This document shows, one piece after another, positions 1-64,000 of a stretch of 64,000 nucleotides of DNA. Below the pieces are notes generated by a model. It saw only the letters and a list, made by a program, of their open reading frames with translations. It searched no databases and had not been told where the DNA came from. How positions within the stretch are numbered: the stretch's first letter is position 1; each line of letters starts with the position of its first letter. The DNA comes from Candidatus Latescibacterota bacterium (GTDB lineage: Bacteria > Latescibacterota > UBA2968). A program made the position numbers and the translations under genes. The stretch is from positions 1,856,001-1,920,000 of the forward strand of contig OZ244960.1 of NCBI GenBank assembly GCA_965222605.1. Direction: 5' to 3'.

Positions 1-484
1 TTGCGACACACCGCACCTGTATAACAACCGACAGCACGCCATACCTTTTGGTGCCAGGCTGCGCAACCATGCGTTGTCCCACCTCGCGCTGCACCATAAT
101 CACAGCGCGTTTCCAAATCCTGCGAGCATCCGTAATTTGCCTGATGAGCGCACCCGTAATATGGTAAGGTAAATTACCCACCAGAATCGCCTTTTCTCTT
201 TGAAACATTTCAACAAGTGCGGGCAAATTGACCCGCCGCACATCATCTGATACAATTTTTAACTGCGAACCAAATCGATCAGAAAGCAGATCACACAATT
301 CCCTATCAACCTCAATAGCGACCACCCGATCTGCCTGCTCAACCAAGAATTCGGTCAACGCGCCCCGTCCAGGACCAATTTCTACGACCAGATCCTCTTT
401 TTCAATCTGTGCAGCCTCTACAATTCGCTCGATAGATGCACCATCTGTGAGAAAGTGCTGACCCAGCCGCGTTTTTCTTTTCAC
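1..484 (-). CDS. rsmA: 16S rRNA m6,2A dimethyltransferase KsgA/RsmA (runs off window start)
   Basis: Not in ORF track. Manual translation from GTG at 484 gives MKRKTRLGQHFL...VVEIGPGRGALT...VVAIEVD, with GNLPY further on. GTGA overlap with tatD stop. Confidence 0.92.
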   Translation of the reverse strand, partial: MKRKTRLGQHFLTDGASIERIVEAAQIEKEDLVVEIGPGRGALTEFLVEQADRVVAIEVDRELCDLLSDRFGSQLKIVSDDVRRVNLPALVEMFQREKAILVGNLPYHITGALIRQITDARRIWKRAVIMVQREVGQRMVAQPGTKRYGVLSVVIQVRCVA

Positions 485-1251
485 GTTGATCCCAACCCAA
501 ACAAGGTCTGAGCATTTTGCGTTGTCTGCCGACACACATCTTCAGTATCCCCGCACCCAGCATCGGCCAGGCACTCGGCGACATAGCGCACATAAGCCGG
601 CTCATTGCGCTTACCGCGTTTTGGCACCGGTGCCAGAAATGGACAATCCGTTTCCAAAAGCAACCGCTCAGCGGGCACATCTAATGCGACCTTCAATGCA
701 CCCGAATTTTTGAAAGTGACAATACCGCCAAAACCAAGATAAAAATTGAGATCAACCGCACGACGGGCTTCTTCGACATGCCCACCAAAACAGTGCATCA
801 CACCGCCCACTTCCGATCCTCCCTCTTCCTCCAACACATCTAACACCCGCGTTTCAGCACCCCGGCTGTGCATAATCAGCGGCAAGCCCATCTCCCTCGC
901 CAGACGGATATGTGCCCGAAACGCCCGTTCCTGAACCTCGCGCGGTGCGTAGTCGCGATAAAAATCCAACCCCGTCTCTCCGACCGCAACAATTCTGGAA
1001 TGCTTCAAAAGCGCGGGCAATTTTTTCAAAGCCGACTCATCCGCCTTGGCGGAATCTGACGGATGAAACCCCGCCGAAGCATATACATCAGCCTCCGCCT
1101 CAGCAAGCGCAATGGCCGCACGGCTCGTATCCAAATTTGTCCCCACATTCACGATTTGCCCCACCCCCGCGGCACGCGCCCGAGCGAGCAGGCCGTCCAA
1201 ATCCTTCCTGAACTGTGGAAACATCAAATGCGCGTGTGAATCGACAAGCAT
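481..1251 (-). CDS. tatD: TatD family hydrolase/DNase
   Basis: DSHAHL, GETGLDFY, HSR, HCF, ETDCPFLAP motifs; typical metG-tatD-rsmA context. Confidence 0.93.
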   Translation of the reverse strand: MLVDSHAHLMFPQFRKDLDGLLARARAAGVGQIVNVGTNLDTSRAAIALAEAEADVYASAGFHPSDSAKADESALKKLPALLKHSRIVAVGETGLDFYRDYAPREVQERAFRAHIRLAREMGLPLIMHSRGAETRVLDVLEEEGGSEVGGVMHCFGGHVEEARRAVDLNFYLGFGGIVTFKNSGALKVALDVPAERLLLETDCPFLAPVPKRGKRNEPAYVRYVAECLADAGCGDTEDVCRQTTQNAQTLFGLGST

Positions 1252-1293
1252 GTGAAAATCCTGTAAAAGCGAATTTTAACCTCTAATTGCTTC

Positions 1294-3180
1294 TTAACTC
1301 ACCTCAGCCCCATCGCCAATCTCGCTATCAGGCGTTACGAGAGTGAGACCGTGATCGTCGGAAGCCGCCAGCAGCATACCCTGGGACTCGACACCGCGAA
1401 TAGTCGCGGGTTCCAGATTGGCAACCACCACAATCTGCCGCCCAACGAGCGCATCCGGCTCATAATACTCGGCAATCCCGGCGACGATCTGGCGTTGCTC
1501 ATCGCCCAAACTAATTTGCAAACGCAGCAAGCGATCTGCTCCTTTCACGCGCTCGGCTGCGTCAATATTTGCCACGCGCAATTTGAGCTTCTGAAATTCT
1601 GAAAAAGAAATCAAATCTTCCTTCGCTTTTTCTTCTGCCACATTGACCTCCTCAATACGCGGGAATACTGGATCGCCAGGTGCAACTTTCAAATTGGCAT
1701 CCAGACCTCCCCATGATTTTAAGTCATCCAAATGAACATCTTCCGGCGATCCCTTTGCGCCGAGTTGCCGCCAAATCTCACACGCCTTTGAGGGAATCAC
1801 GGGAAATAGCAACACAGATAGTTGTCGCATGGTCTCCAGCAACGCATAAATCGTCACCTCGAGTTCGGCCCTTTTGCTTGCGTCCTTCGCCAAATGCCAC
1901 GGCGCCTGCACCTCGACAAACCGGTTGGCCTCCCGCACCAATTGCCAAATCGCATCCAGCACCGCATTGGGATTCATCGCATCAATAGCTTTGCCCACCG
2001 CATTGAGCGTCTCCTCCGTCTGCGCTTTCAAAGCGTCGAGTGCCGCATGATTACCATCAACAGCAGGTACAACACCATCCAAATATCGCGCAGCCATAAC
2101 CACCGAGCGATTCAGCAAATTGCCCAACTCATTCGCCAACTCGGTATTATAACGCTGGACAAAAGCCTCTTCGCTAAAATCGCTATCTTGCCCCAGCGTC
2201 ATATCGCGCACCAGAAAATACCGAAACGCATCCACGCCGTATTTATCCGCCAAATCCAGCGGTCGAATCGCATTGCCCAGCGACTTCCCCATCTTTGTCT
2301 CATCCACGAGCCAAAATCCATGCCCCATAATCGTTTTGGGCAATGGCACACCTATCGCCTTGAGCATCGTGGGCCAATACACGCAGTGCGTAGTCAAAAT
2401 ATCCTTACCAATCAGATGGCAAGACGCCTGCCACCAGTGCTCAAAACGCGCGTCATCGGCGAGATAGCCCGGTGCCGTAATATAATTGATCAGGGCATCG
2501 AACCACACATAACAGACATAATCTTCATCAAAAGGAAGCGGAATCCCCCACTCCAAACGCGCCCTGGGGCGAGAAATACACAAATCGCCCAGCGGTTGAC
2601 GCAAAAACCCGAGAATCTCATTGCGCCGCTTTTCCGGTCGAATAAAATTGGGGTGTGTCTCAATATATTCAATGAGCCAGTCCTGGTATTTGCTCATTTT
2701 AAAAAAGTAATTCTTCTCCGAAATCTTCGCCGTCGGCCGCCCACAATCCGGACAATTCCCATCAACCAGGTCCTTTTCCGTCCAGAACCGCTCGTCTGGG
2801 ATACAATACCAGCCCTCGTAATTGTCGGAATAGATCTCGCCCGCATCGTAAATGTGTTGCAAAATCTCGGAGACAACGCGCTTGTGCCGCGCTTCGGTTG
2901 TGCGAATAAAATCATCGTTTGAAATATTTAAGATCTCCCACAACGCCTGAAATCGCACCACCATTTCATCCGCATGTGCCTGCGGCGACAGATTGCGTTC
3001 TTTCGCAGCCTCATCCACTTTCTGCCCGTGCTCATCCGTACCGGTCAAAAACAACACATCATCGCCGGCCAGGCGATGAAAACGCGACAGCACATCGGCC
3101 ATAATCGTCGTGTACGCATGTCCGATATGGGGTTCATCATTGACGTAATAAATCGGTGTTGTAATATAAAATGTGCCCAT
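1294..3180 (-). CDS. metG: Methionine--tRNA ligase with C-terminal tRNA-binding domain
   Basis: FYITTPIYYVN, HIGH, GTDEHGQK, KMGKS; C-terminal SQGMLLAA domain; start placed at MGTFY. Confidence 0.97.
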   Translation of the reverse strand: MGTFYITTPIYYVNDEPHIGHAYTTIMADVLSRFHRLAGDDVLFLTGTDEHGQKVDEAAKERNLSPQAHADEMVVRFQALWEILNISNDDFIRTTEARHKRVVSEILQHIYDAGEIYSDNYEGWYCIPDERFWTEKDLVDGNCPDCGRPTAKISEKNYFFKMSKYQDWLIEYIETHPNFIRPEKRRNEILGFLRQPLGDLCISRPRARLEWGIPLPFDEDYVCYVWFDALINYITAPGYLADDARFEHWWQASCHLIGKDILTTHCVYWPTMLKAIGVPLPKTIMGHGFWLVDETKMGKSLGNAIRPLDLADKYGVDAFRYFLVRDMTLGQDSDFSEEAFVQRYNTELANELGNLLNRSVVMAARYLDGVVPAVDGNHAALDALKAQTEETLNAVGKAIDAMNPNAVLDAIWQLVREANRFVEVQAPWHLAKDASKRAELEVTIYALLETMRQLSVLLFPVIPSKACEIWRQLGAKGSPEDVHLDDLKSWGGLDANLKVAPGDPVFPRIEEVNVAEEKAKEDLISFSEFQKLKLRVANIDAAERVKGADRLLRLQISLGDEQRQIVAGIAEYYEPDALVGRQIVVVANLEPATIRGVESQGMLLAASDDHGLTLVTPDSEIGDGAEVS

Positions 3181-3194
3181 TTTTCTACACCCAC

Positions 3195-4253
3195 TCAAAA
3201 GGACTTCATCTGCCGCCAGAGCGAGATCAAGCCCAGATTCATATTCACATTGCGATGATTCATCTCTCGCAAAGATTCAATCTTTTTTATCGTTGCGGTC
3301 AGGTGATCGAGATCAAAAACCTCCGCCAATCGCCCGACATTGTCCTCCTGCGCGGCATTGACAATATGATCGCCCCGACCGCATTGCAACAACAGCGCGT
3401 CTCTGAGCCAAATTTCTGCACCTGCCAAAATATCCAATGCCTCTTGTCGGTCGAGTTTTGCAAGTGCTTCAAACGTGCGCTCGTCCTGCCCCCACAGCAA
3501 GGCTTCCAAAAACCTAAAAGAGCGATCTTGTCTGTCTGCAATATGGCCGTCGGTCATATCCAATGCCCGGCGAAAGTTGCCGCTACATGTGCGTCCAATA
3601 AAATCTGCCGTTGTTTTATCAACACCCTTTGCCACTAACTCGGCACTGATATCATGCGGTGAAAGCACGGGAAATTTCACAAACTGACACCGCGACACAA
3701 TAGTGGGCAACAACGCATCGCCATGGGATGCAATCAAAATCAGCAACGACCGAACAGGCGGTTCCTCCAGGATTTTCAACATGGCATTGGCCGCCTCTGC
3801 GCGCATTTGATCTGCGTGCAAAATAAGCGTCGTGCGCCAGCCCCCCGCAAAAGCACTATGTGTAAACTGCCGCTGCATCTGCCGAACGCGATCAATAGTA
3901 ATCCCCACATTCTTGTCGGGCAATGGATAGTGATAAGGCGATTGCCACACCTGCAGCAGTGCGGCTTGCCTAACTTCCTCTTTCACGCTCCGAGAAAAAG
4001 GAAAGAGCATCATACTATCCGGATGGTTGAGATTTGTCACCTTGTGGCATGCGGCACAACGCCTACAGGCCACAGCACCATCTGTCTGGCAATGCAATGC
4101 CTGCACAAAATCCAAAGCTGCCGCCACTGCACCCGTACCAGAAGTGCCCAAAAACAACAGCGCGTGCGGGACTCGATCTCTTTCAATCAATTCGGTCAAA
4201 AACCGAACCGCTCGCCCCTGTCCAATCACCCGTTCCAAGATATTGCCTCTCAT
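3195..4253 (-). CDS. holB: DNA polymerase III delta' subunit
   Basis: PHALLF, CxxCxxC, NHPD, AANAMLKILEEPP, LLPTIVSRC. True start may be TTG at 4238, behind GAGAGG. Confidence 0.88.
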   Translation of the reverse strand: MRGNILERVIGQGRAVRFLTELIERDRVPHALLFLGTSGTGAVAAALDFVQALHCQTDGAVACRRCAACHKVTNLNHPDSMMLFPFSRSVKEEVRQAALLQVWQSPYHYPLPDKNVGITIDRVRQMQRQFTHSAFAGGWRTTLILHADQMRAEAANAMLKILEEPPVRSLLILIASHGDALLPTIVSRCQFVKFPVLSPHDISAELVAKGVDKTTADFIGRTCSGNFRRALDMTDGHIADRQDRSFRFLEALLWGQDERTFEALAKLDRQEALDILAGAEIWLRDALLLQCGRGDHIVNAAQEDNVGRLAEVFDLDHLTATIKKIESLREMNHRNVNMNLGLISLWRQMKSF

Positions 4254-4257
4254 GATG

Positions 4258-4296
4258 AAAAGCCGCTGGAACGGAACATTCCAACGGCTTTTTTTC
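4258..4296 (-). terminator. Hairpin plus U-tract just upstream of holB (possible attenuator)
   Basis: Minus strand GCCGUUGGAA-loop-UUCCAGCGGC UUUUC; the U-G pair works only on the minus strand. Confidence 0.55.
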
Positions 4297-4460
4297 TAAT
4301 GCAAACGACTAAAATGATCCGCTATCCATGCTCCTGCTCACAATGGGAATGTACAACATGTGCAGCCCGTACAGTGACGGGCATCGGCATTTGCATTGTT
4401 GGCAAAAAAAACAACATGGAACAGCTCCATAATCAAAAGTTATTCGCAATGCGATGGCAA

Positions 4461-4489
4461 ATAATATACCTTATCCACCCATTTGTCAA
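4461..4489 (-). promoter_or_regulatory. sigma70-type promoter for the holB-metG operon leader
   Basis: TTGACA-17nt-TATTAT on minus strand. Confidence 0.6.
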
Positions 4490-4524
4490 GACTTTATTAT
4501 TAAAGTTGTTTTACCTCTAAACTG

Positions 4525-4553
4525 TTGACACTTGCGATACAATTTTTTAAGTT
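4525..4553 (+). promoter_or_regulatory. sigma70-type promoter for GroES-like gene
   Basis: TTGACA-17nt-TAAGTT. Confidence 0.55.
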
Positions 4554-4604
4554 TGACGAACAATTGTTTGGATATATGCAGGACTCATTGAGCGAGAAAA
4601 TGCA

Positions 4605-5024
4605 ATGCAAATAGGAAACAAAGAACTCGTCGTTATTGGCGACCGCGTTTTGGTCAAGCGGGAAGATTTGGAAGAGCGGACCAAAGTGGGGCTTTATTTG
4701 CCTCAAACTGTGGTCGAAAAAGAGGAAGTACAGAGCGGTCGCATTATGGCCACGGGGCCCGGTCTGCCGCTGCCAGAAACGCCCGAAAACGATGAACCCT
4801 GGCGCAATACTCCAAAAGAAACGCGATATTTGCCCCTGCAAGTTGAGGAAGGAGATTTTGCCTTATTTTTGCAAAAAGCCGCGATGGAGATTTCTTTTGA
4901 AGGCGAGAAATATCTCATTGTACCCCAGGCTTCTATTCTCGTTGTGATTCGAGAGTCGGATACCGTGGTGGGCGGAGACGAGGTATTGGATGAACTGGAG
5001 GGTTTGGACGATCTCGATCTGTGA
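4605..5024 (+). CDS. Stand-alone GroES/Cpn10-family co-chaperonin
   Basis: IGDRVLVK, TKVGLYLP, ATGPG, GEKYLIV; acidic tail; no adjacent groEL. Confidence 0.8.
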   Translation: MQIGNKELVVIGDRVLVKREDLEERTKVGLYLPQTVVEKEEVQSGRIMATGPGLPLPETPENDEPWRNTPKETRYLPLQVEEGDFALFLQKAAMEISFEGEKYLIVPQASILVVIRESDTVVGGDEVLDELEGLDDLDL

Positions 5025-5048
5025 TGGTTTTTCAAATGGTCATTCCCC

Positions 5049-5080
5049 AAAAAAAGCCGCTGATTAGCGGCTTTTTTCTT
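5049..5080. terminator. Bidirectional intrinsic terminator
   Basis: AAAAAAAGCCGCT-GATT-AGCGGCTTTTTT between convergent genes. Confidence 0.8.
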
Positions 5081-5092
5081 TAAACTCACCAT

Positions 5093-6034
5093 TTACTCTT
5101 GTTTCGTCCGTGCTTCAGTATCCGGCCTGGCGCACCGGAAACCCAGAGAAGGATAGGTTTTATCGGGCTTTTCACCCCGCCGTCGGGCCATGTGGATGTG
5201 TGGAGCACTCCAGCCCCCGCCCCTTATCACGCGCTTTTTCCCGGCCTCTGGCCCCGTGGGATTATTGAGGAGAGAGACGCGGTAATATCCTTCGTCAAAC
5301 CAATCCCAACACCACTCCCACACATTGCCCGACATATCGAGCAATCCTTCACTGGTAGCACCCTCGGGAAAGGTTCCCACAGGCAGCGGGCGCCGGTTTC
5401 GGGTTTCTCGAGTATTTGTTCGCGTGACATCAAAACGGTCACCCCAGGGGTAAAGACGGCTTTGTGCCCCCCGTGCTGCGCGTTCCCACTCTGCTTCAGT
5501 GGGCAGTCGTTTGCCCTTCCATGAACAATAGGCATTGGCGTCATTCCACGAAATACCCACAACGGGTTGGTTGGGATCATTGTATTTGGCCTCGCCCCAA
5601 TACCGGGGGGCCGCATGCCCTGTGCTCGTCACAAATTCGCGGTACTGGGCATTGGTTACCTCGTGCGTATCAACCCAGTACGCATCGAGATAAACCTTGT
5701 GTACAGGTGCGTTTTTATCTTGGGTATCTCCCATAAGAAAATGGCCTGCGGGAATTTGCACCTCCATTTTACCTGTACTATCAGAAGACACTGCCGCACG
5801 GGGTCTGTGCTGTTCAAAAGGAGAACGTCCATCAATTGTTTTGATACTCAACTTGGAAATTTCGATCCGGCTGGAAGATAGCTGAAGCGTAATAGAAGTC
5901 GCGGTCTCTCGAATCAGTTCGCCTCGCACAACACGACCCGATTTGAGAACGACTTCAACGGCCTCAGTTGTATCGGCCAGGCAAGATAAGACCCCAAACA
6001 CGATGAAAAATATTCCCATAATATACCGCCGCAT
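5093..6034 (-). CDS. Exported FGE-sulfatase (SUMF1/EgtB/PvdO) domain protein
   Basis: Signal peptide; HEVTNAQY, RLPTEAEWERAARG, DMSGNVWEW, LGFRC. Confidence 0.88.
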   Translation of the reverse strand: MRRYIMGIFFIVFGVLSCLADTTEAVEVVLKSGRVVRGELIRETATSITLQLSSSRIEISKLSIKTIDGRSPFEQHRPRAAVSSDSTGKMEVQIPAGHFLMGDTQDKNAPVHKVYLDAYWVDTHEVTNAQYREFVTSTGHAAPRYWGEAKYNDPNQPVVGISWNDANAYCSWKGKRLPTEAEWERAARGAQSRLYPWGDRFDVTRTNTRETRNRRPLPVGTFPEGATSEGLLDMSGNVWEWCWDWFDEGYYRVSLLNNPTGPEAGKKRVIRGGGWSAPHIHMARRRGEKPDKTYPSLGFRCARPDTEARTKQE

Positions 6035-6144
6035 TTTGCCTCCTTGGCGATTGGATTATCGCTTGTTAGTTCCTACTTTGAAAGTAATCATTTCGCGGTA
6101 TTTTGTCCAGTCCCGCAAAATATACCCAAAGTGATTATAAACAT

Positions 6145-6175
6145 AAAAAAGCCCAACCTTAAAAGGCTGGGCTTT
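6145..6175 (-). terminator. Intrinsic terminator of HU gene
   Basis: Minus strand AAAGCCCAGCCTT-TT-AAGGTTGGGCTTTTTT. Confidence 0.7.
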
Positions 6176-6202
6176 ACGACGGTTCCCTAAATGCGGCGAT
6201 TG

Positions 6203-6526
6203 CTAAACCATGTCTTTCAGTTTTTTGAGAGCTGAAATTCTCACTCCCGACGAGGCGGGTTTGGCTGAAATTGTTATTTTTTCGCCAGTAAAAGGATTGA
6301 CACCTTCTCGTTCTGCGCGAGCTGGTTTTTCGACTCTTTTGATTTTGAGCAGACCGGGCAATACAAATTCACCGACGGAATCTTGTGCGACATGGCGGTG
6401 AATGGCGGTGCCCAATTCATCGAGAACACTGCCCACATCTTTCTTACTCAGCCCGGTGCTTTCTGCGATCGCGCCTACAATTTGGGCTTTGCTCCATCGT
6501 TTTGTTACAGCTTCAGCTTGCGGCAT
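6203..6526 (-). CDS. HU/IHF-family DNA-binding protein
   Basis: IAESTGLSKKDV, LPGLLKI, GVNPFTGEKITISAKPA. Confidence 0.9.
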   Translation of the reverse strand: MPQAEAVTKRWSKAQIVGAIAESTGLSKKDVGSVLDELGTAIHRHVAQDSVGEFVLPGLLKIKRVEKPARAEREGVNPFTGEKITISAKPASSGVRISALKKLKDMV

Positions 6527-6681
6527 AATTCTCTCCCTTTGTGAAAATGGATTTATAATCTCAAACCTGTGCCCCCGCGAAGGCAGATAGGTTGAAGGCT
6601 TGCATGTCTTAATTATAGTCCAGCATACTTTGATTTGTCAAGTACAGATTGCCCTTTCCCCATTTTTTGTGTCTCTTTGGT

Positions 6682-7665
6682 TTACTCCACCCAAATATCC
6701 GGATGCGTATCCACCCCGTATTTCTCAAATATCGCATCAATAGCACACTTGTCGTCTTCGGACAGCGTCAACTCTAATGCTCCCATATTCGACACCACCT
6801 CTTCGGGTTTACGCACGCCAACCAGTGCGGTGCTAATCACGGGATTGGACAACACCCACGCCAATGCGAGGTGATATATAGCTGTACCGCGATCCGCTGC
6901 CATCTGTTTTAATTCTTCCACCACCTTCAAATTGCGCGGAAAATTATCCTCAGTAAACAAAGGCATATTAAACAACCCGCCCTTAGAGCGCCAATCTTGT
7001 GCATCGAATATCGTATTCTCATCAAATGCCCCGGTGAGCAACCCATGCGCCAGAGACCCATACCCCATCATCCCAATGCCGTGCGCTTCGCAATATGGAA
7101 AAACATCCCTCTCCATACGCCGATCAAACATATGATAGCCGTATTGCCCCACATCTACCCGCCGCGTTTTCATACACGCATCGATCTCTTCGGCCTTGAA
7201 ATTCGATACCCCTCCAAACCGCACTTTGCCCTGCTGAATCAAATCGTCCAGTACCTGCATTGGCTCATCAAAAGGCGTGTGCCGATCGGGCCAGTGAATC
7301 AAATAGACATCGATATAATCCGTATTCAAAAACCGCAAACTATTCTCTACCGACGCCATGATCCGCTCTCTGCGACTGTCGCGCCCCTTCACCCGCCCCG
7401 AATCCGTATATCCAATACCGACCTTTGTCACCACAATCACATCCTTGCGTCTATTCTCCAGGCCACGCGCGAGCAAAGCCTCTGATTTACCCATCCCATA
7501 GCCTTCGGCTGTATCAAAACAATTAATCCCCAAATCCAGTGCCTTGTGAATGCCCGCAATCACCTCTCCTTCGTCAAAATAACCATAACTTCCGCCGAGT
7601 TCCCAGCACCCAAATCCAATCGCTGAAACGTCCAACCCGGTCTTTCCAAACGGCCTGTATTCCAT
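6682..7665 (-). CDS. Aldo/keto reductase
   Basis: GFGCW, FDTAEGYG, YIDVYLIHWPD, GVSNF. Confidence 0.92.
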   Translation of the reverse strand: MEYRPFGKTGLDVSAIGFGCWELGGSYGYFDEGEVIAGIHKALDLGINCFDTAEGYGMGKSEALLARGLENRRKDVIVVTKVGIGYTDSGRVKGRDSRRERIMASVENSLRFLNTDYIDVYLIHWPDRHTPFDEPMQVLDDLIQQGKVRFGGVSNFKAEEIDACMKTRRVDVGQYGYHMFDRRMERDVFPYCEAHGIGMMGYGSLAHGLLTGAFDENTIFDAQDWRSKGGLFNMPLFTEDNFPRNLKVVEELKQMAADRGTAIYHLALAWVLSNPVISTALVGVRKPEEVVSNMGALELTLSEDDKCAIDAIFEKYGVDTHPDIWVE

Positions 7666-7695
7666 ATCGAACCTCCGGTTAAAAATATTGTTTAA

Positions 7696-8463
7696 TCACC
7701 GCCCCATCCATCCGCCATCCACTGTCAAAATCGCACCATTGACATAATTGGCTGCATCCGAACACAGAAACACACACGCGCCTTTCAGATCATCCGGTTG
7801 CCCCCATCGCCCCTGGGGAATGCGCGCTAAAATTTGCTCAGAACGGACAGAATCATTGCGCAAAGCTTCGGTATTATCTGTTGCAATATAACCCGGTGCA
7901 ATAGCATTGACATTTACCCCCTTGCTCGCCCACTCATTTGACAGCGCCATCGTCAAAGTCGCAATACCCCCTTTGGCCGCGGCATAACCCGGCACTGTAA
8001 TACCCCCCTGAAAACTCAACAGAGACGCTGTAAAAACAATTTTGCCACACCCGCGCGCCACCATCTCTTTGCCAAACTCGCGTGCGAGCACAAATTGCGC
8101 GTTCAGATTTACCTCAATAACTTTATCCCAGTATTCATCGGGATGATCCGCCGCGGGTTCCCGCAAAATAGTGCCCGCGTTATTCACCAATATATCGATC
8201 TGAACGACATCTGCTTTCACCTGTGCTATAAAAGCGCGCAAAGCATCTCGATCGGAAAAATCACATGCATAAGGGCGAAAACTGCGGCCCAATGCCGCGA
8301 CATCCCCTTCTACTTCACTTCCCGACGCCAGCGATGCACTCACCCCCACAATATCGGCACCTGCCTCGGCCAATCCCTGAGCAAAAGCACGACCAATACC
8401 GCGCCGACACCCCGTAATCAGTGCAGTCTTACCGCTCAAATCAAACCGCTCCAAAATTCCCAT
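7696..8463 (-). CDS. SDR oxidoreductase, KduD-like (2-deoxy-D-gluconate 3-dehydrogenase family)
   Basis: TGCRRGIG, NNAG, SLLSFQGGITVPGYAAAKG, VDGGWMGR. Confidence 0.85.
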   Translation of the reverse strand: MGILERFDLSGKTALITGCRRGIGRAFAQGLAEAGADIVGVSASLASGSEVEGDVAALGRSFRPYACDFSDRDALRAFIAQVKADVVQIDILVNNAGTILREPAADHPDEYWDKVIEVNLNAQFVLAREFGKEMVARGCGKIVFTASLLSFQGGITVPGYAAAKGGIATLTMALSNEWASKGVNVNAIAPGYIATDNTEALRNDSVRSEQILARIPQGRWGQPDDLKGACVFLCSDAANYVNGAILTVDGGWMGR

Positions 8464-8474
8464 AATAACTCCCG

Positions 8475-9491
8475 TTACGCCTGACAGTCCAAAAGCACCT
8501 TCATCACCTCGCCACCCGCCACCATCTGTTCAAACCCTTTTGCCGCATCATCCAGCGGCAGCGTATCCGTAACCAGCGCCTTTACATCCACCGCGCCAGA
8601 TGCCGCCAATCGAATTGCCCGCTCAAAATCTATGGGTTCGTACACGCGACACGCCACCAGATGCAATTCCCGCCAAAAAAAACGCTGTAAATCCACAGGC
8701 GGTGGTTCAGCGTGTACCCCAACCAGCACAATAGTTCCGCGAACCCGTGCCAACTCTGTCATGGCCTTTGCACCGGGCGCACTCCCACTCACTTCAAACA
8801 CGAGGTCTGCGCCTGCACCCTCGGTCCAATCTTCTGTATATGCGATAAGATCTGTTTCCAATGGATTCACAATCTCAAAGCCCAATGCTTTTGCTTTTGC
8901 CAAACGAAAAGCATTCACTTCGGAAACCACCACCTCGGCCCCATCCAATCGCGCCGCCATTGCAACCAGCATCCCAATCGGGCCGCCGCCAATCACAATC
9001 GCGCGGTCACCCAATTCTACTTTGGCACGCCGAACATCGTGGACAGCGACTGCAAGCGGTTCAATAAGCGCGCCGGCATCGTCGTCCAGTGCATCTGGTA
9101 CGCGGTGCAGGCGATCGAGTGGTGCATTCCAAAAAGCCTGAAATGCACCTGCAGAATCAATACCCAAAAAATTTAGATTCTGACAAATATGCCGATGCCC
9201 TCGCCGGCAAGCCGCACACGCCCCACAGGCCACCGTGGGTTCAACCACCACGCGATCTCCCACTTTGAACTCGGTCTCTTTCGGAACATAGACAATTTCA
9301 CCGCACATCTCGTGCCCCATCACCAGAGGAATTTGTACCCGCTGATCCATATGCCCCTGATAAATATGCAAATCCGTGCCGCATAAACCCGCCCGCGCCA
9401 CCTTGATAAGCACCTCATCATCACCCGGTTTGGGTTCCTCAATATCGCGCAATTCAACCCGCTCAGGTCCCAGATAAACAGACGCTTTCAT
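8475..9491 (-). CDS. Zn-dependent alcohol/sugar-acid dehydrogenase
   Basis: CGTD, GHE, CxxCxxC...C, GGGPIG; start at MKAS after GGAGG. Confidence 0.9.
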   Translation of the reverse strand: MKASVYLGPERVELRDIEEPKPGDDEVLIKVARAGLCGTDLHIYQGHMDQRVQIPLVMGHEMCGEIVYVPKETEFKVGDRVVVEPTVACGACAACRRGHRHICQNLNFLGIDSAGAFQAFWNAPLDRLHRVPDALDDDAGALIEPLAVAVHDVRRAKVELGDRAIVIGGGPIGMLVAMAARLDGAEVVVSEVNAFRLAKAKALGFEIVNPLETDLIAYTEDWTEGAGADLVFEVSGSAPGAKAMTELARVRGTIVLVGVHAEPPPVDLQRFFWRELHLVACRVYEPIDFERAIRLAASGAVDVKALVTDTLPLDDAAKGFEQMVAGGEVMKVLLDCQA

Positions 9492-9661
9492 CACACCTCC
9501 ACAATAACCCTTGAAATTCAAGGCTTTGTAATGTATAATTTACATCAAGTCAAATCGCCACTATATCAGAGCCGATCGGAAAATCAAAACCGGTCGGCAT
9601 TTATGATACCGAACAGAAATCAAAGAGTCAACCCAAAGCATTCAGGATCTTTTCATTCTCC

Positions 9662-12511
9662 ATGTCCATTCTCCACACCTTCATAGCTCTCGACCTCGAA
9701 ACCACGGGTCTGAATCCAAAAGAAGCCGAAATAATCGAAATCGGTGCTGTCAAAGTCAAAGACGGCGAAATTATCGATCACTTTCAGACTTATGTGCGCC
9801 CAAAAATGGGGGTGCCCGAAGAAACAACGCACCTGACGGGCATAGCATTCAAAGACGTGAGAAATGCACCCCGCATCAACGCGGCAATCGAAAACTTTAT
9901 GACCTTTGCCGGCGACCAGCCCCTCATCGTACACCAGGGTCGATTTGAAACCCGCTTTTTATCTGAAGCCTCTGGCCTGCCCTTTGGCAACAACATACAC
10001 AGCGTGCGCGATCTCGCCCGCGTTGCCTTGCCCAGTTTATCCGATCATCGGACGAATACGCTTGCAGACTTTTTTCAAGTCGAATCCCGATCAGCGCACA
10101 AAGCACTTTGCGACGCCGAGCAACTCGCAGGCATATACTCGGGCGTCGTCGGGGTCTTGCGCGACACCTCATTCCGCACCAAACAACAAATACTCCAGCT
10201 TTTGCAAGGCACAAATAACGCCTTGCTCAATATTTTTGTCGATCTGGGCAATGAAGCGGCCAAAAGCGAATTTATGAGCCGCATTCGCGGTGGCGGGGCA
10301 GATGGCCTCCCCCTCTCCAATGTGGGCGGTGAAGAACCCCGAACGGAAGCAGAGAACAGCGAGCTCCTCGACATCGACATGCTCTGCACCCTGTTTGAAT
10401 CCGGCGGCACCTTTGACCGACAAACCGAAGGATATGAAGTTCGCACCGAACAAATCGAAATGGTGCGCGCCATTGCCGATGCCTTCAACAACAACCATCT
10501 CCTCGTCGCTGAAGCGGGCACAGGCGTGGGCAAATCCATGGCCTATCTCACCCCGGCCATTCACCACGCCGCACAAAATGGCCGCCGCATCATTGTTTCC
10601 ACCAATACCAAAAATCTTCAGGAACAATTGTTTTTCAAAGACCTGCCCCACCTCGAACGCACTCTGAATGTACCCTTCAGCTATGTCCTGCTCAAAGGTC
10701 GCAGCAACTATATATGCCTCAATCGGTGGCATGCAGCACTCGCCAATGTAGATACCTTCTTTACCGAAGACGAGCGCGCCGGAGCCTTATTCCTCGTTAT
10801 ATGGGCAGAACAAACGCAAACCGGCGATATTTCGGAAAACAATGGCTTTGATATGCGTCGTCATGCCGGTCTGTGGGCAAAAGTGTGTTCCGACTCGGGT
10901 TATTGCCGCTCGCAAAAATGCCGCACCAACGGGCAGTGTTTTGCCAACACCGTGCGCCGCTCTGCCCAAAAAGCACATATCGTGGTTGTCAATCACTCCC
11001 TGCTTTTTTCCGACATCGTCTCGGAAAATGCCGTGCTGGGCGAATACGAAGACCTCATCTTGGACGAAGCCCACAACATCGAAAAAATTGCCGCACAATA
11101 TTTGGGACGCGAACTCAATATATGGCACGTCAAAAATTTTTCCGATCAACTGCGCAGTCCGGGCTTTCACAGCACCGGCACCCTGCCCGCATTGCGCCAC
11201 TGGATCGGTGTAGCCGATCTCAAAGACAATATCTTTGCCACCTTTGACAAAGGCATTGGGCGGGCTGTGAACGCCGCCGAAGACATCTATCTCAAAGCGC
11301 AGATCTTCTTTCAAGATCTCACGGAATTTTTGTACGGCAAACAGGGCAGTCGCAAATTTTACTACACGCCAAAAGAGCGCTATCGTCCGGGTGAAAATAC
11401 GTTTGAAGCAGTTAGAGAAAGCCTTGAGGACTTTGCCGAAGCGGGTTCAGAACTCAACAGCAGCTTAAAAAATCTGTGTGATTGGCTCAAGGACTTGCCC
11501 GACGACACCTTTCCCAACCAGGACGAACTCGTCAGTGAACTCGACGGACGCACACAGGAATGCAGCGACCTGATCGCAACCCTCAACCACTTGACCCATC
11601 CCGAAGACGAACAATGCGTTTACTGGTTCGAATTGCCAACCCGGGAAAACAGCAGTGACACGCGCCTGTTTTCTGCGCCCCTGCACGTCGCCGATGTATT
11701 GCGCGAGGCACTCTACGACAAAATGCGCACCATCGTCTTCACATCTGCCACTCTGGGCATTCGCGGCAAACTCATCTACTTTCTTCAGCGCATGGGGCTC
11801 GACACCATGTCCGACGGTCGCGTGCAAACAAGTTGCCTTGGTTCGCCCTTTGACTACGATTTACAAACCCTTGTCTGCGTACCGCAATTTATGCCATCAC
11901 CCAAATCCCCCCATTTTCAACGCGCCGTTGACGATTTGCTGCGCCATCTCGCACGCGAAGTCGGACGGGGCACGCTGGCATTATTTACGTCCTACAGCAT
12001 GCTCAACCAGTCTTATGACGCACTCAAAAACGATCTATCGTCCGATGGTATCTTACTCCTGGGCCAGGGTATAGACGGTGCGCGCGGCAGCATTACCGAC
12101 CGCTTTAAGACCCATCGCCGCGCAATGCTTCTGGGCACCGACAGTTTCTGGGAAGGGGTAGATATCCCCGGTGAAGCCCTTGAAATACTGGGCATTATTC
12201 GCCTGCCTTTTGCCGTGCCCTCTGAACCCCTCGTTGCAGCGCACATGGAAGAACTCGAAAAACAGGGTAAAAATCCATTTTTACACTATTCTGTACCCGA
12301 AGCCATTCTCAAATTTCGCCAGGGTTTTGGCCGCCTGATTCGCAACAAATCCGACAGAGGTATTGTTATCGTCTTCGACAGTCGGGTTTTATCCACCTTT
12401 TATGGACGAGCCTTTCTCGAAGCATTGCCAGTTCAACATCGGGCGTTTCGAGCGCCAGACCATTTATTACAAACCATCAAAAGCTGGTTCGACAAAGTGA
12501 GCGCAGCGTGA
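9662..12511 (+). CDS. dinG: DnaQ exonuclease-DinG helicase fusion
   Basis: DLETTG and HKALCDA exonuclease motifs; EAGTGVGKS, DEAH, QGFGRLIR; Fe-S cysteines. Confidence 0.9.
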   Translation: MSILHTFIALDLETTGLNPKEAEIIEIGAVKVKDGEIIDHFQTYVRPKMGVPEETTHLTGIAFKDVRNAPRINAAIENFMTFAGDQPLIVHQGRFETRFLSEASGLPFGNNIHSVRDLARVALPSLSDHRTNTLADFFQVESRSAHKALCDAEQLAGIYSGVVGVLRDTSFRTKQQILQLLQGTNNALLNIFVDLGNEAAKSEFMSRIRGGGADGLPLSNVGGEEPRTEAENSELLDIDMLCTLFESGGTFDRQTEGYEVRTEQIEMVRAIADAFNNNHLLVAEAGTGVGKSMAYLTPAIHHAAQNGRRIIVSTNTKNLQEQLFFKDLPHLERTLNVPFSYVLLKGRSNYICLNRWHAALANVDTFFTEDERAGALFLVIWAEQTQTGDISENNGFDMRRHAGLWAKVCSDSGYCRSQKCRTNGQCFANTVRRSAQKAHIVVVNHSLLFSDIVSENAVLGEYEDLILDEAHNIEKIAAQYLGRELNIWHVKNFSDQLRSPGFHSTGTLPALRHWIGVADLKDNIFATFDKGIGRAVNAAEDIYLKAQIFFQDLTEFLYGKQGSRKFYYTPKERYRPGENTFEAVRESLEDFAEAGSELNSSLKNLCDWLKDLPDDTFPNQDELVSELDGRTQECSDLIATLNHLTHPEDEQCVYWFELPTRENSSDTRLFSAPLHVADVLREALYDKMRTIVFTSATLGIRGKLIYFLQRMGLDTMSDGRVQTSCLGSPFDYDLQTLVCVPQFMPSPKSPHFQRAVDDLLRHLAREVGRGTLALFTSYSMLNQSYDALKNDLSSDGILLLGQGIDGARGSITDRFKTHRRAMLLGTDSFWEGVDIPGEALEILGIIRLPFAVPSEPLVAAHMEELEKQGKNPFLHYSVPEAILKFRQGFGRLIRNKSDRGIVIVFDSRVLSTFYGRAFLEALPVQHRAFRAPDHLLQTIKSWFDKVSAA

Positions 12512-13932
12512 ATACCAAACACCTGATTGCCATACGCGAGCCTCTGGGGAAATTGCTGGTACAAATTCCTCAGCGCTATCATCCGCTCGTCGGGCATGCC
12601 TATCACTTCGCCAATGCCAGCCATGAAGGCCAGGACCGCGACGCCGGGCAACCGTATATCACCCATCCCATTGGCGTAGCCCTCATTCTGGCTTCTGAAT
12701 TGGGCTTTGCACGCGACGCGGAAATGATGGCGGCGGCACTATTGCACGACGCCGTTGAAGATTCTGCCCTGGAACTCCACGACATTGAACCCACCTTTGG
12801 AAAAAATATTGCCACCCTCGTCAGCGGCGTTACAAAAGTAAGAGGATCACAAGCAAGCCGCACCACGCGGCGCATTGCCACCTTACAACATCTGTTCACC
12901 CATGCCAGACGAGACCCGCGCGTACTCATTCTCAAATTGGCTGACCGCATGTACAACATGCGTAGCCTCGACGGCATTGCAGAACTCGACAGGCGGCAAC
13001 GCATTGCGCGAGAAACCATTGATATATACGCGCCCCTATCGCACCTGTTGGGCATGGCCCGCATCCGCCGCGAACTTGAAGACAGCAGTCTTTTCTGCCT
13101 CAAACCTCGCATTGCAAATCAGATACAGACTACATTTAAAACAGAACCGACCGAACACCTCGTGAAATTTCAGGACAAAATTCGCAACTTGCTCAACGCC
13201 AATGGCGTGCGGACAAGTGTGCGCGTGCAACAGAAAAGTTTGAGCAGCATTTACCGCAAATTGCAACATCGCCCCCTCAATCAAATTCAGGACCGATACG
13301 CAATCGAAGTCATTGTCTCGCGTCGTCATCTATGTTATTTGACTTTGGGCATTTTGCACGAGCACTTCCTGCCCGTAATGGAGCGTTTCAAAGACTTTAT
13401 TGCCCTGCCCAAACGCAATGGCTATCAGGCTCTGCATACCCGTGTCCACCACAGGGACCAACGCTATGAACTCCACATTCAAACCCCTGCAATGCATCGC
13501 CTGGGTGAATTTGGCATCGCCGCATTGCGTGGAGATGTACAGCACGAAGAGCGCCGCACGCGCTGGTTGCACGATTTTGTCGATTGGTACGACCGCGCCG
13601 ACGCCACCCATCACCTGATGTCTGAACTCAAACGCATTCTCTTTACCCGAGAAATTGTCGCACTCACGCCCAGAGGTGATCCCTTTATTTTACCCGAAGA
13701 TGCGACTGTTGTCGATTTTGCCTTTGCTGTACATACCGACCTCGGCTTGCAATGCAAAGGAGGCCGTATCAACGGCGCGCGGGCTTATCCGTTCTCAAAA
13801 CTGACCTGGGGCGACACCGTTGAAATTGACACCGATCCGAACCAACATCCCAAAAAGAGTTGGGTCAGCCGCGTTAAAACCTACCGCGCTCGTCGTCACA
13901 TACAGCACTATTTCAATAGTCAATCTCAATAG
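12508..13932 (+). CDS. Short RelA/SpoT homolog (HD + degenerate synthetase + TGS)
   Basis: PYITHP, ALLHDAVED, KLADRMYNMR, KRNGYQALHT, TVVDFAFAVHT. Confidence 0.85.
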   Translation: MNTKHLIAIREPLGKLLVQIPQRYHPLVGHAYHFANASHEGQDRDAGQPYITHPIGVALILASELGFARDAEMMAAALLHDAVEDSALELHDIEPTFGKNIATLVSGVTKVRGSQASRTTRRIATLQHLFTHARRDPRVLILKLADRMYNMRSLDGIAELDRRQRIARETIDIYAPLSHLLGMARIRRELEDSSLFCLKPRIANQIQTTFKTEPTEHLVKFQDKIRNLLNANGVRTSVRVQQKSLSSIYRKLQHRPLNQIQDRYAIEVIVSRRHLCYLTLGILHEHFLPVMERFKDFIALPKRNGYQALHTRVHHRDQRYELHIQTPAMHRLGEFGIAALRGDVQHEERRTRWLHDFVDWYDRADATHHLMSELKRILFTREIVALTPRGDPFILPEDATVVDFAFAVHTDLGLQCKGGRINGARAYPFSKLTWGDTVEIDTDPNQHPKKSWVSRVKTYRARRHIQHYFNSQSQ

Positions 13933-13940
13933 TCAATTTC

Positions 13941-14258
13941 ATGCCTCGATTTCTTTTTTTTCTCGTCATCACCCTGATTTTCGCATGTTCGGGAACCAAT
14001 CCCGTTCTCGAAAGTCAAAAAATGAAGGTCTCACAAGCTCAAAAGGCACTGCGCGAAGAACGCATCCGTCTGCAAACCCTGCGCGACAGTCTGAAAAGCG
14101 AAATTCATCGCAATATCGCGCTGGGCATTCCAAAAGACCAGGCAGAAAAAATAGAACACACCCGCATCAAAATTCAGGAAACCATTGTCGCAGCATCGGA
14201 AAAAAATTTGGAGGCGCAACAAGCTCTACTCGATTCACTCACAAAATATTCCCCCTGA
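13941..14258 (+). CDS. Small coiled-coil lipoprotein
   Basis: Hydrophobic N-terminus with IFAC lipobox; heptad-like body. Confidence 0.65.
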   Translation: MPRFLFFLVITLIFACSGTNPVLESQKMKVSQAQKALREERIRLQTLRDSLKSEIHRNIALGIPKDQAEKIEHTRIKIQETIVAASEKNLEAQQALLDSLTKYSP

Positions 14259-14362
14259 GGCTTCGCACCCCGCAATATTAACTTGCTCTAATAGCACAAA
14301 TTTGTCATATTGCACTATATATAACAGCATCCCGAAAATTTACATCAAGAGGAGGAGCATCC

Positions 14363-15835
14363 GTGTCCAATCGCGAACACTTTCCTGTTGCGCCCAAACT
14401 TGCGTATGCATCCACGGGACTCGAACCGTATATCCCCTCGGCAGAACAGCCGTGGGATGAGCACCGGGCGGCACACCTCTTGCGGCGCACCCTGATTGGC
14501 CCAACGCCAAAAGAAATTGCAGAAGCCGTGCAAAGCACGCCAGAAGCCGTTGTAGATCGCCTTCTGGAAATGCCTTTTTTGCCCCCCAATCCACCCGATC
14601 GATGGGTCTATGACGATCCATTTCAAAAACCCAATCGAGATCAGCGCAAAATTGAGCGCGCGCGCGTTGACCAGACCCGCGCCTGGTGGATGGAACTCAT
14701 CGTCAATCAGGGGTTCTCAATTCAAGAGCGCATGGTGCTCTTCTGGCACGATCACTTTGCCACCCAGGCCAAAGATGTCAGACGCCCGCAGTGGATGTAT
14801 CTTCAAAATTTCCTGTTCCGCAAGCGTGCCGTCGGCAATTTTAAAACAATAGTTGAGGGCGTCACGCGCGATCCGGCCATGATCTACTACCTCGACAGCA
14901 ACACCAGCAGAGTGGGTAAGCCCAATGAAAATTACGCCCGAGAACTCATGGAATTATTCACCCTGGGCGAGGGCAGCACCTACACAGAACACGACATCGG
15001 AGAAGCGGCTCGCGCGCTCACAGGTTGGGTTGTCGTAGGCAAACAACCCGTTTTTAGAGAGAATCGGTTCGACAAAGGGCAGAAGACCTTCCTGGGGCAA
15101 ACCGGCAACTTCAATGAGCAAGACATTATCGACATCATTTTCCAGCAAGAAGGCACAGCCGAATTTATATGCGGCAAACTCTACCGCGAATTTGTCTATG
15201 AGCATCCAGACAAAGATGTCATCTTGGAACTCGCGCAAATCATGCGCGACAACAACTACGAAATCAAACCTGTGCTAAAGGCATTGTTCCTAAGTGCGCA
15301 CTTTTTCGATCCAGCTATCATCGGCGCCAAAATCAAGAATCCCGTCGAACTGGTCGCCGGCACAGCGCGCAGTCTCGGTTTCAAAGCTGGCAGAGGCAGG
15401 AGCATCAGTTCCGAGTACCTCGTTTACATCGCCCAGGTGCTCGGTCAGAAACTACTCGATCCTCCCAATGTGGCCGGGTGGCCGGGGTATCGGATATGGA
15501 TCAGCACGTCAACATTGCCCGAACGCCACAAAATGACCGACGAAATTGTCGATGCCAAACCGCGTAATCCCAACCGTTACACCATCCTCAATCCGGATAC
15601 CGTGGGATTCGTCAAGGCATTTCCCGAGCCCTACGACGCGGAAAAACTCGTTCGCGCCATGGGAGAATGTCTGACGGCCTTTCCAGTTGACGATTATCGC
15701 CGCGAAATGTTTTTGGAAACGCTCCTCGAAGGTGCCGATGTCTATGACTGGAATCCCGACGCGATTGCAGCACCCCGACGCATCAAGAACATTCTCAAAC
15801 TCATCTTTGAATTGCCCGACTATCAACTGAATTAG
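14363..15835 (+). CDS. DUF1800 family protein
   Basis: AAHLLRR, ERMVLFWHDHF, NENYARELMELFTLG, PPNVAGW; GGAGGAG RBS. Confidence 0.9.
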   Translation: MSNREHFPVAPKLAYASTGLEPYIPSAEQPWDEHRAAHLLRRTLIGPTPKEIAEAVQSTPEAVVDRLLEMPFLPPNPPDRWVYDDPFQKPNRDQRKIERARVDQTRAWWMELIVNQGFSIQERMVLFWHDHFATQAKDVRRPQWMYLQNFLFRKRAVGNFKTIVEGVTRDPAMIYYLDSNTSRVGKPNENYARELMELFTLGEGSTYTEHDIGEAARALTGWVVVGKQPVFRENRFDKGQKTFLGQTGNFNEQDIIDIIFQQEGTAEFICGKLYREFVYEHPDKDVILELAQIMRDNNYEIKPVLKALFLSAHFFDPAIIGAKIKNPVELVAGTARSLGFKAGRGRSISSEYLVYIAQVLGQKLLDPPNVAGWPGYRIWISTSTLPERHKMTDEIVDAKPRNPNRYTILNPDTVGFVKAFPEPYDAEKLVRAMGECLTAFPVDDYRREMFLETLLEGADVYDWNPDAIAAPRRIKNILKLIFELPDYQLN

Positions 15836-15895
15836 ACTTGAGGCCTGCCTGTTCTACCCCCGTCGGGTGGAAATAGCCTCCAGAAGGAGCTCGTT

Positions 15896-17317
15896 ATGAA
15901 CAGACGCGACTTTATGAAAAATGCGACCCGCGGTGGTGCCGGGTTTGCGCTGGGCGGTTTTATGACGCGGGCTTATGGGCGCGCCGAAGCTGTTGGCCCC
16001 CTGGCAGCCGCAGCCCTCAGCGAGACCGATCGCGTGCTCGTTATCATTCGCCTCAATGGCGGTAACGACGGCCTCAATACCCTGGTCAATTTTGAAAACG
16101 ATGCCTATTATCAGGCCCGCCCAAAAATCCACATCAAAAAAGAAGAAGCCCTCAGACTCACCCCAACACAGGGCCTGCACCCCCAACTCACCGGACTCAA
16201 AGAACTCTATGACGAAGGTCAGTTGATGGTCATGCAGGGCGTGGGATATCCCAATCCCAATCGATCGCACTTCCGCTCGACCGACATCTGGCTGACCGCA
16301 TCGGATTCCAACGAATTTCTAAGCGATGGTTGGCTGGGGCGCTATTTTGAATCCCAAACTCCGGGCTTCCCAGACATCCTGCCAGAACATCCTCTCGCAG
16401 TTGACATCGGCCCCGTACTTTCCCTTGCCCTGTTGGGCAAAAACGGTGCCATGGGCATTGCACTGCGCAACCCCAGACAATTTGTCTATCTCGTAGAGCG
16501 GGGCAACCAAATTATCGAAGACGGTAAAATCCCCTCACCGGCTGGATATGAACTCGACTTTATCCGCCGCATCAATTTTGAATCTCTGCAATACTCCTCA
16601 CAAGTCCAAGATGCCGCAAATAAAGGCGCGAACAGGGTTGAATACCCTGCCAATAATTCGCTCGCCAACCAACTCAGTCTGGTCTCGCGGTTGATCGCTG
16701 GTGGCTTACAATCCAAAGTGTATCTGGTCTCACTGGGCGGATTCGACACACACGCCAATCAGCTCAACCGCCACAACACCCTGATGAGATATCTCAACGG
16801 AGCAGTCACGGCTTTTGTGCAAGACCTGCGGCAACATCAATTGCAAGACCGCGTGCTCGGCATGAGCATTTCGGAATTTGGTCGTCGAACAAAAGAAAAC
16901 GGCAGCGCAGGCACCGATCACGGCACATCAGCGCCCATGTTCTTCTTCGGCCCATCGGTCAATGCGGGCATTGCAGGCCCACAGCCCAACTTTGAACGGG
17001 TTGACAGGCGCGGTGACTTTCACTACGATCAACACTTCCGCCATGTCTATGCCTCGGTGCTCAACCAGTGGTTTGACGTGCCAGAAAATGTTATCTCGAG
17101 TATCTTTTCATCCAATCCCTCGCACATTCCCATTCTCAGGCCAAAGCTCGATCTCGCCCAGGTTGACTTTAATGCCGACGGCAAACTCGACTTTACCGAC
17201 TTTCTCGAATTTGCACAGGCTTTCGGCAGCAACGAGTCCAAATTCGACTTAGACGGTGATGGCAAAGTTGGTTTTAGCGATTTCCTGAGATTTGTCGATG
17301 CCTACCGAAACCGTTAA
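15896..17317 (+). CDS. Tat-exported DUF1501 protein with dockerin/EF-hand-like tail
   Basis: MNRRDF Tat motif; GGNDGLN, RSHFRS, GGFDTH, SEFGRR, GTDHG; paired DxxxDG..DFL repeats. Confidence 0.9.
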   Translation: MNRRDFMKNATRGGAGFALGGFMTRAYGRAEAVGPLAAAALSETDRVLVIIRLNGGNDGLNTLVNFENDAYYQARPKIHIKKEEALRLTPTQGLHPQLTGLKELYDEGQLMVMQGVGYPNPNRSHFRSTDIWLTASDSNEFLSDGWLGRYFESQTPGFPDILPEHPLAVDIGPVLSLALLGKNGAMGIALRNPRQFVYLVERGNQIIEDGKIPSPAGYELDFIRRINFESLQYSSQVQDAANKGANRVEYPANNSLANQLSLVSRLIAGGLQSKVYLVSLGGFDTHANQLNRHNTLMRYLNGAVTAFVQDLRQHQLQDRVLGMSISEFGRRTKENGSAGTDHGTSAPMFFFGPSVNAGIAGPQPNFERVDRRGDFHYDQHFRHVYASVLNQWFDVPENVISSIFSSNPSHIPILRPKLDLAQVDFNADGKLDFTDFLEFAQAFGSNESKFDLDGDGKVGFSDFLRFVDAYRNR

Positions 17318-17339
17318 GCATTCAGTATCGTCTGAAACT

Positions 17340-17371
17340 AAAAAAGCCCCGGTCACACACCGGGGCTTTTT
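17340..17371 (+). terminator. Intrinsic terminator
   Basis: AAAAAAGCCCCGGT-CACAC-ACCGGGGCTTTTT. Confidence 0.8.
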
Positions 17372-17401
17372 ACTAATGGGCAACAGAGACGAGGCAAAAC
17401 C

Positions 17402-19546
17402 ATGCAAAAATCCAAACGCGAAATCACAATTTCCAATCGCTATCTCTACTACTACGCCAGCCTGATCAAACGCATCTACGGTCTGATCATCCGAAATGAA
17501 CACAAAAACCAACCCGACGAGCGTTATATAGGTCATCTGGACGAAGACTCGGTACTGAGTTCCAGGGATGCGACCCATACAAAAGGCAGGCTACCCGGCA
17601 CGCCTGTTCCAGATGAAATTATCCTGTTTCGCTTTCGAAAGCGTCTGCTCCTGGGAACATGTCAGGCCGTCTTATCCCGCAAAATTTCCGAAATCACAGT
17701 TTTATCAGAAGATGGCCGGCGCCTCCGCTTTCACCACACCAACCTCGTTTATCTCACCGGAACCTCATCGTGCGATGTATCCCTCAAAACTTACACTATG
17801 GCCGTCCGCGCTTTGAGTCGGGAAATAGACCTCGAGGCCGTCTGGGAAATCGCCGTTGAATCTGCAACCCCGCTTCCACTTTCAGAAATCGCCGACCTCT
17901 TCTACAACACAGAAATCGATGCCACACAGTGGATCGCCCTCTATCTTCACCTGCACCATGCCTGTCCTTATTTTCAACCTCAATTTTCCAACTCGTATTC
18001 GCCCTATACGGTTGATCAGGCATACTTCCGCCGTCAACACAACAGCCGCAGAAAAGATCGGGATGAAGAACGCGAAGAATTTATCCACGCCATGGCAAAC
18101 AATGCCGAATCCATTGCAGGACATACCCTGACCCAACGCCAGCAAACCTATCTGGAACAGATCCGACAATACGCATTGTGGAGCAGCGAATCCCAACACG
18201 CAACCCAGGCTCAGGCATTGATCGCGGAAATTTGCAAAACCCGAAAAAACCACCAAAAATCTGCAGTCGAATTGCTCATTGAAAAAAAGGTCTGGAATCG
18301 CAATCAAAACCTCGACTTGCTCCGCGCCGAAATTCCAACTGCATTTTCAGACCTCGTCATCCGCCAGACAGAAACACTCGCGCCCACTTGTGGCAACCGC
18401 AAAAAACAACCCGTCTTTGTGATACACCTGCCCGATCATCCGAACATTGCCATCTCATTCCGTCGCAGGCTCTTTAGGGGCGCAGAGTTTGGCGTACACA
18501 TTCCAGATATCGGCGCACTCATTCCCAAAGATTCACACATTGACCGCGACGCTGCCGAGCGCATGGCACATATTCCCTTTCCCGATCAGCCCATTCCCAT
18601 GCTACCCACGCGTTTTGCACATGACCTGGGCCAATTCCAAAGCGACAAAGCGCATCCAGCTCTCAGCATCTTCTGGCGCGTGAACCGGGCTGGCCGCCTC
18701 AAAGATTTTTGTATCGCCCAAACGGCCGCAACCAACAAAGCAGACCTATCACCTGAAAACATCGATCGAGCATTGAACAGTCCCTCTCATCCGCAGCATC
18801 GCGCCATACGATTCTTCTCGCAATTATCCACGCGCCTCCAAAAAAATCGGCAAACGGACATTTACGACCTTGAGGAACAATCACCCCAAAATCACGCGCT
18901 TCGCATTGCCCGTGAACTATCCCTGCTCGCTGGCATCGCTGTCGGTCGGTGGTGTCACAAAAAAGGGATCCCCGCAATTTACGAAATGCGCGATCCCATA
19001 GAAAATGCCGAGTCCATCATACAAATCCCCCACCCCATCGTCCGCCGCCACGAACTTCACCGTCAAACCCCGAACATCGACCTCAACACAACACCAGAAA
19101 CACATCACGGCTATGGCATTTCGCATTATTGTCCCATCACCCAACCCAGCACCCGATACACAGATCTGGTGATGCAACGCCAGATCGATCACTACCTTCA
19201 AGCCGAGCAATACCTTTACTCGGTTGACGACCTCAATACCCTGCGCTATCGCATGTGGGAAACGCAGGACCTCATTGACGGTCTGGTTTATCGCCATACC
19301 CGCAAATTGATGTTACAATCATGGGAAAATAAACTCGGTCGGGAATTTCGCGCCGTTGTTCTTCACCACAAAATGCGCGGTGTCCTCGTCGAACTCCTCG
19401 ACCATCCCTTCAAAACAGTCATCTACCCGGGTTATCCCGTAGAAGTAGGCGACGAAATTGACCTGCGCCTGACGGGTATTGATCGCTGGAAAGGCTGGGC
19501 ACACTTCACGGAAATAAGCGGTCAGCTATCAGCGGTCGGCTTTTAG
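17402..19546 (+). CDS. RNB (RNase II/R-like) domain protein, degenerate active site
   Basis: GVHIPD, HHGYGISHYCPITQPSTRYTDLVMQRQ (cf. TSPIRRYxDL), S1-like tail; start uncertain. Confidence 0.75.
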   Translation: MQKSKREITISNRYLYYYASLIKRIYGLIIRNEHKNQPDERYIGHLDEDSVLSSRDATHTKGRLPGTPVPDEIILFRFRKRLLLGTCQAVLSRKISEITVLSEDGRRLRFHHTNLVYLTGTSSCDVSLKTYTMAVRALSREIDLEAVWEIAVESATPLPLSEIADLFYNTEIDATQWIALYLHLHHACPYFQPQFSNSYSPYTVDQAYFRRQHNSRRKDRDEEREEFIHAMANNAESIAGHTLTQRQQTYLEQIRQYALWSSESQHATQAQALIAEICKTRKNHQKSAVELLIEKKVWNRNQNLDLLRAEIPTAFSDLVIRQTETLAPTCGNRKKQPVFVIHLPDHPNIAISFRRRLFRGAEFGVHIPDIGALIPKDSHIDRDAAERMAHIPFPDQPIPMLPTRFAHDLGQFQSDKAHPALSIFWRVNRAGRLKDFCIAQTAATNKADLSPENIDRALNSPSHPQHRAIRFFSQLSTRLQKNRQTDIYDLEEQSPQNHALRIARELSLLAGIAVGRWCHKKGIPAIYEMRDPIENAESIIQIPHPIVRRHELHRQTPNIDLNTTPETHHGYGISHYCPITQPSTRYTDLVMQRQIDHYLQAEQYLYSVDDLNTLRYRMWETQDLIDGLVYRHTRKLMLQSWENKLGREFRAVVLHHKMRGVLVELLDHPFKTVIYPGYPVEVGDEIDLRLTGIDRWKGWAHFTEISGQLSAVGF

Positions 19547-19549
19547 CCT

Positions 19550-19572
19550 TCGCGGCAGGGATGCCTTCTTAC
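19550..19572. repeat. REP-like short palindrome, copy A
   Basis: tcgcggcagggatgccttcttac; near-identical inverted copy at 21963-21986. Confidence 0.4.
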
Positions 19573-20174
19573 TTCCCACCTTTACCTTCCCACGCCGGAT
19601 ACAAATCGTGCTCAATATCCAATAAACTCAAAATTCGGCCAACGACGAAATCCGCTAAATCGTCGAATGTCTCCGGCTTTTGATAAAATGCTGGCATCGC
19701 CGGCACCACAACAGCACCCGCTTCAGCCACCGCCACCATATTGCGCAGTTGGATCAAATTCATGGGCGTCTCGCGCGGCACAATGATGAGCTTGCGGTGT
19801 TCTTTCAACGCGACATCAGCGGCACGCTCAATCAAATTGCGCGATAACCCATGTGCTATGCTCGCCAGTGTTTTCATCGAACACGGCACCACCACCATGC
19901 CATCTGACCGCGCCGAACCACTCGCCAGCGTTGCGGCGAGATTCTTAAGTGGATGCAGTGCCATATTATCTACCGGAACACCGTAAAGTTCCTGAATAAA
20001 CCCGCCAAAATCTTGCTGTTTTCCCTCAAAGCCCGCCTCGTCTCGCAGCAGCATCCAGCCAAATTCGGATATCACCACATCTACCGCAACCTCACGCATC
20101 AGCAATGCGCGCAATGTGCGCAACGCATAAATGGCCCCACTTGCCCCCGTAATTGCAACCGTAATTTGTCTCAT
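19569..20174 (-). CDS. ubiX: Flavin prenyltransferase UbiX
   Basis: ITGASG, ASGS, PCSMKTL, RAADVALKE, PRETP, PAFY. Confidence 0.95.
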   Translation of the reverse strand: MRQITVAITGASGAIYALRTLRALLMREVAVDVVISEFGWMLLRDEAGFEGKQQDFGGFIQELYGVPVDNMALHPLKNLAATLASGSARSDGMVVVPCSMKTLASIAHGLSRNLIERAADVALKEHRKLIIVPRETPMNLIQLRNMVAVAEAGAVVVPAMPAFYQKPETFDDLADFVVGRILSLLDIEHDLYPAWEGKGGK

Positions 20175-20213
20175 AGCAAACAGGCCCCCAAAATCCCAGA
20201 CAAAGCGAATTGA

Positions 20214-21068
20214 TTACAACAACAAATCGGCCAGCGTCCCCGCAAAATACACCACACTAACCACACCATTCATCGTCAAAGACGCCATGCCCGCCTTTGA
20301 CAAATCCCGGTGTCTCACCAAATAATGCTCGTAAATCAGCAAACCGCCCACGCACACCACGCCAGCTACATAAATCATCCCCAGTTCAAATACCTGGCCC
20401 ACGCACACCATCAAACCAAAAGCAATCAAATGAAATATTCGCGCAATCCACAACGCGGGACCAATCCCAAATTTCTGCGGAATCGAATACACACCAAACT
20501 GTCGATCAAACTCGGCATCCTGACAGGCGTAAATCACGTCAAACCCCGCGACCCACATCAACACCGCGCCGCCGAGCAGCAAAATTTCCGCATCCAATTG
20601 TCCCGTCACTGCAATCCACGCCCCCACTGGCGCGACCGACAATGCCAAACCGAGAAAAAGCTGCGTAGCCCACGTAAATCGCTTCGTATAAGAATAAAAA
20701 AACACAATACCCAATGCCACGGGCGACAGCATCAAACACAGTGGATTTAACTTATAAGCCGCAAAAACGAGTAGCGCAGAAAAAACGCACACAAACACTT
20801 TCACAGTACCAGCAGAAATAATCCCCTGGGGCAACTCGCGATTGACCGTGCGCGGATTGGCCGCATCCATTTTCCGATCCACAAGCCGATTAAAACCCAT
20901 GGCCGCACTTCTCGCGCCCACCATCGCCACCACAATCCAGAACACCTGTGCGGACGAAATCCCGTGTCCAGCCGCCGCCAATGCCGCGCCCGAAAGCGCG
21001 AATGGCAAAGCAAAAATACTGTGGCCGAATTTAATCATCCGGCCATAAGTGACAATACCCTCAACCAT
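20214..21068 (-). CDS. UbiA-family prenyltransferase (MqnP-like)
   Basis: IKFGHSIFALPFA, FNRLVDRKMDAANPRT, YSYTKRFT, GFDVIYACQD. Confidence 0.9.
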   Translation of the reverse strand: MVEGIVTYGRMIKFGHSIFALPFALSGAALAAAGHGISSAQVFWIVVAMVGARSAAMGFNRLVDRKMDAANPRTVNRELPQGIISAGTVKVFVCVFSALLVFAAYKLNPLCLMLSPVALGIVFFYSYTKRFTWATQLFLGLALSVAPVGAWIAVTGQLDAEILLLGGAVLMWVAGFDVIYACQDAEFDRQFGVYSIPQKFGIGPALWIARIFHLIAFGLMVCVGQVFELGMIYVAGVVCVGGLLIYEHYLVRHRDLSKAGMASLTMNGVVSVVYFAGTLADLLL

Positions 21069-21081
21069 CCCTGCACGCCTC

Positions 21082-21945
21082 TTATCTTTGCCTGATAAAC
21101 TTTTGCAATCGGCCATCAGTCTGCACTTCCCCCACGTACAAATCGCCGTGTGAATCCAGCCAGATACCGTGCGGACACTTTTTGAACTCACCCGGGGTAT
21201 CGCTTTCAACACCGCGCCCCCACTCAGACAATTTCTCGCCATCAACCGTCCAGATACTCACCCGCTGATCCAACTCCGCGATATAAACTACGCCATCCTC
21301 GTCATCAATATAAACGGTATCGGGTTGGTGTAAGCCCGTCCACTCGCCCTGGAAATTGCCCTCGGTATCGAAAAATTGAATGCGATTATTGCTCCGATCT
21401 GCCACCCACAAACGGTCATCTTTATCGACCCGAACACTATGCACCAGATCAAATTGCCCCGGCCCGGTACCCGGTTCACCCCAGGACTTAATCAACTCAC
21501 CATCGGGTGTAAACTTGTGCATTCTCGCATTGCCATACCCATCGGACACATACATAAACCCCTGAGAATCAAACGCGACATCGGTCGGCAACCGAAACGG
21601 CTCACCCTCATCGCCTTCCCGATCGGGCGTCCCCACCGTCATCAACAACTCGCCATCACAGCTAAACTTTCGCAAACAATGCGTATTGCGCTCCACACAA
21701 TAGACGTGATCCTCTGCGTCGATATAAATACCGTGCGCGTCTTTTAACACATCTTCGCCCCACGAAGACAAAAAATTGCCTTCGCGATCAAATACCACCA
21801 TCGGGTGCTCGCTGCGGCTGTACACATAAACGCGGTCCTGCGAATCAACAGCCACCGCCGGTACCCATCCAAACGACCAGCCATCGGGCAGCGTCCACCA
21901 ATTTTCCTCCACCGTATAGACATAATCACCTTGTCCAAACGTCAT
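21082..21945 (-). CDS. NHL-repeat beta-propeller (peptidyl-alpha-hydroxyglycine lyase-like)
   Basis: VSDGYGN, WGEPGTGPGQF, VADRSNNRIQ repeats; AGGAGG RBS before 21945. Confidence 0.85.
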   Translation of the reverse strand: MTFGQGDYVYTVEENWWTLPDGWSFGWVPAVAVDSQDRVYVYSRSEHPMVVFDREGNFLSSWGEDVLKDAHGIYIDAEDHVYCVERNTHCLRKFSCDGELLMTVGTPDREGDEGEPFRLPTDVAFDSQGFMYVSDGYGNARMHKFTPDGELIKSWGEPGTGPGQFDLVHSVRVDKDDRLWVADRSNNRIQFFDTEGNFQGEWTGLHQPDTVYIDDEDGVVYIAELDQRVSIWTVDGEKLSEWGRGVESDTPGEFKKCPHGIWLDSHGDLYVGEVQTDGRLQKFIRQR

Positions 21946-21962
21946 TACTTCCTCCTTGTCAG

Positions 21963-21986
21963 GTAAGAGAGGCATCCCTGCCTCGA
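21963..21986. repeat. REP-like short palindrome, copy B
   Basis: gtaagaGAGGCA-tccc-TGCCTCga. Confidence 0.4.
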
Positions 21987-22059
21987 CATTGTAGTTTCAC
22001 ACACTCGCACACCAGTCACACGCCATTGCAATATACACCACAATTTGAGGCTAAAAAGA

Positions 22060-22090
22060 AAAAAAGCTCTGGAAATCCAGAGCTTTTTTT
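22060..22090. terminator. Intrinsic terminator
   Basis: AAAAAAGCTCTGG-AAAT-CCAGAGCTTTTTTT. Confidence 0.8.
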
Positions 22091-22112
22091 CATTCTTTGA
22101 GATTATCGCATA

Positions 22113-24614
22113 TTACGCGCTTACCGTTCTTCCGAAAACACTGGTAAACAAAATAAAATCGCCAAAATTGACCTGTCCATCCCCATTTAAGTCAAAACGC
22201 GCATCGGGATTCTCAGCACTAAAAGCGGCAACAAACAGGAGAAAATCGCCAAAGTCGATCTTGCCGCTACCATCGAAATCCGCTCGACCGGCTATCTCCC
22301 GCAAAGGCAGAAACACAGCCGGCTGAGAGCGCACCGCTATACCGCGCGGCCTATCCTCAAAACTCAGTGTTCTCAAAATCTGAAGCGACTCCGCGTCAAA
22401 AATAACCAGATCATTCGATTCCTGGTTCGCTACATACACCTGCGAACCGTCGCGTGACACATACAAATCGCGCGTCTCTTCACCTTCAGGCAAAACTTTT
22501 ACAGTATTCACAACGCGATTTTGCGCCACATCGACGACGACCAATTGGGCATTCGAGCGGTCTGTTGCATATAACCGCGAGCCATCTGGCGATAAGGCGA
22601 GACGAAATATCCCGGCATCTATAAGAATCGTTGTCACCACAGACTCCGACTCGGTATCAATCACCGCAATACCGCCGCCGCCATCGTCACCGAAGTCCCC
22701 CCCCGACACATACAACCGCTTTCCATCTGCAGATATAACCAGTGAGCGGGGTTCCTCAATCACATCAATGCGCCCAACCGTTGCCCTGCGTGCGGTATCG
22801 ACAACCAGCACTTGATTGCCGTCAATATCTGTGACATAAAGCCGCTTCCCATTTGGGTGAATCGCCACGCCATAAGGGCCGCGTGCAACTGGCACCCGAA
22901 TGCGATTGCGCACAGTCAAACTCGCCACCTCAATAACCGAAATACTCTTAGACTGTGAATTGGTGACATAGACCCACTGCCCATCTGCGCTCAAAGTGAG
23001 ATCCAAAGGCGCATTGTCAACTTCAATGCTCGCCGCCACCTGATGTGTGGCGGTCTCGATAACAGTAACCCGATTCTCCGATGTATTGACGCCCCCCCCC
23101 GAATTGGCGACAAACAAATAGCGCTGATCCGGCGTCATCAAAACACTTAAGGGATCCGAACCAGTGGGAATGCGCGCCACCTCTTCGCCCGGTCCCATAT
23201 CGATAGCGGCCACTACATCTTCATCTCGCAATGCAACAAAAAGTATGGGCGATCCAGAAAGGGATATTACATCGAATTGTAACATGGGCAATTCAGATGT
23301 CGGTGAAGGCGTTTCATTGCCATCGCCATCTCGCGCAATCACCCGATATTCAACCCTCGATCCCACACTCTGTCCGTCAATTTCAACGGCAAAAATATCG
23401 TTACTCGTCTGGACCATTGGCAGCACCTGCACACCCCCACCATTGATCTGATAATGCAATTCGACATTTGTAACCCCGTTATCATCGGTCACTCTTGCCG
23501 AAAAGCGATAGGGGCCATTGGGATCGGGCGTATTAGCTGGAAAAATAGTCTCCCGAATAAAGGGCGCGCCTGGCGCAGAAGGCCCAATTGCGAAGTCGAT
23601 GTTTTCTATCACGCGATCGATTTCAACGCGTATAATTTGGGCGTTAGGCTGCAAAAACGCATTATTATAGTACTCTTTGTCTAATCTTTCATCAAATAAC
23701 GTCTGAAAAATACCGCCAAAATTATCAGCAGAAATTGCGCGATGGTGTGGCTCAATCGCAATGTGGTAATCGCCCGGAGGCAACCCGAGAATTTCATACC
23801 GACCATCGCCATTGGCTCCCTTTTGATCACCGGCCGTCCCCGACAGAGAACTCGCCACAAACATCTCGGTTCCCGCCTGATAAGCCACCACATGCACGCC
23901 AAATACAGGTCCATCGGCATCCAAGACCTGCCCACGCACCCCACCGGTCAGTCCTTCCACCGGATATATTGCCGTTATCCCGGCGAGGTCATCGGGTTCC
24001 AGAGAACGCTCCTCACGCGGCGCCGAGGCCGTATTATAGGGATACATCGTAGGACGCTCTTCGGGTTCTCCCACCAGAGGAGAGTGATCCAGCCCCAAAA
24101 GATGGCCGATTTCATGCGTCATCACACCCTGAAGATCGGTCAGATCCTCAGGCGTGTTATTTTCCTCAATCGAAAACTGATGATCTCGCCCATTAAAAAC
24201 AATATCCACATCCGTAATAAAACCGTCGTCGTTATTGATGACCCGGGCAATTGCAATGACCCCTGAACCCTCGGGTGCTCCTACAACCTCTCCCGTCGCA
24301 TCGTAAATAATCACATTGCGATTATCATTTCCCGACGCTTCAAGCTGTGCTGTACCTTCATATTCAAATGTAATAAATGCCGATGGCACTGCACCCCAGT
24401 CGTTAAACCCCTGCTGTGCAATCCGTACCACCTCGGCTTCGGGAAAGGGAAAACTCCCGGCATTGACCACAAAGGGAATACCAGCCCCAGCCCGAGAAGG
24501 TGACCAGCGCTTTGTCACAATACGCCCACGAGAATTTTGTTCTGTTAGAATCACATACCCCTCTGCACCAACCCACAGAGCGAGCAGAAGGCCAAAAACG
24601 CACATTTTTTTCAC
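22113..24614 (-). CDS. Secreted matrixin-like metalloprotease + YVTN beta-propeller + dockerin/EF-hand tail
   Basis: HEIGHLLGLDH plus Met-turn PTMYP; YVTN/YVAN repeats; DFDGSG..DFGDFL tail; GTG start at 24614 gives a signal peptide. Confidence 0.88.
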   Translation of the reverse strand: MKKMCVFGLLLALWVGAEGYVILTEQNSRGRIVTKRWSPSRAGAGIPFVVNAGSFPFPEAEVVRIAQQGFNDWGAVPSAFITFEYEGTAQLEASGNDNRNVIIYDATGEVVGAPEGSGVIAIARVINNDDGFITDVDIVFNGRDHQFSIEENNTPEDLTDLQGVMTHEIGHLLGLDHSPLVGEPEERPTMYPYNTASAPREERSLEPDDLAGITAIYPVEGLTGGVRGQVLDADGPVFGVHVVAYQAGTEMFVASSLSGTAGDQKGANGDGRYEILGLPPGDYHIAIEPHHRAISADNFGGIFQTLFDERLDKEYYNNAFLQPNAQIIRVEIDRVIENIDFAIGPSAPGAPFIRETIFPANTPDPNGPYRFSARVTDDNGVTNVELHYQINGGGVQVLPMVQTSNDIFAVEIDGQSVGSRVEYRVIARDGDGNETPSPTSELPMLQFDVISLSGSPILFVALRDEDVVAAIDMGPGEEVARIPTGSDPLSVLMTPDQRYLFVANSGGGVNTSENRVTVIETATHQVAASIEVDNAPLDLTLSADGQWVYVTNSQSKSISVIEVASLTVRNRIRVPVARGPYGVAIHPNGKRLYVTDIDGNQVLVVDTARRATVGRIDVIEEPRSLVISADGKRLYVSGGDFGDDGGGGIAVIDTESESVVTTILIDAGIFRLALSPDGSRLYATDRSNAQLVVVDVAQNRVVNTVKVLPEGEETRDLYVSRDGSQVYVANQESNDLVIFDAESLQILRTLSFEDRPRGIAVRSQPAVFLPLREIAGRADFDGSGKIDFGDFLLFVAAFSAENPDARFDLNGDGQVNFGDFILFTSVFGRTVSA

Positions 24615-24618
24615 AATA

Positions 24619-25011
24619 TTAATCCCTATTTTGGAGTACTGGTTCCGATTCCCTTGCATCCACCACCCACACCTCGGCTTTGCCATCTCGATCAAAATCC
24701 GCTTCCGCATACGCCACGAAGCCATCCTCTGAAACGGTCACCCGATAGCGAAATCGTCCGGGCGCATTATTGAGTTGTAAAATACGACCGTTAATTTTTT
24801 CATCAATAGGCAAATAAGTGCCGTATTCTGCGCGATATGCATGTTCTAAAGCCGCAATGCGTTGCAACATAATACGGGCGCGTTCCCGCTCTGCGTCTTC
24901 GGGCGTGCGATATGTAAATTGATAAATCAACACCACACACATCAATACCACAAGACCAATAACAATACCCACTTCATGCAACTGATCTCGATATTTCCAA
25001 AAGAACATCAC
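24619..25011 (-). CDS. Small membrane-anchored pilin/pseudopilin-like protein
   Basis: N-terminal TM helix; ALEHAYRAEYGTY; AEADFDRDGKAEVW. Confidence 0.55.
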   Translation of the reverse strand: MMFFWKYRDQLHEVGIVIGLVVLMCVVLIYQFTYRTPEDAERERARIMLQRIAALEHAYRAEYGTYLPIDEKINGRILQLNNAPGRFRYRVTVSEDGFVAYAEADFDRDGKAEVWVVDARESEPVLQNRD

Positions 25012-26720
25012 GGATTCTCCTCACTGGCTGGCAACATCCACCAGATTTTGGATTCCAACTGTCCGACCTCCGTCTCCCACCGCGCCCGCACCTCTACCGT
25101 ATCGGCATGTGCGATCAGAGGCTCTGCGGGCAAAAACGGATGGATTTGTCCAGACATCCACTGACCATTGCGATCGCGATCTAAAAATCCAGAAATGCGA
25201 TACGTCCCCGGAAGCAAATTTGTCAAACTAAACGTCGTATCCTGCAAAACCTGTTCCCGAAAAAAATCATGTGCCAATCCCTCCACCCATACTACCACAT
25301 CAGCAGAAGACATCGTCCCAGAAACGCGCCCCAGTGCCGCGGTGTCCATCACAGAAAAAACAAACGAAATTGGTTCAGAGAGGACATTGCCACCAATATC
25401 CAATAGCCTTTCGCGATTTCCAATGAGTCGGATCGTCTCACCACTCGTCCACAGATTATCCGGTGTAAACACGAGATGATTGGGCGCAACCCATTCAAAA
25501 TATCCCTGGGGAACAACTGTCGAATCCGACGCCATCCAAAAGTCGGACACGGGATATAGACGCATCGCATCGGAAAACAACATGCGAATTACAGCCGTGG
25601 GCAAAACGTTCTCTGCATTCTCTGCCGGCGCGATAGCCAGCACCTCTGGCGCGCGTCGATCGCGCGTACCATCGCCTCGCACGGTTGCATCTGTGGTATC
25701 GCGATTGCCCCACCGATCTACAATATCAACCCGCGCCGTGTATTCCACACCCTGAGTTTGCAGTCCGGTAATCAACCCCACCCCGCTCGAGTCAACGGGA
25801 TCTTGATATATCTCCAACACCGATAGGTCAGATATTTCAATGTCTAAAACGCGCACCGGTTCATCAAATCGCATCAAAATATGCTGTTGATCGGGTGTGC
25901 GCGCAGCAACGAGAGCAGGTGCTGAGGTATCGCGCACCGCGAGTTTGAGATCGCCCAGGCGAACGCGCCCCTCATCGGTGAGCACCACATCGCCCGGCGG
26001 AAGAGCCAACCAGTCGCCAGATGAATACGTGCGATCATTATTCTGATCGCCAAAAGCAAATATGCGATAGTTCCCAGAACCCAAACGCGGCAATACAAAA
26101 TGACCCATTTCATCGGGCTGCGTCACATAAGTGGGGCGGTCTCTTCCCGGATCGGGTGCCGCCACCACAGAGAGATCATAAGCCCAAACAAAAACCTGTC
26201 CTGTCTGTCCCTTAGACTTCAACACCCGCCCGTTGAGTTCCCCGCGATTTAAGCGATCCCCTGTCGCAAATCCAAAACTATAAGAAGACCGCATGCGGTT
26301 GCGCCACTCATCCGCGCTTTCCTGCCCCACCGTGACCAGATACGTTCGGTCAGCTTGCAAGCCATCGGGCAATCGAATCTCCAACACATCTCTACGCCAT
26401 CGAAAATCGAGTTCCCGAGCGCTCTGCGGCGAAATAAATAATGCGCGCTCGACCGACCTGCGATCCATCCCCTCTGAAAAGCGAATGCGAATCGGCGTAT
26501 CCAACCCGACTCGCACAGAATCATCCGCAGGCACTGTATCAACCACCCTCGGCGGCGTTTTATCGGGTGGTCCCCCCGGCGGAGGCATCTGCCGCGCACA
26601 GGCAAAAAAAAGAAAAAAGAAAAAAAGGTAAGACGTGAGACGTGAGATGGGAGATGCTCCCCCAAACCCGCCCCGTAAACTTATCGCCAATCCCCGTTCA
26701 TAGTTCATGACTCGCCACAC
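25008..26720 (-). CDS. Ig-like (Big_5) domain lipoprotein
   Basis: FFACA-RQMPPPGGPPDKTPP motif; IRFSE repeats; start uncertain. Confidence 0.8.
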   Translation of the reverse strand: MWRVMNYERGLAISLRGGFGGASPISRLTSYLFFFFLFFACARQMPPPGGPPDKTPPRVVDTVPADDSVRVGLDTPIRIRFSEGMDRRSVERALFISPQSARELDFRWRRDVLEIRLPDGLQADRTYLVTVGQESADEWRNRMRSSYSFGFATGDRLNRGELNGRVLKSKGQTGQVFVWAYDLSVVAAPDPGRDRPTYVTQPDEMGHFVLPRLGSGNYRIFAFGDQNNDRTYSSGDWLALPPGDVVLTDEGRVRLGDLKLAVRDTSAPALVAARTPDQQHILMRFDEPVRVLDIEISDLSVLEIYQDPVDSSGVGLITGLQTQGVEYTARVDIVDRWGNRDTTDATVRGDGTRDRRAPEVLAIAPAENAENVLPTAVIRMLFSDAMRLYPVSDFWMASDSTVVPQGYFEWVAPNHLVFTPDNLWTSGETIRLIGNRERLLDIGGNVLSEPISFVFSVMDTAALGRVSGTMSSADVVVWVEGLAHDFFREQVLQDTTFSLTNLLPGTYRISGFLDRDRNGQWMSGQIHPFLPAEPLIAHADTVEVRARWETEVGQLESKIWWMLPASEENP

Positions 26721-26748
26721 TCGTTGTAGGCTTCGCCTGTGGCCTACT

Positions 26749-27080
26749 AACTGATGTTACGCAACTTAAAGAAGATTTGCGTTGCTTGTCAAAAGCATGA
26801 GGTGATAATTCCACCTTTTTTATCTTTGTTCTGCCTTCGGCGACCTCCTTTTTGTCAACAGCCACAAAAAGGAGGCAAAAAAGGCCGCTCTCAATCGCCG
26901 AGGGGCTAGCACAGCGCAAATCGTTTCTGTGGCACAACATCATGTTGTGGCCTTCAAAGTTCAAAAAAATTGGTGTTCGGTGCGAATCGGACTTGCGCGC
27001 TGTGCGTAATGGCTTTGACTGATGACTTCTGTGATCGTGTGTTTTGTGATGGCTTATCTGAGTACTGCGTAACATCAGTT
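26749..27080. mobile_element. MITE-like element / IS remnant with 15-bp terminal inverted repeats
   Basis: aactgatgttacgca (26749-26763) and tgcgtaacatcagtt (27066-27080); no transposase; no clear TSD. Confidence 0.6.
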
Positions 27081-27092
27081 CCCAATTGCCTT

Positions 27093-27980
27093 TCACGCCC
27101 GTGGATGCGCCTGTCGATAGGCTCTTTTTAAGCGTTCAACACTCACATGCGTATAAACCTGTGTGGTTGAAAGGCTCGCATGACCGAGCAATTCTCTCAC
27201 CGCATTGAGATCTGCTCCCGCATCCAGAAGATGGGTTGCATAGGCGTGGCGCAATGCATGGGGAGACAAAGACCGTCCAGTCGCTTTGCTGAGATATCGG
27301 GCAACGCGACCTTGAATACCACTCGGACTCAGCGGACGCCCAGATCGCGCCAAAAACAAATGCCGCCGATCAGCCGTCTGTTCAGAAATCAGTTCTCCTC
27401 GCCGCATCAAATAAGCCACCAGCGCAACCCGAGCCGGTTCCCCGAAAGGAACCAATCGCTCATTGTTGCCCTTGCCCACAACCCGCACCAGTTTATCGGC
27501 CAGATCCACAGCCTCAATTTTAAGACCTGCAAGCTCGCGCAATCGAATCCCAGCGCTATAAAATAACTCCAATATCGCCCGATCGCGCAATCCCAATACC
27601 GTATTGGGCGACGGCAGGGACATCGCGCGGGCAACCTCATCAACATCCAGATAAACGGGCAAGATCCTATCCTGCCTGGGCGGGCGCACATCGAACGCTG
27701 GATTCTGATCCAAATCGCCCACATTGCACAAATAACTCAAAAACGTTCGCACCGCCGCCAGCTTTCGGGCAACAGATCGCCGACCAAATCCCCTATTGTG
27801 CAAAAATCCCAAAAACCCCCGCACCGCATTCCGATCAATCTGTTCCGGGCGATCCACCTGACGCGCATGCAAAAAAGCGGCGAACTGATCCAGATCCGTA
27901 TTATACGCCGTACACGTATGATCGGACAATCGCCGCTGCCGCGACAGATGATTGAGGAATTGAGTAATGGATGTTTGCAT
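27093..27980 (-). CDS. xerC: Tyrosine recombinase XerC
   Basis: RDRAILELFYSAGIR, GKG, HALRHAYATH, LLGHASLSTTQVY; follows topA. Confidence 0.9.
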   Translation of the reverse strand: MQTSITQFLNHLSRQRRLSDHTCTAYNTDLDQFAAFLHARQVDRPEQIDRNAVRGFLGFLHNRGFGRRSVARKLAAVRTFLSYLCNVGDLDQNPAFDVRPPRQDRILPVYLDVDEVARAMSLPSPNTVLGLRDRAILELFYSAGIRLRELAGLKIEAVDLADKLVRVVGKGNNERLVPFGEPARVALVAYLMRRGELISEQTADRRHLFLARSGRPLSPSGIQGRVARYLSKATGRSLSPHALRHAYATHLLDAGADLNAVRELLGHASLSTTQVYTHVSVERLKRAYRQAHPRA

Positions 27981-27988
27981 GTTGTCTC

Positions 27989-30436
27989 TTACCTCGTGCG
28001 TCTTCTTCTCGACCTTCTCCTATTCGTCGCCGGGTTTTCCGCAATAATTTTCTCGCAAGCCGCCTGCGTCAAAGACGACGCCTCCACGCCCTTTGGAATG
28101 CGGTAATTATTCCCATCGTGTTTGATATAAGGACCATAGCGTCCGGCAAGAACCTGAATCCCGTCAAAATCGTGAATCACCTGCTGCGACTGCCCGCCGC
28201 CCGCTCCGGGTTGCATAAACTTTTCGAGCGTCTCGCGGTCCAATGTCGCCGCATCCATCCCCCTGGGAATCTTGTAATTTTTACCATCTTTGCGAATATA
28301 AGCACCATACCGACCATTGAGCACCTGAAAATCGTCAAAATCGCGAATCACATTTTTGGCTTTGCGATCTTCTTCAGCAGCCGCGATCTCCAATGCGCGA
28401 GCCAACGTCACCTCAAGCAGATCCTCTCCCTCTGGCAGAGAAAAAAAGTTGCGACCTATTCGCACATAAGGGCCATACCGGCCAATATTGACCTGCACCT
28501 CATCACCCGCATCATTTTGCCCGAGTTTGCGCGGCAATTCAAAACACTTGAGAGCATCGGCCAATTCAATATCAAAAATACTCCGATCGGGGGGCAAAGA
28601 TGCAAACAAGGGCTTCTCTTCTTCATCCGCACTACCAATCTGAACATAAGGACCATACTGACCAAAACTCACACTCACCTCGCGCCCCGTATTGGGGTCC
28701 TTTCCCAACTTGCGCCCAATTTTATCGACCGACTTTTTGTCTTCCACCCGCTTATTAAACGGCGGATAAAACGCCTCCAACATCGCCTTCCATGAATTTT
28801 TGCCCTGGGCAATCTCGTCAAAATCGTCCTCGAGGTGCGACGTAAAACGCAAATCGATAATATCGGGAAAGTGCGCCGTCAAAAAATCATTGACCACCTC
28901 GCCGATATCTGTGGGTTTGAGTTTCTTATCTGTTGTGCTTTCCACATACTCCCGGCTCTGAATGGTTGAAATCGTCGGCGAATAAGTCGAAGGACGCCCA
29001 ATACCCTCACTTTCGAGCTTCTTCACCAGCGAAGCCTCGGTATAACGCGCGGGCGGTTTGGTAAACAACTGCTCTAAATGCAACTTCTCCAAATTGAGCA
29101 CCTGCTCCTTTGCAACCTTTGGCAAAATCACATCTTTGTTGCTAACATCCGCATCTGGATTATCGGATCCCTCGGCATAAACCCTCAAAAACCCGGGGAA
29201 TAAAACGCGCTGGCCCCTGGCTTCAAAAATCAATTCACCCGCTTCGCCAGCCCGAATGCGAATCGTCGTATATGCAATGCGCGCATCGGCCATTTGCGTC
29301 GCCAACGTACGCTTCCAAATCAAATCGTAAAGCCGAAATTGTCGGGGATCGAGATGTGCCCTAACGCGGGTGGGTTTAATCGACAAATCCGCCGGACGAA
29401 TCGCCTCATGCGCTTCCTGTGCCCCTTTGGTCTTATTGGCAAATCGTCGGGGCCTCTCCACGGTATAATCCCGGCCAAACTCCTGCGCGACCACCTCCCG
29501 CGCCTGATTCACCGCCTGCTCGGCCAAATTCACCGAATCGGTACGCATATACGTAATCAAACCGCCGGTATATCCGGGAATTTCAAAATTGCCTTCGTAA
29601 AGCTGTTGTGCAACCCGCATTGTCTGCGACACGGAAAAACCCAGCTTGCGAGACGCCTCTTGTTGCAGCGTCGATGTCGTAAACGGAGGCACGGGCCGCC
29701 GCACGCCCTCGCGCTCGACCACCTCTGCCACGACAAATTGCCCCTTCAGCGCACTCGCTTCAACAGCTTTGGCCTCGGCTTCATTCTTGACAGCAGCTTT
29801 TTTTCCATTTTGTCGCGTCAATTCAGCCTGAAATTTGGGATCCTTAAAATCGGATTTAATTTTCCAATACTCCTCCGGCTTAAACGCCCGAATCTCCCGT
29901 TCTCGATCAACAACAATCCGCACCGCCACACTCTGCACGCGCCCAGCCGACAATCCGCCCTTTACCTTTCTCCACAACAAAGGCGACAACTGATAGCCCA
30001 CAGCGCGATCCAAAATGCGACGCGCCTGTTGTGCATCGACCAAATTTTGATCCAGTTCGCGGGGATTTTCAAGCGCGTGCAAAATCGCAGATTGGGTAAT
30101 CTCGTGGAAAACAATCCGCTTAATGGGCTGATTCTTAAGCCCGAGAGCAGAAATCAGATGCCACGAAATAGATTCCCCTTCGCGGTCTTCGTCTGTCGCC
30201 AGATATACAGTCGTGTCTTTGTTTATATCCTTTTTGAGCGCCTGAATCACACTGCGCTTGTCTTGCGATACGACGTATTTGGGATCAAAACTCTCTACAT
30301 CAAAGCCCAATTCACGTGCGGGAAGATCGCGCACATGCCCCATAGAAGCAGCGACTTTGTAGTCTTTGCCCACAAATCGAGAAATTGTCCGCGCTTTGGC
30401 AGGTGATTCGACAATAATCAAATTTTTCGCCATCAA
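27989..30436 (-). CDS. topA: DNA topoisomerase I
   Basis: IVESPAKA, ATDEDREGE, SAGRVQS, ITYMRTD; GRYGPY C-terminal repeats. Confidence 0.97.
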   Translation of the reverse strand: MMAKNLIIVESPAKARTISRFVGKDYKVAASMGHVRDLPARELGFDVESFDPKYVVSQDKRSVIQALKKDINKDTTVYLATDEDREGESISWHLISALGLKNQPIKRIVFHEITQSAILHALENPRELDQNLVDAQQARRILDRAVGYQLSPLLWRKVKGGLSAGRVQSVAVRIVVDREREIRAFKPEEYWKIKSDFKDPKFQAELTRQNGKKAAVKNEAEAKAVEASALKGQFVVAEVVEREGVRRPVPPFTTSTLQQEASRKLGFSVSQTMRVAQQLYEGNFEIPGYTGGLITYMRTDSVNLAEQAVNQAREVVAQEFGRDYTVERPRRFANKTKGAQEAHEAIRPADLSIKPTRVRAHLDPRQFRLYDLIWKRTLATQMADARIAYTTIRIRAGEAGELIFEARGQRVLFPGFLRVYAEGSDNPDADVSNKDVILPKVAKEQVLNLEKLHLEQLFTKPPARYTEASLVKKLESEGIGRPSTYSPTISTIQSREYVESTTDKKLKPTDIGEVVNDFLTAHFPDIIDLRFTSHLEDDFDEIAQGKNSWKAMLEAFYPPFNKRVEDKKSVDKIGRKLGKDPNTGREVSVSFGQYGPYVQIGSADEEEKPLFASLPPDRSIFDIELADALKCFELPRKLGQNDAGDEVQVNIGRYGPYVRIGRNFFSLPEGEDLLEVTLARALEIAAAEEDRKAKNVIRDFDDFQVLNGRYGAYIRKDGKNYKIPRGMDAATLDRETLEKFMQPGAGGGQSQQVIHDFDGIQVLAGRYGPYIKHDGNNYRIPKGVEASSLTQAACEKIIAENPATNRRRSRRRRTR

Positions 30437-30451
30437 AACATCCTAAGAAAT

Positions 30452-30545
30452 GTCGCAGGAGACCCCTGATGAAAGCGCGGGGAGGAATGCGACGGTTTAA
30501 GGGCTACCTCCGGAATCCCGCGACTTTAGTCGTGGGAGCACGTCG
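30452..30545 (+). mobile_element. IS200/IS605-type end palindromes without tnpA/tnpB (PATE-like)
   Basis: gtcgca...GGGGAGGAAtgcgac hairpin, then GGAATCCCGCGAC-TTTA-GTCGTGGGAGCACGTC, matching the IS605-family subterminal hairpin pattern. Confidence 0.6.
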
Positions 30546-30626
30546 ATTGTCATTCAAATGAAGTAAGGGGGCACCTCTCTACTCGCCCACTGCAATGCAA
30601 AAAAATACGCGCACCAATTACAAAAG

Positions 30627-32687
30627 TCAAGGTTGTGTCCCGCGGCTCGTGCGCGCAGACTGCGCAATGAGCATCTCTGCGCCCACCGCCACCAAGGCTG
30701 CCAACAACACCCATCGCCAAAGCTCCTGACCGTGCCTTTGGGAAAGGATCGCCTCCTTCAAATCCACCTTGCCATCCAAAACGCGCAAGCGGTCTTTACC
30801 AAACAGAGCCTCGAGGCGCGCCATCGGAACCGGGGTCAAATCGGGTTCGCGCTCATCAGTCTGAACGGCAAAGCGATCAGAGACGCGCTCGCGCGCAAAA
30901 ATCTCCCACAGCCCTGGCGCATCCACCACGCCAACCGGCCACACCGATTGCAAGCCTCGTTGTTGAGGCCAAATTGTTCTGGGTTCTCCACCTGGCACTT
31001 GCAAAACAGCTTCAGAAGCATTTTCCCGCCGGATATCTCTGTACACGACCTGACCGACGCGATAGTCAGATTGGCCAAACGCCCCGGCCGCCAGATATCC
31101 GCTCAGGCGATGCACAAATGGAACAAAAAAACCGGAAAGCGGCGCGTCATTCCATCCCAAACTCGCGCTCACCGAAGACGCAAACAGCACGACGCGCCCA
31201 TTGCCCTTGCGAGACTCGATAAGCGCGGGTGCCCCCGAAGCAAAGGACAACACAGGTTGTGCATTTTGCGCGGGCAAAACCCGATAAGAAACGAAAAAAC
31301 GCGGACTTTGAAATGCCCCTTTGAGTTCCAGGCCCGATAGCATGGGATGATCGGGCAAAACCGTCTGAAAAGCCTGATAAGCACCCGACAACGCGCCCCG
31401 CGTACCGAGCAACTTGGCGGGAAAAAGCGCGGGCAACACATGCTCATTATAATATCGGACGTCAATTTGATCCCCCAAAAAAATAGCCAGACCAACCCCG
31501 CGCGATATCCGATTTTGCAAAGCGGCAATCGCACCTGTAGAAAGCCGCGCTACATTGCATAAAAAAACCACATCAACACCTTCTAATACCTGATCTGATA
31601 CGCGCTCGGGTTTAACATGCACCACCTCGCTTGAGACAACGGACAAAGCCTCTGCGAGATAATAAGAATCGTGGGACGCCTGGCTCACCAGCAAAATGCG
31701 AACGCGCTCTGGAACGCGCAACACCGTCACGCGCGTGTTATCTGCCTCGAGATCGTCTTTCCCTATTTCCACGCGCAGGGCAACATCCCCCCCTGTTTTG
31801 GGCACAAACGACGTATGCAATTTGCGACGCCCACCCGCAGGTACATGGGCAATATCCTGACCAATGCGCCGACCATCCAAAAATATCTGCACAGGTACAT
31901 CGCCTCGATTTGCTTCGCCATAATTGATCAGTTCGATTCCCAATGCGGTTGAACGCCCGACCTCTGGGGAAGTGGTATTGATCTGCCCAATGCCGATATT
32001 GGCAACTTGCGAAGGCCGCTCGGCAATGATATACACCGATACATCGTCCAAATTAGACAGTGTATCGGGCAAATTCGTCCATCCATTATACGCGCGATCC
32101 GTTACAAAATACAACTCGCGGTTGGGCATCTGTGATCTGGACAAATGCGACAAAGCCAATTGCAATCCCGCCTCAAAATCTGTACTGCCAAATCCGGGTT
32201 GCAGCGCATCCATAAGCAACCGCAACCGCTCTGGCGAAACCACATCGACCTCCTCGACACCTTTATCGATCAGTGCCAGACGCACATCGTCGCGCTCATC
32301 AAACAGGGACAACAGAGCCTGCACCCTGCGAAGCGCCCGCTCAAACAACGTACCTTCTGCTGTGCGATATTGCATACTCAACGAACGATCGAGCAAAATA
32401 AACGCCGACGTACCCGCATCGCCCACCTGCCCACTACCCCCGCTCAAAGTCGGACGCGCAAAAGCCAGCACCAACAAAATAATGAGCAGGGTTCGCAAAA
32501 TGAGCAACGCGAGATGCTTTAACTTTAGCCGCCGCATGCGGTCGTGCTGGAGTTTTTGCAAAAGTGCCACATTTGAAAACGACACCGTTACCGTACGACG
32601 CCGATTCAGCAAATGAATCACAAGCGGCAACAGTGCCGCCCACAAACCGTGCAACAACATTGGATTTGTAAATGAAAGACCGAACAT
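30627..32687 (-). CDS. BatA/VWA-domain membrane protein
   Basis: LPLVIHLLNRR, LAFARP, LLDRSLSM (MIDAS), C-terminal ELWRW TM. Confidence 0.88.
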   Translation of the reverse strand: MFGLSFTNPMLLHGLWAALLPLVIHLLNRRRTVTVSFSNVALLQKLQHDRMRRLKLKHLALLILRTLLIILLVLAFARPTLSGGSGQVGDAGTSAFILLDRSLSMQYRTAEGTLFERALRRVQALLSLFDERDDVRLALIDKGVEEVDVVSPERLRLLMDALQPGFGSTDFEAGLQLALSHLSRSQMPNRELYFVTDRAYNGWTNLPDTLSNLDDVSVYIIAERPSQVANIGIGQINTTSPEVGRSTALGIELINYGEANRGDVPVQIFLDGRRIGQDIAHVPAGGRRKLHTSFVPKTGGDVALRVEIGKDDLEADNTRVTVLRVPERVRILLVSQASHDSYYLAEALSVVSSEVVHVKPERVSDQVLEGVDVVFLCNVARLSTGAIAALQNRISRGVGLAIFLGDQIDVRYYNEHVLPALFPAKLLGTRGALSGAYQAFQTVLPDHPMLSGLELKGAFQSPRFFVSYRVLPAQNAQPVLSFASGAPALIESRKGNGRVVLFASSVSASLGWNDAPLSGFFVPFVHRLSGYLAAGAFGQSDYRVGQVVYRDIRRENASEAVLQVPGGEPRTIWPQQRGLQSVWPVGVVDAPGLWEIFARERVSDRFAVQTDEREPDLTPVPMARLEALFGKDRLRVLDGKVDLKEAILSQRHGQELWRWVLLAALVAVGAEMLIAQSARTSRGTQP

Positions 32688-32759
32688 AAAAAAAAACGCT
32701 CAAACAAAAAAACCTGCTTCGCAGAAAAGCAGGCATTGGGTTAAAACTTATGGAATTTA

Positions 32760-33221
32760 TTAGTATTTCTTATCTTCTGTTTCAATAATCGCCAGAGCCT
32801 CCTCGCTATTGCGAATGCCAATCAAACGCTGTCTAAAATCTTCTCCTTTAAGCACCCTTGAGATACGCGCTAAGGCTTTAATATGTGGTCCCGATACATC
32901 TAGAGGCGAGACCAAAAGAAAAAAAATATAGGTCTTTTTACCATCTAAAGCATTAAAATTGATACCTTCTGACTTGATGCCCAGCACACCACCCAGCGTC
33001 GTGGCATATTCCGACTTCCCATGGGGAATGGCAATACCGTGCCCGATACCCGTACTCATAATATCTTCGCGATACAAAACCGCCTGGAGCACCTTATCTC
33101 GGTCAGTAATTTTATCGCCTACTTCGAGTTCATTAACAAGCTCTTCGAGAATTTCCCGCTTGTTTTGCCCCTTAAGCCCGATAATGACCGATTTACCCGA
33201 CAGAATCTCCATCAACGTCAT
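32760..33221 (-). CDS. PTS IIA component (Ntr/fructose type)
   Basis: REDIMSTGIGHGIAIPHGK; HIKALARISR. Confidence 0.9.
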   Translation of the reverse strand: MTLMEILSGKSVIIGLKGQNKREILEELVNELEVGDKITDRDKVLQAVLYREDIMSTGIGHGIAIPHGKSEYATTLGGVLGIKSEGINFNALDGKKTYIFFLLVSPLDVSGPHIKALARISRVLKGEDFRQRLIGIRNSEEALAIIETEDKKY

Positions 33222-33467
33222 AAATGCCCTTTCATTCGAGTGAGAGCATAGACATCTCTGCCTGCGCGCCTATCCGCACGCATCGCTTTCAGACGGAAAA
33301 TAAAACGCCCCTTCAACTAAGTCAAGAAAATTAGAGATATTTATACCTGTGCAGCCTCATAAGTCGCAAAAGTCATTGAGAAATTCGGCAAAAGTGTTTA
33401 ACGTTTAAAAGAAACCGAAAATCCGAACAGGCGTGTAAAAACTACCGCGACACTTAAAGGACTATCC

Positions 33468-35771
33468 ATGCACAAAGTCTTCTACTCAACCATTTATCTG
33501 CTTCTCATCAGTTTTGCAAGCACGGGATTCGCGCAAAACCGCGACCTCCACGACGTCATCAACCGGTTGAAAGCCGATCTGGCTACCGCGTCTGATTCAT
33601 CGGCGAGCTATGCGCGCATGGGCCTGCTCTATTTGCGCCTTGAAGAAGCCGACAGCGCCGAAGCAGCCTTTCAAAACGCGCTCGTCTTGCGCCCCAACCT
33701 CGCAATTGCCCACACGGGCCTGGGTCGCGTTTACCAAAACCTGCGCAACAAACCCGACCGCGCGCTGTCACACTATGAAAAAGCGGTCGCCATCGACACC
33801 ACAGATGCCGACGCCCACGACCGCCTCATCAAAACCCTGCTCGCACTTGAAGATACGGGAAGCCGCGCGCGAAAAGCAGCCTCGCAAACCATTGCGCGAT
33901 TTCCCGACCTGCCCTCTCCTTATCTCCTGCTCGCTCGCGCACATCGCAAAGAAGGCAGCGCGCATCAGGTCGCACTTTACTACTACAAAAAATACCTCGA
34001 GCGCAACCCCGAAGATCACGAAACCGCATACCAATTTGCCTACGCGCTATACGAAGCCAAAGAATACCGCGACCTCGAAGACATCACATCTCGCATGCGA
34101 GACCCCCGCGCCCTTCCATTGCTCGCCCAGGCCCTCATTCAAAGACGCGACCACGAAGGCGCACTGGCGGCATTTCAACGCTATCTTAAAACCCTGCCCA
34201 AAGAGGAACAGCCCCTCTTTGACGACATCTCTTATATCGGCTCAAAAGCCGAAGCCCGCGCTTACCGCCTCGCGTCGGCTTCAGACGACAAGACACAACG
34301 CGAGCGTTTTCTCACACGCTTCTGGTTGCAAAAAGATCCCTTTAAAACCTCGGGAGGCGCACTGCGCCGAGCCGAACACTATCGCAGGGTATGGCATGCG
34401 CGAACCCACTTTGGCAAAAAGTGGCCCTGGGATCGCCGAGGAGAAATCTACATCCGATATGGAGAACCCGACTACATCTCGACCTCTCGAAAACTCAATG
34501 CCATTGTCCCACTCGATGTACAGCGCATTCAAGAACAAAGAGCGTATGCAATTTACGGCGATGCGGGCATTGAGGCCAACTTCGTCGGTCCCGTCTATCC
34601 GATTCGCACCATGGAGCAAGGCGGCACAGGTCGTGTGGGCAATATAGGTTTTACCGACTACCGCCCCGTCACAACGACCAGTGGCTGGACCTCTGTACCC
34701 TGGGAAGTATGGCTATACAAAAACCTCGGACAAGGCGCAGAATTTACATTTACCGATGAATTTTTGGGCGGAAACTACGACTTTGCCCCCGTCCCATCGC
34801 TGACCGAAGAAGATCTCGCCAATGCCGAATCCTCCGGGCGTTCGTACATGAGCGTGATTCAACGCCTCAACGAATTTAACCCTGCCACCCTCGCCCAATC
34901 GCTCGCGGCAATAGAACCCGAATTGTACAGCATAGAAGCTCTCGAACCCCTCGACTTTTACTTCGACACCCTCACCTTTCGGGGACCGGAAAACAAAACC
35001 GAATTACAGGTCATATTTGGCCTGCCTTTAGACAATGTAGCCCTGCCTACGGACCCGGACACCACTGTGGTCATTGAGCGCCGCACCGCGCTTATCTATC
35101 CCCGCGCACTCGATTTTCAGAGCACCAAAAGCGCATTGGCTATCGACATCACAGACGACCATCGCGGTCGCGGTTTGCAAGCCCTGAGTGGCGTGCGCCA
35201 CATCGCCGAACCCGGCGAATATGAATTATCCGTCGAAGCATGGCGTCAAAATACCAACCGCATTGGCGCCTATCGCCAGCCCGGTCTTCACCTGCCGGCC
35301 TATCACGACAAAAGCCATCTGATGATGAGCGACATTCAGGTCGCCTCCCGCATCGTCGAAGCAGATCGCGCACCCGACACATCCTTTGTGCGCGGCGACC
35401 TCTACATTCAGCCACAACCCTCGGCAACCTTTGTCCCCGGCATGTCCATGTACGTTTACTTTGAAATCTACAACCTCAAACGCGACGAATTTGGACAGAC
35501 GCGCTACACCATCTCCTACGAAGTACAAAAACGCCAGGAAACCGGTTTCGCGCTCGTTTCCCTCCTCGCCAAATTGGGCACAAAAAATACTGAGGCCGTT
35601 GGCCTCAGCTTTGATCAAGTCGGTACGAACCCCGACGAAAACACCTATCTCGAAATGCCCCTCACCAACCTCGCGCCCGGACGCTACACCCTCAAACTCA
35701 CAGTCACAGACAAAAACACCGACCAGAGTACAAAAAAAGATGCTGTCTTTTTTATTCCTGGCACCCGGTAA
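33468..35771 (+). CDS. Exported TPR + GWxTD-domain protein
   Basis: Signal peptide, TPRs, FWLQKDP...EHYRR...DRRGEIYIRYGEPD, WEVWLY. Confidence 0.85.
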   Translation: MHKVFYSTIYLLLISFASTGFAQNRDLHDVINRLKADLATASDSSASYARMGLLYLRLEEADSAEAAFQNALVLRPNLAIAHTGLGRVYQNLRNKPDRALSHYEKAVAIDTTDADAHDRLIKTLLALEDTGSRARKAASQTIARFPDLPSPYLLLARAHRKEGSAHQVALYYYKKYLERNPEDHETAYQFAYALYEAKEYRDLEDITSRMRDPRALPLLAQALIQRRDHEGALAAFQRYLKTLPKEEQPLFDDISYIGSKAEARAYRLASASDDKTQRERFLTRFWLQKDPFKTSGGALRRAEHYRRVWHARTHFGKKWPWDRRGEIYIRYGEPDYISTSRKLNAIVPLDVQRIQEQRAYAIYGDAGIEANFVGPVYPIRTMEQGGTGRVGNIGFTDYRPVTTTSGWTSVPWEVWLYKNLGQGAEFTFTDEFLGGNYDFAPVPSLTEEDLANAESSGRSYMSVIQRLNEFNPATLAQSLAAIEPELYSIEALEPLDFYFDTLTFRGPENKTELQVIFGLPLDNVALPTDPDTTVVIERRTALIYPRALDFQSTKSALAIDITDDHRGRGLQALSGVRHIAEPGEYELSVEAWRQNTNRIGAYRQPGLHLPAYHDKSHLMMSDIQVASRIVEADRAPDTSFVRGDLYIQPQPSATFVPGMSMYVYFEIYNLKRDEFGQTRYTISYEVQKRQETGFALVSLLAKLGTKNTEAVGLSFDQVGTNPDENTYLEMPLTNLAPGRYTLKLTVTDKNTDQSTKKDAVFFIPGTR

Positions 35772-35774
35772 TTT

Positions 35775-36305
35775 TCACCCCGTTCTAATCACATAAGTCT
35801 CTGCCACGCGGTCGTGGATCCCCTGTCCATCGGGGTGGCGACGTGCCAGATAGATCAGCACCAGCCAGCCCACCGTGCCGATCACCATTGCAATTGATGA
35901 AGCCAGAACCGATTGTGCATCAACTTCAACGGCATCCATCACTTCTCCATCCACAGGACCCTGGTACAATTCCTCTGGCGTCAACAGTGCCATCACAATA
36001 AACAGCATAAAAACCGGCGACCACTTCACCACCGCACGCCGAAACGTCTGCACATAATCCAACCCACCACCATGGGCATCAATCACGCGCAACCCCAATA
36101 ACATTTTGCCCGGCGTCTGGCCCGTAATCCCCAAAAATACTGCGGAATACACCACAATAAGAATAAAATCCACCATCCAAACGCCCGCAGGCGATAGCAG
36201 CATATTGCGCAGGACCACCGTCAACGCAAGGTGCAAAATCACAAAATCCAGCACCGTTGCCAACAGACGCCGTCCCATACCGGCGATTTCGCTTTGCATC
36301 AACAT
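35775..36305 (-). CDS. RDD family membrane protein
   Basis: RRLLATVLD, GQTPGKMLLGLRV, HDRVAET. Confidence 0.9.
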   Translation of the reverse strand: MLMQSEIAGMGRRLLATVLDFVILHLALTVVLRNMLLSPAGVWMVDFILIVVYSAVFLGITGQTPGKMLLGLRVIDAHGGGLDYVQTFRRAVVKWSPVFMLFIVMALLTPEELYQGPVDGEVMDAVEVDAQSVLASSIAMVIGTVGWLVLIYLARRHPDGQGIHDRVAETYVIRTG

Positions 36306-36322
36306 ATCTTCACCTTATCTCT

Positions 36323-37102
36323 CTACTCGCTTCTCGCAATCAACGCTTTTGTCGTTGCGACAACAATCCGCCGGGGTAATAAACGCACGGTAAAAGCCAG
36401 CATCTTATTAATCAACCCGTGAATAGCGACCCGCTTTCCCTTTTGCATAGCTCTATACCCATATTTTGCCACATCGGCACCCGTGGGCAATCCGCGCATA
36501 TCAAACAAGCGCGAACCCGTTGCACCCGCAGCGCGTTGAAACCCCGTCTCCGTTGCCCCTGGACACAGCGCAGTCACGCTCACGCCCGTGCCTTTTAGCT
36601 CATTGGCAATCGCATCTGAAAACGACAACACATACGCTTTGGTCGCAAAATACACAGCCATCCTCGGACCGGGTTGAAACGCCGCAGTCGAAGCCACATT
36701 CAAAATTTTTCCCCGACCTCTATCAATCAAATCTGGCAAAAACAACTTGGTCAAATGCGTCAAAGCGACAATATTCACCTGCAACATATCCGCTTCGGCC
36801 ATCCAATCTGTTTCCGCATAAAAACCATAGACCCCAAACCCGGCATTATTCACCAGATAATCCACATCCCATCCCATTTCCACGACCCGATCATAAACCT
36901 TTTTTGCCTCGCCCGGCACCGACAAATCGGCTGTGATCACCTCGGCCTTCACACCATATTTCTCCCGCACTTCTCTTGCCAGCGCGTGCAACTTATCCTC
37001 TGACCGCGCCGACAAAATCACATCAACCCCATTAGCTGCAAACACCCGCGCCAATTCCAAACCAATACCACTTGACGCGCCCGTAATCAGTGCTATAGCC
37101 AT
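36323..37102 (-). CDS. SDR oxidoreductase (DltE-like)
   Basis: TGASSGIG, NNAG, YFATK, CPGAT. Confidence 0.9.
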   Translation of the reverse strand: MAIALITGASSGIGLELARVFAANGVDVILSARSEDKLHALAREVREKYGVKAEVITADLSVPGEAKKVYDRVVEMGWDVDYLVNNAGFGVYGFYAETDWMAEADMLQVNIVALTHLTKLFLPDLIDRGRGKILNVASTAAFQPGPRMAVYFATKAYVLSFSDAIANELKGTGVSVTALCPGATETGFQRAAGATGSRLFDMRGLPTGADVAKYGYRAMQKGKRVAIHGLINKMLAFTVRLLPRRIVVATTKALIARSE

Positions 37103-37276
37103 AAGACCCGCCTCCTTTTGTCCCTCAATATGCAAAAAAAAATGCGCAATGGCGAACATCTTATCATCCCTATCGCGAACCATAATCTGCTTTACAGGTA
37201 ATCCAATTATAACTATTCTTATTTCTTTCCTTCACCAGATGGGCAGCATATCTGCCCCACAATCACCGAGGCAACT

Positions 37277-38305
37277 ATGAAACTACTGCAATTCGCACAA
37301 CCCGAACAAGGATCTCGCCTGGGGCTTGTCAAAGGAGACGATATCTTCGATCTCACGGCCTGCGCTCCACATCCAGTTTCGCTTCACGACCTTTACTACC
37401 GCCGCGGAGGCAACAAAAATGGCATTGCATCCACAGTAGAGTCAATAAATACCCGCAATGCGCCCCGCCTCTCACTCCGCGACCTCTTAAACAACACGGA
37501 CGACCCCGATCAACCGCACCTGATCAGCCCGATAACAGCACCGGCAGATGCACCGCACAAATTGCGTATCTGGCTGGCTGGGGTCACCCACGAAGACAGC
37601 GCGAAATTGCGCGAAATCGAAGCCAAACAGGCCACGGGTGATGCCGTCAACGTCTATGATCAAAAATATCGGGAATGTGCACAGGGCGGCATACCCGAAC
37701 TCTTTGCCAAAAACGACACCGCTGCCCTCGTCGGACACGGCGGCTCTATATCCCATCCAAACAACACCCAACGCCTCGTACCCGAAACAGAACTCGTAAC
37801 CATCTATGGCCTCAATGGCACAGGTCAAATTGAACGCCTGGGCTACACCGGCGGCAACGATTACACCGACAACGGCATCGAAGCCGAAAACCCACTCAAC
37901 TTACCCCAGGCCAAAAACTGGTCCCACGGCTGCGCCAGCCTCGGCCCGCTGATGGTCACCGACTCGGCTTATGACGACAATGGCGTGGCTGTCTCTTGCG
38001 AAGTGATTCGCAACAATACGCGCATTGCCTACAAAGAAGGACATACCGGACAAAACCATCTCAACATGCCCGACGGACTCTTTCACCTCGAGCGATCGCT
38101 CTTTTCCCGCTTACCCCTTGAACCCGACACCCTCCAAATCCTCTACTGGGGCACACCCATTGTTTTTTCCGACGACGACCTCGAAAGCGGCTTGCGCGAA
38201 GGCGACCGCGTGTGCATGACGTTTGAAGGCATTGGACCTCTCGAAAATCCCATCGTCGCTTTTCCACAAACAGATCAACTGCAATGGCTGGATAATCACA
38301 GATAA
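37277..38305 (+). CDS. Fumarylacetoacetate-hydrolase-superfamily protein (sugar-acid dehydratase-like)
   Basis: AGVTH, PELFAK, VPETEL, GYTGGND, IEAENPLNLPQAK, GPLENP. Confidence 0.75.
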   Translation: MKLLQFAQPEQGSRLGLVKGDDIFDLTACAPHPVSLHDLYYRRGGNKNGIASTVESINTRNAPRLSLRDLLNNTDDPDQPHLISPITAPADAPHKLRIWLAGVTHEDSAKLREIEAKQATGDAVNVYDQKYRECAQGGIPELFAKNDTAALVGHGGSISHPNNTQRLVPETELVTIYGLNGTGQIERLGYTGGNDYTDNGIEAENPLNLPQAKNWSHGCASLGPLMVTDSAYDDNGVAVSCEVIRNNTRIAYKEGHTGQNHLNMPDGLFHLERSLFSRLPLEPDTLQILYWGTPIVFSDDDLESGLREGDRVCMTFEGIGPLENPIVAFPQTDQLQWLDNHR

Positions 38306-38318
38306 AAAAGGAGGCACC

Positions 38319-38702
38319 ATGCACCGCACACTTCTCATCGCACTCGTTCTCACACTCGGTTCCCTCATCGTCACCGCATCTTTCGCCCAAATTCCCGACA
38401 CCTACACCAACTTAAAAGTGCTGCCCAAAGACATCAAAAAAGCGCAACTCCTGCAACACATGAAAGAATTTAGCAAATCCCTGGGCGTGCGCTGTCACTT
38501 TTGCCACAAAGGAGAAGAAGGCCAATCCCTATCCACTTACGACTTCGCATCAGACGAAAACCCCCGCAAAGACATCGCACGCCTCATGATCACCATGACA
38601 AAAAAAATCAATGGCGAAATCCTCAAAGACTTCAAAGAAGGACAATTCACCCAGGTCACCTGCCAGACCTGCCATCGGGGACAACAAGTACCGGACGCCT
38701 GA
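38319..38702 (+). CDS. Exported diheme c-type cytochrome
   Basis: Signal peptide; NLKVLP, LGVRCHFCH, CQTCH; AGGAGG RBS. Confidence 0.85.
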   Translation: MHRTLLIALVLTLGSLIVTASFAQIPDTYTNLKVLPKDIKKAQLLQHMKEFSKSLGVRCHFCHKGEEGQSLSTYDFASDENPRKDIARLMITMTKKINGEILKDFKEGQFTQVTCQTCHRGQQVPDA

Positions 38703-38902
38703 CACTTGTCCAGCGGAATATGTACGGGCAAGCCTCCTCTCTTAGCAGCCCATTCCTGAGATCCATTATAATCTTATTCTACATTTTTTCCATACTTTAC
38801 CAACCGGTCAACTAAATATACTATTTTAAAAATTAACAATATCTTATACAAATTCATCCCCTTAAAAATTGCCTTTCTCTCCCGCAGAAATATCCTGTAC
38901 AT

Positions 38903-38931
38903 TTGACAAAATTCACTATCCCTCGTAAATT
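38903..38931 (+). promoter_or_regulatory. sigma70-type promoter of aceE
   Basis: TTGACA-17nt-TAAATT. Confidence 0.6.
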
Positions 38932-39012
38932 TCAAGCTCAGAATAGACATTTGGATACGCGCGTATATTATTAAATACCTGTCATTGCACTCCAGAACAA
39001 AGGGGTTTTACC

Positions 39013-41718
39013 ATGGCCGATTCTGTCGCACCAGGTACATTTCGCGATACCGATCCCATCGAAACCGAAGAATGGATCGAATCCCTGGCTTATGTCCTGC
39101 AACGCGGTGGGCCAGAGCGCGTGCGCTATTTGCTCGACCGCCTCGAACAAGAAGCCCAGGAAAGTCTGAGCGTTGACATTCCCTTCGCATCCCATACACC
39201 TTATGTCAACACCATCCCGCGCGACAAGCAACTGCCCTATCCGGGTGACCGAGAAATTGAGCGCCGCATCAAAAGTCTCGTGCGCTGGAATGCCATGGCT
39301 ATGGTTACCCGCGCCAACAAAGAAGCCGATGGCATTGGCGGTCACATCTCCACCTTTGCATCGGCTGCCACGCTATATGAAGTGGGTCAAAATCACTTCT
39401 TCAAAGCACCCAATGGCGATTTCTCCGGAGATCAGGTCTTCTTTCAAGGCCATGCTTCACCCGGCATGTATGCCCGCGCCTTTCTCGAAGGCCGTTTGAG
39501 CACCGAATACCTCGAAAACTTCCGCCGAGAACTCCGCAATCCCGGCGGCCTGTCTTCCTATCCACACCCTTATCTCATGCCCGACTTCTGGCAATTTCCC
39601 ACCGTCTCAATGGGACTTGGCCCACTCATGGGCATCTACCAGGCCCGCTACAACCGCTACCTCGAAGACCGCGGCCTCAAATCGACTCGCGATTCCAAAG
39701 TCTGGGTCTTCGTTGGCGACGGCGAAACAGACGAACCCGAAACCCTCGGCGCCATTAGTCTGGCAACCCGCGAACAACTCGACAACCTCATCTTTGTGAT
39801 CAATTGCAACCTGCAACGCCTCGACGGTCCCGTGCGCGGCAATAGCAAAATCATTCAAGAACTCGAACAAGTCTTTCGAGGCGCTGGCTGGAATGTCATC
39901 AAAGTTATATGGGGTGACGATTGGGACGCACTTCTCGATAAAGACACCCAGGGCCTGCTTCAGGAACGCATGGAAGAAGTCGTCGATGGTCAATACCAGA
40001 AATACACCGTCGAATCCGGCGAATACATCCGCCGCGACTTTTTTGGCACCCATCCCGACCTGCTCAAAATGGTCGAACACCTCTCGGACGAACAACTCCA
40101 AAAATTGCGTCGCGGGGGTCACGATCCCGAAAAAGTGTACGCCGCATTTAAAGCCGCTGTGGAACACAAGGGCGCACCAACTGTTATCCTGGCCAAGACC
40201 ATTAAGGGCTATGGCCTGGGCGAAGCCGGCGAAGGCCGCAACATGACCCACCAGCAAAAAAAGCTCGAAGAAGACGAGATGCGCGAATTTAAGCGGCGCT
40301 TTGACATCCCCATCTCCGATAGCGAAGTGGGCAAAGCACCCTTTTATCGTCCCCCCGACGACAGCCCCGAAATGCAGTATTTGCTACAACGCCGACGCGA
40401 CCTCGGCGGCTATTTGCCCAGCCGAAGCGTTCGGGCCAAACCTATCCAAGCACCCTCACGCGACGTATTTGACGAAGCCTTCAAAGGTACAGGTGACCGC
40501 CAGGCCTCTACAACAATGGCTTTTGCACGCCTGTTTGCCAAACTCGCCCGAGACAAAGACATCGGCAAACTACTCGTCCCCATCATCCCGGACGAAGCCC
40601 GCACCTTTGGTATGGATTCCCTCTTTCGGCAACTCGGCATCTACTCGCACATGGGGCAAATATACGAACCCGTTGACGCGGGCAACATCAGCTACTATCG
40701 AGAAGCGCAAGACGGCCAAATCCTCGAAGAAGGCATCAACGAAGCCGGTGCCATGTCCTCATTCATCTGCGCTGGCACAGCTTATGCCACGCACGGCGTC
40801 AACACCATCCCATTCTACATCTATTATTCCATGTTCGGTTTCCAGCGCGTGGGCGACCTCATGTGGTTGGCCGGCGATATTCGCTGCAAGGGCTTTCTAT
40901 TGGGCGGTACAGCCGGGCGCACCACACTCAACGGCGAAGGTCTCCAACACGAAGATGGGCACAGCCACATTCTGGCCTCATCCGTTCCCAATTGTATCGC
41001 CTACGATCCGGCTTATGCTTACGAAATTGCCATCATCATCCAGGACGGCATTCGACGCATGTACCAGGAACAAGAAGATGTTTATTATTACATAACCCTG
41101 GGCAATGAAAACTACGAACATCCCCCCATGCCCAAAGGCGTTGAAGAAGGCATTGTCAAAGGCATTTATCCGCTCAAGACGCACGAAATGCAACAGGGCC
41201 AGCACAAAGTTCAGCTCTTTGGCAGTGCATCCATCCTCCGCGAAACCCTGCGTGCGCAAGAAATTCTCGCCGCCGAATACAATATTTCCGCCGACGTGTG
41301 GAGCGCCACCTCATACAAGGAATTGCGACGAGACGCGCTTGAAGCTGAGCGGTGGAACATGCTACACCCAACGCGGCGGCGAAAAAAGCCGTATATCGTC
41401 AAAGTGCTCGAAAAAACCGATGGCCCAATAGTCGCCGCATCCGATTACATGAAATCCCTGCCCGAAATGATCCGCCCCTGGGTACCCGAAGATATGACCG
41501 TACTCGGCACAGATGGATTTGGGCGCAGCGACACGCGCCAGGCTCTGCGCCGGCATTTTGAAGTTGACGCCGAGTGCATTGCTGTGGCCGCGCTTTACGC
41601 CCTGGCCAAACAGGGCAAAATCAAACGCGAACAAGTCGCCACAGCCATCGACGAACTCGGCATTGATCCGGCGAAAGTCGATCCCGTATCGGCAGGCCCC
41701 ATCACGACGTATTATTAG
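39013..41718 (+). CDS. aceE: Pyruvate dehydrogenase E1, homodimeric type
   Basis: DPIETEEW, GGHIS, GDGETDE, NCNLQRLDGPVRGN, LGTDGFGRSD. Confidence 0.97.
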   Translation: MADSVAPGTFRDTDPIETEEWIESLAYVLQRGGPERVRYLLDRLEQEAQESLSVDIPFASHTPYVNTIPRDKQLPYPGDREIERRIKSLVRWNAMAMVTRANKEADGIGGHISTFASAATLYEVGQNHFFKAPNGDFSGDQVFFQGHASPGMYARAFLEGRLSTEYLENFRRELRNPGGLSSYPHPYLMPDFWQFPTVSMGLGPLMGIYQARYNRYLEDRGLKSTRDSKVWVFVGDGETDEPETLGAISLATREQLDNLIFVINCNLQRLDGPVRGNSKIIQELEQVFRGAGWNVIKVIWGDDWDALLDKDTQGLLQERMEEVVDGQYQKYTVESGEYIRRDFFGTHPDLLKMVEHLSDEQLQKLRRGGHDPEKVYAAFKAAVEHKGAPTVILAKTIKGYGLGEAGEGRNMTHQQKKLEEDEMREFKRRFDIPISDSEVGKAPFYRPPDDSPEMQYLLQRRRDLGGYLPSRSVRAKPIQAPSRDVFDEAFKGTGDRQASTTMAFARLFAKLARDKDIGKLLVPIIPDEARTFGMDSLFRQLGIYSHMGQIYEPVDAGNISYYREAQDGQILEEGINEAGAMSSFICAGTAYATHGVNTIPFYIYYSMFGFQRVGDLMWLAGDIRCKGFLLGGTAGRTTLNGEGLQHEDGHSHILASSVPNCIAYDPAYAYEIAIIIQDGIRRMYQEQEDVYYYITLGNENYEHPPMPKGVEEGIVKGIYPLKTHEMQQGQHKVQLFGSASILRETLRAQEILAAEYNISADVWSATSYKELRRDALEAERWNMLHPTRRRKKPYIVKVLEKTDGPIVAASDYMKSLPEMIRPWVPEDMTVLGTDGFGRSDTRQALRRHFEVDAECIAVAALYALAKQGKIKREQVATAIDELGIDPAKVDPVSAGPITTYY

Positions 41719-41754
41719 TTTCTGGACATGCTTGTTCAATAGAGGTTCACACCA

Positions 41755-44700
41755 ATGAACACAGTTGACCGGCCAAACAGAGACGCGCTCAATAGTGCGT
41801 TGGACATCTACCGCGACGCCATGCGCCCGTTTATTGTCCGATGCCTGAAGAAGATTCGAGGCACACAGGTCGAAGATGTGATACGCAACGCGTTAAATGA
41901 CCGGCAGGCGGAGCAGTTCAGCCAAAACCTGCGTCAGAACGATAATATTGAAGCTGCTATAGACATCGATGAGTTCCCATTGCTCATCAGTAGAAACTGG
42001 CGCGACATTTTCTGGGAGCAGTTTGATGGGGAAATGACCGTGCAGAATAGGCTATGGCTGATTAAGGAGGCACGGGACAAAGCAGCGCATCCCGGGCAGC
42101 AGGATATGGACGCAGAGTACGTCCGAACCAATCTGTATCAAATCGTCGATGTGCTCGACAAAATCAATGTACCGACACAGAAGCAGGCAGTAGAAAAGAT
42201 CAGGGATCAACTCGTCAACCCTGCCAGTCAAAGCGATCTTGCTATCGCACCGGCACAGGAGCAGAGCGAACCCACAACGCAACCCTCCCGTTCAAGTGGC
42301 AACCTCACACCCTGGCGCGAAGTGATTCGACCCAATACAGATGTTCAGCAGGGAATTTTTCAGGAAGCAGAGTTTGCAGCAGACTTGCAGCAGGTATATG
42401 ATGGACGCGCCAGTGCCACAAATTACGGCAACCCGGTCAGTTTCTTCAATCACACGTATATCACCCCAGGCATCCGCACATTACTGGTAAACACGTTAAA
42501 GCGGCTTAGCGGCAATGGTGGCGATCCAGTTATCCAAACCAAAACGGGCTTCGGCGGAGGCAAGACCCACAGCCTGATCGCGCTCTATCACCTGGTGAAC
42601 AGCACCGATGCCTTGACCAATCCTACTGGAAATGGGCAATCCGAGCAGACCTACAATGAAATACACGGCTTGATGGAAGAGGCTGGGCTGGACACAAGCA
42701 GCGGTATTCAGGCTCGCGTCGCCGTGCTCGATGGGACGTATCTTTCATCCACCGATACAACAAAGACCAGAGAAAAGGACGACCCGCTAAATACACTGTG
42801 GGGGATGATGGCTTACCAGTTGGGTGGACAGGAGGCTTACGACATCGTAGGTCAAGCCGCACGCCAAGGCACAGCACCCGGCGGTGCTCAACTCGATCAG
42901 CTATTCGAACATGTCGCACCCTGTGTCATTCTTATTGACGAACTTGTAGCGTATGTACGCAATGCTGAAAGCGCACAGGACAACATTTACACCTTCGTCC
43001 ATGCACTCACCCAATCTGTCCGCAGGAACGACAAAACTGCTCTGGTTGTAACCCTGCCCGAAAGCAGCATTGAGGCGGGAAGCGATGCCGGTATGGAAGC
43101 CCTCAGTCGGCTTGAGCACCTCCTGGGTCGCATCGAAGCCGTGTGGGAACCCCTTGAAGTCAACGAGGCATTTGAAGTGGTGCGCCGACGGCTCTTTGGC
43201 AATGTTATAGACGAAGCGGAAAGAGATCGCACCTGCGAAAGATTCTCGAGGATGTACAATTCTCGAGACTACCCTCAAGGAACCAGTGAACAGCGTTATT
43301 TGGAACGCATGAAGGCGTGTTATCCCATTCACCCTGAGATATTCGACCGCCTCTATGAGGACTGGTCTGCTATTCCTCAGTTCCAACGCACGCGCGGCGT
43401 ACTTCGGATGATGGCACATTGCGTCAGCCGCCTGTATCTCAACAGCGATTCTTCTCCGCTGATCATGCCGGGCAATCTGACCTTAAGCGATGCAGCATTG
43501 GCCAACGAATTTGTCAGGTTGCTTGGTAGCCAATGGAGTCCAGTCCTATCTGAGGTAGATAGTGACGGCTCCAGGACCGACAATATAGACCGTTCTTACC
43601 AACGATTTGCCAATGTCGGAGGCGCAGCGCGGCGCATAGCTCGTGCCATATTTCTCGGCAGTTCCACAAGCGGTGCCATGAAGGGTATTGATGCCCGCCA
43701 GATTCGCCTGGGCGTCGTCCAACCCGGACAGGGCGTCTCGCTCTATAACGAAGCCCTCAATCGCATGAGCGGCGACCTCTACTATCTCTACAGCAGCGAC
43801 GACCGGTACTATTTTCACGTAGAGGAAAACCTCAATAAAGTCGTCACAGATCGTGCGGGCGCATTGAACAATAGAGAAATCAACGAACACATAGTCAATG
43901 AAATACAAGAGGCTGTCAGACGTCAATCGCAAGTTATAATATGTCCAGATGATTCCAGTGCTGTGCCCGAATCGGATGAGGTGCGCCTGGTGATCCTGCC
44001 GCCTGACAAACCCCTGCCAAGCAGGTCAAGGGAACGCGACGACGCCACACCAGAGGCATTGCACATCCTCCAGAACCGCGGCGACGCAAGTCGGATTCGC
44101 AGAAACACCCTGCTCTTCCTGACCGCCAAGAATGACGAAATTCGCACCCTGCGCAATGCGGTCAGGCAATATCTGGCCTGGCACTCCATCGTCAATGGCG
44201 CAAATCGGCTCGAAAACCTCTCAGGCGACCGTCTAAGACAGGCCCAAAACAGCATCAGAACAGCGGGATCAGAGATACGGACCTCTCTGGTCAGTGCCTA
44301 CCGCTGGGCCATGGCACCCGTGCAAGATGACCCGCAAAAAGCCGAATACCGAATGAACGAATTGCAGATCAATGCCCAGGATACCGGTGAGATTATCCAG
44401 AGTGCGTTCAATATATTTATCAGAGAAGATGCTCTCGTCGAAAACATATCTCCTTCCGCACTTACCAGTATGCTGAATCAATACGTGTGGAAAAATGAGA
44501 CCTACCGCGACCACATCGATATGGATACCCTGTGGAATATGATGACGAATAATGTTTACATGCATCGTCTGCGGAATAAGGACGTTCTGATAAGATGCAT
44601 TGAGCAAGGCGTGACTGAGCGCGAATTCGGATATGCCGCAAGTCACTATAAAGACGATTACAAGGGTCTCCGTTTTGGCGAACCAATGTCTGATGTGCCA

Positions 44701-45096
44701 ATTATAGCAGATAGCGATTCAGGGCTTTTGGTCAATCCCGAAATGGCCCTACTCATAAAGGAAGAAACACCAGAGGAAGAAACGCCGACGCCAACTGACG
44801 ACACAGAGACCTACACCACCGAAGAACCTACCGAAACCGACCATTCTGTAACACCACCAACACAGCGCGGTCCCAGGCACATCACTGCCACCAAGACGAT
44901 GCAGAGCGATATTTCCCTGGATGATGTCAACCTATTGCGCGAAGAGATTATCCGTAACCTGCGCGACGATGGCGGGGAAATAACCATTAGCATTACCATC
45001 AATGCCAAAAAATTAGATGGCTTCTCTGAAAGTATTGCTCGCTCCGTGCGAGAGAACAGCACCCAGCTTAGTATTGATTTTGAACAAAAGCTATGA
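41755..45096 (+). CDS. Swt1-like HEPN + DUF499 AAA+ ATPase
   Basis: N-terminal ARDKAAH (RxxxxH); PWREV..EFAADL; TGFGGGKTHSL; ILIDELV; YPIHPE; FQRTRGVLR. Confidence 0.88.
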   Translation: MNTVDRPNRDALNSALDIYRDAMRPFIVRCLKKIRGTQVEDVIRNALNDRQAEQFSQNLRQNDNIEAAIDIDEFPLLISRNWRDIFWEQFDGEMTVQNRLWLIKEARDKAAHPGQQDMDAEYVRTNLYQIVDVLDKINVPTQKQAVEKIRDQLVNPASQSDLAIAPAQEQSEPTTQPSRSSGNLTPWREVIRPNTDVQQGIFQEAEFAADLQQVYDGRASATNYGNPVSFFNHTYITPGIRTLLVNTLKRLSGNGGDPVIQTKTGFGGGKTHSLIALYHLVNSTDALTNPTGNGQSEQTYNEIHGLMEEAGLDTSSGIQARVAVLDGTYLSSTDTTKTREKDDPLNTLWGMMAYQLGGQEAYDIVGQAARQGTAPGGAQLDQLFEHVAPCVILIDELVAYVRNAESAQDNIYTFVHALTQSVRRNDKTALVVTLPESSIEAGSDAGMEALSRLEHLLGRIEAVWEPLEVNEAFEVVRRRLFGNVIDEAERDRTCERFSRMYNSRDYPQGTSEQRYLERMKACYPIHPEIFDRLYEDWSAIPQFQRTRGVLRMMAHCVSRLYLNSDSSPLIMPGNLTLSDAALANEFVRLLGSQWSPVLSEVDSDGSRTDNIDRSYQRFANVGGAARRIARAIFLGSSTSGAMKGIDARQIRLGVVQPGQGVSLYNEALNRMSGDLYYLYSSDDRYYFHVEENLNKVVTDRAGALNNREINEHIVNEIQEAVRRQSQVIICPDDSSAVPESDEVRLVILPPDKPLPSRSRERDDATPEALHILQNRGDASRIRRNTLLFLTAKNDEIRTLRNAVRQYLAWHSIVNGANRLENLSGDRLRQAQNSIRTAGSEIRTSLVSAYRWAMAPVQDDPQKAEYRMNELQINAQDTGEIIQSAFNIFIREDALVENISPSALTSMLNQYVWKNETYRDHIDMDTLWNMMTNNVYMHRLRNKDVLIRCIEQGVTEREFGYAASHYKDDYKGLRFGEPMSDVPIIADSDSGLLVNPEMALLIKEETPEEETPTPTDDTETYTTEEPTETDHSVTPPTQRGPRHITATKTMQSDISLDDVNLLREEIIRNLRDDGGEITISITINAKKLDGFSESIARSVRENSTQLSIDFEQKL

Positions 45097-46016
45097 AATA
45101 CTATTTAACCCGTGGAACCTTTGGAGCGACCGATCTTGAAATCGATGAAAACGACTACGAGGGCTACAACGAATCAAATAAGATACTCACAAGCTGTTTG
45201 TCGTTTGAAAAAAGCTATGAAATCCTGATCTTAAACTACATCGATCTGGAAAATGAGCGGTTATCATGGGCAACGCTTGAGATGGTAAGAGTCGTGCCGA
45301 CAGATGACTTTTTGAACGCGACACTCTCTTTAGATCGGCGAATGATAAACTTTTTATCAACGGCTCGTCTGCATATTGAACATCTTCAAAAACGGGGAGG
45401 AGACTGCGTGAGCGGTCAGTCCATTGAAGATGTCAAAGCTGTCATTAAATGTTTCTGCGATACCGAGAAGGCCAATAAGCCTGAATATAAGTTCATGTGG
45501 GACCTCCGAAATGAGGTGCTGCACTCGAGCTTACCAACTCGCTGGGTCAGTTTCTCTTCAAATCGGACGAACCCGTTTGATGATCCAAATTCAAAATTCG
45601 AGTATTCGCTAAACTTTGGATTGTTGAAATCGTTAGCCATGGGTTTTAAGCAGAACGAACTCGAGTCCATATCAAGCAATGACAAAATCGATTTGATGTC
45701 GGTTAGCAGGGTTTATATGGAATCACTCAGCACTATTCACGTAAAGTTTAGAGATTACATCGCAGAGTCGGTTTCTCAAGCGCGTAGCAAAATAGAAGAA
45801 GCGTTCCATCGGTACAAAAAAGTGTGCGAAGATAACCTAAATGGCCTGTATCTTTTGAAAGTCAATGACTCGTCTGATATTGTAGAAAAGCCATACTTGG
45901 TAGAACAGTCATACTTGTCTTTGTTCCATGATGATCGGCGTATTCAACTGCAAAAAAAGAATCGCAAGCTCGTCAACTTGCGTAATAGCCATGTAACTGG
46001 GAAACAGGCCGAGTGA
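45093..46016 (+). CDS. Hypothetical protein, possible HEPN RNase
   Basis: ATGA-coupled to DUF499 gene; lower GC; DLRNEVLH (RxxxxH). Confidence 0.65.
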   Translation: MKYYLTRGTFGATDLEIDENDYEGYNESNKILTSCLSFEKSYEILILNYIDLENERLSWATLEMVRVVPTDDFLNATLSLDRRMINFLSTARLHIEHLQKRGGDCVSGQSIEDVKAVIKCFCDTEKANKPEYKFMWDLRNEVLHSSLPTRWVSFSSNRTNPFDDPNSKFEYSLNFGLLKSLAMGFKQNELESISSNDKIDLMSVSRVYMESLSTIHVKFRDYIAESVSQARSKIEEAFHRYKKVCEDNLNGLYLLKVNDSSDIVEKPYLVEQSYLSLFHDDRRIQLQKKNRKLVNLRNSHVTGKQAE

Positions 46017-46122
46017 CGAGGGATGAACGGGTATTTCCTGTCAGAAGAATCTATGAAGTATGATAAATTACTATGCCGAAAATCGTGATAACGACTAACC
46101 GCATTAATGAAGAAAGAATGTT

Positions 46123-48930
46123 ATGACTACCCAACCCCAATACCGCCGTAAACTCATCGAAGTTGACCTACCACTGGATGATATTAACCGCGAATCCGCA
46201 CGCGAAAAGTCCATCCGGCACGGCCATCCCTCGACCCTGCACTTGTGGTGGGCACGCCGGCCCTTGGCCACCTGCCGTGCCGTCATTTTTGCCAGTATGG
46301 TAGATGACCCTTCCGAATGTCCCGACGAGTTTCCCGACGAAGAGACGCAACGCATTGAGCGCGAGCGGCTGCATGGGATCATCAAAGAACTGGTTAAGTG
46401 GGAGAATACGGACGAGAGCAAACCCGATGTGAAGGTACTCATAGCGGAAGCGCGGTACGAAATTGCTCGCTCAGTGGCACGCACACACGGCGAAACTGCA
46501 CCTAACGATCCGGCTAAAGTGCTACGCTATCTGAACAACAAGGCTCTACCCATCTACGATCCCTTCGCTGGCGGTGGCTCTATACCCCTTGAAGCGCAAC
46601 GGCTTGGACTACGTGCCATTGGCTCCGATCTCAACCCGGTGGCTGTCCTCATCAACAAGGCATTGATTGAACTTCCACACAAATTCAGAAATCGTCCACC
46701 CGTCAATCCCGATGCTGATTCGATGGGCATGACCGTGGGCAAGGGCAGAAGGGCACAGCGCGTCCCCTGGCGTGGTGTGGCAGGACTCGCAGACGATATC
46801 CGCTACTACGGCCAGTGGATGCGCGAAGAGGCGTATAAACGTATCGGTCATTTCTATCCAATGGTAAAACTGTCCGATGGTAGCGAGGCTACCATAATCG
46901 CGTGGCTGTGGGCGCGAACTGTTCCTTGCCCTAATCCAGCCTGCGGGATAAACATGCCGCTTATGCGAACATTTCAGTTGTCAAAGAAGCGCGGCAACGC
47001 GCACTGGACGAGGCCCATTGTTGATCGAGAAACAAAGACCATATCGTGGATCGTACAGGACAATTCCAATGGCGTTCCAACCGGCACGGTGGATCGCAAC
47101 GGCGCAACCTGCCTCGGCTGCGGCGGCGCGGTAAAGCTGACTTATGTGCGCGAACAGGCGCGGGCCGGTAACATGGACGAGGTTATGACGACGATAGTCG
47201 CAGAAGGCGACCGCAAGCGGCTATTCCTATCGCCCACTGACGAGCATATTCAAGCAGCGTTGAATGCAGAACCAGGATGGCGACCAAGCGGAAACTTACC
47301 TGAAAGGGCGTTGAGCTTTAGAGTACAGGCGTATGGTTTTACGAATTGGTACCAGCTTTTCACGGAAAGGCAATTGACTGCGCTGACTACGTTTAGCGAC
47401 TTGGTGCCTGAGGTTGGCGAACAGGCGATAAAAGACGGGGCTGATGGGGCGTATGCCGATACTATCTGTACTTACCTTGCATTGGCTATTGGAAGAGTTG
47501 CGAACGGGAGTTGTGGATTCACAGTGTGGAACGCCCCTGGAGAAAAAATTGAGGGGGTTTTTTCACGCCAGGCAATTCCAATGGCTTGGGACTTTCCTGA
47601 AGTCAATCTATTTTCAAGCTCAACGAAAAACTGGTTAGACCTCGTTGGTGCGATTAGCAAGGTTGTAGAGCGTCTGCCCGCTGATGTGAACGCAGGAGAA
47701 GCATATCAAGCCGATGCATCTACCACAATTTACGCCGAAAGTGGCCCGGTGATCGTTACCGACCCTCCTTATTACGACAACATCGGCTACGCCGATTTGT
47801 CCGATTTTTTTTATGCGTGGCTACGCCCGATGCTTAGGGACATCTATCCCGACCTATTTGCAGGAATTCTTGTTCCTAAAGATGAGGAAATGATTGCTAC
47901 TCCGTTCCGGTTTGAGAATCCACGCGAAAGATTCGAGGACTTGCTGAATAAGACTTTGCGATTGATACGGGAGCGCTGCTCGCCGGAGTTTCCATCGTCC
48001 ATTTTCTACGCCTACAAGCAACAAGAAAAGAAGAGGGGCGATAGAACATCAACAGGTTGGGAAACGATGCTTACGGCACTCGTCTCGGCTGGCTTTCAAT
48101 TAATCGGCACCTGGCCGATGCGGACTGAGCGTCCAACCGGTGTCAAAGTAGGTGCCAATGTGCTCGCTTCGTCCGTCATCCTCGTCTGCCGTCCGCGTCC
48201 AGATGATGCACCTGTTGCCACGCGCCGTCAATTCTTTGATGCACTGGAGAAAGAACTGCCTGAGGCCCTTGACCAACTCACGCAAGAAGGGCATATCGCC
48301 CCGACCGATCTCGCGCAAGCCGCCATCGGACCAGGGATGCAGATTTACTCGCGCTACAGCCGCGTAGAGACCATAAGTGGCGAGCCGGTGCCGGTGCGCG
48401 AAGCCTTGGCAGCTATCAACAAAGCCATTGCCGATTACGACGAACGGCAAGAGGGTGACCTGGATTCGGAGAGCCGCTTCTGCATGGATTGGCTGAAAAC
48501 TTATGGCTATGGAGAAGGACAATACGGCGAGGCAGAGACGCTGGCACGCGCCAAAAATGTAGCCATCAGCAACTTAAATTTGTACCGCTTGCTCACTGCT
48601 GAAGGAGGCAGGGTGAAATTGCTGCCAATTGACGAGTTTGGAGACAGCCGACCACTGACCCTGGGCAATATGACGGCCTGGGAAGGATGTTTCCGAATGG
48701 CATATCATATGAACCGCGAGGATGGTGGAGGCATTAAAGGCGCGGGCATGGTTGCGCGAGCGATGGACGGCAATGTGGAATCTATCGAACGACTGGCGCG
48801 CATCCTCTACGGACATTATGACCGCAAAGGCGACTCTCAAAACGCGGTTATCTTCAACAACCTCGTCACGTCCTGGCAGGATATTATCACGGAAATGCAG
48901 AATGAAGGTCAAAGAACGCTGGAGATATGA
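46123..48930 (+). CDS. DUF1156 adenine DNA methyltransferase with Zn ribbon
   Basis: KLIEV, LHLWWARRPL, DPFAGGGSIPLEA, CPNPAC/CLGC, TDPPYYDN. Confidence 0.92.
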   Translation: MTTQPQYRRKLIEVDLPLDDINRESAREKSIRHGHPSTLHLWWARRPLATCRAVIFASMVDDPSECPDEFPDEETQRIERERLHGIIKELVKWENTDESKPDVKVLIAEARYEIARSVARTHGETAPNDPAKVLRYLNNKALPIYDPFAGGGSIPLEAQRLGLRAIGSDLNPVAVLINKALIELPHKFRNRPPVNPDADSMGMTVGKGRRAQRVPWRGVAGLADDIRYYGQWMREEAYKRIGHFYPMVKLSDGSEATIIAWLWARTVPCPNPACGINMPLMRTFQLSKKRGNAHWTRPIVDRETKTISWIVQDNSNGVPTGTVDRNGATCLGCGGAVKLTYVREQARAGNMDEVMTTIVAEGDRKRLFLSPTDEHIQAALNAEPGWRPSGNLPERALSFRVQAYGFTNWYQLFTERQLTALTTFSDLVPEVGEQAIKDGADGAYADTICTYLALAIGRVANGSCGFTVWNAPGEKIEGVFSRQAIPMAWDFPEVNLFSSSTKNWLDLVGAISKVVERLPADVNAGEAYQADASTTIYAESGPVIVTDPPYYDNIGYADLSDFFYAWLRPMLRDIYPDLFAGILVPKDEEMIATPFRFENPRERFEDLLNKTLRLIRERCSPEFPSSIFYAYKQQEKKRGDRTSTGWETMLTALVSAGFQLIGTWPMRTERPTGVKVGANVLASSVILVCRPRPDDAPVATRRQFFDALEKELPEALDQLTQEGHIAPTDLAQAAIGPGMQIYSRYSRVETISGEPVPVREALAAINKAIADYDERQEGDLDSESRFCMDWLKTYGYGEGQYGEAETLARAKNVAISNLNLYRLLTAEGGRVKLLPIDEFGDSRPLTLGNMTAWEGCFRMAYHMNREDGGGIKGAGMVARAMDGNVESIERLARILYGHYDRKGDSQNAVIFNNLVTSWQDIITEMQNEGQRTLEI

Positions 48931-49307
48931 GTGTGAAACACGATAGCAGTTCAACAACGCCCTTCGCCCTGAAGTACCAGCTTGAGCAGGATATCCGTCC
49001 GTTCAATCGGGATAGCGTGCGCAACTTACCAAAAGATCGTTCAGGCGTGTACGCAATGTGGCTTCCCATCGGTGACGAAGGCGATTACGACTGTTTGTAC
49101 GTCGGCATGTCTCGGGTCTGTGTGCGGCAACGCCTCTTGCAGCACCTCTCCGATGAAGACAATCCCGAACTTCGACGCCAGCTTCGCATGTTCCGCGACA
49201 TCGTCCAGTTCTCAGCAGCATTTACCCAGGGTGTGCAACAGACTCGTGCGCTGGAGGCCTTGGTCATCCATGACTGGCAACCAGAAACGAATAGGATCCA
49301 CAAGTGA
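48927..49307 (+). CDS. Small GIY-YIG nuclease
   Basis: SGVY...LYVGMS...RQRLLQH...LEALVI...PETN; ATGA overlap with methylase. Confidence 0.8.
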   Translation: MSVKHDSSSTTPFALKYQLEQDIRPFNRDSVRNLPKDRSGVYAMWLPIGDEGDYDCLYVGMSRVCVRQRLLQHLSDEDNPELRRQLRMFRDIVQFSAAFTQGVQQTRALEALVIHDWQPETNRIHK

Positions 49308-49388
49308 ACGGTGGACACAGCCTGAGAGAGGTGAGGAAGTGAAGGTAGGATCGGTGCCTGAGTATCCTATCAAGACAAATGGCAGTAC

Positions 49389-49445
49389 AAAAAAATAGAC
49401 GCCCCTTGCGGAGCGTCGGGCCAACGATACTATCGTTGGGGTAGT
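49389..49445 (-). ncRNA. Putative double-hairpin small RNA, copy 1
   Basis: ACUACCCCAACGAU-AGU-AUCGUUGG CCC GACGCUCC-GCAA-GGGGCGUC UAUUUUUUU. Confidence 0.65.
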
Positions 49446-49452
49446 AAAAGAA

Positions 49453-49480
49453 AATCTACTAAAATATGTCATTCCGTCAA
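49453..49480 (-). promoter_or_regulatory. Promoter of sRNA copy 1
   Basis: TTGACG-16nt-TAGATT. Confidence 0.6.
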
Positions 49481-49492
49481 AAAAAGTTCTAT

Positions 49493-49549
49493 AATAAAGA
49501 AACGCCCCTTTCGGGGCGTCGGCCCAACGATACTACTCGTTGAGGTGGT
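49493..49549 (-). ncRNA. Putative double-hairpin small RNA, copy 2
   Basis: ACCAC CUCAACGA-GUAGUA-UCGUUGGG CC GACGCCCC-GAAA-GGGGCGUU UCUUUAUU. Confidence 0.65.
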
Positions 49550-49555
49550 ATGATA

Positions 49556-49584
49556 ATAATACTCAACGTAATATAATAAGTCAA
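49556..49584 (-). promoter_or_regulatory. Promoter of sRNA copy 2 (divergent from NYN gene)
   Basis: TTGACT-17nt-TATTAT. Confidence 0.65.
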
Positions 49585-49619
49585 TATTTGTTTCACTTTT
49601 TTTCTGGCAGGAGAGGCCA

Positions 49620-50243
49620 TTGATACAGCGAGTGTCGGTGTACATTGACGGGTTCAATCTCTACTACGGCCTCAGATCCAAGGGCTGGCGGCGTTACTAC
49701 TGGCTTGACCTTCGTCGTCTGGCTGAGAAACTGCTAATCCCTGACCAGCATTTGGTGGCGGTCAGGTATTTTACCGCTAAGATTCTGCATCAGACCGACG
49801 ACCCAAAAAAAAAGAGACGGCAGAATACCTACCTGGAAGCACTGGCTACGCTTCCAGACCTACACATCCATTACGGTTACTACCTTTCAAAGAACAGAAC
49901 CTGCTCGCAATGTGGCGCGACCAGGCAGACCTACGAGGAAAAAATGACAGATGTAAATATTGCCGTTGAGTTACTCAGCGACGCTCAGGATGATGCTTTC
50001 GATACGGCAATCATCATCTCTGGCGATAGTGATTTGTCAGGCCCGATAAGTTCTGTCTGCCAACGTTACCCAAAGAAACGGGTAATTGTAGCCTTCCCGC
50101 CAGAACGCAGTTCTTTCCAGTTGCAGCAGATGGCAACTGCATATTTTACCATAAGCCGCAAGAAACTCAGTGACAGTCAATTACCGGATCGGATCACCAA
50201 GACTGATGGCTACGTCCTCAGCAAGCCTCTGAAATGGCGTTAA
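49620..50243 (+). CDS. NYN-domain (LabA/DUF88, PIN-like) ribonuclease
   Basis: YIDGFNLYY, EEKMTDVNIA, ISGDSDL acidic motifs intact; CxxC insert; AGGAGAG RBS before TTG. Confidence 0.92.
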   Translation: MIQRVSVYIDGFNLYYGLRSKGWRRYYWLDLRRLAEKLLIPDQHLVAVRYFTAKILHQTDDPKKKRRQNTYLEALATLPDLHIHYGYYLSKNRTCSQCGATRQTYEEKMTDVNIAVELLSDAQDDAFDTAIIISGDSDLSGPISSVCQRYPKKRVIVAFPPERSSFQLQQMATAYFTISRKKLSDSQLPDRITKTDGYVLSKPLKWR

Positions 50244-50254
50244 TGACAGAACCT

Positions 50255-50310
50255 AAAAAAGAAACGCCCCTTTCGGGGCGTCGGGCCAACGATACTATCG
50301 TTGGGGTGGT
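50255..50310 (-). ncRNA. Putative double-hairpin small RNA, copy 3
   Basis: ACCACCCCAACGAU-AGU-AUCGUUGG CCC GACGCCCC-GAAA-GGGGCGUU UCUUUUUU. Confidence 0.65.
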
Positions 50311-50316
50311 AGAAGA

Positions 50317-50344
50317 AATCTACTTAAGTATGTAATTTCGTCAA
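50317..50344 (-). promoter_or_regulatory. Promoter of sRNA copy 3
   Basis: TTGACG-16nt-TAGATT. Confidence 0.6.
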
Positions 50345-50463
50345 GAAAAAGTTCTATTGGCGAATCGAAATTTGGCACGCAAGAATGCAATGACATAAAG
50401 TGGTAATATTCTTACATTTTATATTCCTTATGTCTATACCCCGTTGCATAGAAAGGAAATCTT

Positions 50464-51714
50464 GTGGCAACTGAATTCAAACTACCCGATCTCGGCGAAG
50501 GTGTAGAAGCCGGCGATGTTGTCGGCGTACTCGTTGCCGAGGGCGACACTGTTGAAATCGATCAGGGCGTGGTCGAACTCGAAACCGACAAAGCCCTCGT
50601 CGAAGTACCCAGCAGTGTTGCTGGCACCGTCACAAAAATACACATTAGTGCCGGAGACCGCGTGCCCGTGGGCAGCTTATTGATCTCTGTTGAAGAAGAC
50701 GAAAAATCCGTCCCGACAGCCCCTGAGCCGGAAGCCGAAGCACCCGCACCAAAAGAAGAAACCCAAGTTGCCGAAGCACCCGCACCAACGCCTTCCAGGC
50801 CACCTGCCCCCACATTCAACGGCGACCCCATTCCCGCAGCGCCATCCACGCGGCGGCTCGCGCGAGAACTCGGCGTAGATCTCACCCAGGTCGCTGGCTC
50901 TGGACCCGGTGGACGCATCTCACAAGACGATATCAAAGCCGCTGTACGCAACCGGCAAACAGGTGGTTTCGCACCAACAGCACCCGTCGAATTGCCCGAC
51001 TTCTCGAGATGGGGCAACATCGAACGCCAACCCCTCAGCAAAGTTCGGCAGATTATTGCAAAAAACATGAGCCAGGCCTGGCAACAGGTGGCTCATGTCA
51101 CTCAATTTGATCGCGCAGACGTCACAGATCTCGAAGCATTTCGGCAGCGCAACAAAGAAAGAACCGAAGCTTATGGGGCCAAACTGACGCCGACCGTCCT
51201 CGCGCTAAAAGCAATCATCACCGCGCTTAAAACCTTTCCGCAATTCAACGCCAGCCTCGATGCCGGAGCCAATGAGATTATTCTCAAGCACTACTATAAC
51301 CTCGGCATCGCCGTTGACACCGAGCGCGGCTTACTCGTTCCCGTCATCAAAGACGTCGATCGCAAAGACATCCTAAAATTGGCTCTCGAACTCGGCGACA
51401 TCAGCAACCGCGCGCGCACCAACAAAATTGGCCTCGACGAATTACAAGGCGGCACATTCACCGTCACCAACCTGGGCAGCCTGGGCGTGGGCGAATTTAC
51501 CCCCATTGTCAATCACCCCGAAGTTGCAATTATGGGGCTCGGGCGTGCCAGAGAAGAAGCCACCGTGCGCGAAGGGCGCATCGAACCCCGACTCATCATG
51601 CCTCTGGCATTGTCTTATGATCACCGCGTTATTGACGGCGCCGACGGTGCGCGATTTATGCGAAAAATCGTCGATGCCCTCGAAAACCCAGAACTCATGC
51701 TCATGGGCGGATAA
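50464..51714 (+). CDS. aceF: Dihydrolipoamide acetyltransferase E2
   Basis: LETDKA lipoyl site, APSTRRLARE, LSYDHRVIDGA. Confidence 0.93.
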   Translation: MATEFKLPDLGEGVEAGDVVGVLVAEGDTVEIDQGVVELETDKALVEVPSSVAGTVTKIHISAGDRVPVGSLLISVEEDEKSVPTAPEPEAEAPAPKEETQVAEAPAPTPSRPPAPTFNGDPIPAAPSTRRLARELGVDLTQVAGSGPGGRISQDDIKAAVRNRQTGGFAPTAPVELPDFSRWGNIERQPLSKVRQIIAKNMSQAWQQVAHVTQFDRADVTDLEAFRQRNKERTEAYGAKLTPTVLALKAIITALKTFPQFNASLDAGANEIILKHYYNLGIAVDTERGLLVPVIKDVDRKDILKLALELGDISNRARTNKIGLDELQGGTFTVTNLGSLGVGEFTPIVNHPEVAIMGLGRAREEATVREGRIEPRLIMPLALSYDHRVIDGADGARFMRKIVDALENPELMLMGG

Positions 51715-51728
51715 ACTGGAGAAATCAC

Positions 51729-53141
51729 ATGGCCGAAACGCACAAAACCGATCTCCTCGTCATAGGCGGCGGTCCCGGCGGATATACAGCGGCCTTTCGC
51801 GCTGCTGACCTGGGTCTGCATGTCACCCTCGTCAATGCCGACGACAACCTCGGTGGCACCTGCTTATTGCGCGGGTGCATCCCATCCAAAGCCCTGCTCC
51901 ACGTTGCCGAACTCATCACCGAAGCCAGTGAAGCCAGAACTTATGGCCTCACCTTTGGCGATCCCAAAATCGATCTGGACGCCCTGCGTAGCTGGAAAGA
52001 CAACATCATCACCCGCCTCTCGACCGGTCTATCTGGCCTGGTGCGCCAGCGCAAAGTCACCCACCTGACGGGCTACGCGCAATTCGAGAATTCGCAAAGC
52101 GCGTCCATCACAGGTAATGGGGATATCGACCGCGTCGATTTTGAACACGCCATCATCGCCACGGGCTCACGCCCTGTCGTCCTCCCAATTTTCGCGCTCG
52201 ACACCCCGCGCATTTTGGACTCTACAACAGCGCTCGATCTCGACGAAATACCCAAAAGCCTTCTCGTCATTGGCGGAGGCATCATCGGTCTCGAACTCGG
52301 CAGTATTTATGCCGCATTGGGAAGTGCCGTCACAGTCGTCGAAATGACCGACACCCTCTTGCCCGGCACCGATCCCGATCTGGTCAAACCCCTCGAAACC
52401 CGATTGCGTCAGGCATTCAGCGCCATACACACCCGCACGCGCGTCACGCATATCGAAGAAGTCAATACCGGTATTGAAGTACACTGCGAAGGCGTAGGAT
52501 CGAAAATATCTGAAATATTCGACCGCGTCCTCCTCTGCATTGGCCGACGCCCAAATACGGATAATATTGGCCTTGAAAACACGGACATTGAACCCGATGA
52601 CCTCGGGTTCATCGAAGTCGATTCACAGATGCGAACAAACGATCCCCGCCTCTTTGCAATTGGCGACGCTATCCCAGGCCCCGGCCTTGCCCACAAAGCC
52701 GCGCACGAAGGCAAAATCGCCGCCGAAGTTCTCGCCGGTGAACCCGTGTCTTTTGACGCACTCATTCCCTCAGTTGTGTACACCGATCCCGAAATTGCAT
52801 GGGTGGGCCTGACCGAAACCGACGCCCGCGAACAAAACCGAAAAATCGATGTCGTACGCTTCCCCTGGGCTGCCCTGGGCAAAGCGCATGCAATTGGGCG
52901 CATCGAAGGCCAGACCAAGCTCATTGTCGATCCCTATACCCAGCGCGTGCTCGGCATGGGCATCGTGGGACCAAACGCGGGCGACCTCATCGCCGAAGGC
53001 GCGCTTGCCATTGAAATGGCTGCTGTTGCCGAAGACATTGCCCACACCATTCATCCCCACCCCTCGCTTGCCGAATCCATCGGCATTGCCGCTGATATTC
53101 ACCTCGGCTCCGCGACCGATGTGTACATGCCTAAAAAATAG
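51729..53141 (+). CDS. lpdA: Dihydrolipoamide dehydrogenase E3
   Basis: GGGPGGY, GGTCLLRGCIPSK, GGGIIGLE, HPHPSLAE. Confidence 0.95.
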   Translation: MAETHKTDLLVIGGGPGGYTAAFRAADLGLHVTLVNADDNLGGTCLLRGCIPSKALLHVAELITEASEARTYGLTFGDPKIDLDALRSWKDNIITRLSTGLSGLVRQRKVTHLTGYAQFENSQSASITGNGDIDRVDFEHAIIATGSRPVVLPIFALDTPRILDSTTALDLDEIPKSLLVIGGGIIGLELGSIYAALGSAVTVVEMTDTLLPGTDPDLVKPLETRLRQAFSAIHTRTRVTHIEEVNTGIEVHCEGVGSKISEIFDRVLLCIGRRPNTDNIGLENTDIEPDDLGFIEVDSQMRTNDPRLFAIGDAIPGPGLAHKAAHEGKIAAEVLAGEPVSFDALIPSVVYTDPEIAWVGLTETDAREQNRKIDVVRFPWAALGKAHAIGRIEGQTKLIVDPYTQRVLGMGIVGPNAGDLIAEGALAIEMAAVAEDIAHTIHPHPSLAESIGIAADIHLGSATDVYMPKK

Positions 53142-53143
53142 CC

Positions 53144-54553
53144 TCACACACTTAAATCCCCATACTGCGCCTGCAACCTTCGCAACTCCGCCTTCAACTC
53201 CGCCACCAAACCTGCATACGCTGCATCTTCGTACACATTCCGCAATTCATTGGGATCTTCTTGCAAATCGAACAACTCCCAGTAATCGCCCTCGGCATAA
53301 TATTCAATCAGCTTGTAGCGATCTGTACGCACGCCGCGGTGCGGGCCAATACGGTGCGGCGTAAAATACTGGAATGACGGTTCTGACATCGCCTCTGCCC
53401 CCTTGCCGTGCAGCACCCACGAATCTTCGAAATAAGCGTAATAAACAGACTTGCGCCAATCATCGGGTTCTGTCCCCTGGAGCAACGGGCGCAAACTCTC
53501 GCCCTGCACGCCTTCGGGAATCTCGACCCCTGCAAAATCCAGAATCGTCGGCGCAAAATCCACATTCATCACCAGCGCATCGGTCACATTGCCGCTTATA
53601 CCTCCATTTGGATAACGCACCACCAGCGGAATGCGGATCGACGGCTCGTACATAAACCTCTTATCGTACCATCCGTAATCGCCTAAAAAATACCCGTGAT
53701 CCGACGTGTAAATCACCAGCGTATCGTCAGCCTGATCCGTCTCATCCAGATAATCCAGCACCCGCCCCAGATTTTCATCTACACCGTAAATCGTGCGATA
53801 TCGATCCTTCACAAAACGCTGGTAAATCCAGTCCTTCTTTTCTCGCTCATTCAAATCTTCGGGTATATCGTCATAATCGGGCGCCAGACTGATATCAAAC
53901 TTCATATCTTCTGCCAGAGCCGCAATTTTGCGCGTGGCAAAATCATCCCCATACGTCTCCGGTTGGGGAATCTCAATATCTTCAAAGAGATCCGCATGCC
54001 GGGGTGCTGGCGTAAACGGCCGATGCGGCGCCTTAAACTGATACACCAGACAGAAGGGCTGTTCGCCATCCAACCCCTTCAAAAATTCAAGTGTCATATC
54101 CGTCGTTATATCTGTGGCATACCCCTCCTTTACGACTTCCTTCCCATTATCGATATACGTCGGATCAAAATACACGCCCTGCCCGGGATGAATACACCAC
54201 GTATCAAATCCGCGCGGATCCTGCCGGATATGATACTTGCCAAACAACGCGGTCTTGTATCCCGCGGCGCGAAGCAATTCGGGAAATGTCGGCACATTCG
54301 GATCCAGATCCTCAATCGCATCGGCTCTCTCGGAATTTCCCCGAATACCGTGGACATGTGAAAAACACCCCGTCAGCACCGTGCCCCGCGCAGGCGCGCA
54401 CAGCGCATTGGTCGAAAAACAGTTGTTAAACCGCGTACCCTCATTCCCAATGCGATCCAGATTGGGCGTATGCAAAATCGGATTGCCATAACTGCTCATC
54501 TCGCGCGGCGTGTGGTCATCGGTCATCACAAACAGAATATTCGGTCGCTTCAT
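53144..54553 (-). CDS. Cys-type sulfatase
   Basis: RPNILFVMTDD, CAPAR (CxPxR), GKYH, KAPH, SDHG, DKRFMYE. Confidence 0.92.
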   Translation of the reverse strand: MKRPNILFVMTDDHTPREMSSYGNPILHTPNLDRIGNEGTRFNNCFSTNALCAPARGTVLTGCFSHVHGIRGNSERADAIEDLDPNVPTFPELLRAAGYKTALFGKYHIRQDPRGFDTWCIHPGQGVYFDPTYIDNGKEVVKEGYATDITTDMTLEFLKGLDGEQPFCLVYQFKAPHRPFTPAPRHADLFEDIEIPQPETYGDDFATRKIAALAEDMKFDISLAPDYDDIPEDLNEREKKDWIYQRFVKDRYRTIYGVDENLGRVLDYLDETDQADDTLVIYTSDHGYFLGDYGWYDKRFMYEPSIRIPLVVRYPNGGISGNVTDALVMNVDFAPTILDFAGVEIPEGVQGESLRPLLQGTEPDDWRKSVYYAYFEDSWVLHGKGAEAMSEPSFQYFTPHRIGPHRGVRTDRYKLIEYYAEGDYWELFDLQEDPNELRNVYEDAAYAGLVAELKAELRRLQAQYGDLSV

Positions 54554-54555
54554 TT

Positions 54556-55083
54556 TCACTCCTTCACAGGTTGGGCACAAACATCAACACAAGACTTCAA
54601 ATCTCGATAATAGCGCAATTTCTCAACTCTCGGCATAGGCAGCGCACCGCTCGTTGACGGTGCGAGAAACAGCTTCGCGCCTTCCAACGTCTCATCTTGC
54701 AAGCCGTAATCTCGCTTCCCGCCCATCACCTTGGCATATCCGCTCTTCCCATTAAAACAAATCACCCTCGGTCGATACAACCGCATTTTTTCTCGCAACA
54801 GTTCAAAACCCGACACATAATCACCATCCGTCAGATCTCCAATCCCCCGCGTCGCGCGTCCCTTCACAATATCTGTCAGCCCGATATTATACTCCAAAAT
54901 AGTCGCATCTTCTCGCGGCGCCAGCAATCGATCTGTCAGCCCGACCTCGTACAAAAACGGCCAAAACTGATTGCCTCGCCCGGCATAATAATAACCAACT
55001 TCCGCAGACTTTAAGCTCGGATTAAACCCCACAAACACCAGATTCAGTCCCACACGCAAATAATCCGGCAACACATATTCCAT
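54556..55083 (-). CDS. mug: Mismatch-specific uracil DNA glycosylase
   Basis: LPDYL, GFNPS, GNQFW, GLTDIV, PSTSG. Confidence 0.88.
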   Translation of the reverse strand: MEYVLPDYLRVGLNLVFVGFNPSLKSAEVGYYYAGRGNQFWPFLYEVGLTDRLLAPREDATILEYNIGLTDIVKGRATRGIGDLTDGDYVSGFELLREKMRLYRPRVICFNGKSGYAKVMGGKRDYGLQDETLEGAKLFLAPSTSGALPMPRVEKLRYYRDLKSCVDVCAQPVKE

Positions 55084-55182
55084 ATTCCACACCCTTATTG
55101 ACACGTTTCCCACAATTCGGTTAAATTACAACCTCGGAAAATAAGACAAATCCAAAGTTTCATCTATGAAAGGAAAACTTCA

Positions 55183-56889
55183 ATGACAAAATTGAATAAG
55201 TACAGCTCTCAAATTACCCAAAAAAAATCCCAGGGCGGATCTCAGGCCATGCTCTATGCCACGGGACTAACGCGCGCAGACATGGACAAAGCACAGGTCG
55301 GCATTGCCTCGGTCTGGTACGAAGGCAACCCGTGCAACATGCACCTCAACGACCTCGCCGCCGAAACCAAAAAAGGCGTCACCGAAGCCGGGTGCGTTGG
55401 CATGCGCTTCAACACCATCGGCGTATCCGACGGCATATCCATGGGCACAGATGGTATGTCCTATTCCCTTCAATCCCGCGACCTCATAGCCGACTCCATC
55501 GAAACCCTCATGGGAGCGCAGTGGTACGATGGCCTGATCGCATTGCCCGGCTGCGACAAAAACATGCCCGGCGTGGTCATAGCAATGGGCCGCCTCAACC
55601 GCCCGGCCCTGATGATCTATGGCGGCACCATAAAGCCCGGTTGCGCCACTATCCAGGGAGAAGAACGCAAACTCGACATCATCTCTGCCTTTCAAAGCTA
55701 CGGCGAATTTCTCACAGAATCGCTCAGCGATGCAGAACGCCAGGAAATTGTCGAACACGCCTGTCCGGGCGCCGGTGCCTGCGGTGGTATGTACACCGCC
55801 AATACCATGGCCAGCGCCATCGAGTGCATGGGCCTCTCCTTGCCCTATTCTTCGTGCACACCCGCCGAAGACCCCGACAAACGCGCCGAATGTATTCGCG
55901 CCGGCCACGCTGTTCGCGCCCTGCTCGAAGCCGACCTCAAACCGCGCGACATCGTCACCAAACAATCCTTTCTCAACGCCATCCGCCTCGCCGTTGTCAC
56001 GGGCGGATCCACCAACCTCGTGCTCCATCTACTCGCCATTGCCAGAGCTTATGAAATAGACCTCAACATCGACGAATTTCAGCAAATATCCAACGAAACA
56101 CCCCTCCTGTGTGACCTCAAACCCTCCGGGCGTTACGTCATGGAAGAGCTTCACAACATCGGCGGAACACCCGCAATGATGAAACTCCTTCTCGACGCCG
56201 ACCTCATCGACGGCGACCAGATGACCGTAACGGGCAAAACAATTGCCGAAAATCTCGCCGATATAAAAACCCTTCCCCCTTATGGCACAGGTGAAGGACA
56301 GCAAGACATCGTGAGACCCTTTGGCGATCCCATCAAACCAACGGGACACTTACAAATTTTACGAGGGAATTTGGCACCGGAAGGTTCAGTCGGAAAAATC
56401 ACAGGCAAAGAAGGCGAGGTTTTCAAAGGTGCGGCCAATGTATTCGACTGCGAGGAAGACATGCTCGCCGCCCTTGAACAGGGCAAAATCGAAAAAGGCA
56501 ATGTCATCATTATCCGCTACGAAGGACCCAAAGGCGGACCCGGCATGCCGGAAATGCTCACCCCCACATCCGCATTGGCCGGCGCGGGATTGGTGCAGGA
56601 TGTGGCACTGATTACCGATGGGCGTTTTTCGGGCGGATCGCACGGCTTTCTCATCGGACACGTCGTCCCCGAAGCCATCGAAGGCGGACCCATCGCCCTC
56701 GTCCAAACCGGCGACGAAATCACCATCAACAGCCAAAAAGGCGAGATCGACATGGACGTCTCTGCCGAAGAACTCGAAAAACGCCGTACCAACTGGATCC
56801 AACCACCGTACAAAGCCAACCGCGGCACCCTTTACAAATACATCAAGAACGTAAAAACGGCTTCTGAGGGATGTGTGACAGATGAGTAA
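55183..56889 (+). CDS. ilvD: Dihydroxy-acid dehydratase
   Basis: [40 protein letters not shown]. Confidence 0.97.
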
Positions 56890-57726
56890 TCAAACACCAT
56901 TTTCCACAAACTCTTTGAGAGGCACATCTTGCGCTTGTGGGATATAAAAACTGAGCGGATCGGAGACCGCGCCTAAGAGTTGTTTTTGAATGGGATTTGC
57001 TCGAGCAACGAGTTCATCGGGCATATTGATATAATCCATAGGCTTGACCCAGCGATACGCATAGCCCATAAAAATGGTCTTCCGCGGAAAACCCGACCAA
57101 TTTCTGCCAATACCGTGATACGTGCGCTGTTCAAAAATGAATGCCGAACCCGCTTTGACATTCATATTGAGCGCACCTCTCGGATGGCCCGTTGCCGGAT
57201 CAATCGCAGGCCTGCCAAATAGTCGATTGCTTCCGGGCACGAGTTGCGTCGCCCCCGATGCGGGATCTGTCTGATCGCTGATGGCGTAGGCAATTTTGAG
57301 CAGAATACGCGGATGGGGTTCTGTCATTTCCCGAGAAGACGAACCGCCATCGCGGTGATACCCACCCTTGCGCTTTACCTCTTCCGGAGGCTCTGGGCCA
57401 GAGGGCAAAACAATGAGGTGCGACGTGATCATCTGGATATTCCAATTGAGAATCTGCCACGCCAGGGGAGCCGTAGCTGGCCAGTCGAGCAATTTGAGAA
57501 AAGCATCGTGATGCACAATGCAGTTCCGCAAATTGAGCTTGCCATTTTGCTCCAGACGATCAGCAGCCTCTTCGCGGTCGTAAATCTCATCCGCCGCCGC
57601 GTTGAGTTCGGCAACAACATCGGGAGGCAGCGCGTCTTCGATCACGAGATACCCATTGTCGTCAAAAAACTGGCGCTGTTCATCTGTGAGAACAGCCCAA
57701 TCGGATTGAATTGTCATAGTAATCAT
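56890..57726 (-). CDS. Phytanoyl-CoA dioxygenase (PhyH) family
   Basis: FFDDNGYLVI, YHRD, LVPGS, RTYH. Confidence 0.85.
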   Translation of the reverse strand: MITMTIQSDWAVLTDEQRQFFDDNGYLVIEDALPPDVVAELNAAADEIYDREEAADRLEQNGKLNLRNCIVHHDAFLKLLDWPATAPLAWQILNWNIQMITSHLIVLPSGPEPPEEVKRKGGYHRDGGSSSREMTEPHPRILLKIAYAISDQTDPASGATQLVPGSNRLFGRPAIDPATGHPRGALNMNVKAGSAFIFEQRTYHGIGRNWSGFPRKTIFMGYAYRWVKPMDYINMPDELVARANPIQKQLLGAVSDPLSFYIPQAQDVPLKEFVENGV

Positions 57727-57803
57727 CTCCTTTCATTGACTTGCAAACATACACAAATAAATTTAAGACCAGAACCCACGCAAGGCAAGCCATACGCGCC
57801 TTG

Positions 57804-58442
57804 CTATCTATGGTGAATCATCCTGCGCACGCCATTGGCCACAACATCTACTGCTATTTGCACATCCCCTTCAAATGGCACGATCAAATCGGCATACTCA
57901 CTTGTCGGCTCCGTATAGATGCGATAATTGGGCACGACATCCCGGCGATACCATGCCACAGCATCTTTCAGCGCCATCCCACTCGACGTATTCCGCAACA
58001 TGCGCCTGAGCACCCGCTCGTGTGTATCCACATATAGAAACAGCTTGATATCCAGCAAAGACCTCAGAGCCTCCTGCGAAAAAATCAAGTGACCCTCCAC
58101 AATAATTAGTCTATCGGGCGCGACCTTTTGAGAATCATCGCCTCGCCGAAAAGCGCGCGTATCGGGCGGCGGAATATCAATTGCCTGCCCCTCGCGCAGA
58201 CATTTGACATGTGCGATCAAATGCTCCCACAGCACAGCGCGCGGATGATTTGCCGTTCGCCTGATCTCGCGCACATCTTCTGGCAGCACTGACCAATCGC
58301 GGAAATAGCTGTCCTGATTAAGTACAACGGGACCAAAATCTGCGAGCCTATCAGCCAGCATATCCGTAAAGGTCGTTTTGCCGGCGGCAGATCCTCCCGA
58401 AATACCGATCACTATGGGCTTGAATCCGTTTTTCTTATTCAT
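57804..58442 (-). CDS. Uridine kinase-like P-loop kinase
   Basis: GGSAAGKTT, QDSYFRD, IIVEG, YADLIVP. Confidence 0.8.
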   Translation of the reverse strand: MNKKNGFKPIVIGISGGSAAGKTTFTDMLADRLADFGPVVLNQDSYFRDWSVLPEDVREIRRTANHPRAVLWEHLIAHVKCLREGQAIDIPPPDTRAFRRGDDSQKVAPDRLIIVEGHLIFSQEALRSLLDIKLFLYVDTHERVLRRMLRNTSSGMALKDAVAWYRRDVVPNYRIYTEPTSEYADLIVPFEGDVQIAVDVVANGVRRMIHHR

Positions 58443-58514
58443 ACCGCAATCCCATTGCACAAAATATACACCTGGCGTATTATAGTTTTATAGAATACAT
58501 CTGACAAGGAAATC

Positions 58515-58685
58515 CAATTCGGATACACAGCCAACGGACTGGGAAATCTTCGTGTTTTCACCACGCCAGAAGTCATCCACGCTGGCGGCATCAATGCCCT
58601 GGCCCAGATCGGGCGGCCTGCGGATTTGCAGGTGGAGATAAAGGAAAGGATATTGCCTTGTAAGTGGAAATTCGGTTAATTATGT
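58515..58685 (+). pseudogene. Decayed 3' end of a type I restriction HsdR-like gene; direct repeat copy 1
   Basis: Translates to ...GLGNLRVFTTPEVIHAGGINALAQIGRPADLQVEIKERI; clearly homologous to 61899-62078. HsdR identity is from recall. Confidence 0.55.
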
Positions 58686-58732
58686 ATCAGAATGAACAAG
58701 CCCAAGTCAACGCTAAAGGAAAGAAAGCCTCC

Positions 58733-58876
58733 ATGAACATTGCTGAACAGATAGACCGCCGGTTGACCCATCTCGAAACTGGGCAACGAGAGCTTCAAGC
58801 AGGCCAACGATGGATTATGGGCCTGGTATTCATATCATGGGTAACCACGATGGTTTTGATTGCGTTGGAGATATAA
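58733..58876 (+). CDS. Small coiled-coil + single-TM protein
   Basis: MNIAEQIDRRLTHLETGQRELQAGQRWIMGLVFISWVTTMVLIALEI; AAGGA upstream. Confidence 0.5.
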   Translation: MNIAEQIDRRLTHLETGQRELQAGQRWIMGLVFISWVTTMVLIALEI

Positions 58877-59051
58877 AAAATCCGTTTAGTCTGGCACATT
58901 GTACAGGCAGAGGAAAAGGAATTATACACAATAGTGCAAAAAGTGTTTGACAATGGTGTGTGGTTTATATTATAAATCACTAAACATTAGTAATTACAAT
59001 TACTTATATTTACTCTATAGGTGGTGCAATTCAACAAAAGGAGTAAATTTG

Positions 59052-61328
59052 ATGGAAACAATCACGCTTTCGATTGATAGATTCGACAATCAAGTTGAGT
59101 CTAAAAAGGAAAAGGACGGGACGGTGAAGCCTCAAGTTTTTGCGGAGGCAATCACAAAACTCGTTCTCGAAAAGAAATACAATGTCAAAGCTGTTATGAA
59201 TCCCAGTGATCCGCCTGATTTGATATTTGAGAAGGACGGAAAGTGTATTGGCGTGGAAGTGACATGTTTGTATGATCAAATAAAAATTGGCAATGACAAG
59301 ATTTCAGAAAAGGGGCTTAAGAAAGAGGTTGAAATAGGTATTGTAAATCGAGTTCATGCCCGTCTTAAACAGGACGATTCTATTGTTTATCCTGACAAAA
59401 AGCGATTCAGGATAAATCCCGACATTCATGAGATCAAATTTGGCGAAATTGATTGTCATGAGGATTTCAAAGGGATGAAAGATGAAATCGTTTCTTTGTT
59501 ATATGAGAAGGTGAAAGAATACTTTGCGGTAAAGGGTTATCTGTCTAATCCTTATGGGTGGTCTTTTCGGTTGATAGCCAGAAAAGGACTTGTAATTCCC
59601 TTTGAAATTTTCGCTGTTCCAGATAAAAATTGTCACAGGGATAATGTCTTTTTGGAATATACCGAGTTCGATTCCGGCGGAGTAATGGGAAAATCGATAG
59701 GTGACGGCACTTTAGAATTTAAGGGACCTATTAAGGAAAAAGCCGAAAAAATTAATGCCAAAAAAGCTGAAGCTGAAACGTGGCCCTATGATGAATTATG
59801 GCTTTATATCGATGATAGGAAAGGTGAAAGAGGTAATAATTCGGCTGGCGATTTCACGGCATCCATTTCTATTTCTGCGGGTTATAGCAAAGAAAATGAA
59901 AGAGAGATAAAAATTCGCTGGCAAAAAGAGTTCTCTCAAGAAGAATTGAATCATCCGTTTGCAAAAATTGTTGTATTCAATACTCTTTCTTCCCCCAAGG
60001 GTATCAGTTACGATAAGAAAACAGGCATGACTGTAAATGAACTCACTGTTTACGGCAAAGAAGTTGACATATTTGATCCCCGAGAGTTTTGGGATGAGAA
60101 AAAGTTGCTTGAAATGTCTTTGCATGAGTTGAGAGAAATTTTGTCTGTGGAAGAATACAGGGGTGTAAAAGTCCAGGATCATCTTGAAATTATTGGTGAT
60201 AAGCTCCTGGATTTCCTGAAAGGTGACAAGGCGATAGACCCTTATTCCCTAAAAAAAATAAATGAAATTGCAAAGTATATATTGGCAAGATTAGAAGACC
60301 TGGAAGATGAAAGTTTCTTCGCTAATTACAATACAACATTTTGTAATCCTTTTGTTGTGCCAGCGTTCGAAACGCCATCTGTTCGCAGGGATACTTGTAG
60401 TTTTTTAGTCCACAGCGCAAGTCGGTGGCAGAAGTTAGAAGAAAATACATCGTCGGGAATTTCAAAAGCCGAATATCTGTCTCTATTTTCAGAAGCGATA
60501 AAGTCGGGGTCTAAAAACAAGAAAATCGCTTTGTCCTATTTTTGGGAGAATCTTGGTTTTATACATCATTTTGACAAAACGTGGGCAGAAGAAAACCTGG
60601 TGGACTACTTTGGCAAAAAGAATGCACTGCACGAATTTGCGTGGTCTTGCTATTTCGGAGGGCGTATTGACGGGAAGTTTGTGCCTGAATTTTTGCATGA
60701 GAAATTTTTGGAAGTAGCGAAGAATCTGAATGAGTACGAAGTGCGTTTTCAAGCCAAGTTTCTTCGTTCATTTGTTTTCAATCTTTGCCTTAATTTTGAT
60801 ATTGCTGATCCCAAATCCTGGCTCTCTAATCTCTTCCAGCATCAGGATAATGCAAAAATGAGAAAAGAATTTTGTCGAGAGGCTGAGATATTATTGTTGC
60901 AAATAAGGAAAGAAGACCAAAAAGATATATTGGAAGATTGTTGGAAGGGCTGGATCAAAAAATACTGGCAAGACAGATTGGCTTCAGGAGATATTGATGA
61001 TGGTGAGGGAAAAGAGATATTCAACTGGGTTTTTGCTGTCAAGAACGCCAAAGCGATTTCTTTGGCTTTGCAAATGAAGCCTTATGCTCCAAAGGATACC
61101 CTGAGATGGAATCAGTTTGATGACAAATTCATCGCCGAGTATCCAAAAGACGTGGCGGATTTGTTTTTAAAGGTATGTGCATCGGACTTTTTTCACGAAA
61201 TGCGCCGTGATTTAGCCTACAATTGGATTATCAATGAAGCTCGAGAAATCATTGAACGTCTCCTGACTTACAATCAAGAAAGGGAACAAGAACTTGGCAA
61301 GGTTCGAAAAGAACTCTCAAAAGTCTGA
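59052..61328 (+). CDS. PD-(D/E)XK-like N-terminus + DUF4020-like C-terminus, low GC
   Basis: AAGGAG RBS before ATG 59052; SDPPDLIF...IGVEVT; C-terminal WKGWIKKYWQDRL. Confidence 0.7.
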   Translation: METITLSIDRFDNQVESKKEKDGTVKPQVFAEAITKLVLEKKYNVKAVMNPSDPPDLIFEKDGKCIGVEVTCLYDQIKIGNDKISEKGLKKEVEIGIVNRVHARLKQDDSIVYPDKKRFRINPDIHEIKFGEIDCHEDFKGMKDEIVSLLYEKVKEYFAVKGYLSNPYGWSFRLIARKGLVIPFEIFAVPDKNCHRDNVFLEYTEFDSGGVMGKSIGDGTLEFKGPIKEKAEKINAKKAEAETWPYDELWLYIDDRKGERGNNSAGDFTASISISAGYSKENEREIKIRWQKEFSQEELNHPFAKIVVFNTLSSPKGISYDKKTGMTVNELTVYGKEVDIFDPREFWDEKKLLEMSLHELREILSVEEYRGVKVQDHLEIIGDKLLDFLKGDKAIDPYSLKKINEIAKYILARLEDLEDESFFANYNTTFCNPFVVPAFETPSVRRDTCSFLVHSASRWQKLEENTSSGISKAEYLSLFSEAIKSGSKNKKIALSYFWENLGFIHHFDKTWAEENLVDYFGKKNALHEFAWSCYFGGRIDGKFVPEFLHEKFLEVAKNLNEYEVRFQAKFLRSFVFNLCLNFDIADPKSWLSNLFQHQDNAKMRKEFCREAEILLLQIRKEDQKDILEDCWKGWIKKYWQDRLASGDIDDGEGKEIFNWVFAVKNAKAISLALQMKPYAPKDTLRWNQFDDKFIAEYPKDVADLFLKVCASDFFHEMRRDLAYNWIINEAREIIERLLTYNQEREQELGKVRKELSKV

Positions 61329-61893
61329 TTCTGAAATAATTGACGACTCAGAGGCTTTGTATTACAGAGCGGGAGCTTCTTTCGAGCTTTTTCTTCACGG
61401 AATCAAAGTCGCTGTGCCTCATCGGGAAAAATTCCAACAAAAATATATCGGTTTGTTGGATATTTCTCATCATCTTATGGGGACTTGTATCGAGCAACAT
61501 ATAAAATCGCTTCTTACTCTCCAAAGGATTGACTATCAATACTCCCATGTGTATCAGGACCTATACAAGGAATTGCCTGATGACGTAAAGGCGAAAATTG
61601 AAACGGCGTATCGTGAAACCATAGAAAATTACCCATTGGAGAGAGAGACGATAAGCCGGGAGAACTTTAATGAAAGTTTTTCTATCATCGCTGAAGAGCA
61701 TGATAGGATGTCTAACTTCGAGGATTTATTGGAATTTTTGAGTATTGATATTCGCATAGAAAAAAAAAGATTCTCGCCTTATGATGATGAAAATTATATC
61801 AAGGGGGAGTTTTTTCATATCTTTTTTTCCTATCTCGATCAAATTGTCAAGAGAGAAATAGAGGATTTTAAGAAGCTGTTTTTAAAGCAATGA
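61294..61893 (+). CDS. HEPN-fold-like hypothetical protein
   Basis: CIEQHIKSLL...SHVYQDLYKELP resembles the HEPN pattern ExxLKALL...HxLxxLF..LP; overlaps upstream gene. Confidence 0.55.
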   Translation: MARFEKNSQKSDSEIIDDSEALYYRAGASFELFLHGIKVAVPHREKFQQKYIGLLDISHHLMGTCIEQHIKSLLTLQRIDYQYSHVYQDLYKELPDDVKAKIETAYRETIENYPLERETISRENFNESFSIIAEEHDRMSNFEDLLEFLSIDIRIEKKRFSPYDDENYIKGEFFHIFFSYLDQIVKREIEDFKKLFLKQ

Positions 61894-61898
61894 CTATG

Positions 61899-62078
61899 CA
61901 ATTTGCGCGCACGGGCACAGACGGACTGGAGAACCCCCGTATCTTCACCACGCCAGAAGTCACCCAGGCCCGGGGGCATCAATCAATGCCCTGGCCCAGA
62001 TCGGACAGCCTGCAGAATTGCTGGGTGGAGATGAAGGAAAGGATATTTGCCTTGTGAGTGGAAATTGGGTAATTATGT
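61899..62078 (+). pseudogene. Decayed 3' end of HsdR-like gene; direct repeat copy 2
   Basis: QFARTGTDGLENPRIFTTPEVTQA / NALAQIGQPAELL / VEMKERIFAL* with frameshifts. Confidence 0.6.
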
Positions 62079-62234
62079 GAATGCTGATTCTTTGCAAACT
62101 CGGAAGCCACCCTAACATCAGCCGCGAGTTATCTGGTGGGCCATCCATTCTATCTGCCAAAAGCGTAACGCAAAGGTTTGTCGATTACAGAGGTTCTTAT
62201 AGTAATGATGAAAGGCTCACGCGAAGGTGGAAAG

Positions 62235-63353
62235 ATGCAAAAGAAAAAAGAACTAATGCCATCCGCTGATTCTGCTACAGAGGAACTTTTTGAGCGCGTT
62301 GCTCAAATCATCGAATCGGCTCGTTCAAGTGTTGTCCATACAATCAATCAGGAACTGGTCCAAGCCTACTGGGCGATTGGGCGGGAAATCGTCCTGGAAT
62401 TGCAAGAAGGAGAGGCGCGTGCGGCGTATGGAAAGCAAGTGATTCGGAGACTGTCCGAACAATTGACTGAACGATTTGGAAAAGGATTTTCGGTATTGAA
62501 TCTGCAATTATTTCGTCAGTTTTACCTCGCCTACTCAGGAACGGATCAGATTTATTACACAGCGTGTAATAAATTGAAAATAAAACCAGAAACAGAGAAT
62601 GGACCGCGTACCCAATCCGGATTCCAATTTCACCCGAAATTAAGCTGGTCGCACTACCGTATTCTCATGCGAGTGGAGAAACTCGAAGCGCGTGCTTTTT
62701 ACGAGAAAGAAGCTGGGGAAAACGGCTGGAGCGTGCGTCAACTCGAGCGGCAAGTGGGTTCTCTCTTTTACGAGCGCCTGCTCAAGAGTCGGGACAAGAC
62801 CGGGATGTTGACCGAAGCCAATTCTGAAGCCAATCAAACGCAGGTGGTAGATGTAATCAAAGACCCATACATGCTGGAGTTCCTTGATTTGCCAGAATCG
62901 CCGCGCCTACAAGAGAGTGATTTGGAATCGGCCTTGATTGGAGCACTTCAGGAATTTCTTCTCGAATTGGGTAGCGGCTTTGCCTTCATAGGTCGCCAGA
63001 AACGGATCACGCTTGATGGCGATCATTTTTTTCCGGATCTGGTGTTTTATCACATTCGACTCCGGTGCTACGTGATTATTGACCTCAAAACGCGAAAACT
63101 CACGCATGGCGACATCGGGCAAATGCAGATGTATGTCGGGTATTATGACCAAGAGGTGCGCCGAGGAGATGAGAATGCCACCATCGGGTTAATTCTCTGC
63201 TCTGATAAAAATGACACCGTTGTCAAATACGTCTTGGGCGAACAGACTGAACACATCTTTGCCTCTCGATACAAATTGGAACTCCCCGACGAGGAAACGC
63301 TCCGCAAGGAATTGGCACGTGAGCGTGAGCTTTTGGAGAATAAACGAATTTGA
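62235..63353 (+). CDS. YhcG/DUF1016 PD-(D/E)XK nuclease
   Basis: YWAIGREI, LSWSHY, KDPYMLEFL, FLLELGSGFAF, DIGQMQMY, IGLILC. Confidence 0.93.
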   Translation: MQKKKELMPSADSATEELFERVAQIIESARSSVVHTINQELVQAYWAIGREIVLELQEGEARAAYGKQVIRRLSEQLTERFGKGFSVLNLQLFRQFYLAYSGTDQIYYTACNKLKIKPETENGPRTQSGFQFHPKLSWSHYRILMRVEKLEARAFYEKEAGENGWSVRQLERQVGSLFYERLLKSRDKTGMLTEANSEANQTQVVDVIKDPYMLEFLDLPESPRLQESDLESALIGALQEFLLELGSGFAFIGRQKRITLDGDHFFPDLVFYHIRLRCYVIIDLKTRKLTHGDIGQMQMYVGYYDQEVRRGDENATIGLILCSDKNDTVVKYVLGEQTEHIFASRYKLELPDEETLRKELARERELLENKRI

Positions 63354-63404
63354 TATTTCTTTTGATTGACACAAGCTCGAAATTGTCTATCGTAAGGAAA
63401 TGGC

Positions 63405-63728
63405 ATGAACACTTTGACATCTAAATCGCCGACCTCTGTTGTCAATGTTGAAACAGATGAGACGCATTTGACCGTCTTTCTAAATGACGGTCGTCGCATA
63501 TCTGTTCCTCTTGAATGGTACCCCAGATTGTATTACGGAACAGTAAAAGAAAGAAAGGATTGGCGCCCCTTTGGATTTGAAAACCGTGCAATCGCTTGGG
63601 ATAGTCTCGACGAGCATATTTCTGTTGAAGGATTGTTAGACGAGCGTCCAAGTAGCGAAAGTCCGCAATCAATTCAACGGTGGCTTTTGTCAAGGGGGCA
63701 AAAGTGCGAGAATGAACTGACCGTGTGA
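63405..63728 (+). CDS. DUF2442 putative antitoxin
   Basis: LNDGRRISVPLEWYPRL, WDSLDEHISVEGLL. Confidence 0.88.
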   Translation: MNTLTSKSPTSVVNVETDETHLTVFLNDGRRISVPLEWYPRLYYGTVKERKDWRPFGFENRAIAWDSLDEHISVEGLLDERPSSESPQSIQRWLLSRGQKCENELTV

Positions 63729-63906
63729 CAAGTTTGTGGCTTGCTTTCTGAGAATAAGCGCCGAGAGCCTCTTAAAACACAGGCTTTCGGCATTATTGTA
63801 TATAATCCCAAAAGCGAGCCTATCGGTTTCTGATGTTGTTAATCGCGGGGTAAATGAACAGGCTGAGCGCAAGATAGAAGTTTCTTGAATAGATAGAGCA
63901 ACGACC

Positions 63907-64000
63907 ATGACGACCATCAGTATAACCATACCCGATTCGCTTCACGCAACAGTCAGGGATATTGTCAAGCGTGAAGGCATATCATTCGAACAATTTATCC
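63907..64000 (+). CDS. RHH/HicB-like antitoxin (truncated by window end)
   Basis: Manual translation MTTISITIPDSLHATVRDIVKREGISFEQFI. Confidence 0.7.
   Translation, partial: MTTISITIPDSLHATVRDIVKREGISFEQFI

Follow-up and report, generated by a model that had tools for sequence, protein, structure and literature searches.

The three repeated units that surround an NYN nuclease gene in the window, that is, the whole 64,000-nucleotide stretch of DNA analysed here, appear each to encode a conserved small RNA of ~55-60 nt with a defined structure, which would be a dedicated genetic partner of HEC-09-type NYN genes. The alignments lend good support to the view that this RNA represents a new family, with a structure backed by covariation and a distribution over at least seven phyla. 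That the RNA travels with an NYN nuclease across phyla points to a new RNA-controlled nuclease module in a phage-defence island. As to its function, we judge the balance to be even for a type III-like RNA antitoxin or inhibitor of the NYN protein.

The three units and the NYN protein

The units, each of ~100 bp, were found on the minus strand at 49385-49485 (copy C), 49490-49584 (copy B) and 50252-50344 (copy A), around an intact NYN gene on the plus strand (49620-50243); their 64-nt cores lie at 49390-49453, 49493-49556 and 50255-50318, respectively. Copies A and C are 91% identical, with 85% of the 34-nt promoter part common to both, and copy B reaches 69% in an ungapped comparison, owing to one inserted base. 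All units share one layout: after a sigma-70-like promoter come a 5' tail rich in C, then a conserved hairpin, and last a GC hairpin that carries a T-run. The initial annotation had placed three related minus-strand units around the NYN gene, each with its own promoter and a two-hairpin RNA ending in a terminator, and our sequence comparison found them where it had put them. The consensus scan located TTGACG-16-TAGATT twice and TTGACT-17-TATTAT once, precisely at the units; the minus-strand folds had z scores from -4.4 to -5.2, and three terminator-like sites were recovered. The finer differences claimed between the copies were seen as well: the loop is GAAA in copies A and B and GCAA in copy C, copy C has a U-G pair in its hairpin 2 and copy B one in its hairpin 1, and copy B also has a promoter of diverged sequence.

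The predicted transcript of copy A (50256-50310, minus strand) consists of a 5' ACCACCCC tail, hairpin 1, the GC hairpin and a U-run, and converges with the 3' end of NYN. It folds at -25.2 kcal/mol (z -5.2), with a terminator-like site at 50282-50263 and a covariance-model match of 80.4 bits at window positions 50249-50314. Its promoter (50317-50344, minus strand; TTGACG, 16 nt, TAGATT), identified by the consensus scan, takes a position that agrees with the fixed -35/-10 geometry of the whole family. Copy B, which is divergent from NYN, has a predicted transcript at 49494-49552 (minus strand) with an extra base in the apex of hairpin 1 besides its U-G stem pair; its fold reaches -26.1 kcal/mol (z -4.5), its terminator lies at 49520-49501 and the covariance model matches at 49487-49553 with 65.4 bits. 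The same scan gave its promoter at 49556-49584 (minus strand; TTGACT, 17 nt, TATTAT). A promoter-like site on the plus strand, at 49550-49577, overlaps this promoter and could serve NYN. For copy C, the predicted transcript at 49391-49445 (minus strand) folds at -24.6 kcal/mol (z -4.4), with a terminator at 49417-49398, a covariance-model match of 75.3 bits at 49384-49449 and a promoter from the scan at 49453-49480 (minus strand; TTGACG, 16 nt, TAGATT). The predicted ends of the copy A transcript are placed from promoter and T-run. Between 48800 and 50600, promoter-like sites numbered 10 in the scan where shuffles gave 2.0 +/- 1.3, and terminator-like sites numbered 5 where shuffles gave 1.6 +/- 1.3. 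Plus-strand folds were weaker than the minus-strand ones in copy A (z -2.9) and copy C (z -2.25) and similar in copy B (z -4.1).

A pattern search, blastn-short and the covariance model confined the units to one locus in the 6,338,376-bp genome, and the scatter of the motif independently of NYN that had been raised as a possibility was not seen there. A candidate fourth copy, a 28.9-bit match at genome position 3358150, proved to be a mere terminator, with hairpin 1 unpaired and no NYN nearby. A dispersed repeat of the REP or MITE kind is out, given that all three copies lie at one locus in 6.34 Mb and that 33 of 61 related genomes are without the unit. A chance origin of the repeats is excluded. 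An integron attC-like site appears unlikely by eye, with a hairpin 1 of 19 nt and a unit that holds promoter and terminator. The comparison with Rfam 15 that the initial annotation had proposed matched no family in the window stretch (best 20.3 bits, where the gathering score is 54; E 0.43), and none matched at the RNA in six related loci.

The NYN gene encodes a PIN-like nuclease of the HEC-09 type, 207 aa long, with its predicted catalytic residues intact. It matches Pfam NYN (PF01936) with an E value of 2.1e-12 (48.2 bits against a cut-off of 24.2) and the PADLOC HEC-09 profile with 1.8e-90 (300 bits), residues 3-207 covering profile positions 2-203 of 203 and hence its full length. Across 54 homologues, residues D10, N13, E107, K108, T110, D111, D128 and D136 do not vary and D138 is conserved in at least 90%; the assignment of the acidic residues as catalytic follows the comparison with MARF1 in the HEC-09 preprint (10.1101/2024.01.29.577857). 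An AlphaFold2 model of the protein (pLDDT 92.7) had 2qip and the MARF1 NYN domains 6fdl and 5yaa, of PIN-like fold, as its best Foldseek matches. There are three PF01936 matches in the genome, and the RNA unit stands beside the HEC-09-type one only. Directly upstream of the NYN module lie two genes of the Hma defence system on the plus strand, which places the NYN gene within or next to an Hma system, as with HEC-09: an AAA+ ATPase, HmaC (DUF499; 41755-45096; PADLOC HmaC E 7.4e-250), and a DNA adenine methylase, HmaB (46123-48930; PADLOC HmaB E 7.9e-293; Pfam DUF1156). The scan of upstream ORFs detected no HmaA helicase.

In the preprint by Payne et al. (10.1101/2024.01.29.577857), HEC-09 is an Hma-embedded NYN candidate consisting of a single protein, and the main text nowhere uses 'non-coding', 'ncRNA' or 'small RNA'. 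Our literature searches, which had supplements outside their scope, found no paper that pairs NYN with an RNA antitoxin or names the RNA. The initial annotation knew of no described NYN system of this form: the protein is already known as PADLOC candidate HEC-09, and the RNA, which matches no Rfam 15 family, is by these comparisons previously uncatalogued.

Distribution and conservation of the RNA family

An HMM of the three window copies alone placed the unit next to NYN at 63 of 80 NYN-homologue loci. A covariance model, built partly from the same NYN loci on which it was scored, found the RNA with at least 40 bits at 72 of the 80, always on the strand opposite NYN; this was the co-occurrence test on NYN flanks that had been suggested with the initial annotation. 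One unit lay upstream in 53 of these 72 loci, two lay upstream in 3, one stood on each side in 5 and 11 had a unit downstream only. Among the eight loci without such a match, four had a weak match, one had an in-frame stop and one was at a contig end. The NYN-homologue loci fall, by their record titles, into six phyla, and Thermus adds a seventh: plasmid pTHEOS01 of Thermus oshimai has a 59-bit RNA on the opposite strand, ~60 nt upstream of an NYN that is 57% identical. In metagenomes, 81 RNA sites were detected in 80 loci, and 48 of them had a HEC-09-type NYN within 1 kb. The RNA was on the opposite strand in 27 of the linked sites and on the same strand in 21, where it preceded the NYN match by 39-70 nt (39-57 nt in 20 of the 21). 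The order at these sites is promoter, RNA, weaker T-tract and NYN; the T-tract of same-strand loci averages 4.5 T per 9 nt, against 6.1. In a quick NYN tree, the same-strand loci fell on one side of a branch (10 rows, aLRT 94), and the downstream arrangement required ~5 changes. Arrays of up to four RNA copies exist, and in relatives the same genomic site is occupied either by one unit together with NYN or by a unit alone. At the level of sequence, these distributions showed that the linkage of RNA and NYN is tight and independent of position or orientation. The earlier description of the units as self-contained small-RNA genes on the named strand, tied to NYN, was borne out, and the link holds across phyla.

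Loss was asymmetric, RNA without NYN being common and NYN without RNA rare. Among relatives, 13 of 28 RNA loci had no NYN and 5 of 28 had NYN fragments only; in the metagenomes, NYN was missing from 12 of 60 informative sites, and four genomes of a sister genus carried the RNA with no HEC-09 NYN anywhere. Orphan copies occupy a syntenic site ahead of an ABC-transporter permease gene that is conserved in four genomes, and orphan RNAs adjoin genes for HmaA-like helicases, DUF1156 methylases, YhcG, Cas3-like proteins and DUF3800, a defence setting like that of the window module beside HmaB and HmaC. In addition, one phage lineage (4 IMG/VR contigs) carried the RNA without NYN, directly before ParB-DNA-methyltransferase genes, and one of these four contigs encodes primase, portal, protease and major head proteins. 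Cultured phage records held no match to the phage-borne copy. On viral contigs, a single-protein search found no NYN and a profile search found two loci. The phage-borne RNA would fit a decoy antitoxin.

At its 5' end, the RNA has a single-stranded C-rich tail, ACCNCCCC, which is constant across the family. Hairpin 1 follows, its GAUAGYAUC apex conserved; the linker GGSCC, likewise conserved, then leads to another hairpin, which has GACG...CGU as its invariant base and runs out into U's. In the first alignment, 98.0% of 1230 cells at paired positions were paired and 12 of 16 pairs had changes on both sides; none of 500 shuffles matched the observed pairing values, and sliding the partners by 1-3 columns as a control left 37-49% of cells paired. 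A second alignment, from metagenomes and fitted to the model, was 98.4% paired, with compensatory changes in 8 of 16 pairs. G-U cells outnumbered A-C cells by 101 to 4 in the first set and by 73 to 10 in the metagenome set. A promoter score of at least 9 of 12 was reached by 69 of 88 distinct units, against 10 of 88 for each of the two controls, shuffles and the opposite strand; the -10 element ended at a single fixed position in 59 of the 88, and the -35 element was exactly TTGACA in 53. The G-U bias and the fixed promoter geometry point to a transcribed, selected RNA. The unpaired parts and the base of the terminator stem also kept their primary sequence, with NYN identity down to 53-60%. 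As judged from these alignments, the structure was shown to sit on the minus strand, as named at the outset, and structure and promoter to be under selection. An anticodon-loop mimic in hairpin 1 was considered and rejected, as the anticodons implied by its loop, AGC and AGU, are not usual in bacteria.

Four RNA-labelled runs were available as assembled contigs only, without strand, ends or level and with DNA carry-over possible. The NYN gene was covered by contigs 90-95% alike in two RNA-labelled runs, both labelled sponge metagenome and open to the same carry-over. A 377-nt contig from an RNA-labelled run contained the RNA core alone between unrelated flanks, and another RNA-library contig joined 49412 to 50278, removing copy B and NYN.

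The role of the RNA

On the main reading, each unit would start its transcript at a sigma-70-type promoter of its own and end it at an intrinsic terminator of its own, and the RNA would act in trans on the NYN protein, most likely binding it and keeping the nuclease inactive. Extra RNA copies would raise the RNA dose, and a lost RNA supply or a phage trigger would free the RNase. The initial annotation, supported in part by these results, had likewise proposed that the RNA would keep NYN inactive and that phage shut-off of host transcription would release it. We infer transcription of the units, RNA-protein binding, toxicity of NYN and a role in defence from these comparisons. More broadly, and with confidence that falls somewhat short of even, we suggest a new class of RNA-protein toxin-antitoxin or abortive-infection modules in which a dedicated ~55-nt sRNA restrains an NYN RNase in trans regardless of position or strand, orphan sRNA genes make their hosts immune to modules that arrive from outside, and a decoy copy stands beside the anti-restriction methylases of some phages. 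Several points speak against an antitoxin. With its two strong hairpins, the RNA does not look labile like classical antitoxins; it is not a tandem array processed from a single transcript; orphan copies conserved without NYN could mean a separate RNA function; and RNA-library contigs cannot show the strand, ends or level of a transcript. In addition, according to the preprint, HEC-09 in E. coli protected against none of the phages tested, and apparent toxicity under IPTG was confined to HEC-03 and HEC-04; ~150 bp upstream was cloned where possible in the HEC constructs, which may or may not have included the RNA (10.1101/2024.01.29.577857). An overlooked conserved RNA partner could explain this null result and would change how the system is cloned and assayed.

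Control of NYN by the RNA in cis only, by a type I-like antisense or head-on transcription block on read-through NYN mRNA at opposite-strand loci, or as a 5' leader or attenuator at same-strand loci with a leaky terminator that would set the NYN mRNA level, and with no protein binding, seems to us unlikely. Opposite-strand loci are arranged in its favour: the -35 of the RNA lies just a few bases upstream of the NYN ribosome-binding site, no conserved sigma-70 match was found on the NYN strand within that stretch, and the genes upstream of NYN are co-oriented with it in the window and in Thermus. Because so few bases separate this -35 from the ribosome-binding site, the NYN mRNA must start in or beyond the RNA gene; it probably crosses that gene at opposite-strand loci, so that antisense action or transcription interference could come on top. 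The weaker same-strand T-tract is likewise what a leaky terminator would need. However, one conserved RNA would then require two different mechanisms; an antisense-only role cannot fit because same-strand loci exist, and a leader-only role cannot fit because opposite-strand loci exist. Unpaired nucleotides and the stem base are kept across phyla, which cis-antisense RNAs do not need, and downstream copies, arrays of up to four and orphans in NYN-free genomes or phage have no cis target. Nor did the RNA have special complementarity to the NYN translation start in 60 loci, by a weak test (mean z -0.28; -30.45 kcal/mol for cognate and -30.2 kcal/mol for non-cognate pairs). Pairing of the C-rich tail with the NYN ribosome-binding site was rejected, as that site is of AGGAG type without G-runs and the 60 cognate duplexes were no better than shuffled or non-cognate ones in the same weak test. 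A trans-acting RNA fits better than a purely cis element, since the RNA occurs on both strands and as orphans in NYN-free genomes and phage.

A trans-acting RNA might instead be a required cofactor, scaffold, activator or preferred substrate, forming with NYN an active ribonucleoprotein effector that is not inhibited, which we regard as quite unlikely. The same orientation-independent linkage and sequence conservation, and the rarity of NYN without RNA, would agree with it, and NYN/PIN-like RNases such as Regnase-1 recognise stem-loops. However, the constant 5' tail does not suit a programmable guide and a phage would have no benefit from an RNA that activates a host nuclease; an antidote fits better than a cofactor because orphan RNAs with intact promoters persist and NYN decays first. 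Cassette-boundary or insulator elements without RNA function, either terminator-plus-promoter modules or recombination sites, marking the points of accessory-gene exchange in defence islands, are a very unlikely account of the units, even though copies A and C flank NYN as direct repeats, the contig without copy B and NYN bridges 49412 to 50278, and relatives have one unit with NYN or a solo unit at the same site. Repeated genes of any function are expected to recombine, hairpin 1 is unneeded for termination yet covaries and keeps its apex sequence, the G-U bias and promoter geometry point to a transcribed RNA under selection, and the unit is specific to one NYN subfamily, standing at one locus among three PF01936 matches, rather than to boundaries in general. 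It would be most improbable for the RNA to be an ordinary trans-acting regulator of host genes that hitch-hikes with NYN: the syntenic orphans before the permease gene in four genomes would suit such a regulator, but no shared host regulon would explain the spread over seven phyla with NYN, and the RNA is missing in 33 of the 61 related genomes.

Should the RNA prove to be an antitoxin, the NYN/PIN-like RNase would join the few protein folds governed by RNA antitoxins. The culturable Thermus oshimai JL-2, whose plasmid pTHEOS01 carries the module beside THEOS_RS12940, offers a tractable host. In addition, the varied placing of the RNA, in both orientations, before or after NYN, without NYN and on phage contigs, constitutes a natural experiment that separates trans from cis action.

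Comparison with known systems

In the type I system SymE/SymR, a short cis-encoded RNA lies opposite the 5' region of a nuclease-like toxin gene. The present RNA is similar in being short and, by prediction, transcribed opposite to the 5' region of a gene. In the window, a read-through NYN mRNA could overlap it. Unlike SymR, it does not overlap the NYN start; it occurs also on the same strand (21 of the 48 linked metagenome sites), downstream and as orphans, and it is conserved across phyla. In type III systems, the antitoxin consists of 34-45-nt tandem repeats cut from one precursor. ToxIN, CptIN and TenpIN share with the NYN module an endoribonuclease gene next to a small structured non-coding RNA, a phage-defence context and a variable RNA copy number, and the type III order of promoter, RNA, terminator and nuclease on one strand is seen in one clade of the NYN-linked family. 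However, the fold is that of NYN (PIN-like) instead of ToxN, which places the nuclease outside the ToxN/AbiQ family, and the window holds separate ~100-bp promoter-to-terminator genes on the opposite strand, not an upstream same-strand tandem array.

AbiF (Abi_2) with its non-coding RNA (RCd22, the abiF RNA motif) sets a good precedent for an RNA that serves as a leader at certain loci and stands alone as an sRNA elsewhere. The abiF motif is found upstream in the same orientation, and both the protein and the RNA families are unlike the NYN-linked ones. AvcID is classed as type III although its toxin is unrelated to ToxN: the sRNA AvcI binds and inhibits the deaminase AvcD, and transcription shut-off removes AvcI, which was shown to be labile. 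The model proposed here for NYN is similar in that a single sRNA would inhibit the protein and be removed by transcription shut-off, whereas the effector is a deaminase there and a predicted RNase here, and the RNAs are unrelated. Finally, HEC-09 is described in its preprint as a single-protein candidate, and the NYN protein of the window is a full-length member that stands beside HmaB and HmaC.

RNA genes around the NYN gene

In the window, an intact NYN gene (49620-50243, plus strand; Pfam NYN, E 2.1e-12), which encodes a predicted PIN-like nuclease of 207 aa, is surrounded by three related units on the minus strand, and sequence comparison placed these at ~49385-49485 (copy C), ~49490-49584 (copy B) and ~50252-50344 (copy A). 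Read along the minus strand, the -35/-10 promoter of every unit is followed by a predicted start close to an A (6-8 nt past the -10) and by a C-rich tail; then come hairpin 1, a short linker and a GC hairpin with a T-run behind it. The minus-strand promoters were TTGACG-16-TAGATT in copies A and C and TTGACT-17-TATTAT in copy B. Between 48800 and 50600, the consensus scan detected 10 promoter-like sites (2.0 +/- 1.3 expected) and 5 terminator-like sites (1.6 +/- 1.3 expected), and three of each fell exactly on the three units, bearing out the view of the initial annotation that each unit carries its own promoter and terminator. The divergence of the copy B promoter that it had noted, and the differences between the copies (a GAAA versus a GCAA loop, and a single U-G pair in each of C and B), also proved to be real. 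Folding energies of the three minus-strand RNAs ranged from -24.6 to -26.1 kcal/mol (z-scores between -4.4 and -5.2). The unit matches no family in Rfam 15. A dispersed repeat was ruled out, as pattern, blastn-short and covariance-model searches all confined the unit to this locus in the 6.34-Mb genome.

The alignment of 77 sequences revealed selection on the RNA structure. Standard pairs made up 98.0% of its 1230 pair cells, both sides had changed in 12 of the 16 pairs, and none of 500 shuffles reached the observed pairing values; when the partners were slid by 1-3 columns, just 37-49% of the cells paired. Because G-U cells outnumbered A-C cells (101 vs 4), the helices hold on the modelled strand and would break on the other. 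A metagenome sample of the RNA, which was independent but had an alignment fitted to the model and a search pattern that fixed the hairpin apex, was 98.4% paired, with compensatory change in 8 of 16 pairs and 73 G-U vs 10 A-C cells. Among 88 distinct units, 69 showed a sigma-70 match of at least 9/12 (shuffles and the opposite strand each gave 10), 59 had the end of the -10 at one fixed position, and the -35 was exactly TTGACA in 53. In addition, the unpaired ACC-CCCC tail, GAUAGYAUC apex and GGSCC linker and the base of the terminator stem (GACG...CGU) were conserved in the alignment; the RNA keeps its conserved sequence parts while the NYN identity drops to 53-60%. The units are RNA genes on the minus, or modelled, strand with a selected promoter.

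The window NYN protein is a full-length member of HEC-09, a PADLOC candidate family (E 1.8e-90). Its AlphaFold2 model (pLDDT 92.7) best matched 2qip and MARF1 NYN domains, and D10, N13, E107, K108, T110, D111, D128 and D136 were invariant in 54 NYN homologues. Of the three PF01936 matches in the genome, the HEC-09-type one alone has the sRNA unit beside it, at the unit's only locus. Just upstream of the module are HmaC (41755-45096) and HmaB (46123-48930), the ATPase (DUF499) and methylase (DUF1156) of the Hma defence system; an HmaA helicase was not detected in those upstream ORFs of the window that were scanned. The whole island (~41755-50360) comprises HmaC, a 307-aa ORF, HmaB, a small GIY-YIG-like ORF and the NYN-sRNA module. 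On one side it is bordered by a pyruvate dehydrogenase E1 gene (39013-41718; PDH_E1_M, E 1.7e-101) and on the other by two ORFs (50464-51714 and 51729-53141) whose translations, judged by eye, look like those of PDH E2 and E3 genes; if they are, the island splits a PDH gene cluster (39013-53141). The 307-aa ORF (45093-46016, plus strand), located between HmaC and HmaB and overlapping the HmaC stop, had no Pfam, NCBIfam or PADLOC match and is another embedded gene, to which these databases assign no function. The 126-aa ORF (48927-49307, plus strand) overlaps the HmaB stop and shows weak GIY-YIG-type matches (excinuclease Cho, E 2.4e-5; PADLOC PDC-S14, E 1.7e-6); its conservation is 92% in one relative, and another has a truncated version.

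Linkage and orientation of the RNA and NYN

A scan for NYN relatives, with one genome per species, returned 117 stretches, and the best 80 were analysed; their record titles name Latescibacterota, Chloroflexota, Pseudomonadota, Binatota, Thermodesulfobacteriota and Hydrogenedentota. The proposed co-occurrence of RNA and nuclease was recovered in these best 80 of 117 loci: an HMM built from the three window copies alone placed the unit beside NYN in 63, and a covariance model of 77 distinct copies, whose own training members match by construction, gave any match in 76 and a match of at least 40 bits in 72. All of the matches of at least 40 bits were on the strand opposite NYN, with one copy upstream in 53 loci, two upstream in 3, one on each side in 5, and 1, 2 or 4 copies downstream only in 11. 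The 8 loci with no match at this level included four with a weak match, one with an in-frame stop and one at a contig end. The plasmid collection added a seventh phylum with pTHEOS01 of Thermus oshimai JL-2 (NC_019387.1; 3320-4061 of locus L264), in which the NYN is 57% identical to that of the window, the RNA (59 bits, promoter TTGACA-17-TTTAAT) lies ~60 nt upstream of it on the opposite strand, and the neighbours are an HmaA-like helicase (1161 aa) and an IS4 transposase. This host is a cultured thermophile carrying the module. In a Dehalococcoidia genome (L030, 3659-4043), four complete sRNA genes follow one another in tandem on the downstream side of NYN and converge on it; the spacing is ~104 nt, and every one has a TTGACA promoter of its own.

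An RNA-pattern scan of metagenomes gave at least 120 stretches, among them 80 loci with 81 RNA sites, of which 48 had a HEC-09-type NYN within 1 kb, 12 had at least 900 nt of sequence on either side and no NYN, and 21 were too near a contig end to judge. Among the 48 linked sites, the RNA was on the opposite strand in 27 and on the NYN strand in 21. The distance from a same-strand RNA to the NYN match that follows was 39-70 nt, and 20 of the 21 fell within 39-57 nt; the order was promoter, RNA, hairpin with a weaker T-tract, ribosome-binding site and NYN, with a mean of 4.5 T per 9 nt vs 6.1. In a quick NYN tree, the same-strand loci (10 rows) grouped on one side of a branch with aLRT 94, and the downstream arrangement requires ~5 changes. 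A purely antisense role of the RNA is insufficient because it cannot explain this same-strand clade, and a purely leader role is insufficient because opposite-strand, downstream and arrayed copies exist. A single conserved trans-acting RNA explains all of the arrangements.

RNAs without a nuclease

The RNA was present in 28 of 61 related genomes. The 28 loci retrieved from relatives held a full NYN in 10 cases, NYN fragments only in 5 and no NYN within 1.5 kb in 13. Four sister-genus genomes have the RNA and lack a HEC-09 NYN genome-wide; their orphan RNAs barely differ from the NYN-linked copies in that genus, while the flanks are unrelated. At syntenic positions (~1500-1575 of L125, L126, L127 and L133), an orphan sRNA precedes an ABC-transporter permease gene on the same strand; such permease-site orphans occur in four sister-genus genomes, one with two copies 280 nt apart. 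Metagenome orphans neighboured HmaA-like helicases, DUF1156 methylase, YhcG, Cas3-like and DUF3800 genes.

At the window's own site, three relatives carry, respectively, copy B with NYN, an A/C-type copy with NYN, and a solo unit without NYN. One contig from an RNA-labelled run joins 49412 to 50278, with the intervening 865 bases (copy B and NYN) gone; it represents a variant in the population whose sole sRNA gene is a hybrid, DNA carry-over being a possible source. These variants and this join indicate that the repeated RNA genes recombine, with loss of the nuclease and retention of the RNA. In-frame stops in 3 of the 78 NYN genome loci checked, and partial NYN profiles away from contig ends with the RNA kept in ~10 metagenome loci, may in either case reflect assembly errors; the broken-NYN loci are L056, L081 and L082, together with L158, L159, L167, L171, L180, L181, L205, L176, L183 and L191. 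Four IMG/VR contigs of one phage lineage (L135, L136, L137 and L138) carry the RNA (55-59 bits) with no NYN and no obvious sigma-70 promoter. This RNA (L135, 2043-2111) directly precedes ParB-DNA-methyltransferase genes, L135 having a tandem pair of these methyltransferase genes, and the one of the four contigs scanned against PHROGs encodes primase, RuvC, portal, protease and major head proteins. The RNA often occurs without the nuclease, whereas the nuclease rarely lacks the RNA, as would be expected of an antidote and its poison.

Proposed mechanism and comparison with known systems

The anatomy and strand of the RNA-NYN module, its linkage and the selection on it are matters of observation. 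We give an even chance to a type III-like mechanism, whereby the RNA would be transcribed, would bind the NYN RNase in trans and, once bound, would restrain it; NYN would be toxic, with a putative trigger. Several points stand against this antitoxin reading. In the main text of the preprint describing HEC-09 as an Hma-embedded NYN protein resembling MARF1 (10.1101/2024.01.29.577857), the protein gave no protection against any phage tested in E. coli, and apparent IPTG toxicity is reported for HEC-03 and HEC-04 only. That main text contains none of the terms 'non-coding', 'ncRNA' and 'small RNA'; HEC cloning took ~150 bp upstream where possible, and the cloned HEC-09 fragment may have included the RNA. 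In addition, the RNA looks stable, and the conserved orphans may indicate that it has a function of its own. An added cis effect on NYN is possible in the window: the -35 of the RNA and the NYN ribosome-binding site lie near each other, the NYN strand showed no conserved promoter in that stretch, and the genes upstream are co-oriented with NYN, so the NYN mRNA probably crosses the RNA genes head-on.

The initial annotation knew of no described NYN system of this form. The RNA and its pairing with NYN had no counterpart in Rfam 15 or in literature searches, supplements lying outside the reach of the latter, but the protein is already known as the candidate HEC-09. The module is not a member of ToxIN, CptIN or TenpIN; the putative toxin has a different fold (NYN), and its RNA does not form a processed tandem array. 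Its closest working analogues are the ToxIN-type type III systems, AvcID, and AbiF with RCd22.
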